A stretch of 64,000 bases of DNA from Tetramitus jugosus (Eukaryota; Protista; Heterolobosea), in NCBI GenBank assembly GCA_937625935.1, contig OW569377.1, forward strand, positions 395,823-459,822, written 5' to 3'. Both the position numbers and the translations under genes were made by a program. Positions within the stretch are counted from its first letter, which is position 1. Each line of letters begins with the position of its first letter. Below are positions 1 to 64,000 of the stretch, in pieces. The notes below the pieces were generated by a model. It was not told where the DNA came from and ran no database searches. It worked only from the letters and a program-made list of their open reading frames with translations.

Positions 1-1757
1 CCAAAGAGACAAACCATTTATGACCCTATCCTGGATTAAAGTTTGGAGTATCTTGGCTCAAGGATGACATGAATGAACCTATTTTTATTTGTTGACGAAT
101 TGGTCAGTAACTTGAAGGAATGATATTTGCATGTGAGAAACACACATTCATTATCCCCATTCGAATTGAAGTTTGTAGCGAACCTTCGATTCAATTCTAA
201 CTACTGATGAAAAAGTTGCTTAGTAGCAGTATTCGAATGTTGTATGTGTCCTCGTGTAACTTTAATAATGGAAATGATACCATTCCCTCCCTTGTAACGA
301 AAATAAAGTTATCCAAAGCGAGCCATACGTGATGGAATAACTAAAACTGTTTTCGATCAATAATAATTACATGCTCTTGTCTTCAGAACTCATACGTATA
401 AGTCATCTGCCAAAACCAATTCTCCACTCGGCATTTGGTTTCATTTTCATTGTTGATTAAACGACCATATTGCAGAGAGGTGTGGTCACAATTATTTCAA
501 AGACTTCACTGTAACCTCTTTGAACAATGCACAATGACTATCTATTTCACTGTCCTGGCAATCTAGAAAAGTGATGGTGGTGATGATTAGACATGCATGG
601 TAATTGCACAACGATCAAGTCAAAACATCGATCAAAAACGATTTGGTTGAATTCGGCGAAATAGAGAACAACAGAACCGACGGTCGGTTTTTATTTTCGT
701 TTCGTTTTTACCATTCACTCATGTCCGTGATATTCCAAGATCTAGTATTACTGTTCTATTTGAAGCAAAGAGCAATTCATACATATCGCACAAAAGCGTC
801 GGATTTGGGTCTTGGGTTAATATATCTTGGGAAAAAGCAATGGATAAGTTTTTATAAATGTGGGTTTGAACTTCAGAATTTCACGCCCTCTCCATGTGAA
901 AATTCAAGGAACAAGTCAGCAACTCCTGTGAGAATTAATCAGGAAGTAATGATAGATCAAATGATCCAATAAGTAACCGAAACAATCCTTCAGCTCAAAA
1001 CAAATCTGAACATGGTATTGTTGATGCAATCAGACACTCTTATCACTCAGTAGTCAATCAAAAAGAGACACTTCAGAGAGAACATTGAGAGGAAGATCAT
1101 TGAAGATCCATTTATTGATAGAGTGGGAGCACGGCACCACTCAGTTGTTGACCAATTTGTGGAATTAACATATCGATGACATCTCTTCTTCATTCTCCAT
1201 GAGCATTGAAAATCCTCTTCCTGTAACATTTAACATATGTTGACGCAGGAATATTTGTTAGAAAGAAGCTTGTAGGATGGCCTACTCAGATTTAAAATGT
1301 ACGAGTAAACATTTAACCGTGTCAATGAAGGTCTGGAATCATCAATGTCATGAAAACTGTCCAACAACTGTAATCGCGAAGCAAACTCCTTCCTTGTCGA
1401 TTCATTATGGATTGTTGTTTTATTTCTAGTGGCCATGCATGTTCATCCTCAATAAAATAGTCTGAGATGAACTGATCCTGGTCATCTTCCATTTGTTATT
1501 TGTTTGGTTGGAAAGTTTCGATTACAAGATTGAATAATCCAATCACATGAAAACGTCGGAAAAACGACATAAAAAAGTCAAAATGTGACGGGGTTTTACA
1601 AGGCAAAAAGACAGGTACAAAAAAGAAATATTCTGAATTCTACATGAAAAAGGGTCTAACACTATTCATATGTGTTTCTCCAACATCACCCCAAAAGACA
1701 TTTTTCAAACATTGTAATTGCAATCTGTTTGTTTCTTGTGCGCTTGCGATTCGACGC

Positions 1758-1825
1758 TTCTGGGCAACATACGTAACAGTGTGTGCTAATATATACTCAC
1801 ACACTGTTACGTATGTTGCCCAGAA
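1758..1825. repeat. Perfect 28-bp inverted repeat with 12-nt loop
   Basis: ttctgggcaacatacgtaacagtgtgtg (1758-1785) is the exact reverse complement of 1798-1825. Confidence 0.9.
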
Positions 1826-3127
1826 TATACTTAACTAACAGTTCTTATAGTATAATGTCAGGTTGAAGAATCAAATTCAGAATATATTGCCAGACTTCTC
1901 TTTGAAGACAGCACCAAATTAGATGATACTCACTTGATTGTATCTTTCAAATTTACCGAAAATCGGCCAAACTGGAGTTCACCAGTATTACCATGGCAGA
2001 GAAATATAAGGTACTTAACAAATGTTGTGTTCAGTAATGACTCATTTATACAAAATTGTGAAGCGCTATTTAATCGGAGAAAATCATCTTCTGTTTCGGG
2101 ACGGAAAGTTAAGAGCGAATCTCCGACATTGTCGCAACTGTTGGTGATCATATATTGATAGTGTTCAGCGAAAAGATATCCTCGATCCCAAATCCCTTCA
2201 ACAAATAATATAACTATTCTTTCGTCGTTTCACTTTATTTCCAATATCCATTGAGATCACCTGGCCCAACTTTTAGCGGGGTTTTCAAGCCCAACATACC
2301 ATTTCTGACAATCCTCTTCCACCGGTCTCGTCCTTTGACTCTCTGACATTTTCTTGGGCTTTTGCCACTAAATCACGACGACCGGAATTTTACATATGTT
2401 TTGTCGAAAGTAAACTTGACAAGCCAAAGCTCCGGCTTCAATGTTGGACATATTCGAGGAGAGAGGTTACTATGGCCATCCAGATATGCAAAGATTGGCA
2501 CGAATCAACAAAGCAATCGACGATCACGTTCAAAAATCTAACTGTGCACACTTCACAATTTGCTATGGTGTCAGAATCATTCCAGGTTTTGATTTATGTA
2601 GAAGTTCTTGGCGGATAAGAAGCAATGACAACAGTGGAGTATATGGAGAAGTCGTCAACGGAATTAGATCTGCAAGAAAGTAACGAGATGTTGCAGTTCC
2701 ATTTACAGAGTGGATGAAACTGCGCGCTCAGATTAGCATATGACTTCCATCGACATCAAAATCAGGCAATGTGTGGTTTATAGCCAAAGTACTGACATCC
2801 AACCTACTAGAGCTTCTGTCATCAAATTGAAGCAATGACAGTATTGTGGTCTCCCCCAAAGAATAATTTACCTCTACTTGCCATCTCCCGTATCATATGG
2901 GAGAGGAAGATCTACGAGTGAGCCTGTGGTCGACAAAGGATAGACCAAACTGACAGATTACGCAGTATCCAGAGCTAGATACGAAGAGGGAAGAAGAGAG
3001 AAGCCAGTGCAATTGAAGAAGAAGTCCCACAGAGGAAGGTAATACTAACAAACTCCCCAGGAGGTACTGTCCAGATTAACAAAGCACAACAAATTTCTGT
3101 GCGCAGCGAGGAAATGCCACAGAACCT

Positions 3128-3256
3128 ATGAGCAAGACTTTGAATGTGGTCTGGTACAACATCCGAGGGCTTAAAATTAAACGGATTGGTGTTGTATCAA
3201 TGATGGAATCAAGCCTAGATATAGATGTGTTGAAAGTGTCCAAGAACGTAGAATGA
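3128..3256 (+). pseudogene. Truncated N-terminus of a LINE ORF2 apurinic-like (APE) endonuclease
   Basis: Translates MSKTLNVVWYNIRGLK...DIDVL, with QE after a frameshift, matching the APE start motifs (NxRGL, DxxxxQE). The ATG overlaps an upstream TGA (ATGA at 3128-3131). Confidence 0.55.
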
Positions 3257-4155
3257 TTGCTGGCAATGGAAGAATCCTTGCTGTGTAGGTCGCTTGTGGT
3301 GAGACGTGCTGATCTTTTATTGTGTTCATTGAGTGGTGGTTGGCTCTTGGGTGACCGTAGTTGGAGTGGCGGGATGGGATTCCGGCATGATCGACTCCCA
3401 GTCATCGGTCGTAGACGGAGTCGAAGTTCGAATTCGGAGATTCGCTCCGGCGTCCTTGGAGACGGGTCGCGAGGGGAATCCGGTTGATGGAAGCCATATC
3501 TTTTAATACACTGACTTGGTGGCGCAGGTCGTCCACCACAGCCAGTAGCTCTTGGTACATCTTGGTCAGCCTCTTGCTGACAGCCTTGACCGTATCACGT
3601 GGGCGTGGAAGGAAGCGCTTTGCTTCCACCTCCACTGGCATGGATTGAACGTTCCGAAGCAATGCTTCGGCATACGTTTCGAACTCCATCACAACAAAGG
3701 CGGTGTCGTGCTTCTTGAGCACGTTCTTGACCTTTGTTGTACCAAGCATGGCCTTGATGTCGTCCTCCGTCTTACCTTTGACACCGTGGAGGACGACCTT
3801 CTTGGCACAATCAACGTTGTGCTTGAGTGCTGCCTTGCAGCCACTCATCTTCTTGTGGCGGTTGAAGGATTCAACAAATGGGTAAATGTTGTCATCACAA
3901 CAGTTACCCACGCAACAAACCTCTTGGGGCCCTTCTTGATGACTTGAACCCTGGTGAGCAAATCACCAAAATCCAAGCCAATCTTCTTGGCCAAGGCAGC
4001 CTTTCCAGTGATGATGACCTCCTTGCTGCTTGGTGCAGTTCCTCTTGGTGCTGTGGTCCACACAGCATAGCGTGGATTCTCATACTCACGAACAACAGGG
4101 GTGTGTGTTCGTTTTTTCATCGGCGTTTTTTTTTCTACGTTTTGTAATTGAATTC
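3257..4155 (-). mobile_element. Degenerate, 3'-truncated copy of an ORF1-type non-LTR retroelement
   Basis: ORF pieces 3845-4120, 3402-3911 and part of 3076-3405 are collinear homologues of the 4304-5470 protein (RYAVWTTA, RVQVIK, RFVAWVTV, DTAFVVM, KRLTKMY, KRSAR) split by frameshifts. Same 5' leader GAATTCAATTAC. Confidence 0.65.
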
Positions 4156-5510
4156 TTTTTTTTTTTTTTTATTTTTTTTTTTTTTTTTCCATACAACCAT
4201 GTGTGCTTGCGCAGCACGATTGCTCATTTATTGACTTGTTTTGTGAGTGACGACCCGTAGGGCGTCATTCACTCTTCTTCTCTTGTTGTCCCCGACGGTG
4301 CATCTACAGGTTGGAAGAATCACTCTGGTGAGTGTTTTGGTTGATGCCCTTCATCAAAGGGTGTAACCTTGTAGTAGGACCGTCGATGGACACAGAGCCA
4401 TCTGTTGTTTTTTTCTTGTTTTGGGCCTTGTTGCTCATCAGATCACCCAGTGTGATCCTAGCACTCCTCTTCTTGTTGTCATTGAGTTGTGGACTCTGAA
4501 TCTCCTTTTCGGAGTCATCATCCACATCCACAATGACTGGTTCGTCCTCAGTCAAACCATACCTTTTGCGTGCAGCAGCCAGCGCCAAAGCAGCAATTTC
4601 CTTTTTCACTCTGGCGAACACTGGAGAAGTGGCATTCACTTGCTCCAGAATTTGCCGGTTCTCAGCACTGAGCTGTACAACAGGCACTGATGGCAGTGGT
4701 GTTGCTACAGTCCTCTGTTCTTCTGCCTCCACTAGCTCAGGAGTAGTCTCCATCCTAGCAGTGACTTGGGCAACTTCTTGTTCCGACATTGGAACCGGTT
4801 TGTTGCCCCCTTGACCCTTTGTCTTTGCCAATTCCTTGGTGAATTCTGTGACCTGTCGACGCAGTCCGTCAACCACCGTCAGCAGCTCCTCGTACATCTT
4901 CGTCAACCTCTTGTTGACCGCCTTGAGAGGATCATGTGGTCTCTCGACGTATCGAGTGACCGTGGCCTTGACCTTGTTCTCTCCGCTGAGCACTGCCCGT
5001 GCATAGGTTTCATCACCCATGACCACGAAAGCAGTGTCACGCTTCTTTAGCACACTGGCAACCTTCTCAGGTCCCAGTAGCTTCTTGATGTCGTCCACTG
5101 ACATATTCTTCATGCCATGGACGACCACCTTTCTTGTGCAATCAACGCTGCGCTTGGGTGCAGCAGTGCTGTTGCCAATCCTCCTCTGTTTGTTGAATAG
5201 CTCAACAAACTCATAGATGCGGTCACCCTTGACCGTCACCCATGCAACAAAGCGTTGCTGGCCTTTCCTCTTGATGACCTGGACTCGGTTGAGCCAGTCA
5301 CCAAACTCCTCTCCTATCTTTCTTGCCAAAGATGACTGAGAGACACCATTACCGTTGCCAGTAATGACGACCTCTCTGTCACTTGGCCTAGAGCCTTTCC
5401 GTGCAGTGGTCCACACTGCATAACGGCTGTTGCCGTATTCCTTCACCAAATTTGTTGAATCACCAGACATGTGATTCCGTTTTTTTCTGCGTTTTTGTGT
5501 AATTGAATTC
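4156..5510 (-). mobile_element. ORF1-only, poly(A)-tailed non-autonomous retroelement adjacent to a tRNA gene
   Basis: 5' leader GAATTCAATTACAC at 5510, one ORF, a 3' UTR hairpin and a ~32-nt poly(A) tail (T-run 4156-4188 on +) abutting the 5' end of a related copy. Confidence 0.65.
4304..5470 (-). CDS. Putative LINE ORF1-like protein (388 aa; possible RRM-like region plus coiled coil)
   Basis: Intact ORF with a paralogue immediately downstream. Basic beta/alpha N-terminal half and a heptad region (LTKMYEELLTVVDGLRRQV). The fold call is inference. Confidence 0.55.
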   Translation of the reverse strand: MSGDSTNLVKEYGNSRYAVWTTARKGSRPSDREVVITGNGNGVSQSSLARKIGEEFGDWLNRVQVIKRKGQQRFVAWVTVKGDRIYEFVELFNKQRRIGNSTAAPKRSVDCTRKVVVHGMKNMSVDDIKKLLGPEKVASVLKKRDTAFVVMGDETYARAVLSGENKVKATVTRYVERPHDPLKAVNKRLTKMYEELLTVVDGLRRQVTEFTKELAKTKGQGGNKPVPMSEQEVAQVTARMETTPELVEAEEQRTVATPLPSVPVVQLSAENRQILEQVNATSPVFARVKKEIAALALAAARKRYGLTEDEPVIVDVDDDSEKEIQSPQLNDNKKRSARITLGDLMSNKAQNKKKTTDGSVSIDGPTTRLHPLMKGINQNTHQSDSSNL

Positions 5511-5539
5511 CTTGTAATTAAGAGATATTGAGATGTACA

Positions 5540-5612
5540 GCGCCTTTAGCTCAGTGGATAGAGCACTGGACTTCGGATCCAGGGGTCATGGGTTCGACTC
5601 CCATATGGTGTA
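5540..5612 (+). tRNA. tRNA-Arg (anticodon UCG)
   Basis: Cloverleaf: D arm GCTC/GAGC, anticodon stem CTGGA/TCCAG with loop CTTCGGA, T arm ATGGG-TTCGACT-CCCAT, followed by a TTTT Pol III terminator-like run. Confidence 0.92.
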
Positions 5613-5726
5613 CGTTTTGTGATTTCTTGCTGGCAACAAGGTTTTTTTTTTGCCAGTTCGTTTGTGACTGTTTTTTTTTAGTTTAATACATGAAAACTCA
5701 CCAAATGTGCATTTCTTATTTACTGA

Positions 5727-8700
5727 CTAACAAAAACGAACATCGAATACAAAAGTACCTACTTCGTTTCCAACATCATCCAATATTCTGGTTCTAATTC
5801 TCTTCTTTGTCCTTAGTTTGGGAGGGGTAAGTGTTTGCTTGGCAAGTTGAATTGTGTATCTCTGTTCTTCACTTGCAGGACTGTCTTCGATGGGAGTTAC
5901 GACCGTTCTCTTGCTTGACAATCGTTGTTCCACATGGCAAGATTTTACATTTCCGAGAGCATAGTACGCAATCTCAGCATGAAATGTGAATACTTTCTTC
6001 AGAGGTAGCTTAAGGCATGGAATCGTGTTGCTCTCACTATTGCCACTACAGAGTTCAAGTGGACAGGGAAGACCATCTATGTGAACACTCATTGACTCAA
6101 GCACTATGCAGCTTTTCAAACATTGAGGAACACTTACATGGAAAGTATTCAAAGTTATTAGTTGCAGACTATTGATGGAGCCACTGGATTCAACTGCTGG
6201 GCCAAAGGAACCAGTGAACGATCTCTCTCCCTTGTTGAAAGTGAGTGCGTAGGGAATATCAAACACTGAGATAGCGGGTAACTTGAGAACTTGTAGGAGA
6301 ATATGACAAATCTCAGTTTTTCTCTCGGACCATAACAGCTCATCACTTCGATTATGTGTGTGGATGCAGAGGAAATTGTCACTGAGACTACTAACAGATA
6401 TCCGCTCAATGCTCGCAAAAGGAATAACTGTCTTGCACTTACTGAAACGATGGTCCAATAAAAATATACTAGAGTCAGTAATGACCAAGGCAGCTCTTCT
6501 TCTTCGCAACTTTCTTGTGTATCTAGTGACACTGTCACAGAATTGAATGTTATCAATGAGAATATCTGACAGTTGAGATATTTGTTTCATATTGCGATAA
6601 CCATTCACTGGAATATATAATCCAATATAGTCTCTGTCGATAGAACATCTTCGTCTCATCTTTTTCCCTCGGTAGACATCTTGAATGGATGTCTTGGTCT
6701 GATCCATACTTCTGCTCATGTGAATCAATTTCTGCCTAGGGGTAGTGCTCTGTTGCAGCAGGAGCTTGTTGGCTAAGAATGCCGTATCGGCCCAGTTTGG
6801 ATTGTACGTGACAATCCAATGATTGGCATTGGTAGAGCTTCTGCAGATCATAAACTCACTATCCAATGACTCCCTGGATTCAAATGTTGCATTGATGATA
6901 TCTCCATTAGATTTGGGAAGAAAGGCCACTGAAGAAGCTACTTGAATTGAGAGTTCTTTTCTTGAATTGTACTTTGGCTGAGCTACCCATTGCAGTATTT
7001 CGATGATTTCAGTTTTCTTAATGGATGATAAGAGAAAGTCGTGAGGTTCTGAGCATTGAATTGCAAAGAAGTTGTCATCACCAGAACTGACTGCCAAGCT
7101 CATAATGCTTTCTACAGGAATTCGGCATCGAACATTGCCTTCCAATCCATTGAAAAGATAGACAGCAGAATTTGTGATGACCAAACGGCATTCCTTGCTA
7201 CTCATTCCTGATGATACAATGTAGTGTACCATGCTACTGAAAACAACCACAGGTTCTCCAAAGTGTTTCTCAAAATTTGAAAACAGTGCACTACTACAAA
7301 AGGCTGTGTAATCACCATCATATCTGGAGTTTGATGTAACGCTGGACAATGACCCTCTCCTCCTTAGTTTCTTCCCCTTGTATACATCGTTTTCAAAATA
7401 TTCTTGATCTCCGTGATCGAGTAGTTCAGGATCGTTCTTCAATACCTTTTGGAAGCATTCAACTTCATCATTCAAAAATCTCAATAGTTCCTTGTCCAGT
7501 TGAGAAATTTCTCTCGTAGTTCCAACAATCGCAGCGTCCTGTTCGTTTACATTGCTCTCTAGAGTGTAACTTAGATGTAAACATCGCTCCTTACTTGATT
7601 TGAGAGTTCGAATGGCTTGTTCGAGCTTCTCCAATTCGTACTCGTGAGACACGATTTCATCATTCAGTTTATGAATTCGTCTTCTCATCTCAAGGGATGT
7701 TGTTTGGTAAATCTGGAGCTCTGTTTGAGCAGAGCATCTATGATCACACAGTTTTTGTCGCTTCTCTGCCATATCAAGCAGAGAAGTCCCATGACCAACA
7801 TTACATCTTTGTTTGTACGCTTCCTGGCTATTTTGGATACATCCATAAACCAATCCTTTAAACTTTGAGAATAGAACTTGATGGTTGTGCACCTTCTTTT
7901 CCACATCAGAAGGGCTTCTAATCAATAGCGTTTGCTTCATATTATCGACCAGAGACACAATTTTAAATGTGTGACTACTAGGTTTCGATACCATGGAGCA
8001 AAAGTGAAGGAACAACACGAGAATATTCTGCTGTGATTCCGAGCGCTTGAGCGTTTTGCTCAATAGCTTGTCTCCGGTCGTCTCTGGCAATAAAACGACA
8101 ACATCACTAAACAAATAAGCTGAATAATTGCCATGAGTCGAGAATGCACTTTTTTCTCCCTTGGTACCTCTTCGTCCCCGAGCTGCACTCTTGATTGCCT
8201 CAGAGTTGGCAGCTTCAACAAAGTTAAGTCTCGAACAAATGATGGAACAATTGACTTGAGCTGACGCAACAAATCTGCGATGAGATTGTATAAAATTGTT
8301 AATGCCAAGCTCTTTGCTCAACACAGTTGAGATGTAACTGAAGGTACTCAAGGTATCGGAAGCTGCCTTACTTTTATCACAGTGATGGGCAATATCTGTG
8401 ATGAGCTTCACTGCTTGTTGAATACGTGGATAATCATCCATCGATTCATCTGTCACCTCGAGAATGTTCTGAAGTAACATTTGATATCTTGGAATTCTCT
8501 GAATGGGAATAATAAGCAACGTTGCCAAATCGTTGGCGAGACCAGAATTGGATGGACTTCGACTTGAAGGTTGACCTACACATGATTCAACATAGGATTT
8601 GAACCACTTTTGTTTTCTCAACTTTTGATACAGCTCATATGCTTCATCATAATTATTTACAAAATCAGTGTACAACTTCAAACATGGAGCAGTTTCTTGA

Positions 8701-9482
8701 AAAACTCTTCCTATCGCGGAGAATTCTTCATTTCCTTCACCCACAGAACTGACTTCATTCTTGAGCTTCTCCAACAGATAGGTGTTAGCTCCCAAAATTT
8801 GCTTAATATTGCCAAAGAGGCATTTGTATTCGCTCTCAGAGAATGTTGATTGATTATTCAATGGCAGACCATTGGTCGAGCTATTTCCTAGACTAACTTC
8901 ATTCATCATTCTCCAAGCTTCCTTTGCATACACCTCAACAAACAAGGTCAAATTCCTGACATAGATCTCTTCTGTTGTAATTGTTTCCTTGACCAACTCT
9001 CTTCTCTTTGTCAATTTCCGACTGACAATCGCGATCAACGTGGATGGAGGAGCAGAAAATATGGTTGGTATCGACAAGTCTTCCTCTGACGAGTTCTCTT
9101 TGATTTCTTCTACATGAGTATCCTGCTGTTTGTTAGGTGAAGACACAGGAGTAATATCAGTACCAGAATATGTATTGTGAGATTGACTGCGAGTCGTCGC
9201 TTCGCATGACTTGAGTACACTTGCTACTTGTGAAGAACTCGAGAAGCTAGAGTTGTTATCATATGATGATGATAACAGTTCACTATAATCATACTGCCAC
9301 GAATAAGAAGAACTCATTTTGTTCAGGATTCCATCAGGATTGCTTACGTTTCTTCTGATGGGCGGTTTTGCAATACTATCCAGCCTACTTCTCATTCGAG
9401 GGGACATCTCTATCGTATTGGATGACTCCACCATTAAATTCGAACTGAAAGTACCAGTATTAGACTGTATGGATTGTGTCAT
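5727..9482 (-). CDS. RhoGEF (DH-PH) with coiled coil, two myosin-I TH1-like domains and a C-terminal RhoGDI-like domain
   Basis: DH motifs ETITTEEIYVRNL, LFGNIKQI, LLIIPIQRIPRYQMLL. Two TH1 signatures (DVYxGKKxRRR). C-terminus resembles the RhoGDI Ig fold. First ATG at 9482 taken as start. Confidence 0.8.
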   Translation of the reverse strand: MTQSIQSNTGTFSSNLMVESSNTIEMSPRMRSRLDSIAKPPIRRNVSNPDGILNKMSSSYSWQYDYSELLSSSYDNNSSFSSSSQVASVLKSCEATTRSQSHNTYSGTDITPVSSPNKQQDTHVEEIKENSSEEDLSIPTIFSAPPSTLIAIVSRKLTKRRELVKETITTEEIYVRNLTLFVEVYAKEAWRMMNEVSLGNSSTNGLPLNNQSTFSESEYKCLFGNIKQILGANTYLLEKLKNEVSSVGEGNEEFSAIGRVFQETAPCLKLYTDFVNNYDEAYELYQKLRKQKWFKSYVESCVGQPSSRSPSNSGLANDLATLLIIPIQRIPRYQMLLQNILEVTDESMDDYPRIQQAVKLITDIAHHCDKSKAASDTLSTFSYISTVLSKELGINNFIQSHRRFVASAQVNCSIICSRLNFVEAANSEAIKSAARGRRGTKGEKSAFSTHGNYSAYLFSDVVVLLPETTGDKLLSKTLKRSESQQNILVLFLHFCSMVSKPSSHTFKIVSLVDNMKQTLLIRSPSDVEKKVHNHQVLFSKFKGLVYGCIQNSQEAYKQRCNVGHGTSLLDMAEKRQKLCDHRCSAQTELQIYQTTSLEMRRRIHKLNDEIVSHEYELEKLEQAIRTLKSSKERCLHLSYTLESNVNEQDAAIVGTTREISQLDKELLRFLNDEVECFQKVLKNDPELLDHGDQEYFENDVYKGKKLRRRGSLSSVTSNSRYDGDYTAFCSSALFSNFEKHFGEPVVVFSSMVHYIVSSGMSSKECRLVITNSAVYLFNGLEGNVRCRIPVESIMSLAVSSGDDNFFAIQCSEPHDFLLSSIKKTEIIEILQWVAQPKYNSRKELSIQVASSVAFLPKSNGDIINATFESRESLDSEFMICRSSTNANHWIVTYNPNWADTAFLANKLLLQQSTTPRQKLIHMSRSMDQTKTSIQDVYRGKKMRRRCSIDRDYIGLYIPVNGYRNMKQISQLSDILIDNIQFCDSVTRYTRKLRRRRAALVITDSSIFLLDHRFSKCKTVIPFASIERISVSSLSDNFLCIHTHNRSDELLWSERKTEICHILLQVLKLPAISVFDIPYALTFNKGERSFTGSFGPAVESSGSINSLQLITLNTFHVSVPQCLKSCIVLESMSVHIDGLPCPLELCSGNSESNTIPCLKLPLKKVFTFHAEIAYYALGNVKSCHVEQRLSSKRTVVTPIEDSPASEEQRYTIQLAKQTLTPPKLRTKKRIRTRILDDVGNEVGTFVFDVRFC

Positions 9483-9798
9483 TCTGAAGTTGTGTTGTGG
9501 TTGTTTCGTCTTTTGTGTTCCAGAGAACCGTGTCACAGACAAAACAACCAACACTTTGCTGCAGTGACATCTAAAAACCTCTACCGGTTGGTGAGCCCAA
9601 ACAGTCCGTGGGAATATTCAATGTGATATCATTATCCACACAACAACATCACACGATGGACTATTTTCGATTTTTCAGATGGTTCAGAGAGAGAAAAAAA
9701 ATTCTGCTATCGTGACAAATTCAGCTTGTCAGACATCAGCGGCTTTTTTATGGCAAAATAGAACAACTCCTTGACAGCGCAGAGAAAAATCTTTGACA

Positions 9799-12045
9799 TC
9801 ATAGATCCTGGATGCCAAACAATCTGTTTCGATCCACAATACAAGTAATCTCGGGCCTGTGTTGCACCGAAAACGAATGCTCACTAAACATCCGAAACTT
9901 ACCAACCCAGGATGGTATGTGATGAAAGCTCACATACCTTAATTCTATTACATCCTTGTTATGCACAACATTTAATTGATCCAACACATTGCACAGAGCG
10001 TTAGAATCTGTTGTGTGTCGGAACGGAAATTCCTTCTCTCTATGCCTCACAATCTCATAGGGTGTCTGATTCTGTAACAACCAACTCGAGCTTGGAATAA
10101 TGAGTGAAGATGAAGACAAGCGCTTATGCATTCTCTCGTCTTCTCCGTCTTCGCTTTCATTGAGACTCTTACTCTCCTCAACACTCTTATCCACACTCGT
10201 ATCATTCTTGTACTCACTATCAACAAACACGCGATAACACGTATCGTCCACGAATATTGTTGAACAGTACCGAGTGTCATAATCGTAGCATAGAGTTGAA
10301 GTTTCAATTGGTCCCAAAGTAGATCCCGCATGATTCACATAAGCAGAGCAAGTCGTTGTCCCAGTATCCCATTGAGGACTATAATGATAGTGCACATAGT
10401 TGCCATAACGACTCAAATTACGCACCTTTCTCTTTCCAATGTTGGAATGTGCGGCCAAACCAAATGAAAACCGCTGTTTCACATCAGGTTTCTGTCCAAT
10501 AACGTCGCTCGAAGCTGTTTTGAACTCGACGCTCACTGCTGATCTCCCTACATGATAACAATGATGATTCTCCTGCAAAGAAGCATCACCACTATTATTG
10601 TTATTAGTACTATTGTTCCACTCTCTCAGCATTGGCAAATAAAACTGAGAGCTCAACGTACTCTTGTTTTGCAAATTTTGACACTGAATAAGACTGACTC
10701 GCTTGAGAGAAGCGAATTTGAACCTAGGTTTTTGTTGTTTTTGTTGGCTTCTTTTTTGCTCAACATCAACAACAGCTTCTTTGGTTGCTTGTTTTCTTGT
10801 TGTCATTGTCGACATACTTGTTCGTGGTAGTGGTGACTTTAAATGCGGTACCACATTGTTCTTTCCATTTTTCACTGCACAGTCTGTCATTTCATGAAAT
10901 GACGCAACCAATGTCGTTTCATTTTGCTTATTATTATTATTGTTCACTGTTCTGAAACAATCATCATCATGATCATTCACTCGTGCACAATCAGTGCCAT
11001 TCTGAATCACACTTTTTCGCCTTGTCTTCCCCTGTTTTTCATCATTATCACCACCGCTACTATGACTACTATTACTACTCTTGTTGAGTTCATGATTGTT
11101 ACATTGACATGATGATTCAACTCCCAATTGAATGTGTTCACAAGAGTGACCAGACTCACTCTTCTCATACAAAATGTTGTACGCTACATCACCTTCACTC
11201 ACTTCATCACTCATTTCATCACCTCCTCTATTCACATTATTCACATAATCTTCTTCATGATATTCATCGATTTCGTCACTTTCATTATTATCATAGTAAT
11301 CATAGTAATCACCATAGAGACCACATTGAGCAAATTGATCATGATGATGATGACTATTGTTATTATTATTCTTAATATTCGATGAAGATGATTGTTTCTC
11401 TTGAGTCAGATTAATAATTTGATATTGTTGCTTATATTCGTTGAAACTCTTGTCCAACATGATGACAAATTGTCGAAATGATGAATCAGAGATGCGTGTA
11501 AAATGAGGTTGTTTTGTTTTTCGTTGATGTTGCTTATTTGCATGAGTATTGTTGTTATTTGATGATAAGGATGATGATGCATGATTTTGATGATGATGAT
11601 GATTTGTTGTTGATGATGATGATGATGAATGATCACCATGATGATGACTATGATGATGCTGATGATGATGGTTGTTGTTGTTGTTGTTGTTGGTAGTGCA
11701 ATCGATTCGTTCAAACACAAAAGCTTCTTGCAATGATAACCAATAGGACACAATGTGATACCATTGTGATTTATTGACTTGTTGAATCATGAATTTAGTT
11801 CTCATGTCCAAGTACTCTAATATGTGAAAAGCTAACTCGTGTGGTAACAAGAAACCACTATCATTGTTATTGTGATTGTGAGAGTCATGATTGTTGTTGT
11901 TGTTGTTGTGATGATGATGATCAAAGTGACTAGCGGTCGACGATTTTCTCATGTAGGAGAATTTGCGGCCATGATGTTTTTGTCTCGGTGACAGTGCCCA
12001 TGAGGAAGTTGAAACTCGGAAAAAGAAACTCAATTGTTGTCCCAT
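9799..12045 (-). CDS. F-box domain protein with Asn/His/Ser low-complexity tracts
   Basis: LLPHELAFHILEYLDMRTKFMIQQVNKSQW F-box-like motif; 748-aa ORF. Confidence 0.65.
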   Translation of the reverse strand: MGQQLSFFFRVSTSSWALSPRQKHHGRKFSYMRKSSTASHFDHHHHNNNNNNHDSHNHNNNDSGFLLPHELAFHILEYLDMRTKFMIQQVNKSQWYHIVSYWLSLQEAFVFERIDCTTNNNNNNNHHHQHHHSHHHGDHSSSSSSTTNHHHHQNHASSSLSSNNNNTHANKQHQRKTKQPHFTRISDSSFRQFVIMLDKSFNEYKQQYQIINLTQEKQSSSSNIKNNNNNSHHHHDQFAQCGLYGDYYDYYDNNESDEIDEYHEEDYVNNVNRGGDEMSDEVSEGDVAYNILYEKSESGHSCEHIQLGVESSCQCNNHELNKSSNSSHSSGGDNDEKQGKTRRKSVIQNGTDCARVNDHDDDCFRTVNNNNNKQNETTLVASFHEMTDCAVKNGKNNVVPHLKSPLPRTSMSTMTTRKQATKEAVVDVEQKRSQQKQQKPRFKFASLKRVSLIQCQNLQNKSTLSSQFYLPMLREWNNSTNNNNSGDASLQENHHCYHVGRSAVSVEFKTASSDVIGQKPDVKQRFSFGLAAHSNIGKRKVRNLSRYGNYVHYHYSPQWDTGTTTCSAYVNHAGSTLGPIETSTLCYDYDTRYCSTIFVDDTCYRVFVDSEYKNDTSVDKSVEESKSLNESEDGEDERMHKRLSSSSLIIPSSSWLLQNQTPYEIVRHREKEFPFRHTTDSNALCNVLDQLNVVHNKDVIELRYVSFHHIPSWVGKFRMFSEHSFSVQHRPEITCIVDRNRLFGIQDL

Positions 12046-12370
12046 TATGAATTATGTGCTTGTTTTGTGTGTGGTTGTTGTTGTGGAAGTTTGATGCACT
12101 ATTCGTTTTTGAGGTGATTGATCATTTGATTTTTTGTGTGATGATGGAGAAGGCAATTGCTCTTGTTTGTTGTGTGTTGATTTGTTGTGTTCTTTGAGTA
12201 ATGATTGGTGATTGGGCTTGTACTCGTGCAGATTGAACTGGTTATTGCTGATGTGTTGTCTTGGGGGTATGTGATGCGAGCCGCTGTGTTTTTTTATGGA
12301 AGGCCCCGTCAACAGTCAGCTGCAGGGAGGTATGATGAAAAGGGATAATGACGATGTGGTGAGCTCTTTC

Positions 12371-14428
12371 TTACAAGGGATTTTGCTCCAAGTACTGCAT
12401 GATGAAGCTTGGATGTGAACCTTGACAATGATACCGTGGTTTCTGTTTCTTGGGCTTGAATACAAAGGAGTGACGTACAAGAATTTCTTGTTCCAAATCA
12501 TAGAACTTCTTCATATCGTCCAGAGCTGGGCGATTCTTCTCCAATTGGTCGAGATACTCTTGATCCACTTGTTTTCCTATTCGCTTCTTTTTCTTGTAGA
12601 TGTCCTTCTCGTCAGAGAAGTCATCTTTGAGATTTTTATCCCTCCCAGATTCCTTTGTCCTCTTCTCGCTAGGATTTATGAGCGTCTCTATCTCAGGAAG
12701 ATTAGAAAACATGCGATCATCTGGTTTGTAATTCAACACCTTTGATGTTTCAGGTGTGATACTGTTCAACTCGATGGGTCCTGTGGTTTCATTAGGCTTG
12801 AACTTAGCGTTCTTCATCTTCTCAATTTTGTTTCTCAATAGTCTGGTTGAGTTCAGGACCACAGGAGAAGTTGGAAATACTGTTGTTTTGTTACTTGAGA
12901 GTTTAGATAATGTGTCTTGAATCTTATCATTGTTTCCAAAGTTAAAACTTCGTGGATCTCTTCTAGACCCCTCTGAACTAGACTCAAACTCTAACCTCTC
13001 TGGTTCAGTGACGAACGAAACAGTTGGTTTCCTTTTGAATACTCTTCGGTCTTCCTTCGGTTTAGAATGGTTTGGATAAGGTTCTGGTTGAGGAACAACT
13101 TTCATTGGAAACTCTCCTTCATCAAACAGCATTTCTTCGTCGTCGTTGACAGTAACTTCTTCATCTACAGTTCCAAGAGATAACACCGATTCATTCTCAT
13201 TGAATTCGGAGTACGTCATGGCTTCTGATTCATTGTCATCTCCTTCACTCGCGTAATCTTCGAATTGAATACCTGGGTGACACTCATCGTTGTGATACTC
13301 TGATGTCTCTATCAACAGCTTTGATAGAGTCCATGCTGCGCCACTACCATCACTGAACACAACAAGTAGTCTTTCCTCGATACTCCCATTGTTATTTTCT
13401 GTTACAACAGTACAATACACTACTTCTTGCTCAAAGGGGCCGTAATGAAGATATAATTGACCCTCTTCATTAAAAAGTTGGATAGAATTCGATGTTCCCT
13501 TTGTACAAATAATGTAACTGATACCTGTTGTTGTATTGAAGTGAGAAAGCCAAGTGATTTCGGACTGTTCTCCTGCCAAGTTCGAATACATAATATCTAC
13601 CACCTCGATGGTTTCGGCTATCCGTATTCGAAACACTGTTCCCAACATGTTTCCAAGCAATAAATCATTCCCAGAATCGAGCTGAATGAGATCAGATAGG
13701 TGAGCTATACTAGACTCGATGATGAACTCTTGAATCTTCGAATGGTCTGAGATGTTGTAAAAAATCAATCTTCCAAGGTCACAAGCTACAGCGATCAACT
13801 CTTCACTCACAAAGAATATTCGATAGTTTGCTCGCTTACTTCCAGTTCCAAACAGATTCGACAAGTCAATCTTTGTATTTTTCAAAACAACTGGTCTTTC
13901 GAAACTCTCATCCATATCTAAGACATCCAACTCTCCATCTGTAGAAACGCAAGCTACCCTTTGTCCTGTTGGGGACACTTCAACCTGAGCTATACTAGAG
14001 CTCATTTTGTTCAATACAAACACATCTCCAGGGACTGTTTCTTCGTCATTCCTGTGTCGAAGTAGCGCATAAAACATCTTGTTTGAATGCACATGAACAA
14101 AGATAATCGACAAGCGAGGTAAAAACTGAAATTGGTTCCACTTGGTGGTAGTTGGAGACAATTTCATTGCTCGATCTCTTTTTCCTGATTGAGCAACAGT
14201 AATGCAATACACATTACTTGCGTTATTCGTTAGATCCAACACAGTAAATAAACCTCTGTTATCACTGGACCCCACAATCAATGGAGAATCCTCCTCGCCA
14301 AACAAATACTTTCGACAGCAATTTGTATGACTCAGGGATTCTGATTGCACATCTTTAATATAAAACTCTCCCTCCACTCCTGAGATCTTTTGAAGTTGAT
14401 AACAGGACCGCGTTACTTCGTTCATCAT
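12371..14428 (-). CDS. WD40-like beta-propeller protein with acidic/charged C-terminus
   Basis: 685-aa ORF; repeats such as IAQVEVSPTGQRVACVSTDGELDVLD and LLVVFSDGSGAAW. Confidence 0.6.
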   Translation of the reverse strand: MMNEVTRSCYQLQKISGVEGEFYIKDVQSESLSHTNCCRKYLFGEEDSPLIVGSSDNRGLFTVLDLTNNASNVYCITVAQSGKRDRAMKLSPTTTKWNQFQFLPRLSIIFVHVHSNKMFYALLRHRNDEETVPGDVFVLNKMSSSIAQVEVSPTGQRVACVSTDGELDVLDMDESFERPVVLKNTKIDLSNLFGTGSKRANYRIFFVSEELIAVACDLGRLIFYNISDHSKIQEFIIESSIAHLSDLIQLDSGNDLLLGNMLGTVFRIRIAETIEVVDIMYSNLAGEQSEITWLSHFNTTTGISYIICTKGTSNSIQLFNEEGQLYLHYGPFEQEVVYCTVVTENNNGSIEERLLVVFSDGSGAAWTLSKLLIETSEYHNDECHPGIQFEDYASEGDDNESEAMTYSEFNENESVLSLGTVDEEVTVNDDEEMLFDEGEFPMKVVPQPEPYPNHSKPKEDRRVFKRKPTVSFVTEPERLEFESSSEGSRRDPRSFNFGNNDKIQDTLSKLSSNKTTVFPTSPVVLNSTRLLRNKIEKMKNAKFKPNETTGPIELNSITPETSKVLNYKPDDRMFSNLPEIETLINPSEKRTKESGRDKNLKDDFSDEKDIYKKKKRIGKQVDQEYLDQLEKNRPALDDMKKFYDLEQEILVRHSFVFKPKKQKPRYHCQGSHPSFIMQYLEQNPL

Positions 14429-14546
14429 TGTTGCTGATTTAATTCACCGATCAATCTGTAGTCGCCACAATGGCGCGAACGTGTCCAGTGCAGAGAATAA
14501 TGTATTGGTCACAATTTCACTTGTTCTACTTCATCCGGTGTGTTTA

Positions 14547-17351
14547 TTAGAGATGTGCCTTGATCAGATCCTTCTTTGTGACGACTCCAACGAGCTTACG
14601 TCTCGACAATACCCACGCATGACTCAAACCAACCATCTGAATCAAAAAGTGAACCTTTCCAAGCTTTGTAGAAGCAGCAATAGAAAATGCTGATTCATCA
14701 ACAGGGTAGTTCACTTTTTGTGCCAAAATATTCTCTGGGGCTTCATCCGTATTGTCACTCTGACGCAGCACGCTATCAAGGTATGTCAATAGTTGACGCC
14801 TCGTGGTTGATCCCAAAAAGTTCATTGATTCATCATCCTCCACAACAGGGTAAATCAAGTGACCAGTCTTGTTGAGTGTTTCGACGAGCTTACCTACGGT
14901 CATATCGGCTGAGATCCAGTCCAAGTTCGTTTTCATGATATCCGCTGCAGTTAGTTTGTAACTCTTGGCGTGTCTGATGCTACCGAGGTAAGGTAGACCT
15001 CTAAGATACACAATTGTATCATAAATAGACTTGTTAAATAGATCACCAACACCAACAGCAACCACAGATGCAATCATTGTCGGAACCATGAAAGATAACT
15101 GGCCAGTCATCTCAAACATGACCACAATAGGTGACAGCGTACGGGTAACACCTGCTCCGAGCGCAGCAGCACCTACAACTGCATACCCGCCTGGGACCAC
15201 ATCGCCCCAGAAGAAGGCTGTTGTCTCTCCAATCAAACGACCAACTGCCGCACCAATCATCATGGATGGACCGAAAACTCCACTTGTCACAGGCATCACC
15301 GCAATGGCAATCGTAATAAAGAACTTTTGGACAATTAACACGAGTAGTGTCAGGAAAATCTTGTCCTGGGGCAAATGATCGATACCAAAGAGCTGAGTCA
15401 TGACACGAGTCGAAGATGCAAAAAGCAGAGGATACATGGAGAGACTGAGAGTTGCAGTAATGAGTGAAACACTGCCAACCATGAAATATCTCCTGTGTCT
15501 GACCAGGGAGAATGTTTGCCTCAATCGGACAAGCTTATGGAAAACAGAGATGAACAATGCACTGATCAATCCACACGCAATACCAATCACAACAAACAAA
15601 AAGTACTCCTTTGGCGAATAAGCCAGAGGCTTGAACTTTGTCGAGTAGAGTGTAGGTTCCGTGTTACCCAAGAGACCAGTTTGTCTCCATGTGTAAAAGA
15701 ACAGAGATCCTACGAGAGAACAAAAAATGGCTCGCCACAAGTTTTCAATCTTGTAATAATTGCTCGTGACCTCAACAGTGAACAAAACACCACCAAAAGG
15801 TGATCCAATGGCACCAGCCACGCCAGCAGCACAAGCCGCAGCCAACATGCTCGTCTTCTCCAATTCATTCTTGTTCAATCTCGCAAACGGCTTCAACTTC
15901 AACAATTGGTTGCAAATACATCCAGCAATGTGAACACTGGGACCGTAACGAGCAGCAGGAAAACCAGCACCAATACCACAAATAATACCCAAATACTTTG
16001 CAGTCAATGTTTTTAAATTCAAGTATCGCTCCATCATATTACCCGAAAGAATAGATTTCATTTCAGGCACACCGGAACCAGGTGACTCACCACTAATCAA
16101 ATGCACGCAACCAGCGGCCAAAACAGAAAAGCAGAGACAAAATATCACATAGATGGCACAATTGACTGCGAACCAAGGTGTCAAATCATAAATCATGTTT
16201 CTCGCAATTTCCACTCGATGAATCACAAAATCCAACGAAATGTTCATGAGAGCGCAACACACGGCCAACAAGGTCAAAAAAGTCACATTCAAAAACGGCA
16301 TATTCTTCAACACGTACTTTCTAAAGTAGTATTTTAGCTTATTCAAATGTGAATCATAGTGTCTGCTCGCCCTCGTTCCAATTTCACTCAAACTTCCACT
16401 TCGAAGCACAACAGCACCAATTCCTCGTTCAATTTTTGACAAATCAGCATACGACTTTTTACCCGTGGTCGAATTGCCATCATCATCTCCACCACCACTA
16501 CCACCATCAATGCCACCACTTCCACTACCAATCAGGCCTACACTACTACCACTACCAGTGATACCAGGATTCTTATCAAGATCATTCTTCTTCAGATTGT
16601 TCTTCATCATGACGTCATTTCGCTTATTATTTTCTTCATTGAAATCATCATCATCGTCCGCCATTTCAAACGTAGAGTAATAATCCACTGATTCAAACGT
16701 TTCATCCTTCAATTTTGGTTTCTTGTGATTACTGGCACGACCAATCGTTGTTTTTCTGTTGACTAGTGTGTGACCCAATCGAAGTCCACTACTAATGGAC
16801 ATGGAATGTGAAAGAGAAGGAACGACACTATTCGCATCAGCAGTTGTTGATGATGTCAATGATGATGGAGGAGTATAAATTTGTTGATGACTCATGGTAC
16901 GAACCATGGAACCATCACCACTACCATTAATGCTATGACGATTCAAATGCTTGTTATTATTGTTGTTGTTGTTGTTCGTGTTATTGGTATTGGTGTTGTC
17001 AATGGGTGAATGAAAGCTATTGTAGGTACTGAATGAGACTGAATGGGATCTAGTGTGACCACCTCTCCTGGATCCAGGTGTTGGTGAAGCTGATCGATTA
17101 TTATTTGAAATCACATTTTGTTGATTATCGTTGAGACGAAGTTGGTTGAGGTTGAGAGTAGATGAGGGAGGTGATGTGGGCGGTGTAGCTGATATGACTT
17201 GAATCGCTATGTTGTTGTCGATATGCTTGTTACTGTTGTTGTCGTCATGCTTGTTGTGATTATTGTTGTTGTTGTTGGTATCATCATTGCTATTGGTATT
17301 GTTATTGTTGTTGTTGTTATGACTTGTTGACATAGTAGACACTGTATACAC
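14547..17351 (-). CDS. CLC-family chloride channel with C-terminal CBS domains
   Basis: GSGVPE, GxFxP (GVFGP), LFTVEV, FEMTGQ and SIYD motifs; CBS pair (TAADIMKT...GVVTKKDL). Confidence 0.93.
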   Translation of the reverse strand: MYTVSTMSTSHNNNNNNNTNSNDDTNNNNNNHNKHDDNNSNKHIDNNIAIQVISATPPTSPPSSTLNLNQLRLNDNQQNVISNNNRSASPTPGSRRGGHTRSHSVSFSTYNSFHSPIDNTNTNNTNNNNNNNNKHLNRHSINGSGDGSMVRTMSHQQIYTPPSSLTSSTTADANSVVPSLSHSMSISSGLRLGHTLVNRKTTIGRASNHKKPKLKDETFESVDYYSTFEMADDDDDFNEENNKRNDVMMKNNLKKNDLDKNPGITGSGSSVGLIGSGSGGIDGGSGGGDDDGNSTTGKKSYADLSKIERGIGAVVLRSGSLSEIGTRASRHYDSHLNKLKYYFRKYVLKNMPFLNVTFLTLLAVCCALMNISLDFVIHRVEIARNMIYDLTPWFAVNCAIYVIFCLCFSVLAAGCVHLISGESPGSGVPEMKSILSGNMMERYLNLKTLTAKYLGIICGIGAGFPAARYGPSVHIAGCICNQLLKLKPFARLNKNELEKTSMLAAACAAGVAGAIGSPFGGVLFTVEVTSNYYKIENLWRAIFCSLVGSLFFYTWRQTGLLGNTEPTLYSTKFKPLAYSPKEYFLFVVIGIACGLISALFISVFHKLVRLRQTFSLVRHRRYFMVGSVSLITATLSLSMYPLLFASSTRVMTQLFGIDHLPQDKIFLTLLVLIVQKFFITIAIAVMPVTSGVFGPSMMIGAAVGRLIGETTAFFWGDVVPGGYAVVGAAALGAGVTRTLSPIVVMFEMTGQLSFMVPTMIASVVAVGVGDLFNKSIYDTIVYLRGLPYLGSIRHAKSYKLTAADIMKTNLDWISADMTVGKLVETLNKTGHLIYPVVEDDESMNFLGSTTRRQLLTYLDSVLRQSDNTDEAPENILAQKVNYPVDESAFSIAASTKLGKVHFLIQMVGLSHAWVLSRRKLVGVVTKKDLIKAHL

Positions 17352-17977
17352 CCTAATGTGAATTTCGCTCTTGTGTGGGGTGAGGAATAGGAAAACGTGT
17401 TTGTTGGAGTCTTTTTGTCAAAAAAATGAACGAGCACAAAGCCCAATAGGCTTTGGCGAATGATCAGACTCTCTGTGTCGTCGAAAAGAATCTGGCGGGA
17501 TTACATGCCTTATTTGTAATTTACAGCCAGAAAACGTGTCTAGGAATCCGAAAAATTGTCCGCAATCTACCCGAAGTTTACAACGAAGCGTTGACCTTTT
17601 GTAAACTTGAAGAAAAAATACAGTTAATTTTGTATGGAGAATACAACATACTTTTCAAATATAAAAGTGGTTGGTTCAATAATTATTGCAAGAGTTCATG
17701 TTTTTATTGCTTAGACAAAATTGCATTCATGTGGCTCTCATCATTAATAACTTACAAGTGTGTTGTTCTTGGTTTGACGACATTGTTGTTCAGCGAGTCG
17801 TCTTTCGCTGCGTTTGTTCAACTTGTCTGAACAGCTGATGTTGGAGTGGGTTTTCATGGATTGATGTTTCATTTGTACAAGGGAGGACTAATTGGTGCGC
17901 GCCAGAATAAATCACCTAACCGTCAAATGCAAACGGCAAATAACCTACAGAGGGAGTGAAAGCAGACAATAGTCGCT

Positions 17978-18307
17978 TTAATCCTTCTTGGTGTTCTTCT
18001 TTGTAGCAGTTGTCTTCTTTTGCTTTGTGATTCTCTTGGTTGGATTGCTTTGTCTCTTCTCCAACACGTTGGCAGAGGTTCTTTGGACCTTCTTTGCCTT
18101 CCTTCCCAAGTTCAAGTCACGATAGTTGATTTCCTTTCTTGCACGAGGCTTGGAAACCATGTTTGCTTCCTTGATTTCAGCAGACTCAATCTTCTTTCCA
18201 GTGTCTCTTGGCTTGCTTCTTCTGTTGCTCCAGTGATCTTCAGAGAGTGGTTCAGCTGACTTCTTGGTCTCAGTCTTCTTGGTGGTGGTGCTCTTTGCTT
18301 TTGGCAT
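17978..18307 (-). CDS. Small lysine-rich basic protein
   Basis: 109-aa ORF with biased codon usage and an A-rich leader; no recognised family. Confidence 0.6.
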   Translation of the reverse strand: MPKAKSTTTKKTETKKSAEPLSEDHWSNRRSKPRDTGKKIESAEIKEANMVSKPRARKEINYRDLNLGRKAKKVQRTSANVLEKRQSNPTKRITKQKKTTATKKNTKKD

Positions 18308-18964
18308 TGTTGTTATTTATTATTGGTCGGTTGATTGACGAGTCGTTTAGACGGTTTTAGTGTTCGTTTGTTGTTGTGGTTTGAAAGCTGGACGTGACAG
18401 ACAGAAGAAAACTGGGGAACTTTAAGAGGGACCGGCCAAGGAAGAGCAACTGCTCAGAGATTGACTTCAACGATAAAACGATAATCGAAAAAATGTTGGA
18501 GGATTTTGAAATTAATGGAATATTTTGGTTGACGAGGGTACCCCCTCTAAAAATTCTCTGGCGCCGCTATGCATTTTTACTTTTTCACTTCTTGATCTTT
18601 CAAGTCCTCCCCTGTGTCTCTCTGAACAGCACATTTCAACCCCTTGCAGCAAACGACCATTCATATTAATAACATGAAGCTACAATGTTGATTCAACGAC
18701 CAGAACTTTTCACAAACACCACCTTGCAGTGAAAAAATATGCAGCGACAACGACTCTTCTTGTCGCCTGTCATCGATTTTCCGAACATGTCACTTGAGAT
18801 GACGAAAGAGGATCCTCACTTCACCAAACTGTTTTGTCTAAAACACAAAGTGTTCACATACCCATCGGTAAACAGCAACAAACCACCTCGTTATCGCACA
18901 AACTTATCCACACAAGCGCACTTCTCACATAAAATAATTATTCATCTCAGAACCGTCAACAAAA

Positions 18965-21571
18965 ATGAGTAACAACAATAACATGAGCGCTCATGACTCA
19001 CCAACACCCAACAGTACTGGTCATGCGAACAGCAACAACAACAACAATAATAATAATAGCTTTGCTAGGAGAATGACCAACTGGGTGTCCACCAGTTTGA
19101 AAAAGGGTCAATTTTCGCAGGCCAAAATGGAGCGCGAAAATTTTTCCAACCAACACCCTCATCATCATCATCCTCACAGCAGCAATGACTATGCTACGAC
19201 ATCTCCACGAGCACACAACCCAACCTTGTCCAACAATGAATCGACCAACAACAACAATAATAATAGCAGCAATAGCAACAACTCTCTCAAACCAAGCATG
19301 ATTGTAGGAGAATATTTTATTCAAATGAACAGAGAACATGATTTGATGCAGAGGTATTACACGGAGACGGATAAGCGAATCTCACGAATGAAGAAACACT
19401 CAGAGTCACTCCAAAAGGAAGAACAATTGCTAGGTAGTGCCATGGTTGATTTTGCAACCTATATGCAAACCAATGTTGAATTTGCGTCCGTTTGCAAAAA
19501 ATTTGGTTCCAATTTTCAGAGCATGGCCGCACTGAGACAACAGACACAACAAGTGTCCATGGACTACTTGTCAGTCACTCAGAAACTACAGAGAGAAGAC
19601 AAGGAAGTGGGTAAGCTAAAGCAAAAGTATGATGAAATGAAGAAGCAATACATGGATTTTCACTTGGTTTTGCCTTCTTTACTAGGATTTGAAACTGCAT
19701 CATCATCATCATCTACAGCTACATCTACCACAGCTTCAACAAACACAACTGCAGCTACAGCTACAGCTACAACAACATCTAGTTCATCATCAACAACATT
19801 ATCCTCTAGTCAAGAATCAACAACAACAACACCATTAGTGTCATCTCAAGCATCTGCTTCATCGAGCAACAATCATGTCAATTTACATCAACACAGTAGC
19901 ACAGTGTCGCATCAACAACACGTGTCGCAAATTTTGAGTCGCATGGACCTCAATGCCAAAAAGGAATATTTGAGTAAGCTTGAAAAATTACAAGGTGATT
20001 TTTTCCAAGTCGCCAAAAATTTGAATGTGAGCTACTCGGATTTGTACAATGAGCTAGAGTATCAAATCAGGAGAAGAGATATCGTGTATTATGAGTCATT
20101 TAGATCTCTCATGTACGCTTATTCCTGTTACTTTGAAACTGGTAATCAACTGTTTCAGCAATTGGAGGGCATCTGTAGGCCAAAGGTGTTGTCTGAAGAA
20201 GAAACCATGAGCACGTCTCTCAGAGAAGAGGCAAGTGCCATGGAACGAGGAACCATTCTGGATAGAAGTTTGTTGAGTAAGATTGATGGCTCAGCGAACA
20301 GCAACAGAGACAAGGAAGGTTTCTCTGATGCCACACTCGGACGCTCTCAATTCCAAAAGGTGAGCAAATTGAATGCTCGTCGAAAGATTGTCGACATTCC
20401 ACCCACTGTTTTCCCTTCAATTTTGGGAAAGGACAAGTTGTTTGGCATGGAGTTGAGCAGAATCATGATTGCCGATCCAATAAGACAGAAACGTGTGCTA
20501 CCAAAGCCCATTCAGCAAATGTTTGCTCTGTTGAGTGATGTGGGTGTCAAATCTGAGGGTATTTTCAGAATTCCTGGCGATACAAACTACATGGAAACAC
20601 TCAGAGACACGTTGGAGAGTGGAAATGAGATTTCTGACTTGTCAAAGCCCTATCTCATCCATTCTGTCTCTGGTCTATTCAAGCAATTCTTTAGAGATTT
20701 GCCAGAGCCTCTCATGACATTTGATTCGTTTGATACTATTGTTCCTCTAGGAGCGGTGAATGCCAAGAAGTCTGATGAGGAAATTGTTGCTGTGATTACC
20801 GATTTTCTAACAAAGATCCCACAGGACAATTACGAAGTTCTCTATCAGTTATGCAAGCTCCTGTCACGAGTTCATGATCATCGCGATATTAGCAAGATGG
20901 CTGCATCGAATGTTGGTGTCGTCTTTGGTATGAATCTGTTCAGACCAAAGGTTGATGATCCAGTGAAGGTTGCAACCAATATCAGTAACATGAATCGTGT
21001 TACAACTGTCATGGTTTCTCACTTTGCCACCATTTTTAGTCAAAGATTGGAAGAGGACCAAGAGTGGGAAAGAATCGAGCAGGAGGAGAAGGAAAAACAA
21101 CGACAACAGCAAGAATTAGAACAAGCTGCAGTTTCATCTGATGTTGATCAACATTTGGAGGAGTCGTCAGAGATTGAAACTCAACAAGAAAACGCCAATG
21201 ATCAATCACAAACAGCACTATTAGGAACACAATCAGACAAACCTATTGTGTCAGATAATGTAACGGTTGTACATAGTCCTAACGTTACAAATGACGACAA
21301 TCCATCATCCGTAGATCCTGTTGTTGAACTGTTTAATGATTCAAACGAATCATTACCAATTAAACAACAACGAGAAAGGCCGAAGAAGAAGGTAACAATT
21401 GCACAAAGCAGTGGCGATGATGATCCGTTTGAGATGTCGCAGTTGGAAGCTGTTTTGGCCCCAAGTCTCATTGCCAATGTGGAACACTTGAAAGCTCACG
21501 ACACATACTCTTTGAGAAGAATATCTCATCGACACAACAATGCAAGACATGCACGTGGTAACGAAGATTAA
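18965..21571 (+). CDS. RhoGAP protein with N-terminal BAR-like coiled coil
   Basis: LFGMEL, EGIFRIPG (arginine finger), KQFFRDLPEPL, KMAASNVGVVFGMNL. Confidence 0.9.
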   Translation: MSNNNNMSAHDSPTPNSTGHANSNNNNNNNNSFARRMTNWVSTSLKKGQFSQAKMERENFSNQHPHHHHPHSSNDYATTSPRAHNPTLSNNESTNNNNNNSSNSNNSLKPSMIVGEYFIQMNREHDLMQRYYTETDKRISRMKKHSESLQKEEQLLGSAMVDFATYMQTNVEFASVCKKFGSNFQSMAALRQQTQQVSMDYLSVTQKLQREDKEVGKLKQKYDEMKKQYMDFHLVLPSLLGFETASSSSSTATSTTASTNTTAATATATTTSSSSSTTLSSSQESTTTTPLVSSQASASSSNNHVNLHQHSSTVSHQQHVSQILSRMDLNAKKEYLSKLEKLQGDFFQVAKNLNVSYSDLYNELEYQIRRRDIVYYESFRSLMYAYSCYFETGNQLFQQLEGICRPKVLSEEETMSTSLREEASAMERGTILDRSLLSKIDGSANSNRDKEGFSDATLGRSQFQKVSKLNARRKIVDIPPTVFPSILGKDKLFGMELSRIMIADPIRQKRVLPKPIQQMFALLSDVGVKSEGIFRIPGDTNYMETLRDTLESGNEISDLSKPYLIHSVSGLFKQFFRDLPEPLMTFDSFDTIVPLGAVNAKKSDEEIVAVITDFLTKIPQDNYEVLYQLCKLLSRVHDHRDISKMAASNVGVVFGMNLFRPKVDDPVKVATNISNMNRVTTVMVSHFATIFSQRLEEDQEWERIEQEEKEKQRQQQELEQAAVSSDVDQHLEESSEIETQQENANDQSQTALLGTQSDKPIVSDNVTVVHSPNVTNDDNPSSVDPVVELFNDSNESLPIKQQRERPKKKVTIAQSSGDDDPFEMSQLEAVLAPSLIANVEHLKAHDTYSLRRISHRHNNARHARGNED

Positions 21572-21925
21572 ACAACTTTTTCCTTCACACATGCATTGTA
21601 AATCTTATCTGACAGCCTAAAACACCGATTCTGATTGGATCAAAATTGCGCCATTTTTATCTCCAATCAATTTCATGATACCGGACACTTACGGACTCTA
21701 TGTCATCACGTCTTGACCTAGGTGACCAATTACTCCTGCTTCCATTCGATTGCCCACGTTGGGTGGAGACACGCTGGCTTGGTGGAGCTTCACACAGTGT
21801 TCATGTGAAAAAACCAAAAAGCCTAACGTTCTCTCAATCCAACTCTTTGTTCAAAAAGCTAACAATACACATAACAACAAAAAAAGAAAGAACACCAACA
21901 CAAATCCATTTATTATTAAAAAAAA

Positions 21926-23284
21926 ATGTTGAAGAGGATTTCTGCTTCTTGTGTCAAACAATCCATCGCTCTCACACAACAACAACAAAAGCTTTCCTTG
22001 GTCAGAGCTTACTCTTCCGTCGGCAAGGGACCTTATGGCGAATTTTATGTAAGTGTGTCAAAGCATGATGTTCTCTTGTTTTTTCTCGCGCCCATTTTTT
22101 GTTTACGCCACACACGTTAGCTCACACGCATCTTTCTTACTCTATCCAACCAACAAATAACAACAACAACACTACAATAGCATGAACAATTGACAATTGA
22201 AAAAACCAATACTCACAAGGAGAAACCACAACCAGAGACACTGGTATTTGGCAAGACATTTACTGATCACATGCTCGAAGTAGAATGGACTGAACAACAA
22301 GGCTGGTCCAAACCAAAGATTGTTCCCTATCATAAGCTTGAACTCCACCCAAGTTGCAGTTCACTTCACTATGCCATCCAATGCTTTGAAGGAATGAAAG
22401 CTTACAAGAGTGATGATGGAAAAGATTGTTACTTGTTCCGTCCTGATATGAATGCAGCTCGATTGAACAAGTCTTGTGCTCGTCTCGGATTGCCCAACTT
22501 TAACAATGAAGAATTCATAAAGTGTTTGGCCAGTTTGGTCGAATTGGAGCGTGATTGGGTGCCTGAAAAGTTTGGTTACAGTCTGTACATTCGCCCTACA
22601 GTGATTAGCACTGAAGAGACATTGGGTGTGTTGCCACCAAAGAGTGCACTCTTGTATGTCATCATGTCTCCTGTTGGACCATACTTTAGAACTGGATTCA
22701 AGCCTGTAAAGCTGTTGGCCGAACCAAAGTACGTGAGAGCGTTCCAAGGTGGCACAGGAAGTGTCAAATTGGGTGCCAATTATGGTCCAACCATTTTGCC
22801 TCAGATTGAAGCAGCAGACAAGGGATACAGTCAAGTGTTGTGGCTGTATGGCGACAATCACGAAGTGACTGAAGTTGGAACCATGAACGTCTTTTTCTAT
22901 TGGATCAATGAGAAGGGCGAAGAAGAATTGGTGACTCCACCATTGGTCGATATTGTGTTGCCTGGTGTGACACGTGACACGATTATTAACATTACTAGAA
23001 ACGAGTGGGGAATGAAGGTGAGTGAAAAGACTGTGACCATGAAGGAAGTGGTCAAGGCGATTGAAGAAGGAAGAATGATGGAGTCGTTTGGTGCGGGAAC
23101 TGCCTGTGTCGTGGCACCCATCAGTGGCATCAGTTTCAAGGAAACAGAGTACACTATTCCTGCTCCTGCCAAGGAAGAAGGAAGCTTGGCTCACAAGCTG
23201 TTTGATCACATGCTCAACATTCAGTATGGTAAGATTGAGTCCAAGTACCGTTGGTCCGTCAACGATCTCGTGTCAAAACAGTAA
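21926..23284 (+). CDS. BCAT: Branched-chain amino-acid aminotransferase, mitochondrial; exons 21926-22048 and 22181-23284
   Basis: FGKTFTDHML, LHYAIQCFEGMKAY, KLGANYGP, EVGTMN, LPGVTRD, FGAGTA. Transit-like exon 1; in-frame GT-AG intron 22049-22180. Confidence 0.95.
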
Positions 23285-23375
23285 AGAAAACGCATCGATT
23301 TTGGGATATTTACTGCTGAGTGAGTTTCATGGTTTTGTTATGTGATTTGATTTCGTTTGCTTGTCAACTTGTTTG

Positions 23376-24131
23376 TTACAAGAGTGATTCTCGCACCAAG
23401 TCCTCCAACTTTGTTGTCTGACTTTCTCGGTAATTGACTTTGAGTTCATCTAGCTTCTTGAGCAATTGTTGTTTGACTTGTTCGGGCATCAGTGTTTCAA
23501 TTTCAATCTCGTACTTTGTTCCAAAGGTATACACTGTCTCATCCAACTCAATCTTCACTGGTAGGTCCATGCATTGTGAGGGATCATTTTCATCTGTTGG
23601 GCATACACAATCCCAATTGTAAACTTTCCTCAATGTTTTGTATCCACCAAGACACTTGAGACTCGATAAATGATACTTGGCTTTGATATCATTCACCAAA
23701 TTGGTGTCCCATTCGAGCAAGCTATTGGGATCAGAAACTGCTCGATGAGCCATGTCGATATCCTTGATGATTTCTTCCGTCTAGTTCATTGAACAGAAAA
23801 CAAAAGGAATTGTAAAATTTCAATAATCCCAAAACAAATCACGCATTCGACTTCATACCTCCTGGGCTGTACTGATACCATGTTCGAGTTCTACTCCAGC
23901 TTTGTGAGTCAACGAAGCAGCTTCAGACTCACCGTGAGCGCCAATCAGAAATCGTATTCTCATTCCTGCTCTATTCTTAGCCAGTTCGTTGTTTGGACCA
24001 TCAAAGAACCAATCGTGTTGGTGGATGATTGCTTGTGGTTCCTGCAACCACGCAGCCACATGTTCGTAATCTGATCTTCTATGGAGTTGGATCTTGATCT
24101 CAATCTCCTTGTGTTCGTGAGGAATACGCAT
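23376..24131 (-). CDS. CYTH / triphosphate tunnel metalloenzyme (TTM3-like); intron 23781-23858
   Basis: EIEIK motif, FFDGPNNEL, ELDET...YEIEIET. A GT-AG intron joins the two ORFs in frame. Confidence 0.85.
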
Positions 24132-24253
24132 CCTTATGGATCAACTAGAGCTCTCTGTTGTTTCTTTTTCAACTTTTTTGATTGTTCCAGATCTCTGGTG
24201 AAGCTTGTAAAGTAAATATTTTTGTTTTAAGTTTGAGGGGCAGTGCTGTTTGT

Positions 24254-27200
24254 TTATTCGCACTTGCTATAGTTTTGTTGTTGCTCCTGCTGCATTCGAG
24301 CAATTTCCAACAATTGTGAATCGTCAAAGAACTTGTTGACACTAACATCTTCACTCAATCCCTTACGACGTCTGGTTTTCACGAGGAATTCACGTGCCAA
24401 GTACTGTGGAGGACTAGGTTCCAATGGTCGAAGAACAATGTCCTTGTCTAGTGGATCACCAGGCACTGTACTCCAATGACTGAACACACTGAGGCAGAAT
24501 GCTTGTCCTTGGGTGTGACTTCGAATGTCTGTTTCGAGACCAAATGAGTCAATTACAGGTACAAATGCTCTGATGATAAATAATGGAGTGCCAGGCTTTG
24601 GTACATCTTGAACAATGTTGCCTCTTCTGCGCTCCAATACCTTTGTGATGGCACTAATGGCATCCAGTGGACAAATGACCTGTACTTCGTACACTGGTTC
24701 CATGAGTCTCGGTGTGGCCATCAGGAAACTGCTGTACACGACACGTCTGGCTGCAGGAATGATTTGTCCTCCTCCTCTGAACAGTGGCTTGTCAGAGATA
24801 TCAGCGTTCAATAACCGGAACTTGCAGTTTCGAATAGGTTCGTCACACAGTGGTCCTTCACGCGTTCCCCAGTTGAATCCCTGGACGATAGAGTCGCGCA
24901 CAGTGCTTAGGAGCTGTGGATTGACCTCGTGTGGGAATGTTTCATTCAGGAGCGCATTTGGTCCATTGTCTCCTGGACCAAAGGCCCACAGAGAATTAAC
25001 TGCAAGTCCATCCCATCCATATCGATCCTGGAAGAACTTGTTCTTGGTTGCTCTGTCCCATTGATGAAGTTTGATCCGGTTTGATTCAATGTCGTCAGCC
25101 ATGTTCTTGTCTAGTTGTTCACAGATCATTGTCAACTTGTTTTGCTTGTTTGCTGTTTCGGCATAGCATTGTATGCTTGATGCTTCGGCAACTGTTTCGC
25201 ACAGTGATACTACGGGATCAGCAATCTTTATCTCGATATCACCATACATTTTTCTGAGATCGTGCATGGCAGCATCCAAGTATAATTCGCCTGTTCCGAG
25301 AACAATGTGCTCTCCGCTCTCTTCTACCTTTGTTGTTAGAAGAGGATATGATTTGCTAATTTTTCTAAGACCTTCAATCATCTTTGGAAGGTCACTTGGA
25401 TTCAATGGTTCCACAGCAATCTTAATCACAGACTTTGTGTTAAAAGTCAATGGTCTAAAGATGTGAGGAGAACGATTCGTAGTGCTTGTGATAGTTGCAG
25501 TCTTGAGAATTGAATCATCAACTCCTTCGAGAAGCACCCAAGAACCAGCAGAAGCCTTGTTCAACTCTATTCTGTATCGACCATTATACACGTACAGAGA
25601 GGTGACATCTGCATCTGTCATCTCTTCTTCGTCATTCTCTGTAAATGTTTCGAACAGTACACGGACCGTGCTTCCCTTCTTCACCGTACCACTCATTATT
25701 CGACCGAATGCATCGAATCGAGAGCAGTCTGGCTTATGGTACAACTTTGTGATGTAAATCATGAGAGTTCCATGTGGATCACAAGCAATCATTTCTTTTG
25801 CTACTTCACTGTCTTGTGGTCCCGTGTAGCAGTGTTGTACTTTTACAGCATTGCCTCCTCTGTTTGGAGCAGGTATGAATTGAGATACCATGTCAACAAA
25901 TCCCTTTGGATGTGCTGAGAAGAATGAGTTAAATATGTGTTGAATCAGAGGTTTCGTATCAAACATCAAATGTCGTTTTCTGAGACGAACACCAACATGG
26001 CGCATCGACTCTGCCAACTCCTCGTCTGTTGCCGATCCCAATATATGACTATATATCTTGTAAAGTGGTTCGAGAACAAACTCTACAAATGATCGCCTTG
26101 GATTCGTATCACCTGATGCAGGCTTCTTGAAAAATCTTCGAGATGATGCATGATAAAACACATCACCCCACAATCTCTTTGCAAATCGTAAGTGATCCAT
26201 TCCTATATCTGAATAATCGGCATAAATCTTGGCAAAGGATGCTAGATTGAAGCACCATCCATTGGTAGAACTTGCGAAACAAACATTTCCTTCCTGAGGA
26301 ATCATATACTGCGGCGTTTCACCTGACAACGTATGCTTCTCAATCAAATTATTAACGTCTGCCAGCGTGTGCTTCAATTTATAGTATGCATCATTTGGTG
26401 GTAACTTGAGTTCGAGTATCAACCGATCAACCTTGTTAATCAATAGCACCATGGGTAATCTCTCCTGTATCGCGTGTTGAATGATGCGCTCTGTTTGAAC
26501 CATGACACCTTCTAATGCATCTACAACCAACACAACACCATCAGAGATACGGAAAGCAGCAGTAACTTCGTCTGAAAAGTTGACATGACCCGGCGTGTCC
26601 ATCACATTCACCAAAAAGTGCTTATCTCTCGTGTCATGCAATAACAGTGACATGGGAGTGGATTTAATCGAGAGTGCTCGTTGTTGTTCATCGATCCTAG
26701 TGTCCGTGTAACGCATCGGTTGATCCAAATGAACTCCTTCATAGTGAGTGTGCGTCGATTGAACAAGCATGTCCATAAACGATGTTTTTCCATGTGATAA
26801 ATGACCTGCAATAGCAACATTTCTGACCAAACTCGGATGATCCATCATTTCAATCATGTATTGCTTGGTGTACTTTGTTTGTGGAATTTCGGGCTCCAAC
26901 AAGTCCCATTTCGTGATTTTTACAGGTTGAATAATCGGTTGTTCAATTGGTTGAGTGTCCTCATCTTCTACCAGTGTTTCCACGCCTTCACCATACACAT
27001 CTTCTGCCTATTATTATCATTGTGATCACAACAAGCAACAACAATAACAAAAAAAAAAGTAAAAAAAAAAAGAAGCAAAAATTCGAACAAAAAACATTTG
27101 TAAGTCAACTTGGATATCCATAAATTCTACTCTTGAGAAAAAGTACTTACCGATGGATAATACTGCTTGTCTTCATGCAACACAATGGAAGATGGTTGAC

Positions 27201-27486
27201 TAATGGGTTCACTTGTTCGATACAGTTGCATCACACCTCCATTTTCTTCATCATTTTCATTCTCATATAAGCTTTCTTCAATGATGGGAGCTTCATCATC
27301 GTCGACATCATCACCATCTTCTTCTTCATCATGATGGTGACGATGACGACGAGTTTGATGAAAAGCTTCATCTTCATCTTGCATCATTTCTTCATCGTCT
27401 TCTTGTTCATTTTCACTTTCACTTTCTTCGAGCTCTGGACCAATGTAGTTTCCAAATTCATCATATAGTGGTTGATCACCATCCAT
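24254..27486 (-). CDS. EFTUD2: U5 snRNP GTPase Snu114 / EFTUD2; intron 27008-27150
   Basis: LYDEFGNYIGPEL acidic N-terminus, VLHEDKQYYPS|AEDVYG, GHLSHGKT, DTPGHVNFSDE, KTRRRKGLSEDVS. Confidence 0.97.
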
Positions 27487-28442
27487 TTTTCTTGTATTGA
27501 TCAGATGTGTTTGGTGTTTGGGTTGGTGTGGTGTTGGTAAAATTGAAATTTGTTGTTTGGTGTGAGATCGATTTTCTTTGGACTGTTTTTTGTTGATGAA
27601 GTGTGCATGTGAAACGATGAACTTTGCGGAGAAATTAAGCAGTGGAACAACAATCCATCCATCTGGACATATTATCCACATTTCCGTCAATATGACAGTC
27701 CAATTACCAAGGCAATTGCTGAAGATCTGACAGATCTATTCTCATCGATGAATGATCTTCATGATGTGTCAACCAATTCACAGTTGCACCGACAGGATAT
27801 AGTTGGACGAAGTGAAAAATACATATTCCAGATGTTATGAGGAGCTTGTGCAAAAATATGGAGCCAACTTGAAGAGAGAACCATTAATGAGTACAAGGGA
27901 TACAAGTTTAACCCTAACACTTCAGAAGAACTTTTGAATCCTTGGGATATGAACTCACTGATGTTTAAGACCAGATTTGAAACTACTGGGCGGCATGAGG
28001 CAGGCCCAAGCACCTCTGGACGTTGTTCGATCCAACGAGGCACTCCATTCTTGAAGTGCTTGAACCGCAAGTAGAAGTTAACAAATTTACTCAGACAATC
28101 GGTTTGGATCTGCAAAAAGAGTTGATACAGCCTTCAATACTAAGGCTTACAACTCTTGAATGCAAAAGGAGAAGGAGTCCACAAGTGACAGATGTGAAAT
28201 GCTCAGGCATTACCGGAGAATTTGATAATAAAAACCAATCTGACAGAAGAAGCCGAAAAAAAGCAAAAAGTGCAATCTGTGTTCGCGTATCTTTCTCTCC
28301 TCCTTCCACCACTTTCACGAATCACCTCGCAGCACACTTGATTTGACCATCAAAAAAAAATCAGCTGTACATACTCATCATCATCCAACCACACCACCTA
28401 TAATTTATTTTTTTTAACAAGAAGAACAGCAAGTACACATCA

Positions 28443-31400
28443 ATGAAAGTCGATGAATGCATAGCACTTGATCTACCACAAGACAAGAGAGGTATGGAGG
28501 TCATCACTGTTTATTGTTGTTTTCACTTGTTGTCCAATGATTCGTTTTTTTTTGCTAACACATTTGTTGTGCTCGTCGTCAATCAACCATAATTGAAAAT
28601 ATTTTCATCTCTATACTAGTATCAAGAGTGAAAGCTGCGAGTTTTCATCCTATTCAAAACAAGATTGCCATTGGTTTCAGAAGAGACATTTATGGTATGT
28701 CTATCAGCTTTTTTTTTCTTTGTAGATCATCAATGAATTTACTTCTCACACATAATAACAACAAAAAAAAAACAAAAACAGAGTATGATTTGGTGAGTGG
28801 ATCAAGAGTGGCTCAATACACGACAGAGAGTGAAATTACTCATTTGGCACATGCTCACACGCACAATGTTTTGATTGCTGCATTGAAAAATGGATGTTTT
28901 AGTGCATTGGACTTGACGAGTCACACGTTAACAGCGTTTCACGTTCCTATACGATCCACTGAGAAGCGATCCGTTTCTTATTTTGCAGTTTCGAGAACGA
29001 GACCCTTTATTTTTTATGTGAGAGATCGTGCCTTGGCCGTGTGTGGTATCGAAATGTTTGCCGATTCGAAAAATAGAGTAGAGTATGCGCACAAGAAGCC
29101 CATTTCGTGCATTACGACACATCCAACAAGAAACATTATGGCCAGTGGTAGCATTGATGGAAATGTGAGAATATGGGACACTGCTTCGCACACATTGTTA
29201 TCTGCTTTTGATGAAATTGGATCATTGAACAATGTTGATAAGTCATTGAGATCTCCAGTCACAGGATTGTGCTTTTATTCAAGCAAGGACAGGACTTTGT
29301 CCACTTCACCGAACAACTCGAGAGCCAGTACCAGTCACGGTGGTCAGATGACAAGCAGAGGAACAAATGGATTCACTGCTCAAAACTTTGGTTCCGAGTT
29401 GTTGATTACCGGAACAAAGAATGGCAGAATTCAAGTGTGGTATATTGCAGCCAATGAGCAGCGTGTTGTTGCAACGTATGTTACCTGTTTTATGTTTTTG
29501 TTGCTGTTGTTTTTGCTGTTTTTGCACCGAATAGCATCTTATCATTCTTTTTGACCACTATTATTACGACAGAATCAATTTGCAAGAGTGGATTGTCGAC
29601 ATTTTCTTCCATGCTACTTTACCGTGCTTGATGGTGTTAAATCACAAGGGTTGCTTGAAGGCTATTAACATTGGACACTTGATTACCAATTTTAATGCTG
29701 GAAGCATTCCTTCCATGAAGGGAATTTTGACAAAGTTTGGTATGTAGAATGATTTATTAACTACATTAAGAGTTTTGCTTTCAAATGCAATGAACTGACA
29801 CGATTGACTTTCTTCAATAATTCATTCTTCATTCTATAGACATGGTTGATACTTATTATGCACCTTTGCATGATACTTCCTACCTCACGACTCAAAAGCA
29901 CTTGCAATCTCTTGTTCCAGCCATTTCTGCCCGGATGAACGAAAACTCTGGTGTACTTGTCTTTTGTGGCAAGAATTACCAAGTCTCTAATTTAAATACT
30001 CCTAACATGCATGGTGTGATTGTATCAGAGTATTTCCCAGTGTTTAATACTGTGGATGACTCTGATTTCCCTGTGAGTACTTTGCCACAGTGCAGTACTC
30101 TTCCATTCACATTGGACATGGTGCTAAATCAGAAACTAGATTCTTCAGATGATTTGGAGTTCGAAGTGCCAATCTCTGACTTGTTATATGTCGACACATT
30201 TACTGCGACACCGCACGATATTCTCATGAAGTATAATATGGCAACCGACACATCCGCAAAGGTGCAATTGCTGAAAATCAATTCTGCACTCTCGGAATTC
30301 CATCGATGCATTCAAGTGAAGTGTCGAACAGGATTGAAAACAAATCAACACTTGTTGATCTTCTATGAAAAACAGAGACTTCAATCGAGTTACAATACAG
30401 ACAGTAGAACAAGGTTCTTCTTGGCATTAGATTTATCGAAGAAGTCAGAGTTACCGCCATTGGAGGCAGGAAAAGATGGAGACTTCTTAGAAGCAGACAA
30501 TCCAAACAATAGAGAATTCTATATTCTAGAAGAGGATGGAATTACCGTCAAGGTGTACGAATTGGGAAATCCTTCACCAATTCGCTCAGTCAAACTAGCC
30601 ATCAAGATCTCAAGAGTATTCAGTTGTCCTTTCAGAAAGAATACCAATCTGTATTATAACAGAGCAAATGCCCTGCTTGGATTTGCAAATGATGACTTAA
30701 CATTCGGAATGAGCAAACGACCAACATTTGATTTGAGACAAAATGAAGTACCAGTATCGGTTCAATGGCAACAAGTATACAAATCGGAGACAGGTGCCTT
30801 CTTTATCGCATTGTTAACTACACACAGAGTTCTGATTCTGGATCAAAACTTAAATATTAGAGCGTTCGTAGAATCACCGAATCAAACAAGAAGCTCTCTG
30901 TACTTCCAGAGTTGTTTATGGCTTGGAAATATTCTTCTGTACAACACATGCTCTGCAGTTTATTGCTTGTGTCCAAACATGTTGGAACAAACATCAGGTG
31001 CTCAATCCAATTTTGCGCTCTGTACCCTGGAGCATGCAAACTCTGTACTCAGTGGAGTTCTCTATGATCGAATTTTCTTCACATGCTACCGAAACAACTG
31101 TCCTCAAATGTCGGTGCGTTATGTGAACATTGTTGAACCACTCCTTCTCTCAATCATTTCTCTCGAAACAACACAGGACAACAAATTGAAGATGATGCAA
31201 CCAATAATGAGCAAGTTTGACTGTCGATCAGTGAGTGAACCCACATTGTTGGCGCTGGAAAAGAGTGGATTTGCTGATTTAGCTAGTGAATTAATTATTC
31301 ATTCCGTTTATGATTTCTCATGGGAGATTAGATTCCGGTTGGCTCTTCGCAGCTTGCAATTTGAATACGCCTTTGAGATATTGCGTGCTCAATATCAACG

Positions 31401-33510
31401 AACTGTGATTCAGGACCAAGTTGAGGCTTCTCCAACAACTCCACAGGACTATGATGGATTGAGAGATAGCAGTAGTGCCCATCAGAAGTTATATGTGTCG
31501 GATGAAGACTATTGCACTGAGAAGTCAGCATTTTATGACCATTTTGTTGATCTCGCGCAACTCAGTATTGAGTATGCCTACTATTCAATTGCAGCCAAAT
31601 GCTACGACATCACAAATAATTCCTGGGCACTGTTCAAATTGTTTTCCATGTATGCAAAAGAGTTGGCTGTTATTCCTCTGAGTAGACTGGCTATGAGATG
31701 CAAGAACTCTCCTGATCTGTACACTATTTACATGGCATGCCGTGTTGTGCTTGCTGATGCATACAACGAGTCTGAGGAGGATCACATTTTTAATTTATTT
31801 AATGGAACATTCGGTAAGAAGAGACTCAGCCTAGAGTTGCATACACTAGAGAGTATTGAATGGAGGAAGCAAAAGGAATCTGTTTCCAACAAACGATCAT
31901 ACGATTTGGGAACAAGCTTCAAGGCAGTTATGAAGATTAAGGAAGAAAAGAAGGTATCAAACGATCCTACTGGCTTGGCCATTTCTAATCTAGCTATTGA
32001 TCATAATATCATTGAGCCATTGTCCATGAACAACTTTAGTCAATGGATGGGATACAACACCACCGAAACAAAGAAGTTGGATCAAGATTGGGACCGAGTT
32101 GACTTTACTCTATCCGATTTTGGTTCTGGTGCTCGACCTAGATCTACTAGTTCAGCCAAATCTACACCAACCAAGATTCCATCTCTGCCTTCGTTGCCTT
32201 CCATGTCCTCCTTGGATCTACCAACATCTGGTGTGCCTTCTCGAGTCGAAGATGGAATGGAGACAGACAGAGATGCCGATGGTGAAGATGTTGCTAGCGA
32301 GGCAACACCTACTAACAAAGACAGAGATGAAGATGGATTCGCTGAGCAACCAGATTTGGATAAGATCCGTAAACAGTATATGGGTGGATCCAGCAGTGAC
32401 CAGAGTAGTGATGAAGATGGTGACGGTGACACCTATCGCAAGAAACGGAAGCTGTTCAGAAAACTTAAGATTAAGGACAAGTCGGAGGCTTCTACACCTG
32501 CAAAGGTTGATTTCTCTGCTTTCAAACTCAGTGGACCAGGAAATCTTGGTGTTGGTGGTCCCTCCGCTGCTTCAGCAATAGGCGGACCAGCTGCCACTAA
32601 CCCAAGAGCCTCGCTGAGAAGAGCAAGAGGCAGAACCACGACAGTCGTGGCTGATGTATCCCCTGTCTTGGGCTCTCAAGTGTCCGAGGAGAATACTGAG
32701 AGTAATGAGAGTGCGACTGCAACTGATACACAAAGCGATGCCACTCCAACTCCACAACCTCAGGTATCTCAACCTACACCATCAGCTCCAGTTCCTAAAA
32801 AGGTTTCCATACCTGCTGTTAACACTTTGGTCAACCCTGCTGAATCATTGAAGAAGGGTATGGCACTCATGGAAGCTGCTAACTATCGTGAAGCCAAGCA
32901 GTGTGTCAATGACGCAATCGTCGCCATGATCAACGACAACTCTGAAGTATTGAAGAAGACAAATCTTTTGTTGTGCGTGAGATACAAGTTGCTGATAATG
33001 ATGCTTGCGAACAATCAACGCATCGAGGGAAAGGGTGAGCCAACAATGGTGCAAGATTTGGCTCGTAACTCGTTCTTGCTATCTCAAATCAAACTCGTTG
33101 CCAAGCATCAAGTCATTTGTCGAAATATGTCCTGCAAGAGAAACTTGCAAGCACAAAACTTTGGCATTGCAGCTCGCTCCATTCGATTGCTATTGCCTGT
33201 CACTCCACCACAGCACTTGCCTGAGATGCAACAACGATTGAAACAATGTGAAGCTCAAAACTTGAGAAACGAGAACAAGGAGCTCGAGGAAGCTGTGACA
33301 AGAGCAGAACAGGACATTTCAAGCGAAACTGATCAAGAATATCTTCCAATCAGATTCTGTTGGCGAACATTTGAGCTCGTTAAGCCAGCACAACCACTTT
33401 GTGCATGTCCATATTGTGACGCCACATTCCTGCCTGTGGAAGGATTCGAAGAAGGTCACACGTGCTCCTACTGCTACTATGGCACACTGGAGTCTCGCAT
33501 GCCAAACTAA
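28443..33510 (+). CDS. TSET/TPLATE complex TTRAY (TWD40)-like WD40/alpha-solenoid coat protein; introns 28492-28619, 28695-28781, ~29476-29572, ~29740-29839
   Basis: N-terminus (AASFHPIQNKIAIG..EYDLVSGSRVA, HKKPISCITTHP) resembles plant TWD40. C-terminal alpha-COP-like region with CPYC..CSYC. GT-AG introns link the ORFs. Confidence 0.72.
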
Positions 33511-33563
33511 AGTTATCATCATCAGCACTCAACTATCATTTAAATATAAATATATACATTTAC

Positions 33564-33652
33564 CTTAATTATAATCATCAACAACTCTCTCGTTCCCAAA
33601 CAAGCCACACATCCATCATCCAGATGAGAGGTTGTTGATGATTATAATTAAG
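33564..33652. repeat. 22-bp perfect inverted repeat (MITE-like or hairpin)
   Basis: cttaattataatcatcaacaac (33564-33585) / gttgttgatgattataattaag (33631-33652). Confidence 0.85.
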
Positions 33653-33750
33653 TATCGTGTCGCGGTTATCTCTGCATTTCTAATTGCGACGATCGAAATC
33701 CAAAATCAAAGCAAAAACCAACAACAAAAAAAAATTCGCGAATCAGAGAT

Positions 33751-34968
33751 ATGACATCAACCACTACCACTACGACACCAACTGAATCATCAACATCTAT
33801 GATTCCACATCTCGAGACTGTGTTTGACTTGAGCCACGGTGATGAAATTGTCTGTCAACAAATTGAACAAACTCTTGTTCGAGACTTGACATTTTTATTA
33901 TTATCATCACATGAGAATGAAAATGATGAGAATGATAGCAAGAATAGAGTTCATGTAGCTCCACTATCTGGTGGAAACACAAACAAACTGTACAAGATTG
34001 ATATCACTATTGAAATGGATGAAAAAAGAAGTGAAAAAAGAGGTGAAAAAAGAAGCATATTGTGTCGAGTGAATGGCATTGGAACAGAATTCTTGTTGGA
34101 CAGACAACAAGAGATGCATTACATGAGACAATTGTCATTGTTTGAGAAGGGACCAAACGTACTCTGCACGTTCAACAATGGATTTTTTTATGATTTCATT
34201 CCTGGTCGATGTTTGCAACCGAATGAACTGTTGGGTAGCAATGTTCATGTGGCAAAACATTTGGCTCATTTTCATAAAGTGACTGTAGAGAGTCAGAATC
34301 AAGAGAGTGAGAGTGAAAAGCATAGGGAACCCATTTGTTTTGCAACAATTCGCAAGTGGCTTGCCGATTGTATGCAATTCAAGTGGAATGAATCCGAGTT
34401 GGAGAAAAAGGAAAAGTTGAACTTGGATTTGGATCAAATGAAGCAGTATGTGGATCAATTGGAACAATTTGCACAAAATTATGGATTGGATGTCGTGTTT
34501 TGTCACAATGATCTCCTGGCGTACAATATTTTGAAGAATGAACAAGTGGACAAGTATTACTTTATTGATTACGAGTATTGTGGATATAATTATAGAGCGT
34601 TTGATATTGGAAATCATTTTTGTGAGTATTGTGGATTCACGGTCGATCCGTCCAAGTATCCTTCTGTTGAGGCACAAAGACAGTTCATTAAGGCGTATTT
34701 GCAAGCCGCAAAAACAGAAGAGGGAAAGGAAGAGGAGGAACAGAGTGATGCAGTTGTTGTATCCGATGAGGAGATTGAAGCATTGAGAGTACAATGCAAT
34801 CTGTTCTCTCTGGTGGCTCATTTGTTCTGGTCCACATGGGGCGTTTGGCAATCAAAGCACTCCAACATTGATTTTGATTACTTGAATTACGCAGGTGAAA
34901 AGTACGCATGGTTCAATCAAGTAAGAGAACAGTACATGCAAGAGTTTGTAAAGTTTTACGAAAAATAA
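33751..34968 (+). CDS. Choline/ethanolamine kinase
   Basis: LSGGNTNKLY, Brenner motif CHNDLLAYNIL, FIDYEY, FDIGNHFCE, IDFDYLNYA. Confidence 0.93.
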   Translation: MTSTTTTTTPTESSTSMIPHLETVFDLSHGDEIVCQQIEQTLVRDLTFLLLSSHENENDENDSKNRVHVAPLSGGNTNKLYKIDITIEMDEKRSEKRGEKRSILCRVNGIGTEFLLDRQQEMHYMRQLSLFEKGPNVLCTFNNGFFYDFIPGRCLQPNELLGSNVHVAKHLAHFHKVTVESQNQESESEKHREPICFATIRKWLADCMQFKWNESELEKKEKLNLDLDQMKQYVDQLEQFAQNYGLDVVFCHNDLLAYNILKNEQVDKYYFIDYEYCGYNYRAFDIGNHFCEYCGFTVDPSKYPSVEAQRQFIKAYLQAAKTEEGKEEEEQSDAVVVSDEEIEALRVQCNLFSLVAHLFWSTWGVWQSKHSNIDFDYLNYAGEKYAWFNQVREQYMQEFVKFYEK

Positions 34969-34977
34969 ACTCGTTTC

Positions 34978-37900
34978 TTATTCTTCATCGTCAGCAAGCA
35001 TCATTCTCACACTGGAATCAGCATGAACGCAATCAATTGTTTTTGGATCGACCACATGTTCCTCGTTTGTATAGATTTTGTACATGGGTTTGCGCATCAT
35101 TGCTGCAATGTCACCCAACAAAGAAAGCCACTCTTGGGTCATGAACATCAACTTGTTGTTCTTGCTGACCAACTCCTGGATCGGAGAAGCATCTGCTACT
35201 TGATCCTCTGATGTCAGTACCACAGAACCGAACATTACAAGTTTGACGTATTCGTAGACTCGCTCTGCCACAGAAGTATAGCTCTTTTTGCTCTGTGCTA
35301 GCAGCACAGTTTGAACAACAGCACAAGGATTGAGTGCGATTTGATTTTCATCGGTCAAGCGCGTGAACCATTCGGGTAATGGATGATCTGGATGACACGT
35401 CCATATTTTCGTGACGAGTGTGCGGAATGCTTCCTCTTCAACTTTGATCTCTTGATATTCGTTGCCATCATCAAAGAGCATTTTCAGGCTGAATGATTGT
35501 ACTTGAGCTTGAATGAACTCTTGATTCTCATGGTTAAAGTGGAATAACAATGGAACAATACTATCACCAGGCAGTGAAAAGCCCTCCACAGTTCCATCAT
35601 TGTAGTTGACGGAGATGATGGAAGGATTAGAATTATCGAGAGTTAAATTACCATAGCTACGGGTTGGACCAAAGGACGCATTGGCATGCTTGGACTTTGC
35701 CATTTGTTGCTGGGACACACGTTCTCCTAGTTTGGTAAATACATCCTTATTTTTCACTGTCCACTCAGTAACACTGCTAAGTTTGTGTTTAAACGCTGGT
35801 TGCGAAGGTCTAATAACTGCATCACTAGCTTCATTTGCCAGACAAACATACATTCCATTTGATCGATCAAAATCTTGGAGAGTCAAATTGAAAAATGAAT
35901 AGCAACAACCACTCTGAATAAAGTCCCATCCAATAATTCTCGTTTCGCTTTCACGAAGTCGGATTAACAGTATTCTATCATCTGTTGATCCATCAGTTAC
36001 ATATATTTCCTTCACTGTGAATGTAAAGTTGTTCTTTTTTGATGTGTACGACTTTGGCGGTGCTGTCGAGAGAACTACACCTACAAAGTCAAACTGGTGA
36101 TTCATATCTGTGTTTGATAGCTCCGTGATAGATAGTGGGATTCGTTGATAGACATTCAATTTAACTTTCTCTTCATCGCTCATATCTCGTGCTCTCTTGA
36201 TAACACGCCAACACGTCGAACGCGAGGCAGATAATGAAAGATGAATATCCTGACCGCCAGAATAATTGTTCACTTGAAGGTTGTAAATTCGTACTTGGTT
36301 GCCTTCTTCGAATACTTCCATTGCTTCATCCCCTGCGTCATATATTCTAAATATACATTCATTTTGATAAGAATCAATCCGACCATCTTTTTGTCGGTGA
36401 GGGCAACAATCTCTGATCTTGATGTCTAGCGTTCGGGTGACCTCTCTTTGTACTTCGTCCATCTCGCTTTTAATTCGGTCCTCAAGTTCAAGCATCTCTC
36501 TGGCTTGTTGATTGTCAGCGTAGCTCTGATATGCTCTTTGTTGATCAAGAGTTAGCAATGAAAATTCGGCATTTGGATCACCATGCTTTTGCAGGGCTTT
36601 ATACAAGGAATATCCATCAGTTAATGTTTTCAAAGTAGCTCTCGACACAGGTTTCCATCTTTGTCTCTCCTCTCGCTTCTCTTGCTCCATTTCCTTTATA
36701 ACATCTTGAGCAATTTTTTCTCGACTAATACTCTCTCGCTCTTCTACTAGTCTAGATGCTTCTATTTCTGCTCTGTCAGAGCGAATAATGTTCGGCAAGT
36801 TTTGAGCTTTCCTCTTTTCCATGTGAAGCACAGGAAATCTCTTCTGTACGACGATATCGAGACAAGGAATACCACCTCCCTCTTTATGAATAGACTTGAT
36901 GTTCACCCTAAAGTTCTCTTGACATTGGAATCCCAAAGGTGCGTCCCATCTTGCCTTCCTAACACCATTAATGTGCAATAGTAAGTACATGGAAGATGTA
37001 ATCTCTAAGGGTGGTACACCATTATCTGCTCCGACTATTTGAGTACCACATAGGCGAAGTTTTTGACCTTCAACCAGCTTTCCAAAATTTCTGAGTCTCA
37101 ATAGGGGATCATCAAGCTTGGCTAATATGCTGTACCAGCCATCTGTAAGTTCAATCATGTAATCATCCAAGTCTGAATTCGTGCGCATTGACATTGGTGG
37201 GGAGAGTGATGCGACACAGAGAACCATATATGGCTGAGGTGTCGCATCCTTTTCAGTAATTTTTGCAATTGAAGATCGCTTACCAGTACAGTACTCACGA
37301 TCATATCTAAAGATAAGCTGTGATAGTGTCTGCTCTGGTGTCAGAAATTTCGAAGCACACTTGGTTGAAAATCGACGTTCATATGAAGCCAACTTCCATA
37401 CTATCCATCTAAAGTGATTTTGGACCCACAGATTTGTCACTATGTGCTCCGCAGCTCCCAAATGCAATAACAAGAGTCTAAATGTCTTAAATCCAATGGA
37501 TGCACTAGTGTTAGTTGGGAAAGAACTTGACCCTGAATCATGGTCACATTTGAAGTTCTTATTGTTTTGAGCCTCTTCAATAAGACTTAAAAAGTTCGAG
37601 GACACAGAGAACGATGCATCAAACCGAAAATCTTGAGCAGATTGGCTCGTCATGTAAAGAATCTTTTGGTTGACTTGAGTCAGTGCGAGAGAATACAGAG
37701 ATTTGGCATCTTGAGCGCTTGCAAGATTAGATAATCTTATCTTATTGGCTCGACCTGGCTTCTTAACATTAAGCCAACTTGGTGCTGTAATTTTTAGTGA
37801 GGATGGCTTGACCGGAGCAGGAGCTGGTGTTCGACCTAGATTAACTCTTGGCGCTCCAGGCGTCAAGGGTGGTGTCACAGGTGTGGCAACCTTGAAAGGT

Positions 37901-40152
37901 GTGACAAACTTGTTTCTCTTGTGTGTCAATGCACTCTTATTGGGAGTCACAAATTCAGGTGATTTCTTCCCTGGTGTTTGCTGAGAAGGGCTCGATACAT
38001 CAGATCGGACCGGTGTGTTGGCAGAGGGAGTAACTCTACGTGGTCGTGCACCAAGGATAGATTTAGTTACTGGAGTACCCACCTTCCGAGTTTGAGAAGA
38101 TGATATCACTTGTTGTTGTGTGCCTGATGCATTACATGGGAGTTCCTTGTTTGGGGATGATCCTGTCACCATCAACGATTGTTGTTTCTCAACCGTCTCT
38201 TTCTTTCCAGTACCACTGTCGGATTCATCCTTTTTCGGGGCCAATCTCCTCTCTGCAGCCTTCAGTTTTTCAGCAGAAAAGTCCAGCTTCTTCCCACGTC
38301 CCGAGGAAAACAGACTTCCAATGTCAGTCACTGGTGGTCTACTCTCAGGTCCTCTTGTCTGAATAGAGGATGCATCGTCATTGATCGTTGATAATCTCGT
38401 CTCTGTCTCTTGTTGCTCTTCAACTGTCTGCTCTCGACTACTGGAGGCAGGAGATTCACTATCCTTACTTGTTACCTTCGATATCTCCTCAGATTTTTTT
38501 TTCTTACTCAACAAGCTCTCTGCCTTGTTCAACTTTTCTGAGGAAAGTGCAATTGACTTTCCCCTCGCTGAAGCGAATAAAGAAAAACCACCTCCTTTGC
38601 TTGGTTTCTCTGTCTCCAGTGACATCAATGATTGGTCCTTCTCTAATTCACTCTTCCCATTTGTTACATCAGATACATCATCAGAGTTATTCTTTTTCTT
38701 ACTCAACAAGCTTTCAGCTTTGTTCAATTTTTCTGAAGAAAGTGCAATTGACTTTCCCCTGGCTGAGGCAAACAAAGAAAAACCACTTCCGCTTCTTGGT
38801 TTCTCTGTCTCCAATTCCGGCAATAGATGTGCCTGCTCTACGTCACTATTCGTATTTGGTACCTTCGATATCTCCTCAGATTTCTTTTTCTTACTCAACA
38901 AGCTCTCTGCCTTGTTCAACTTTTCTGAGGAAAGTGCAATTGACTTTCCCCTCGCTGAAGCAAATAAAGAAAAACCACTTCCATTGCTTGGTTTCTCTGT
39001 CTCCAGTGGCATCAATGATTGTGCCTTCTGTAACGTCTCACTAGAAAAAGATAACGACCTCCCAGTAGCAGAACGAAACAGGGACGAAATATCATCGCTA
39101 TCAGCGCCAATCGAGGATATGATAATCTCTTGTGGTTGTTGTACATGGGTATCGTATTGATCGTTATGGTCATTAAGGTCAGTTTCGAACTCGCCCAGCT
39201 TGTTTCTCTTGCTCATGTGTACAGGAGATGAATCTTCATTTTCGTGTTCTACCCTTGTTCTTTTTCTGTTCTTTGAGCTACTACTTGCGGCATTGGTATT
39301 ACTCTCCACTTCTGTCTCCATACGAATCACTTCCATCGCATTGTTGTATCTATTCACTTCGCTATGTACACTAAGACTCTCTTCACTATCAACATTAGAT
39401 TTCGCACCTGGGATGTTCCCCTCTTGAGATGTTTGTTGTTGACTAAATTGACTCATCATATCTAACAAGTCAGATAATGCTCCACCTCCACCATTCTGTG
39501 TTGAAGTCTGACTACTGCTGGTGCTGCATTGTGATAGAGGTTGTTGAACATTACTGATTGTTGGTTGATCACTATGATTATTATTACTCTCATCAGTAGT
39601 TGTTTGTCTGCTATGAGTGAAATTGGTACTCTTGTTGGCCTTATTCTTTGTTAACAAACTCTGAGCTTGATTCAACTTTTCCGAAGACAATGTGATCGTT
39701 TTTCCCCGAGCAGATGTAAACAAAGAAAATCCACCAATACTACCACCACCATTAGTGAGGTTTTTATCTGTATCGAATGTGTCCAATGATTGTATCGTCA
39801 ATGGGGCATCATCTGCCTTCTTCGAAATTGTGATACAAACTTTTGATTGTTTAACAGGCGGATCAACAACAACAATTTGTTCGTTGTTATTATTATCATC
39901 TGTGTCATCAATGACTCTATCATCATCATCACTAATTTCTTCATTGTTGTTATCAGTATTATGGATCACTAGTGGTTCAATGACATTTAACACTGGTTGA
40001 CTCGGTGGTTCCTCCATAACAATGTCATCATCATCGCTCGATTCGTCATCCTCCAACAAAATGACAATATTTTTGGATTGTTCCGAGGTAGTGTATTGAA
40101 TTGGTTGCTGCTCTGTATCATCAATGTCTATAATGATTGGATCGTTGCGCAT
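34978..40152 (-). CDS. BRCA2: BRCA2 homologue (about 6 BRC repeats, helical domain, OB folds, tower)
   Basis: FxSAxGK-type BRC repeats; WVQNHFRWIVWKLASYERRF, IELTDGWYSI, ARWDAPLGF. First ATG at 40152. Confidence 0.93.
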   Translation of the reverse strand: MRNDPIIIDIDDTEQQPIQYTTSEQSKNIVILLEDDESSDDDDIVMEEPPSQPVLNVIEPLVIHNTDNNNEEISDDDDRVIDDTDDNNNNEQIVVVDPPVKQSKVCITISKKADDAPLTIQSLDTFDTDKNLTNGGGSIGGFSLFTSARGKTITLSSEKLNQAQSLLTKNKANKSTNFTHSRQTTTDESNNNHSDQPTISNVQQPLSQCSTSSSQTSTQNGGGGALSDLLDMMSQFSQQQTSQEGNIPGAKSNVDSEESLSVHSEVNRYNNAMEVIRMETEVESNTNAASSSSKNRKRTRVEHENEDSSPVHMSKRNKLGEFETDLNDHNDQYDTHVQQPQEIIISSIGADSDDISSLFRSATGRSLSFSSETLQKAQSLMPLETEKPSNGSGFSLFASARGKSIALSSEKLNKAESLLSKKKKSEEISKVPNTNSDVEQAHLLPELETEKPRSGSGFSLFASARGKSIALSSEKLNKAESLLSKKKNNSDDVSDVTNGKSELEKDQSLMSLETEKPSKGGGFSLFASARGKSIALSSEKLNKAESLLSKKKKSEEISKVTSKDSESPASSSREQTVEEQQETETRLSTINDDASSIQTRGPESRPPVTDIGSLFSSGRGKKLDFSAEKLKAAERRLAPKKDESDSGTGKKETVEKQQSLMVTGSSPNKELPCNASGTQQQVISSSQTRKVGTPVTKSILGARPRRVTPSANTPVRSDVSSPSQQTPGKKSPEFVTPNKSALTHKRNKFVTPFKVATPVTPPLTPGAPRVNLGRTPAPAPVKPSSLKITAPSWLNVKKPGRANKIRLSNLASAQDAKSLYSLALTQVNQKILYMTSQSAQDFRFDASFSVSSNFLSLIEEAQNNKNFKCDHDSGSSSFPTNTSASIGFKTFRLLLLHLGAAEHIVTNLWVQNHFRWIVWKLASYERRFSTKCASKFLTPEQTLSQLIFRYDREYCTGKRSSIAKITEKDATPQPYMVLCVASLSPPMSMRTNSDLDDYMIELTDGWYSILAKLDDPLLRLRNFGKLVEGQKLRLCGTQIVGADNGVPPLEITSSMYLLLHINGVRKARWDAPLGFQCQENFRVNIKSIHKEGGGIPCLDIVVQKRFPVLHMEKRKAQNLPNIIRSDRAEIEASRLVEERESISREKIAQDVIKEMEQEKREERQRWKPVSRATLKTLTDGYSLYKALQKHGDPNAEFSLLTLDQQRAYQSYADNQQAREMLELEDRIKSEMDEVQREVTRTLDIKIRDCCPHRQKDGRIDSYQNECIFRIYDAGDEAMEVFEEGNQVRIYNLQVNNYSGGQDIHLSLSASRSTCWRVIKRARDMSDEEKVKLNVYQRIPLSITELSNTDMNHQFDFVGVVLSTAPPKSYTSKKNNFTFTVKEIYVTDGSTDDRILLIRLRESETRIIGWDFIQSGCCYSFFNLTLQDFDRSNGMYVCLANEASDAVIRPSQPAFKHKLSSVTEWTVKNKDVFTKLGERVSQQQMAKSKHANASFGPTRSYGNLTLDNSNPSIISVNYNDGTVEGFSLPGDSIVPLLFHFNHENQEFIQAQVQSFSLKMLFDDGNEYQEIKVEEEAFRTLVTKIWTCHPDHPLPEWFTRLTDENQIALNPCAVVQTVLLAQSKKSYTSVAERVYEYVKLVMFGSVVLTSEDQVADASPIQELVSKNNKLMFMTQEWLSLLGDIAAMMRKPMYKIYTNEEHVVDPKTIDCVHADSSVRMMLADDEE
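38473..39020. repeat. Three near-identical nucleotide copies of a BRC-repeat unit in BRCA2
   Basis: Units at about 38473-38632, 38690-38812 and 38860-39020; first and third offset by 387 bp. Confidence 0.85.
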
Positions 40153-40439
40153 GTTGTTTGTTGGTTTTTGTTGTTCGGGTTTCTCCTCAAAAATTCCACA
40201 AAAATTTAGAAAAAACTCGAACTTCACACGTGTCGGGAATTGTGAAGCAACTCAGTGCTGAACAAGAGATTAAGGTTTCGCAGTCGTCTTATGCTCGGCA
40301 GTAGCTTCTCTCTTCCCATTCGTGCAATGCATGAACAAGCAGCACCAAAAAGAAAAAGAGTTGTAAATTATTCGTTTAACGGATTTATTATCTCCGACTC
40401 CGACAGCTCACAAACGCAGAACTGAGTTAGAACGATATT

Positions 40440-41474
40440 TTAGGTGATCAGCTTATCTGTGAGAGGCAGAGATTCATAAGAACTCCTTCTTCCTTTGTAA
40501 ATGCAAAATGCTGTAATAATCAAGCCTATGCCTACCAGTAGCGCACCAACAAGACCCAGAGCTATACATACTACTATCACAGTTGGGAGATTGCCATTCT
40601 TTTCCTGAGGACCAGATTTCTCTATGGTTAAGATTTGAGGAAGGTATGCATAGTAACCATTGTTTACTTTGCCAGGTAGCTCTACTCCCACATTTACGAT
40701 GTATTGACCATTGCTCGTAACATGCTTTGCTAAATCTACTGAAGTATCAGATACAGATACCTTCAAGGCACTTTTAGGAGCCATCAGTAAACCACATTCA
40801 CAACCCATATTATTCTCCTGAGGAGACAATTTCTCAATGTAGATTGTGTATTTAGGCTTGGTAATTGATAAGATCTTTTTGCACTTTGAAGTATCAATGG
40901 GATCACCATATTCGCAGTATTCAGGAGCCCTCCATGCCAAGTTGAGCTTTGAAGCTGATATGGATTTGGAATTCAAAAATGTCCCTTGGACGTTACTGGT
41001 ACCAGCAGTTCTGAATACAACCTGTACTGTTGCTTGGTCCATGCTTGAGTCCGTGAGTGCAACTCCGTAAAAGAATACTTTCTTATCGTTAGAGGTTGTT
41101 CTGCCAAATGAGAGTGTTCCTTGCCCAGCTTTACCCAAGGTGCTATATTGCTTGTTTTGAAAAGATTTCTCATCTGGGAACCATGAGTCACTGCCATCAT
41201 CACAACCGGCTGTTCCTGTTAGGCATGCAGACGAGTATGCAGTAATTTTGCCACCAGTGCAACTAGAGAACAATACTTCGAAAGCTTGAATTTCATTGGT
41301 ACGATACACTTGCAATCTGAAGAAGGAAATTGGTTTAGCTTTACTGAGAGTTAGGCGATATGGACGATCTGCAACTAATTGAGGTTCATATTTCTTCTGA
41401 GCACCATAAGAAACTACGGTGAGAGAGAGGAGAAGAACGAATGAGAGAAGACACAGAAGTGTTTGTCTTGACAT
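40440..41474 (-). CDS. Type I single-pass membrane protein
   Basis: Signal peptide, Cys-containing ectodomain, TM helix (VIVVCIALGLVGALLVGIGLII), short tail with YESL motif. Confidence 0.8.
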   Translation of the reverse strand: MSRQTLLCLLSFVLLLSLTVVSYGAQKKYEPQLVADRPYRLTLSKAKPISFFRLQVYRTNEIQAFEVLFSSCTGGKITAYSSACLTGTAGCDDGSDSWFPDEKSFQNKQYSTLGKAGQGTLSFGRTTSNDKKVFFYGVALTDSSMDQATVQVVFRTAGTSNVQGTFLNSKSISASKLNLAWRAPEYCEYGDPIDTSKCKKILSITKPKYTIYIEKLSPQENNMGCECGLLMAPKSALKVSVSDTSVDLAKHVTSNGQYIVNVGVELPGKVNNGYYAYLPQILTIEKSGPQEKNGNLPTVIVVCIALGLVGALLVGIGLIITAFCIYKGRRSSYESLPLTDKLIT

Positions 41475-41770
41475 TATTGGTTGGTAGGTTTGTTTGTTGG
41501 ATGGTCTTGGAATTCAATATTGAATATTGAATAACTTTTAATTGCAGGGAAGGGAGGGGTGCAAGGTGTAGTTTCCAATACAGTGGTAGACAAGTCCACA
41601 GTCGAGTTTGCAAGGGGGCAGCTTTTTGAAACATAAAAGAGAGTTGGTGGGGAGTAATGCAAGTTGTCAACTTCAAGTGCAGCGCTCCAGATTTGAGACC
41701 AACCGGAATTTTTGGCACTTTCGACAGCGTTTTCGGGAAAATGGGAGTGACCCCCTTCCCTGCATGCATG

Positions 41771-41885
41771 TGAATGATATATTGGCTTAAGGTGGCGGTC
41801 TACTGTCGATCAAGCCATAATAAAAAAATTATGGTTTCCCGATAACGCTCCTACATAATCGGGATTTACATAGCAGCTTGATGGA
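41771..41885 (-). ncRNA. Putative Fanzor omega-RNA (scaffold in the element 3' end, guide from flanking DNA); boundaries approximate
   Basis: Stem-loops ccataat/attatgg (41815-41834) and tcccgat/atcggga (41837-41864), and an alternative long-range pairing atcaagc/gcttgat (41809-41815 / 41876-41882). All lie between the end of the Fanzor ORF and the TIR, where TnpB/Fanzor omega-RNAs are encoded. Confidence 0.6.
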
Positions 41886-43779
41886 GTGAGCCTTGGAGGT
41901 GTTCCACCATTTTGATTAATTCTTTTGCGACCTTTTTCTTCCTCTTGAAGGCATCGGGACGTGACTGTCCATCCATTTCTGTTCTCAGTAGATGGAGCAT
42001 GTTCTTGGCCGCATTGATGTCTCTGTTGTGAGTCACTAAACATTTAGTGGTTGCACACTGTTTAACTCCACGGACGACAGAGACATTCAACGTTCCATTC
42101 TTGTCTACTCTCTTATGCTTGACTGGCTTCATGTGAGAATGGCAATGATGACATTTCTGACTTGTCATGAACTCGTCGATCATTTTCACTTTGAAGTGCT
42201 CATTCAACTTTTTCAATAGCTTTCCTTTTGGTGTTGGAGCATGTCCTTTGTAACAATGACCAAAACCAGCATTGCCCATCCCAATTAACATGCTTCTTCC
42301 ATTTGTTCTCTTTCGAAAGTCATTCATAACATTGGCAATCGTCTTATCTCTCATTATATAGCTATCCCAATTCAGTCTCTTCACCTTTGGGGTGCAATAA
42401 AAATTCAACAAATCATCCTCGACTTTCAATACAGAATTGATGTGTTCAAGGAACAGACCACTTGTTGGTACACCGGCCTGTTTGATTGAATTTTGGAGTT
42501 CATCCAAGTTCTTCTCATTCATTTCGTTCCATTCTGCTTTGTATTTCAACAATCGCTTGGAGTTTTTTGAATGGTGGGACAGATGTCTATATGTTTTGTT
42601 AGACAACTCCCACTTCTTGCCATCTGAATCAACACAACTCACCAACGTAACAATACCCGGGTCAATCCCAACCAAATATTCAGCACCTTCGTTCATACTT
42701 GTTTCTTTCTTTCTCTTCTTTGCTTCTTTCTGGCCCTTGGATTCCTTTGCCTTATTGTTCTTGTGATTGCCAACGAGTTGATGTCTGATAACAACAGAGG
42801 CCTGAATACCGTCAGTTCTGATTGAGTCGATTTGAATCTTCTTTGTTCCAACATTCAAACACTTGAGATTACACTTCAATTCAGTTGACTCATCGCCCTT
42901 CTTTTGTCTTCCTTGTTTCTTCTGTTTAAGCATATCAACTAATTCCTTTGTGCCAATCTCCATACACCTGCACTTGAAATGAGACAAAGGAAGTAGTGCA
43001 AACGATTTCATATCATTGTTGATCAGAAATTGTTGAACATGCCAGTAAAACTTCAGCATGTTATTGATGTTGTTGTTCACAAATGATTCATCAATTACTT
43101 CATCAGTTTTAGCACCAACAAGTGCTCGAACCTCTCGGATCAACACAGGAATCGTCTCTATCAACTCTTTTGGAGGCAATTTGATAAAATCATGGACAGG
43201 AGTGCTAAATGTCAACCTTCTGATAATGTATTCAACAACCCTTCTTTGTTCTGACTTTGGAATAGATGAGTCACTGTGTAGTTGATTCATTCTGACCCTC
43301 AGATACTTCCTCAGTCTTGGTTCCAATGTGAACTTGAGCATGTTGGAGATGTTGACATTGAGAGACCTGGCAACATAATTGATGGACGTGGCAAAACTCT
43401 GATAAATCTTTCTGAGCTTGACTACTACATCGTCCATGTTGACAGACTCGTTGATGAGAATTACGTTATTGTCTCTTGGTTTTGAATTGCGTCCAAACAA
43501 CACAGAACCTAATCTTTGAAGAAACACTTGATCTAATAAAGGGATTTGATAGTTAGACTCCAAATGTCTCAAAACGAATATGTTTATAAATCTTGTGAGT
43601 CGAAGAGCAATCCTTGTAATCTCCAGAGCTTGAGTTTGTATGATTGGTAACAGAGTTGGATGATGCAACAATAGAGACTTCAGACCGACCTTGACCACGT
43701 AATGTGATGAGTATTCATCCTTTTTGACAGTCTCTCTCTTTCTCTTTCTCTTGCCGTCCTTCGGCACGCCTCGTGGCAT
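41866..43779 (-). CDS. Fanzor1 (eukaryotic TnpB-like RNA-guided DNA endonuclease), 637 aa
   Basis: RuvC-I VGIDPG (D373); GxGNAGF..KGHAPTP; rearranged RuvC-II IDEFMTSQKC (E536); Zn finger CHHC...CATTKC; RuvC-III NRDINAAKNM (D587); N-terminal NLS KRKRKR; no introns. Confidence 0.92.
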   Translation of the reverse strand: MPRGVPKDGKRKRKRETVKKDEYSSHYVVKVGLKSLLLHHPTLLPIIQTQALEITRIALRLTRFINIFVLRHLESNYQIPLLDQVFLQRLGSVLFGRNSKPRDNNVILINESVNMDDVVVKLRKIYQSFATSINYVARSLNVNISNMLKFTLEPRLRKYLRVRMNQLHSDSSIPKSEQRRVVEYIIRRLTFSTPVHDFIKLPPKELIETIPVLIREVRALVGAKTDEVIDESFVNNNINNMLKFYWHVQQFLINNDMKSFALLPLSHFKCRCMEIGTKELVDMLKQKKQGRQKKGDESTELKCNLKCLNVGTKKIQIDSIRTDGIQASVVIRHQLVGNHKNNKAKESKGQKEAKKRKKETSMNEGAEYLVGIDPGIVTLVSCVDSDGKKWELSNKTYRHLSHHSKNSKRLLKYKAEWNEMNEKNLDELQNSIKQAGVPTSGLFLEHINSVLKVEDDLLNFYCTPKVKRLNWDSYIMRDKTIANVMNDFRKRTNGRSMLIGMGNAGFGHCYKGHAPTPKGKLLKKLNEHFKVKMIDEFMTSQKCHHCHSHMKPVKHKRVDKNGTLNVSVVRGVKQCATTKCLVTHNRDINAAKNMLHLLRTEMDGQSRPDAFKRKKKVAKELIKMVEHLQGSLHQAAM

Positions 43780-44097
43780 GATGTTATTGTATTTGTTGTG
43801 TGTTGTATTTGTTGTGTGAGTTGAATCAAACAGCGAAAAAGACAGCGCTTTTTAAACCGAGGTAGATGGCCGTTGTCGTTGTAAAGACAGTCTCAACGGA
43901 AATTGTTACAACTGCACCAATTCCGCAGCTTAGAGGAAACTGATACAACATTTATTGTATTTTTTTATAATATATCCACCTATCTATCCAATCTTGAACC
44001 AAACGAAAAACTTTCTCTCTGACACGACAACAACAACGAAAAACACAAGTCGCACAACGAACATCAACAACAACAACAACCAAATCAATCAAAAAAG

Positions 44098-44195
44098 ATG
44101 GAGAGTCGACAAGAGGTGTCTTTTTGCAGCATTTGATCTCTGGTGTTGGCAAGTTGTTGAGTGCTGAGAGAGCGAGTCTGTTCCTTATTCTCTAG
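44098..44195 (+). pseudogene. Captured 5' fragment of a GAF-domain-like gene
   Basis: An A/C-rich leader and ATG, then after a frameshift FLQHLISGVGKLLSAERASLFLI, resembling the GAF 'LLxAERxSLFL' motif. Confidence 0.45.
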
Positions 44196-44204
44196 ATTTG
44201 GTTA

Positions 44205-44955
44205 TTAAATAGCAATCTCGGCATACTTTTCAGAATCACTCCTCTTCTTGGATCTCAAATAGTTGATAGTGTTGCGATAGAAGACATTGGTTGGTGCAAA
44301 GACATCATCAGGAGTCTCCTCTTCTTCAATCTTTGAGATATTGTCAGCGATTAGATCAATGAGACCGTTAATGTACTCGGCAGTCACCTTGTCATTGTCC
44401 TTGTCAAAGTGATAAGCGTACACGTTCAAAATGTCAACAAACAATGGAATTTGTTGTGCAGGCATGCATGCCTTGACAATCTTCAACGACCATTGCAAGC
44501 ATTCAAGTGCCTTTGAACTGTTCTGAAGCTCTTCGTTATTCACGAACGGCCAGAACAGATGAGAGCAAGTGAAGGCAGCTCTGCACTGATCAGGCTTCCT
44601 CAATAGCTTGGATGAGTATTGGCAGGTCTTTGTGGACAATGTGTCATAGTTTTCGCATCTCACAATGCTCAGTGCAATAAACTTTCTCTGTTCATATCCA
44701 AGAGAATGAATAATATCACCATACTTCTCCAACTTCAAAACTGTTAGCACATTGTTGTATGACTCGAGTGGCACCAACAACAATCGCTTCAACATGTCTA
44801 CAATTTCATCTGAAGCAAGTGCAGTGCTATTCAATTGACTAGCAATGTTATTAATAATCTTGTTGACATAGTCAGTGTTATCAGGATATGTTTGAAGAGC
44901 AAGTGTCATCAATGAGATCTGAATACTCAAGTTATCGGACAATTCAACACCTCTC
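44205..44955 (-). pseudogene. VPS35: Captured, internally deleted VPS35 (retromer) fragment
   Basis: SIQISLMTLALQTYPDNTDYVNK..LLVPLESYNNVLTVLKL (middle of VPS35) is fused directly to ENYDTL..SKLLRKPDQCRA..CSHLFW..LECLQ..LFVDILN (C-terminal VPS35). No ATG at the 5' end of the fragment, and a stop lies just upstream. Confidence 0.85.
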
Positions 44956-45165
44956 TAATGGTATCAATAGGACAGAATTTGACAAACATCAGAAAACTCA
45001 TACTCATCATCAGGTCACTCGCATTCACGATGTCCTTCAGAGTGTTTGTTTTCTGTGTTTTGCAAGTTTTTTTTGATGCTGAGCAGCAACTTTGGTGTTG
45101 GTTATGTCTTCTTTTGGCGCCTTTTCCTTGTTTTCCCATTTGTTCCTTGAGGCTTACCGTGCAAA

Positions 45166-45372
45166 TTGCAAAGGAAACGTGGAACCCAGTACTGTCACAT
45201 TCACCAAAACTACACCTCCAATGGACAATTCTATCAAATTGATGATGTTCTGGATTGGAAGTATCAAAATGGTTCTTGGTATGGTTATGTGAAGTGGAAG
45301 GGATTCTACTTGGCATGTTCATGGGAACAATTTGAATTGGTCCCTGGAGGGTGGAGAGTTGTTAATCAATGA
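45166..45372 (+). pseudogene. Chromodomain-like fragment
   Basis: FYQIDDVLDWKYQNGSWYGYVKWKGFYLACSWEQFELV fits the chromodomain consensus (Y.Ve.Il....YLVKWKG....WE). Confidence 0.6.
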
Positions 45373-46098
45373 TAAACAACCTTACAGAAAATATTTAGAC
45401 AACAGAAAGATGACGTTACTCGTTTGGCAAATGCTTTATTTCTTCTTGGGTGGTTCAATCTCGCGTCTTGAAAGAAAACGTCCATCGTCCATCCTCTGAA
45501 CCAATACACACAACAACCGAAATCATCTACTGGAGGAGACTCCAATATGAAACTCTACCAAGTATTGCATCTTTGACTCAGAACTTGTTTAATGACAACG
45601 TGTGGATGACTCATCATCCAAGTGTGTTTTTGTATTCTCCAGAGAGATTCAATGTTCCTGTCAACTAGCCCAAATAAAGAAGCCCGAACCTCCGCCGCAG
45701 AGAAATCACAAAGCACGAAAGCGTTGCTTGTAACCGAGAATTCACAGTATTGTGGATGATTAACACTTGTGTATGGATTCTGATGTTTTTTGATCGACCC
45801 ACATCTTGCTTCTTTTTTCTCAAACAAAAATCATTTTATACGAGGAGCTGGTAGACCGCCACCTTAAAATTTTCTAGAAGAAGAGGAGCAATAATTGTAC
45901 AGCTCACCACAATGCCAACAACAGTTCTTCTCACGAGACAACAGAAGAAGAGTGGACTTCAAAAACACCTGGCATGTTCACTTTTGCGAAGAAGGGAGAT
46001 AGAAAAACGAGGTTTCTGGCGTTGTACTTGAGGAACGCACTCACAATAAACTTGAGTGAATACATCGGTTCGAGAGAGCTTTTATTTTTTTCGCTTCT

Positions 46099-47682
46099 TC
46101 AAAATTCGTCATCACCATCGTCAGAGTAATCATCTCCCGATCCATCACTCTCTTCCTCACTTTCAGAGTTCACAACTGCTCCCCTGTTGTTGCTTCTCCC
46201 AGAGGTTTGGTCGTCGCTCTCTTCCTCCTCGTCATCGTCTTCTTCGCTCTCGTCACTGCTATTGTACATCATGGCTGCCTGGTTGACTCTTTTCTGGTGA
46301 TTGGCAGGATTGCCATTGCTTGGCTGGTTTCCAACACTATTACTATGCTGATTCATGGACATACTCTGTCTCATTTGGGAGTTTACATTCTTGTCGACTA
46401 CCACCATTCCTGAGGCTGCTGCAGAGGGATTGGATAGTGGATCTCTGTGAGGCCTTCTGCCACTTGCTGCTCTGGGTCGTCTTGAAATGTTCTGATTCAT
46501 GGGGGATTCTTCATCACCATCGTCTTCTTCCTCGTCATCTTCGTCGTCATCTTCATCGTCTTCGGATCCATCGGAAGCACTGTCTCCATATTCCTGTTCC
46601 ATGTCACCAAATTGGTGATCTCCTCTCATGATGGCCAATTCCTCTTCCTTCATCTTCTTCCTCAGAACTGCCAACCTCCTTCCATTTTCTTCCATGGCCT
46701 CTGCTTCTGCTTTCCTGTATTTGTCAAGTTCATTCTCTAGGTACTCAATGTTTCTGTATCTCTCAACATACTGTGTGTACAACTCTTGAAGCTCTTTCTC
46801 TCGACCTTCGAACTCATCCATAAAACCAGGTCTGAATCCTTGCATACGCAGCAATCTTTTCTTTGAACGAGCCAAGTCGGAGCTCTTTGTCTTTAACTTT
46901 TCCTTTAAACTATCTTCGTCTTTCCTCAAACTATTGATGTTGTCTGTCATGCTGCTAATCATTTCGTTCGCTTCAATATTTTTCTTCGATATAATGTGTT
47001 TAATTTGGTCAATATTGTGAGGTTGAGAAATTGCCATCTGCCTTTCTTTTCTCAAATCCAACTCTTCTTCTAACAAGTCGTACAGCTGAGATCCCAAGTC
47101 GGTCAATTCTGAAGCAACAATCCGAATATTCTTTACATTGTCTTGAAATCGACTGCTTCGTAGTTGAATAGAATTGATTTCTTCGTCCTCTTTGTGTGAA
47201 GAAGCTATTAGAGTAGCTGTATTCAGAACTGTTGCTAGCTTAAGCAATTCTTTCACTGCATAACCGTCAGCACCGTATAATTTCTTGATATTTAACTTAA
47301 TTCTAGCTTTGTAGTACTGAGGGCGATGGCAAAGCAACATGGTGAATAGGAAGTACCTTCGAGAAAAGGATGAAACAACTGGGTCATTGTACATACCACT
47401 AGTTGAGCAATGGATTTCAGGAACGCGATTCGATCGCTCTCTGTTGCAATTGAATCAGGAATATCAACATTTTGGTCATATCTCTGCACCAACCAATACA
47501 GTATATCAGAGACAAGCACGAAATTAGGTGTCCGAAAGTTTTCCATCGATATCAATCGAGGATAACCCAAATTTCGCATAATCTCGGTAAAATCTGCAAG
47601 GTATTAGTTCACACTTATCTTCTGTTCCTTTTTCATATCGATTTCATGAGCCATACTTACTTCTCAGTTCTCGAAACGACAT
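46099..47682 (-). CDS. CLUAP1: Clusterin-associated protein 1 / IFT38; introns 47594-47660 and 47317-47396
   Basis: [61 protein letters not shown], acidic tail ending DDEF. Confidence 0.95.
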
Positions 47683-47941
47683 TTTGTGAGTCTTCCTAGA
47701 ATTTCTGAAGTTTAATGGACCAAGCGAGGAGAATTCGGAACTCTCTTCTCTTCTTGGCCATTAGTCTGTAAACCATGCTGGCGGGAAAAAAATACCCCTT
47801 CACTCAAATCGTTGAACGTGTGTGTGAAAGTCGCATTGTGCAGTTCCTCATCAGGAGTAAAAGGGCACCTTTCCAACACGGCAGCACAAATTGGAAACAC
47901 ACCAATCAAACACAGCAACCAACCACAAACAACCAAACATC

Positions 47942-48835
47942 ATGTCTGCCTATGGTTCCAGAGATGGCTCTCTATTAGATGATAATGTGGATGCTTCCTA
48001 CATCCCATATGAAAGATCTTCTCTTCTTGATAACTCTTCATCATCCAACAACAAGCAAACAAGTCAAGGTAGTTCCATTCTATGGAAAATCATCTGCTCC
48101 ATCCTTGTTCTGTTTGCTTTCTTGGTGATTGTCGGAAGTTTGATTGTTCCTATCATTTTGCGCGCCAAGTGCAAGCGAATGAGTCAACAGACTAGCAGCA
48201 TGATTGCTACCAATGAGACACACTCAACAGCTCACATTCAAATTCACACTATTGGTCATTTGAACATTGCCCCACAAATAATGAAAGACAACTTTTTCGA
48301 AGGAAATGACACAAAAACAGGTGACTATGCATATCAAACAAAGAGAAAATCAGTGACAAGATCTGCAAGAGGCGATTTCCAAACATTTATTCAAAAGAAT
48401 GGAACTGTTTTGTCTGTGAGCTCTGTGGACACTGTTGGTAAGAGAACTTTGGCTTGCAAATCATTTGAATCAACATTGTTTGTTCCTACTGGAGATGTTT
48501 CATCCGAGGGAGTATCACTTGACGTTCAATTCCATAAGAATAGCACTGTTGTACCACAATTAACCATTGCACGTGATGTTACATTTGTGCACATTGACAC
48601 AAATTCATTGAATGGTAACACCAATGTTGTTTTGAATGTGGAGGCTTATGCCGGAGCAAACATTGTGTTGCACACTGAGAGTGGAATGTTCAATGTGGCC
48701 AGCAATGGTAACATTGATATCATTACTCAAACAAACACCAAGATTGAGGCTGTTGTCGTTGGAAATCCTCCAGTCGTTGTCCAAACGATTACTCTGCGGT
48801 CCACCAGCGGTAACATTGCCATCACTGCCAATTAA
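47942..48835 (+). CDS. Type II membrane protein with beta-rich ectodomain
   Basis: Cytosolic N-terminus, one TM helix (IICSILVLFAFLVIVGSLIVPIIL) and multiple N-x-S/T sites. Start taken at ATG 47942. Confidence 0.7.
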   Translation: MSAYGSRDGSLLDDNVDASYIPYERSSLLDNSSSSNNKQTSQGSSILWKIICSILVLFAFLVIVGSLIVPIILRAKCKRMSQQTSSMIATNETHSTAHIQIHTIGHLNIAPQIMKDNFFEGNDTKTGDYAYQTKRKSVTRSARGDFQTFIQKNGTVLSVSSVDTVGKRTLACKSFESTLFVPTGDVSSEGVSLDVQFHKNSTVVPQLTIARDVTFVHIDTNSLNGNTNVVLNVEAYAGANIVLHTESGMFNVASNGNIDIITQTNTKIEAVVVGNPPVVVQTITLRSTSGNIAITAN

Positions 48836-49013
48836 ACATGAATTTACTCATAGAATCAAGTCGTCTTGTGTTATCTTCATTCACACCACAACACCAGTCA
48901 AGTCACAAACTCGAAAAATCCCGAGTTCGAACAACGTGAACGAAACACTTTTTGCCGGGACATCCGGATCGGACAATTTTTCACACAAGAAAATTACTGA
49001 AAAAACGAAGCGA

Positions 49014-50088
49014 ATGAACAACAACGAAACCCTCGAGGAGTCATCGTCGATAGGAACAACGAGTACGACAATAACAACAACAACCAATAAAAACAATGGT
49101 AAAAAGAGCGGGTGCTGCGGTGGCGGCAACAATCGATCATCCAACTTGAACACTGATGACTCTGCTGTCATTACAGACAACAACAACAATGACGCTCAAA
49201 ACAAGAAGAATAAGGAAAATATTTTCACAAATTATGATTATTTGTTTAAGGTCATTCTGATTGGAGATAGTTCAGTAGGTAAGATTAATAGATTTAGTTT
49301 TTCACTTGGTGATAGTACATGATAATCAACATTCTTTTCTATGATTCTTTTTGTTGTTTATTGGTTGTTGTTGTTTGTCAATTGGTTACGATTGAAGGCA
49401 AGAGCTGCTTCCTGCAGAAAATGGTTGATGGAAAGTTTGTTGGAGATTTTTTGTCCACTATTGGAGTTGATTTTGTATGTATAACAGCTGTTGGTTGTTG
49501 GTTGTTGCTAGTACATGTCGTCTCTCATTCGACAAAAGTGAGTGATAGAGACTGATTGAGATGCTTAAGCTTTCACTCGCTTAACAATTTTAATTTAAAA
49601 CAATCTATTCACATTCCATTTGTTATGTATGTTGATTTTATTGTTGTGCCCGATAGAAAATAAAAGTCATGGATATGGAAGATAAAAAAGTCAAGATACA
49701 AATATGGGACACTGCAGGTCAAGAGAGGTACAGAAATTTGACTAGATCATACTACAGGAATTGTAATGGCATTGTTGTCATGTACGATATCACAAAACAA
49801 CACACTTTTGATAGTTTGAAGGGTTGGATATCGGAAATTACAAATTCTGGCAATTCAGATATACCCATACTGCTACTGGGCAACAAAAGCGATTTGTCAA
49901 ACCGGAGAGTGATATCGACAGAACAAGGGTCCGAGTTTGCAAAGACACATGACTTACAATTTCATGAGATTAGTGTGAAGACATCAGAGAATTTAGAGCA
50001 GGAGTGCATGAATAATTTTGTAAGACGCATGATTGAATTTTATGCGAAAGACCACGTGCAAGACAATGAAGAAATATGTGCCCATTAA
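49014..50088 (+). CDS. Rab-family GTPase (Rab1/Rab8-like); introns 49279-49397 and 49475-49656
   Basis: YDYLFKVILIGDSSVGKS, STIGVDF, WDTAGQERY, GNKSD assembled across GT-AG introns. Confidence 0.9.
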
Positions 50089-50564
50089 AACTTGCTATTA
50101 CTTTGAGCAGTTACCTTGTCTATTATTGTTACTGTCGACACTACACCTACGCTCGAAGAAAACAAATGACTCGAAATTTAGGGTTGTCGATTCCACAAAG
50201 TCCAGGATCAACAAGATGAATTTGAGCCAAGACGCTTCTTTTCAGAGATACTCAATCCTCGGACTGGATGGAAGTTGCGATTTATCTAAAAAAGCTGCAG
50301 TATTTTCTGGTTCCTGGATAATTTCTTTTTGTAAAAACAACAATGTGAAGTCGTGAAGGAATATCTTTTGTTGGGCCCTCTCTAAATACGGCCCCAGCCC
50401 AGCACAGGAATCAAGAGGGGTCCGAATCATGATTTACTGTTGTAAGCTTTGTAAAGCTTCTAGTTCATTCAAACGGAGTCCAATCATCCTTTCAAAGAGC
50501 TTAAGATTAAAACTCACGGGCCCACGACTAAATCAAATAAAAAGAACTAACACACCTATTGATA

Positions 50565-51154
50565 ATGAATAGATCACAATTGTTGATTGTAGCCTTCTTT
50601 TTGATGTGTGTCACAAGCATATCCGCGCTGGAATTTATTAAAATGTCAGATTCAGTCGAATACAACATTGACCTAAACTTCAATGACAGTGACGAAGCGT
50701 TCTACTTTGAGATTAATGAGCCAAACCATCTCACATATGTTGAACTTTATGAAGCCAGCAGAAATTATACTGGAGCAGCACCAACCGAAGACCCATTTTG
50801 CGCAGCGTTTTCTTACCAATCGAAGTGTGTACTACAAGACAGGAGGGAAGCACCGTGATTGTAAAAAATGATATGAAACAAATTTTTACCAATCCTGTTT
50901 CATGTAAGCATTACATAAGGGTCAATCCTGCCCCGCAAATTGATCAAGAACCGATTTCCGAGGGATCTTATTGTCGATTAACACTTGTGTACGTTCGACG
51001 AGATAGGATCGCGGAATACATGAATGATTTTTGCGATGCTGCAATTTGTACAGCTGCACCCAGTTCAAGTGGTTCTTCAACAAATGGTTCAATTATGTTA
51101 ACACCGAACTATACTTTCCTGTTCGTTGTCCTAGCATTGTTCATCTCATTGTGA
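50565..51154 (+). pseudogene. Secreted, probably GPI-anchored protein, frameshifted near 50828
   Basis: The signal peptide is in ORF 50559-50858, while the Ser-rich linker and hydrophobic C-terminus are in overlapping ORF 50798-51154. Confidence 0.5.
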
Positions 51155-51284
51155 ATAAAGAAGAATTATTGGACCCCAATGAGTATCAAATCTCATTGTT
51201 TTTTTGTTGATTTTGTTTGGGAAAACAAGATTTGGAAATCAAGAGGTTTTTTGTGTGAAAGATTACCACAATAAAAACGAAAGC

Positions 51285-51929
51285 ATGTCTCCCACAAACT
51301 CCCAACTTCACATTCGGAGGGCAACAAAGGATGATGTCACTCTTCTCACACTCATCGGCAGCCAAATGTATCGAGACACCTTTGACAATCAAAATACTGA
51401 AGAAAATATGAGAGCCTATTGCCAAGTGGCTTTTGGTCATCAACAACAATTGACTGAATTGTTAGATTCACGGAACATCATCATATTCGTCGAAGTTGAT
51501 TGGTGTGCTGATGTAGAAGATTGCATCCGAACAACATCAGGTGAAGAACGTTTACAATTGTTGAAGAACAAGTTTACAAGCAGGAATAACGAACAACTGG
51601 TACCTAGACTTGTGATAGCGTACAGTAAACTTACTCATAGCGCGGATGAGCCATTTCTTTCGTACAAACAGAATGATACAGTTGAGTTGTGTCGCTTCTA
51701 TGTTCTTCAAGAATGGCATTCAAGAGGGGTTGCTCACCGACTAATGCAAGAGTGTTTGAGAATTGCTCGTGAAGAATTAAGTTGTAAGTCCATCTGGTTG
51801 GGTGTATGGGAGCATAATCATAGAGCCCAAAAATTTTATGGCAAGTATAAGTTTGAATCTGTTGGTGAGCATGTCTTTCAGATGGGAGATGACGCACAGA
51901 CAGATTATGTTATGGAGTTGATTTTGTAA
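51285..51929 (+). CDS. GNAT acetyltransferase (PaiA/spermidine acetyltransferase-like)
   Basis: IRRAT, ELCRFYVLQEWHSRGVAHRLM, IWLGVWEHNHRAQKFYGKYKF, GEHVFQMGDDAQTDYVM. Confidence 0.88.
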   Translation: MSPTNSQLHIRRATKDDVTLLTLIGSQMYRDTFDNQNTEENMRAYCQVAFGHQQQLTELLDSRNIIIFVEVDWCADVEDCIRTTSGEERLQLLKNKFTSRNNEQLVPRLVIAYSKLTHSADEPFLSYKQNDTVELCRFYVLQEWHSRGVAHRLMQECLRIAREELSCKSIWLGVWEHNHRAQKFYGKYKFESVGEHVFQMGDDAQTDYVMELIL

Positions 51930-52581
51930 TGAAGGTTCCACTTTTGTATACTATCATCTTTTGCTTCTTCAAATGTTGATGTCATCAAAGCTAGTCTCAT
52001 TCAAGTCTTCATGGTGTTCTCTCGTATTTCCCTCCCTTTGCCTTCTTGGCTTTCCGCAGCGCACCTCTGCCGTCGACTTCCTCCGCGGTGCTCAGTGATC
52101 CCTAGGCATCCTGAGGCTGCTTTGTACTCATTTCAAAAAGGACCAAAGTATCACACTTTGCTGGTGATTCAGTTGGTTGTTAGTTGTACTGCCTCGGTGG
52201 CATTGTTGTGTGGGTGCAAGCTAAAATTGATTACTAATTTAATGTTTACAACTCCGAACATAGTTGGGTACCTAATGAATTCAGTTTCATTTCCACTCTC
52301 ACTGATTTGTAAAAGTTCTTATGGAAGTGTGGGGTAGGCAAGTGGGGTGGGTAATTTAGGAGTAGTATCTTGAAGTCAACAGCTCTTGTTGTAAGATTAA
52401 AAAAATGCATTTTCCCCTTGACAGCACAAAGCACAGAAGAGGTCCACAAAATACATGTATTTCTTTTTTTCTGGTATGCTTCGGGTGTTTAGAGAATGGC
52501 AAGGCATTCAGACGAAGATCTGCGGTCGTGAAATTAGAAACCAAAAACCTTGCGAATGGGATCAAACAAAAAGAAAAAAAG

Positions 52582-53913
52582 ATGTCCACACAATCGGCTC
52601 GTAAGTATGATACCCCAAGTGAGAACAACCATACAGCTATCAAACGAAGGAGAATCAATGAAAGTGAGGAGAATGATTACGTAGGGATGGGAATTTGTTC
52701 TTTTCTCTGCAGGGATGTCTGGTCAAAACTCATCGAGTATTGTGACACTCGAGAGTGGTTGCAATTGAGTTATACTTGCAAAGGAATCAATCAATTCAAC
52801 TTCAATCGATTGCTCATGTTCAACAAGACGAGGACACTAAAACGCCTTTTAAGTAAGGAAGAGATTGAACACTGGTTTCGATTGGCTAAAGGAACACTGT
52901 TCAATGTCAACTTGAGCGGACATCCAAATGTGGTGAATCAACATTTGCAACTGTTGGAAGGCATTCACACGCTCTCTATGTTTTGTTGCACGAATATCAC
53001 AGATGACGCATTCACTTATTTGTCTGGTATTCATACAATCAATATACATGGTTGTGAGCAAATCACAGACAAAGCAATTCAATTTTTGACAGGAATTCAT
53101 ACACTCAATATGAGTTATTGTCACAAGGTTACAGGCAATTCATTTTGTCACTTGACTGGAATTCACACACTCGACATGAGTCATTGCAATCAAATCACAG
53201 ACAACGCATTTGCTTATTTGACTGGTATTCACACACTTTATATGCGTGATTGTGAGGGTATCACAGACAATGCATTTCGTCATATAGTTGGCATTCACAC
53301 GCTTGATATAAGTCATTGCCATCAAATTACAGATCAAGCCTTTTCTCATTTGGCCGGTATACATACACTCGGTATGGGAAATTGTGACAGGATAACAGGC
53401 GACACATTTTGTCATTTAGCTGGTATTCACACACTAAATATGAGTGGCTGCAAGAATGTATCAGACACTGCATTTCCTCATCTGACAGATATTCACACAC
53501 TTGATATTAGTTATTGTCATGAAATATCAGATCGAACCTTTGCTTGTTTGACTGGTATTCACACACTGAATATGAGTGGTTGCGAGCAAATCACGGATGA
53601 TTCATTCCGTTATTTGGCTGGTGTTCACACACTGGATATTAGTGGTTGTAAGAATATCTCAGACAATGCATTTCCTCATTTGGGAGGCATTCACACGTTG
53701 TATATGTTTGGATGTCAAAAATTGATCACAGACAAAGCATTCCTTTATCTGAAAGGAATTAACAAACTCAGTTGGACTGATTCTGAGCGAGACAATGCCT
53801 TTATAGAAAAAGTAGTTGGTTATTTCGAATCCAGTTCAACAATTACTATTCGAACGACTCAAAAGAATCTTCCACTAGATCAGGCGTGGATTGATTACAG
53901 TCAGGCATGGTGA
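52582..53913 (+). CDS. F-box-like plus 22-aa leucine-rich repeat protein
   Basis: LCRDVWSKLIEYCDTREWLQLSYTCK; about 12 tandem 66-bp repeats encoding GIHTLxMSxCxxITDxAFxxL. Confidence 0.85.
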   Translation: MSTQSARKYDTPSENNHTAIKRRRINESEENDYVGMGICSFLCRDVWSKLIEYCDTREWLQLSYTCKGINQFNFNRLLMFNKTRTLKRLLSKEEIEHWFRLAKGTLFNVNLSGHPNVVNQHLQLLEGIHTLSMFCCTNITDDAFTYLSGIHTINIHGCEQITDKAIQFLTGIHTLNMSYCHKVTGNSFCHLTGIHTLDMSHCNQITDNAFAYLTGIHTLYMRDCEGITDNAFRHIVGIHTLDISHCHQITDQAFSHLAGIHTLGMGNCDRITGDTFCHLAGIHTLNMSGCKNVSDTAFPHLTDIHTLDISYCHEISDRTFACLTGIHTLNMSGCEQITDDSFRYLAGVHTLDISGCKNISDNAFPHLGGIHTLYMFGCQKLITDKAFLYLKGINKLSWTDSERDNAFIEKVVGYFESSSTITIRTTQKNLPLDQAWIDYSQAW

Positions 53914-54106
53914 TTTCCATCACACAATTTGGACATCCAATGTACGATGTCGGTGACATTGAGACTACATGTGCAACTTTGAGGGAATCTGTGAGAACAA
54001 AGCATAAATGAGAACATAAGATTGCGAAATCTGAATCTTAGTGTAATGGATAGTGATAAATCAAATAATTGTATTTGTTGTCAGATCAGTCAATCTTTAG
54101 CATTAT

Positions 54107-55420
54107 TTATGCGTACTTGTGTAACTCTGGATCAGCTAGTAGCTTGTCCATGTGTACTCGAAGCAAACTGAGTTGAATAGATATAGTACCTTTTGTTTTT
54201 CCTTCCACAAGCTTAAAGACACCGTCCAGAATCGTAGGTATCTCACCAACAAAGTATGGAGTTTCATGGTGCTCAAACGCGATCGAGTACAGATCGAAGG
54301 ACGCCCATGATGTTGCAAATACGTCAGTACCAAACAGCACATTCATATCACTTGGTTTCACTTTGGGTGTCACAGTAATCCAGTCGATAAACGATTGAAC
54401 AAAAGCAGGAGTCACCTGATTAATCGCCCTGCGAGAAAAGGTGGCAGCGTGGGAAAGAGGAGATGTGATTAGTTCGTTGACAGTCATACGATCTGTTTGA
54501 CCATTCATAACCACATAACCAACATAATCGGAAGGTAAAGGTGGTTGTATCTTCTTCCGGACATTACAAGCATGTAACAGACAAGTCTTGGAGTTTGATG
54601 GAAGATCTCTCGCTTTAGTAATGAGCCTCCACAAGTGGGAACAAAGAGCGTCATTGGTACTGATCCATGAAGTGGTAGCTGTATTGGAATTAGCAGCCTT
54701 CTTCATTTCTTGCAATTCTTTGGCAGAAAACTCAATGAGTTTAGCGGTACACATCGGCAACTTAGCAAGCAACTCTTCATAATTTGGTGCCTCATCACTC
54801 TGATGCCAAAGAGGAAAAGAAGTCGGTGGAGGATTTACGCCAGATGAACGGATAAGTGTGCGATCAAGCACAGGTGGAACATATGGCTGATTGTTATGAA
54901 TGTTTGCCCATTTGTGCATAATCATAGAATTGGTTTCAGCATCACCGAGTTGATGAAGCATCTCTGAAACCAGAATGATACCACCACAAGTAAAGTAAGT
55001 GATCTGAACTTGCCAAACTGGATCATCTGGTTTGGTCCATTGTGTACAAATGCCCTTTGGCAATTGATCATAATCTCCCATGTCGAAATCGTCCAATCTC
55101 ATATCAGCATGTGCAACAATGAATGGAACTCCAACATCGTTACACTCAATGTACCATTTCCTGTCTTCCACATTCGCTGTTCCAGCCATCAGAGGGAAAT
55201 CAACGAGCAACTTGGCTAACGAAGCTTTCATGCTTTCTGGTCTCATAAAATTTGCATTCTTCTTTTCATTCTTATACACGAATTGAAAGTGGAATGATGT
55301 TGTGGGAGCAAGGTTATCAAACGGAGATAATTCGATGACTTGATGTTTGGATGGCTTAATCGGCTTGATGAACTCGAGAGATTGTCTTGTTACAATGGTA
55401 TCAGCAACGGGATGGGACAT
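54107..55420 (-). CDS. BAHD-type CoA-dependent acyltransferase (transferase family)
   Basis: LSPFD, LLVDFPLMAG, QITYFTCGG, HxxxD (HQLGD), STNDALCSHLW, NVRKKIQPPLPSDYVG. Confidence 0.88.
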   Translation of the reverse strand: MSHPVADTIVTRQSLEFIKPIKPSKHQVIELSPFDNLAPTTSFHFQFVYKNEKKNANFMRPESMKASLAKLLVDFPLMAGTANVEDRKWYIECNDVGVPFIVAHADMRLDDFDMGDYDQLPKGICTQWTKPDDPVWQVQITYFTCGGIILVSEMLHQLGDAETNSMIMHKWANIHNNQPYVPPVLDRTLIRSSGVNPPPTSFPLWHQSDEAPNYEELLAKLPMCTAKLIEFSAKELQEMKKAANSNTATTSWISTNDALCSHLWRLITKARDLPSNSKTCLLHACNVRKKIQPPLPSDYVGYVVMNGQTDRMTVNELITSPLSHAATFSRRAINQVTPAFVQSFIDWITVTPKVKPSDMNVLFGTDVFATSWASFDLYSIAFEHHETPYFVGEIPTILDGVFKLVEGKTKGTISIQLSLLRVHMDKLLADPELHKYA

Positions 55421-58400
55421 AATTGAGTTTTCTTTGTGTTTTTTGTTTTTTGTCCTCAAGCTCTAAACATCAAGTTTGTATCAATCTCAAGGTTGAGAGT
55501 TTCTAATTATCCGACCCCAATTTTTTTTGTGTATTCAATGGGTGCATGGTGTTTGACATGTCAAAACAATAAACCGATTTCTGTAAATGACAGGACATAA
55601 AATTTTCCTGTCATTCCTTGAACGTCAATTATCTTGCCACATTATTCAGCCACATCGTTGTAGAGGGCATACACAACACTTACCTCGCCTTTCAGGTCTA
55701 CATGAGAGTCAGAACGTCAGAGGAAGTTCAACTACAGTCACCTCCACTGTTCAATGCTATTCAATATAGTTTAGGAAAGGAATGAACAACAGCTCTTGCA
55801 CAGGTATAAATGGTATCCACAATGGATTGGAACAACTTCTTTTTGTCCACTGACTGGTACGCTGACAGACAATATGCTTACTTTTGAAAATGAATGCCAT
55901 GAGCTCCAACGGAACTACCAGCGCCTTTGCTGATTGATTTAAATTCAACTGGTGGTCTTGTGACTTGGTTAGAGTGTACCTTTCATTGAAGAAGATGAAA
56001 ATATATTCATCATATCAATCTTGAAACAGAGAAATTAAGAGTCGATGAAATTTTTGTTGGTTCTTACAGGCATGCCTTTCAAATTCATATTTTCAGGCTA
56101 TCATGGTTAAAAGATATCTTCCCCTCTTACTTGACTATTGATATTGGGCATATACCTTTCGACGATTCTCATCCAAAATTAGTATCTGAACACAGTTAAC
56201 TGACATTTTTGTTGTGACACTGGTTGTTTCTCCTTCACATAAGGACTACAAAATCAACAACAACAACAAGAAAAAACAAAACTGAATCGACTGATATTAC
56301 TAGCTCATAAACTTCAGGTCGGATGATTATTTATTTGAATTATTTTCGCTGAAGTGAATCACTCCAACAAACGGTAAAATTCAATTGATGAAATCATGAC
56401 AAGGAAAGTGGTGTTATAGATGGTGACTTCCTTCAAGAAAAGAGTTCGTCCTCGTGGTTGTGTCAGTGAAGCTGACAACATCTACGAGATGGAAAAAATT
56501 TTGGCTGTTGGTTTTAGCCATCAGTTCAAAGTTCGTTGGAAGCACTATAAGGCTGATGAGGATTCGTGATCTCAGTGAAGTGAAAGCAAAACCAAACAAA
56601 AGTTTAGCAAAAAACGAACTCATGTGGTGAAGAACAAGCGATGTGTATTTTGGGAGATGCGCAGAAGAAGGTGAAGAAGAGTGAAAAAAACAAATTAGAA
56701 GGTCGTGGTTTTGTACTTTTTGACGAGCAGAATAGAATCCTGGACTCAGTTCTGAACAATTTTAAGACATGTCGCTATAGAGTAAGTGCATTCATGTCTA
56801 CTTACCACGTTCTACTCTGAATCAATTCTCTCAATTGTTTACAACTGAAATTACATCCTGGGGTAGCGATTGGAAGAGAGTATAACATCTGGACATTCCC
56901 CCGTAGAGTAGACATTGTGAAACTTTGTTGTTTCACATTATTGTTGGTTCTTTGGTACAGAAATAATGGGCAACTCAGTGTTTCTGTTTGATGTATTACT
57001 TTCTCTGCCCGTACGCGCATAGAAAAAACCCTATAAGCGGTTATAGATGACGCGGCAAAAATTCCCCCAAAAAAATTAACCGTTACGTTCGTCCAGATTT
57101 ACAAATCATGCTCTATTGTTTGCATGTGGAATAAGTGATATGTACTCGAGCTCTAGCAATTACACAGTATCCAACATTAATCTTCGTCTTCTTTTTCCGA
57201 TTGGCTTCTTCATCAGTTCACAACACCACTTCAGAACATGTACACCAACACTGTTACAATTATCACTACTCTCATCCTCTCCAACGTATCATCAATAGCT
57301 ATACATTGCTTCTCACTTCTCATTCTTCGTATCCATGCACTGCTTCTCTTCATCAGTTCACACAACACCAGAACATCACCTCTTCTACATCAATCACCAC
57401 ACTGTCATAATTACCACTACTTACTTTCGTCCCCTCCAACTCATCATCAATAAATTTGAACAGCTATACAACTTTACGTTTTGTGCGATCGTACGGTGTG
57501 ATAGTTCTCGTTCTTCCGTTTCAAGTCGTACCATCTCCGGTTACAAATAGTCACATTCTTACTGTCATATCATTCTTGTTCTTGTCACGACGTACCAGAT
57601 CTTGTGAGTACTTGCTTCGTGTCGTCGAGATATGAGAAAACGTCAGGAAACGTGTTCAGAAATGAATACAATGATTTTATGGGATACAGGACAATGCTTA
57701 AGTGACGTTCAAGGTTTGGGATCAAACTTACCTGCTTTGTCGCATCTTGTTGTTGTTGTGTAGACATTGACTACTGTAGCAATTGTCATTACCACCCGAC
57801 AATCTAAGGGGACAAGATGATTCGAGGTGTTTTGGCGGTCAGACAGTTTGATACGACAATGGAAAGGAATAACGTCTCAAGAAGAATTACCAAATACGGT
57901 AACGCAGTACCTGGTGTGTGCCAGAGATCTTAAGCACTTCTACTTCGGAAATGACAAGTTTGTGGAGAGCGCGCGATGGAAGGTAGATGAAATGATTGCA
58001 GGTGATTCTTCAGCACACATCGATGACGAAAGTGAAGTGGTATACACCATTGATGACTATGGAGATGATGAAACTCGACCAGATATTTCATGTGATGCAA
58101 CTGCTGCAAACACTGATCCAGCATCAATCCACCAAAAAAATTGTGGGGTTTATCTGAAACACCCTCGCCTCCCATCGAATCACTTTCTTCATCCTCTCCT
58201 AGGGATTCAAATTCATGAATGTCTATTAAAGTTTGTGTTATCGGCATCATCTCATCGCTGAGCTTAAACACATCGTCGCTTGGGGTGAGGTTTCGCTGGT
58301 TCTGCATTGACATGTTGCCGATCTAATTGTTGCTGACGTTTTGCATTTCTTTTGTCATTCCTTTTCTCTTTCTTGGTTCTTGGTCTTGCACACTTCTTCA

Positions 58401-59769
58401 TCCTGTTCTCTTGTCGTTTGCGTTTGTGAGTATATTTTATTTTGTTGGTGAAACAAAACAAATTTTTGTATTCATCACATAAATTTATCATCCCACAGTT
58501 TTAGGGAATATAGCAACAACACAAAATATCACAAGCCAATCCTATCCACCAACATTGCCCAACAACCCACTTTCGCGCCATTTTTTGTTGAAGTTTCAAT
58601 AATAATTGAAAATCTTTGCCACAAGACCAAGTGAAAGAAGCCCAGTCCTTGAGGTCGTGTTCCTCGTTCTGATGAATTTTCTTCACCATGTGTAGTTTTG
58701 ATTATATACTTCTCAATACTCAATCGATCTTGTTATGACATGTTCCTTGAATTTTTGTGTACATCATCCTCAAATTTTGAGATGGTGTGGGTGCCTCAAA
58801 TATTTCAGTGACCTCGTCCTTCTTTTCAACTGTATCATTGGTTAGTGGTGTTATCTTCTCAACTTCCCTGCACTACCAGCGGATTAGGTAATTTTACCTA
58901 GGTAAACTCTACCGAGTAGGTGACACTTTTTACCTGGTATTCTGAGAACCAGGTAATTGAACTAGTAGAAACCAGGTAAAATACTAGGTAAATGGATGCG
59001 ACAAATTTGTGAATTGAACCTGGTAATTTTATCTAGTATGAAGCAAGTAAATGAATGAAGCTTATATCTCATATTTACTGCTGTGTTGATGCACAATCAA
59101 TACACAGATACCGATTCTTATGTTCCTTGGTTGGAGCTGCACAGGTGCCACAGATTATGTTGGAACATTCATCACCAGAACAAATATGAGAGCAATCTCC
59201 ACAGAACAGCTTCTTGCAGTATATACATTGCCTTAATTGTAACAGTTGGTGCAAGTAGTTCTCTTTCTACCTCTGGTACTTCTCTGAGACTGGGCTCTTC
59301 TTGATGTTCCTCTGCTTCAGTAGTTAATTCATCCAATCCGAGCAGAGCTATATTTAATCTGAGTATTTCCTTTGTAGTTACCCTGTTTTCGATGCAGAAA
59401 GCATTCAAACTTCTCTAAACATCTAGATGAGTTAATGCTTTTCTGTCGCGAGTCTTTAACCGAATGACTGACTGTTTTACTATTCACGGTGAGTGTTCAT
59501 ACATTCTGGGGAAACGCGTCCCAACAGTTCTGACCAGTTCCCACTGACAGTACTACCGTAAGTAAGCATAAAAACTACACAATGGTCTGTGCTGGGAGAG
59601 TGAAGCAGATTATATCATAATTTATTCAACCATAGCTAGGAAGCTTCTGCGTACATCACGAATCATTCATTTAGAGGTCCTCGAATGCTGATTCAACTGA
59701 GGCATGTTTTTGCTTCATTTTGATATATTCGAGCAATGTTGTTGAGATCAAGATGTCTTGTTTTATCAG

Positions 59770-60231
59770 AAATAGGTGTCCACCATCTTGGCAATAATAT
59801 CGCGCAGTGCAATTTCTGGATCGCCTCTTTCTTCTTGTTCTTTCTCACTTTCTAGTGCTTTATCGTCCACACTTGTTTCCCTCTTTTCTTTTTCAGAATT
59901 TTCTTCGGATGTGTTCTCCATCATTTTGAGATGGAGAAATTCTTTTTACAGTTTTCCGTAGATGTCATCGTACACTTCTTTGGCTAAAGGTTCCTCCCAT
60001 CCGTTTTTGTCCAATAATGCTTGTACAGCTAAGAAGAACCAACACCATGTTCCGCTTCTACCCCGTTAACATTTGAGTGTGCTTTGAAATTTCTGATTGG
60101 GCGCCTGCGTTAAGTACCTCAAAAATATTGAAGAGTTGTGCCCGTATTATTCTGTTTGAGACACGGGAGGGACTGATGTTTAAGCGTCGAATGCGTTCAA
60201 GGAGGATTTCAACATCGTTGTTGCTTTCCAT
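59770..60231 (-). pseudogene. Decayed subtelomeric coding fragment of unknown family
   Basis: Protein-like segments in successive frames (MESNNDVEILLERI..., LDKNGWEEPLAKEVYDDIYGK, ENTSEENSEKEKRE) interrupted by stops. Confidence 0.3.
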
Positions 60232-60630
60232 TTTGTTGTTGGTTGTTTTTTTTCGGACAAATTTTACAAAGATAACCCACAACAAACAATATTAGCAAGA
60301 TGACGAGCAAGTCAGACGAAAAAACCCTTTTGCAAGAAGTCTTGGGTGAAAAAATATTTAAAAGGACTATCTCACTTTTTGGGAGGAAATGGCGTTAGAA
60401 ACTTGTGGGACCGACGAGAAAAAAACCCAGGAAAAACCCTTTATTTTGGTGCGTGATAGCAATGTTTGGGAAAAATGTATCGAGGTAGGGTATTTGTTCC
60501 AGTCATGTACTATTTTCTATCAAATCATATTTGGCATGGTTGAAATCCGCCAATGGTTATCTCACGAGTCTCGTTGAAGGCCACTTGACGATCGTAGATG
60601 AGAAAATGAAAGAGGAGATTGATCGTCATT

Positions 60631-62210
60631 AGGGTTGGGTTGGGGTTGGGTCTGTCTTGTTGTTAAGGAAAACCCGAGAATTTTGCTGTATTTGGTATCA
60701 GAGCGTTGAAATTTACAGTTTAGTGTAAAAAAAAAATTGAGTTCGGTTGAGTTGTGGCTTATAGGTTGAGGGAGTAAAAAGAAGACATATAGGACAAGAG
60801 CTGTATGGCTTTTGGAGTCTATTATCAGATCGGAGATATTGAGGTTCAACGAACAGGGAGGTTCACGGTCCAGGACCGTGAAATGATTTCCTGTATTTCA
60901 TCTCAGGTCAATTCTCTGTGGAGCTTTTTGGCTTCAGCAAAGAATTTCGACCAATGAGCGAAGTGATTGTAACGGATTAAGAAGGAATACCACACAGCAA
61001 CATGAATATGCCAGAAGACTTGTGAAGGAGTTCAACCTGAAATTCAATAGTTAACTATATTTTGTCTTGATCATGATCTGTGACTACTAATTACGACTTA
61101 TAGATACGCCGCAACATGATTTTTAAGTAGTTTGATTTGATGTCTTTCTGCTCTATCTGTTTCCTGCATCGTATCCTGTTGCATTTTACGTTTGTTTTAT
61201 CGTGAACACTGTTTTTTAGAGTGATACATCCTCAAACTTCGACTCTATTTTTTGGATCAACTTGCCTTCAATAGTGTCTGTACTAAGGGTTTGGGTTTGG
61301 GGTACGCAGTATTTAAATAACCTGCTTTTTTAGACGTTTCCTTTTTAGGCAGGTTGTTTTTTGAGATTTTTTTATTGCTCTAAAAGCTTCAACTGATTGA
61401 GTTGAAGAGTTTGGCGTGATTTTCAACTCAATGGGTTGGGTTTGGGTTTGGGGATACATCCAGGATTCCCCAACCTAAGGAAACGATTTCCTTATATGGT
61501 AATTTTTTTTTGAGATTTTTTATTGCTCTATGAGCTTCAGATAGATGAGATGAAGAGATTAGCGTGGTTTTCAACTCGATTTGAGCTTTATCGGCTCGTA
61601 GAGCCGATATATCTGTGCTGTATTTAACAGATTTTTATCTGCAACAGTGTTAAAACTGCAACAGATTTTAGATGACTTTGATTCTATACTGGGGGTAAGA
61701 CGTACGAGTGAAACATGATTTCTTTGTTTTGAATCAGGGTATTGAGACAGTATTTGATCATTTTTAACATAATTATCTTCCAACTTTATTTTTTGCCTCA
61801 GTTTCTGAGTACCTGATTTTTCAGAAATTTTGACTGACTTGATTTAGTGTTTTTCTGGATAAAATCGAGAGTTTTTATCAAATAATCACTGTAGGATCAG
61901 ATGTTTTATCTATTATTGAGACTTTTCGATTTAAAATCCTGTAAGACAGTGAAATAGTCAAGTTTCAAATGTGAATCGAGTTTATAGTTGAAACGCCAGA
62001 CTCAACCCGTCAGAAATCGAGAGTACTAGCTTTGTTGAACGCCAATTCAGTTTTACGAATGTTATAGACTGAAAATCTTGGGAAAGTTCTTCTTCTGGGG
62101 GGGTGGGTTTTGGGTTTGGGACTTTATATTCGCTTCTGAACCGACAAAATATTGCCTTTTATGGAAGAGGATTGTCTAAATATGGGAGAGTTTTGAGTTT
62201 GAGTTTGGGG
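60631..62210 (+). repeat. Interstitial degenerate telomere repeats and duplicated subtelomeric blocks
   Basis: GGGTT(T)GGG clusters near 60631, 61287, 61433, 62097 and 62190. Duplicated blocks 61357-61430 / 61503-61578 and 61625-61668 / 62341-62382. Confidence 0.7.
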
Positions 62211-63309
62211 TTCATGTCATAAGTCTAGACCCAACCCGAAGGAATTTTCAGTACAAATACTTCATCTCAACGAGCTCTAACAGGATTTAACAGGATTAAA
62301 ACTCTATCATCTCGAAGAGACGATCGCTCCCTGCTGTAACTAACAGATTTTCTCTGCAACAGGATAAAAACTGCAACAGACTTCTATGAAAGGATTTTTC
62401 AGAAAAGCTTGAGATTATCACTGGACTGTATGATAAGAGAACAGTTTTTACAGATTTTAGACTGAAATTTTAGACCTCTAGTATTCATTTGAAGCATTAA
62501 TTCAGTTATTTCTGTTCTTTTTTGTTGTTGTTTGACATATTGAGTTGCATTTCGGTGCTCTGGCTTTTGATTGACTTAAAATTCTCTTGACCTGAAGATT
62601 ATCACCGGTTTTAGAGATATTACGGATAAAATTGAGATATTTCATTGTTGAATGAAATAGTTTAGGTCGAATAGGCTCATTTTTTGAATTTCATTTTGTG
62701 AATCATATGAAACACTCTTGAACTGGAGAAATCAACTAATTTGTACCGAATTATTGATGATGAACGAGAGATTTCATTCTTGAAGGGAATATTTTGACAT
62801 ATTTGACAGGCAGAATGAGATTTAAACTTCTCAGTTCGTAAGATGAGTGCAGAGTAATAGTCCAGACCCAATCTTCATAAAATAAGAGTAGATCTTGCTT
62901 GTTGATAAGAATTCATACCTATGAACGTAATTGACTGAGAAATATTGCAGAAAATACTATTTTGGAGTGAGATTGGCTCGTGAGAGAAATATATTTCTAT
63001 TATTCAGACTTCCTTGGATGCAGAGTTGAATACCCAGACACAACCTGTCATTACTGAAGAGAAATAGAAATGATTACATGTAAAACGTGTATATGACTCA
63101 CTTGATTGCCTCTAAGCTTTCCAGATGTTGAGCTTTTTATGAGGAGATTTCTGTTTTGGACAAAAGCTGAGGAGTGAATGTCAAATGATGGAAATAGAAA
63201 TGGGGCGAGTGGTTTAACTTCCATTTATCTTATTTGATCAGATTTTAGATGATAGATCGGTTCTGTTTTGAATTCGAATGAAATTTTTGATTTTTGGGAA
63301 GAAAGTTCA

Positions 63310-64000
63310 TTTGGGTTTGGGTTTGGGTTTGGGTTTGGGTTTGGGTTTGGGTTTGGGTTTGGGTTTGGGTTTGGGTTTGGGTTTGGGTTTGGGTTTGGGT
63401 TTGGGTTTGGGTTTGGGTTTGGGTTTGGGTTTGGGTTTGGGTTTGGGTTTGGGTTTGGGTTTGGGTTTGGGTTTGGGTTTGGGTTTGGGTTTGGGTTTGG
63501 GTTTGGGTTTGGGTTTGGGTTTGGGTTTGGGTTTGGGTTTGGGTTTGGGTTTGGGTTTGGGTTTGGGTTTGGGTTTGGGTTTGGGTTTGGGTTTGGGTTT
63601 GGGTTTGGGTTTGGGTTTGGGTTTGGGTTTGGGTTTGGGTTTGGGTTTGGGTTTGGGTTTGGGTTTGGGTTTGGGTTTGGGTTTGGGTTTGGGTTTGGGT
63701 TTGGGTTTGGGTTTGGGTTTGGGTTTGGGTTTGGGTTTGGGTTTGGGTTTGGGTTTGGGTTTGGGTTTGGGTTTGGGTTTGGGTTTGGGTTTGGGTTTGG
63801 GTTTGGGTTTGGGTTTGGGTTTGGGTTTGGGTTTGGGTTTGGGTTTGGGTTTGGGTTTGGGTTTGGGTTTGGGTTTGGGTTTGGGTTTGGGTTTGGGTTT
63901 GGGTTTGGGTTTGGGTTTGGGTTTGGGTTTGGGTTTGGGTTTGGGTTTTGGGTTGGGGTTTGGGTTTGGGTTTGGGTTTGGGTTTGGGTTTGGGGTTTGG
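63310..64000 (+). repeat. Telomere, (TTTGGG)n
   Basis: About 690 bp of nearly perfect TTTGGG hexamers running to the window end, G-rich strand 5'->3' towards the end. Confidence 0.97.

Follow-up and report, generated by a model that had tools for sequence, protein, structure and literature searches.

The 4073-bp element described here, from the free-living amoeba Tetramitus jugosus, carries an uninterrupted Fanzor1 gene and belongs to a family of about 25 mosaic copies that the preliminary description of this DNA had overlooked. We consider it probable that this is a non-autonomous cut-and-paste element using Fanzor1 for restorative homing, and that the copy in the window (the whole 64,000-nt stretch of DNA analysed) is a repair product with a broken omega-RNA scaffold.

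Table 1. Features of the element and its flank in the window (positions of the whole stretch)
Feature	Position	Strand	Basis and remarks
Predicted 15-nt guide, the flank beyond the TSD	41772..41786	-	Analogy with SpuFz1 and SfAV Fanzor1 (PMC10432273, PMC10711439)
TTAA target-site duplication, right (3′) end; last 4 nt of predicted omega-RNA scaffold	41787..41790	.	Single TTAA in empty allele; pairs in stem 2 of sister copies
Predicted omega-RNA scaffold	41787..41877	-	Folding, covariation; RNA-type run depths
Right TIR, type A, 13 bp, element end ...CC	41791..41803	-	17-mer pair, genome-wide matches
Copy-specific 10-nt deletion, between two TTA repeats	41842..41845	-	Alignment to sisters; removes 5′ strand of stem-2 base
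Fanzor1 ORF, uninterrupted, 637 aa	41866..43779	-	D373/E536/D587 and Zn finger intact
5′ leader/promoter module, common to long copies	43781..44129	-	Copy alignment; last about 160 nt in all copies, 95-99%
Captured Vps35 3′ piece, with stop codon	44204..44656	-	100% identity to presumed host gene G000:C22:84173-84625
Captured Vps35 middle piece	44654..45078	-	Common to about 20 long copies
Cargo module, common to A′-type copies	45150..45370	+	Weak chromodomain similarity, E 0.078, below cut-off
Left arm from short 2.7-kb type-A family	45393..45850	-	Copy alignment
Left TIR, type A, 13 bp, element start GG...	45851..45863	-	17-mer pair, genome-wide matches
TTAA target-site duplication, left end; predicted TAM core	45864..45867	.	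Empty allele, sister ends

The Fanzor1 protein and the ends of the element

All three acidic residues of the RuvC triad are present in the window ORF, D373 (in GIDPG), E536 (IDEFMTSQKC) and D587 (NRD), together with the four Zn-finger cysteines. The RuvC-II glutamate, E536, lies about six residues upstream of the Zn finger (C543 is next), and the triad is invariant across the close family. Basic runs resembling an NLS are seen at residues 7-20 and about 353-357. The sole significant sequence match of the protein in PDB is SpuFz1 (E 4e-13). The best Foldseek/VIA matches of the predicted model (pLDDT 91) are three Fanzor1 structures, Spu/Pp/GtFz1 (TMq 0.61-0.69, Z 19-22), SpuFz1 giving 0.69 at 18% identity, versus TM 0.21 (Z 12) for the Fanzor2 protein ApmFz2 and 0.24 (Z 12) for TnpB. 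Judged by its modelled fold, the protein is a Fanzor1, with Fz2 and TnpB both more distant. It has the size of that class (about 600-800 aa, with extended REC/WED/RuvC) and is carried by a eukaryotic non-IS607 transposon, a TIR element with a TSD. The characters of Fanzor2 in IS607 (about 500 aa, a serine recombinase partner, a pseudoknot and no TIR) do not match the window element. The contig is telomere-ended and has BRCA2 and Cluap1 genes near the element. The preliminary description had named the 637-aa ORF, the three acidic residues, the Zn finger, an NLS and the Fanzor1 class, and had suggested the structure comparison with SpuFz1; the sequence contains the first three, the basic runs are candidates for the NLS, and the comparison agrees with the class.

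The element is bounded by a perfect 17-nt inverted pair (41787-41803 and 45851-45867), i.e. the 13-bp TIR plus TTAA. Since this 17-mer, at two mismatches or fewer, has 39 sites in the genome, each with its own flank, versus 6 for a control, the pair is not due to chance; matches in viral contigs, isolated 17-mers without Fanzor, were put down to chance. Across the family, TTAA was found at 24 of the 25 right ends and at each of the 16 left ends read. An empty allele (joint 41745-45864), in which TTAA stands only once, was observed in run X2, from the same organism and at one-haplotype depth, and in run X3, from groundwater. This allele confirms the target duplication and a recent insertion, which is probably heterozygous; the empty sister chromosome survives uncut. 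The TIRs, TTAA flanks, boundaries and young age given in the preliminary description are thus upheld, while the 75 bp that it placed between ORF and TIR is the distance from the stop codon to the element end, the inner edge of the TIR being 62 nt away.

The window copy is pieced together from several sources and includes a captured fragment of Vps35, from which an abundant transcript is indicated. The Vps35 3′ piece occurs only in this copy and in copies C50, C16 and C27; the middle and 3′ pieces are joined in frame across a 600-nt gap, and the middle piece has a likely 49-nt GT-AG intron (45003-44955). Of the two subterminal CTCCTCGTATAAA repeats (18 nt), the left arm has kept one.

A family of mosaic copies

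At least 19 intact copies are present in the genome, carried by two TIR families with ends of the form TTAA/GG...CC/TTAA. Every catalytic and Zn residue is retained in 19 full-length copies, and dN/dS of 0.14-0.19 between divergent alleles indicates purifying selection. Natural alleles are 65-98% identical, with strong signs of recombination (runs-test z from -6.6 to -15.5); identical RuvC stretches are found with both end types, and ORFs only 60% alike lie between a leader and a 3′ stretch of ~290 nt that are themselves 95-100% alike. In the family tree most forks are open. Copy C48 has no left TIR and starts with TTAA followed by 9 nt of the flank at its own right end, a scar with microhomology at 3 of 9 nt in the one copy checked. 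The Fanzor1 families CRe-1/2/3, DFa-1/2/3 and MCi-2, in the available part of their description (PMC3627910), likewise have 5′-truncated copies bordered by 7-19-bp duplications that come after a fixed tetranucleotide; common ends around different Fanzors and captured pieces of host DNA are further features met in this group and in Pack-TYPE transposons. Their carriers and hosts are others, and in that part the duplications are not interpreted as Fanzor cuts.

No transposase is encoded in the element, and the searches of the genome brought up none whose ends match. Neither left-end DNA nor a 10-nt TIR pattern, used as queries, led to an autonomous element, every closed type-A TIR pair contains Fanzor, and a metagenome scan gave no locus tying these ends to a transposase. 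The Kolobok proxy profiles PF20700 and PF18758, run with no positive control, had no matches in the genome; the PF00929 matches are away from TIR sites. Our literature search found no paper with both Fanzor and Heterolobosea, Kolobok is absent from the Fanzor carriers listed in the literature searched, and the Saito supplements name neither Tetramitus nor Kolobok.

The predicted omega-RNA scaffold and guide

Folding predicts stem 1 at 41877-41847, across the stop codon, a G linker (41846) and stem 2, which in sister copies would be closed by TTAAGG/CCTTAA. The same nested two-stem fold is predicted, with covariation, for end types A, A′ and B and for three metagenome relatives (41-74% protein identity); in stem 1, six pairs have changed on both sides (0/500 shuffles). 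Stems without a pseudoknot and a TSD within the scaffold are a Fanzor1 trait, to which the prediction and covariation point here. The internal TTAAGGTG was rejected as a pseudoknot partner of the element end; folding gives a nested stem, as published for Fanzor1. Contig depths, a weak measure, put the scaffold bin at 15-55x the ORF body in RNA-type runs and at 2-3x in DNA; for X7 the type of run is unrecorded.

The distance from stop codon to element end is 85 nt in most sisters, and the window copy, at 75 nt, is short by 10 nt, which the preliminary description had overlooked. The TSD-closed stem whose 5′ strand is lost here is kept in most sisters and in the three distant relatives, its 6-bp base helix being invariant in every other aligned row. 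Alone of the six folded sequences, the window scaffold refolds in prediction, leaving its last 19 nt unpaired and losing both stem 1 and the stem-2 base; the conserved fold would not form. The deletion is known from the assembly: the window copy's own junction is absent among contigs mapped from runs, and the majority, undeleted form is seen as loose ends at 41843/41845 in X2, X3 and X15. SpuFz1 binds the stem 2 base, while the distal part of stem 2 is dispensable (PMC10432273). The deleted scaffold would, on its modelled fold, have lost function, and a cleavage assay with the 3′ region of the window locus would probably give a false negative. With part of the scaffold deleted, a left-end repeat missing and no transposase, the terms ‘complete’, ‘intact’ and ‘probably active’ used in the preliminary description are not supported for this copy, and ‘complete’ is wrong for it.

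Analogy with SpuFz1 and SfAV Fanzor1 supports the earlier claim that the guide position can be read at the locus. The empty allele mismatches the predicted guide at +1 and +12, with an indel at +20 to +25 (one locus only, P about 0.01-0.04). The mismatches may be an old polymorphism, since an independent sample has this empty allele too. Among the copies read, no guide targets the element itself.

Among the closest known systems is SpuFz1 in the Spu-1 element of Spizellomyces punctatus (PDB 8GKH, 9CEU-9CEZ; PMC10432273), similar in fold and size (637 versus 638 aa), in the rearranged RuvC-II, in being a multicopy non-autonomous TIR element with no transposase found in the host, and in a two-stem omega-RNA without pseudoknot that ends at the element end. 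Unlike Spu-1, which targets CATA-type sites, the window family targets TTAA, has 13-bp GG-starting TIRs of two families and host-gene cargo, and is strongly mosaic, with alleles down to 65% identity and a broken scaffold in the window copy. The insect-virus Fanzor1 group SFav-1/HVav-1, in the available parts of its sources (PMC3627910; PMC10711439), is also non-autonomous, with a 4-bp TTAN TSD, 13-bp TIRs, TIR and TSD as part of the RNA scaffold and an unassigned carrier; the window element is from a nuclear protist genome, keeps strictly to TTAA, and belongs to a set with cargo and ends of two families.

Restorative homing, its alternatives and its meaning

In the mechanism that we propose, a trans-acting transposase, Kolobok-type by the ends, would insert the element at TTAA. 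The 3′-end transcript of sound copies would fold into stem 1, G and stem 2, the internal TTAAGG pairing with the last CC of the element and the 3′ TTAA to close stem 2, and the next ~15 nt of flank would be the guide. The nuclease would recognise TTAA plus flank, a junction present at the empty site only, and cut there; repair from the filled copy would restore the element. Template switching during repair, between copies and host genes, would account for mosaic ORFs, swapped ends, Vps35 cargo and the small deletions seen where short repeats flank the lost letters. The window copy would be such a product, with its protein intact and its own scaffold broken, so that its role could go no further than providing protein for the omega-RNAs of sisters. 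It could not target its own empty allele, where the guide is mismatched as well. The C48 scar fits homing repair. According to a 2026 review (PMC13565253), restorative homing has been shown only for bacterial TnpB and IscB. As in TnpB homing of IS605/IS607, the TAM is the insertion target and the guide is the 3′ flank, which leaves the empty site as the sole substrate; that homing was shown in bacteria, whereas it is for a eukaryotic TIR element with a TSD that we infer homing, cleavage and the TAM.

That the window copy is nevertheless a complete active system, its own 3′ end giving a working omega-RNA, is very unlikely: although the protein is intact, the TIRs are perfect, the insertion is recent, and the protein might impose the fold or the leftover TTA pair partly, the deletion takes one strand of an otherwise invariant helix, both predicted stem 1 and the stem-2 base are lost, and the empty allele persists. 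Mosaics and captures of this kind occur in cut-and-paste and Pack-TYPE elements that lack a nuclease passenger, and ordinary gap repair after excision can likewise yield mosaics and deletions without a Fanzor cut. Fanzor might then be an active nuclease with little role in spread, the mosaics, cargo and scars arising by ectopic gene conversion and by the ordinary repair of double-strand gaps that transposase excision leaves behind; the available part of Bao and Jurka 2013 (PMC3627910) has similar shared-end chimeras. We regard this as quite improbable, as it leaves unexplained the purifying selection on the ORF, the TSD-closed scaffold kept across end swaps and the C48 left junction of TTAA and own right flank.

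The termini of piggyBac are CC...GG; those of types A, A′ and B are GG...CC, and none of the 12 piggyBac-type transposase matches in the genome coincides with any TIR site found, so a piggyBac carrier was rejected. The TTAA TSD and the TIRs with 5′-RR...YY-3′ termini are those of the Kolobok superfamily, which these termini set apart from piggyBac and which is reported from Naegleria, a related heterolobosean (PMC9587614); in contrast to Kolobok, no transposase is present in the window element or was found elsewhere. The carrier thus appears, by its ends, to be Kolobok-type and not piggyBac, its transposase presumably likewise. Despite the piggyBac-type matches in the genome, the listing of piggyBac as a Fanzor carrier (PMC13565253) and the unclassified Fanzor1 elements with TTAN and 13-bp TIRs in the available part of PMC3627910, we hold piggyBac or another TTAA/TTAN family to be unlikely.

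A wider reading, which we offer tentatively and with some doubt, is that Kolobok is an unlisted Fanzor carrier and that eukaryotic Fanzor homing is in progress here: the nuclease would cut sites that have been emptied, or empty sites on the homologue, and copy-back repair would move Fanzor between two transposon families, shuffle alleles and capture host genes, so that the only empty alleles left would be those with a guide mismatch or those opposite a broken scaffold. The family shows that Fanzor moves between transposons by an end swap within the dispensable part of stem 2, the TTAA-closed base being kept.

The natural role of Fanzors is an open question that this family addresses, in a culturable protist with two assembled haplotypes, the primary GCA_937625935.1 and the alternate GCA_937658345.1 (PMC11106597). 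Its young insertions number about 25, and every one has a guide of its own. Sound and broken scaffolds in one family, with at least the window site polymorphic, provide built-in controls: under homing, a sound scaffold with a matching empty allele is expected to be rare, and broken or mismatched pairs are expected to persist. As a tool, a TTAA-TAM Fanzor1 (the TAM being predicted) with natural alleles of 65-98% identity would be an incremental gain. It is the family that offers a good natural test of the role of Fanzor; the window copy would not serve as a tool as it stands.

Nuclease, carrier and family

The element is real and a Fanzor1 element, yet it is not a complete active system. The preliminary description had reported an intact 637-aa ORF with D373, E536, D587 and a Zn finger within TTAA-flanked 13-bp TIRs; all of these were found, the three catalytic residues together with four Zn cysteines, the ORF being enclosed by the perfect 17-nt inverted pair (TTAA plus TIR) listed in the table. 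Its assignment to Fanzor1 was likewise borne out, as judged from sequence and a predicted structure: SpuFz1 is the sole significant PDB sequence match of the protein (E 4e-13), and in the AlphaFold comparison with SpuFz1, proposed beforehand, the model (pLDDT 91) matches the Spu, Pp and Gt Fanzor1 structures along the entire length (TMq 0.61-0.69, Z 19-22), while matches to mimivirus Fanzor2 and ISDra2 TnpB are much weaker (TMq 0.21-0.24, Z 12).

Features of the window and of related loci
Feature	Location	Remarks
Inverted ends	41787-41803; 45851-45867
Fanzor1 ORF	43779-41866	minus strand
10-nt loss	41842-41845	between two TTA repeats
Shared Vps35 piece, excess depth	44553-45113
Left-arm segment	45522-45733	91-96% match to C14, C28, C45; another host piece, either captured or repeated
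Empty-allele junction	41745 joined to 45864	single TTAA
BRCA2 homologue	34978-40227	several near-identical BRC-like repeats
Telomere	63311-64000	TTTGGG repeats; element ~17 kb from chromosome end
Type-B element, host genome	C32:2808-4989	2.2 kb
Related Fanzor loci	L046:2437-4556; L047:1631-3897	61-66% like window's
Metagenome copy	L051:620-644	97% like window protein; CCTTAA kept, most of 3′ ORF and scaffold deleted
Partnerless TIR-like 17-mers, no listed Fanzor match (host genome)	C10:247203; C24:126315; C11:254181; C25:365140; C47:119538; C15:15258	solo ends, ghost omega-RNA loci or chance

The host genome (26.35 Mb, 56 contigs, TTTGGG telomeres) holds ~25 long copies, 65-98% identical in amino acids; 19 copies are full length and keep all catalytic and Zn residues. 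Against the window copy dN/dS is 0.14-0.19 (divergent alleles). The alleles are mosaic (runs-test z −6.6 to −15.5), with leaders and 3′ ends 95-100% alike around ORFs sharing only ~60%. A few metagenomes contain close relatives (58-74% over the searched region), all others being at ~25-35%.

The same nuclease is carried by two TIR families, type A (the window copy; variant A′) and type B. Each of the copies read lies in flanks of its own and has TTAA/GG...CC/TTAA ends, with one exception on C24 (L009), whose right end is CC/TTGG, not CC/TTAA, and whose ORF is shortened by an in-frame internal deletion. Kolobok elements are marked by TTAA together with RR...YY termini (PMC9587614), and by its ends alone the carrier is classed as Kolobok-type. 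Kolobok was not found among the carriers named in the Fanzor literature searched; a paper of 2013 describes unassigned Fanzor1 elements that have TTAN and 13-bp TIRs (PMC3627910). Type-A right ends occur in metagenome relatives at 74% and 58%, and a type-B end in one at 41%. The C32 element, whose Fanzor is 41-44% like the window's with a match in two pieces, may stand for the B family in its original form; the simplest reading of these comparisons is that the A-lineage Fanzor has entered B elements.

No transposase tied to these ends was found, all closed type-A pairs holding a Fanzor, and a search of the genome with proxy transposase profiles, for which there was no positive control, tied none to them. 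A tie to piggyBac was rejected, the genome's piggyBac matches being situated away from the TIR sites found. The piggyBac-type transposase genes (on C7, C18, C30, C34, C39 and others), some of them paired as identical copies (C18/C30, C18/C39) whose open frames are long, are separate families, possibly active.

In 12 of 24 copies the right TTAA is directly followed by G (background 18%, P 3e-4), with GG in five right flanks and GGT in three, and the left TTAA has no corresponding C in front of it (1/16); this is an orientation-specific target bias. The left end of the window copy is without one of two subterminal repeats.

Predicted omega-RNA and its probable loss in the window copy

In the sister copies the last ~100 nt are predicted to form two stems with a single G as linker: stem 1 spans the stop codon, and stem 2 is closed by internal TTAAGG pairing with terminal CC and the 3′ TTAA. 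The same fold is predicted in types A, A′ and B and in metagenome relatives (z −2.6 to −6.7). Six pairs of stem 1 are changed on both sides and the closing 6 bp of stem 2 are invariant; covariation shuffle counts are not probabilities here, because independent lineages are few. The layout is that of published Fanzor1 RNA, which has no pseudoknot, the TSD inside the scaffold, a protein-bound stem-2 base and a dispensable distal part (PMC10432273, PMC10711439). The A-to-B end swap is located in this distal part. The Fanzors of L046 and L047 have no TTAA TIR and a predicted stem 2 closed by TAGA/TCTA, so these close kin are probably on another carrier.

The 10-nt loss in the window copy deprives the closing helix of its 5′ strand, and the copy's RNA is predicted to refold with both stems lost and the last 19 nt unpaired. 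The system had been described as complete and probably active, a claim that is not supported for this copy: the protein is sound and the copy's own scaffold, on the predicted fold, probably dead. Three other copies have scaffold deletions of 5, 29 and 53 nt.

Cargo and empty allele

The 2.1 kb upstream of Fanzor are a patchwork of the left arm of a short A family, a piece of A′ copies, a Vps35 piece common to ~20 copies, and another Vps35 piece that matches the presumed host gene, on C22, at 100%. The two Vps35 pieces are joined in frame over a 600-nt gap; since a likely intron is retained, capture took place at the DNA level. In X15 (an RNA run, soil metatranscriptome) and X7 (a run of the organism looking like RNA) the shared piece, in the window and ~20 sister copies, is ~800-1400x deeper than the ORF body, and the element 3′ end 15-55x deeper, against 1-3x in DNA runs. 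These excesses, from unstranded contig depths, suggest expression; at 44575 the variant expressed is that of copies C50 and C16, not the window copy's.

Contigs of runs X2 (same organism) and X3 (groundwater) carry the empty allele. The TTAA previously noted as flanking both ends is therefore confirmed as a TSD, and the insertion is polymorphic. The empty allele in X2 has a depth of 54, about one haplotype, and the insertion is probably heterozygous in the sequenced strain, X2 being the likely source sample. Compared with the predicted guide (15 nt of flank after the right TTAA), the empty allele has mismatches at +1 (T directly after TTAA) and +12; for two changes in 15 nt P is ~0.01-0.04 at flank divergence, at one locus. 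Near the SpuFz1 cut position, at +20 to +25, there is also an indel, and a second X3 allele has the whole target deleted. No homing is expected with a broken scaffold or with a mismatched target, and this site has indeed not been homed, which fits without being proof. Being present also in an independent sample, the empty allele may be old.

Proposed homing and gap repair

We propose that a transposase acting in trans would excise the element and insert it at TTAA, that Fanzor with a sound omega-RNA would cut the junction of TTAA and flank at the empty site, and that repair of this cut would copy the element back, template switches during repair giving rise to mosaics, end swaps, cargo and small deletions. 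The main rival to such Fanzor-driven homing is ordinary gap repair, which accounts for the mosaics but leaves unaccounted for the selection on the nuclease and a scar at copy C48. This copy has no left TIR and starts with TTAA followed by 9 nt of its right flank, with CGT microhomology at the junction, fitting a Fanzor cut and copy-back. Comparable duplications at truncated Fanzor elements of Chlamydomonas were described in 2013 (PMC3627910), and restorative homing is listed as shown for bacterial systems only (PMC13565253).

What is new in this family is the Kolobok-type ends, the two end families and the cargo, and through this family the natural role of Fanzors can be tested.
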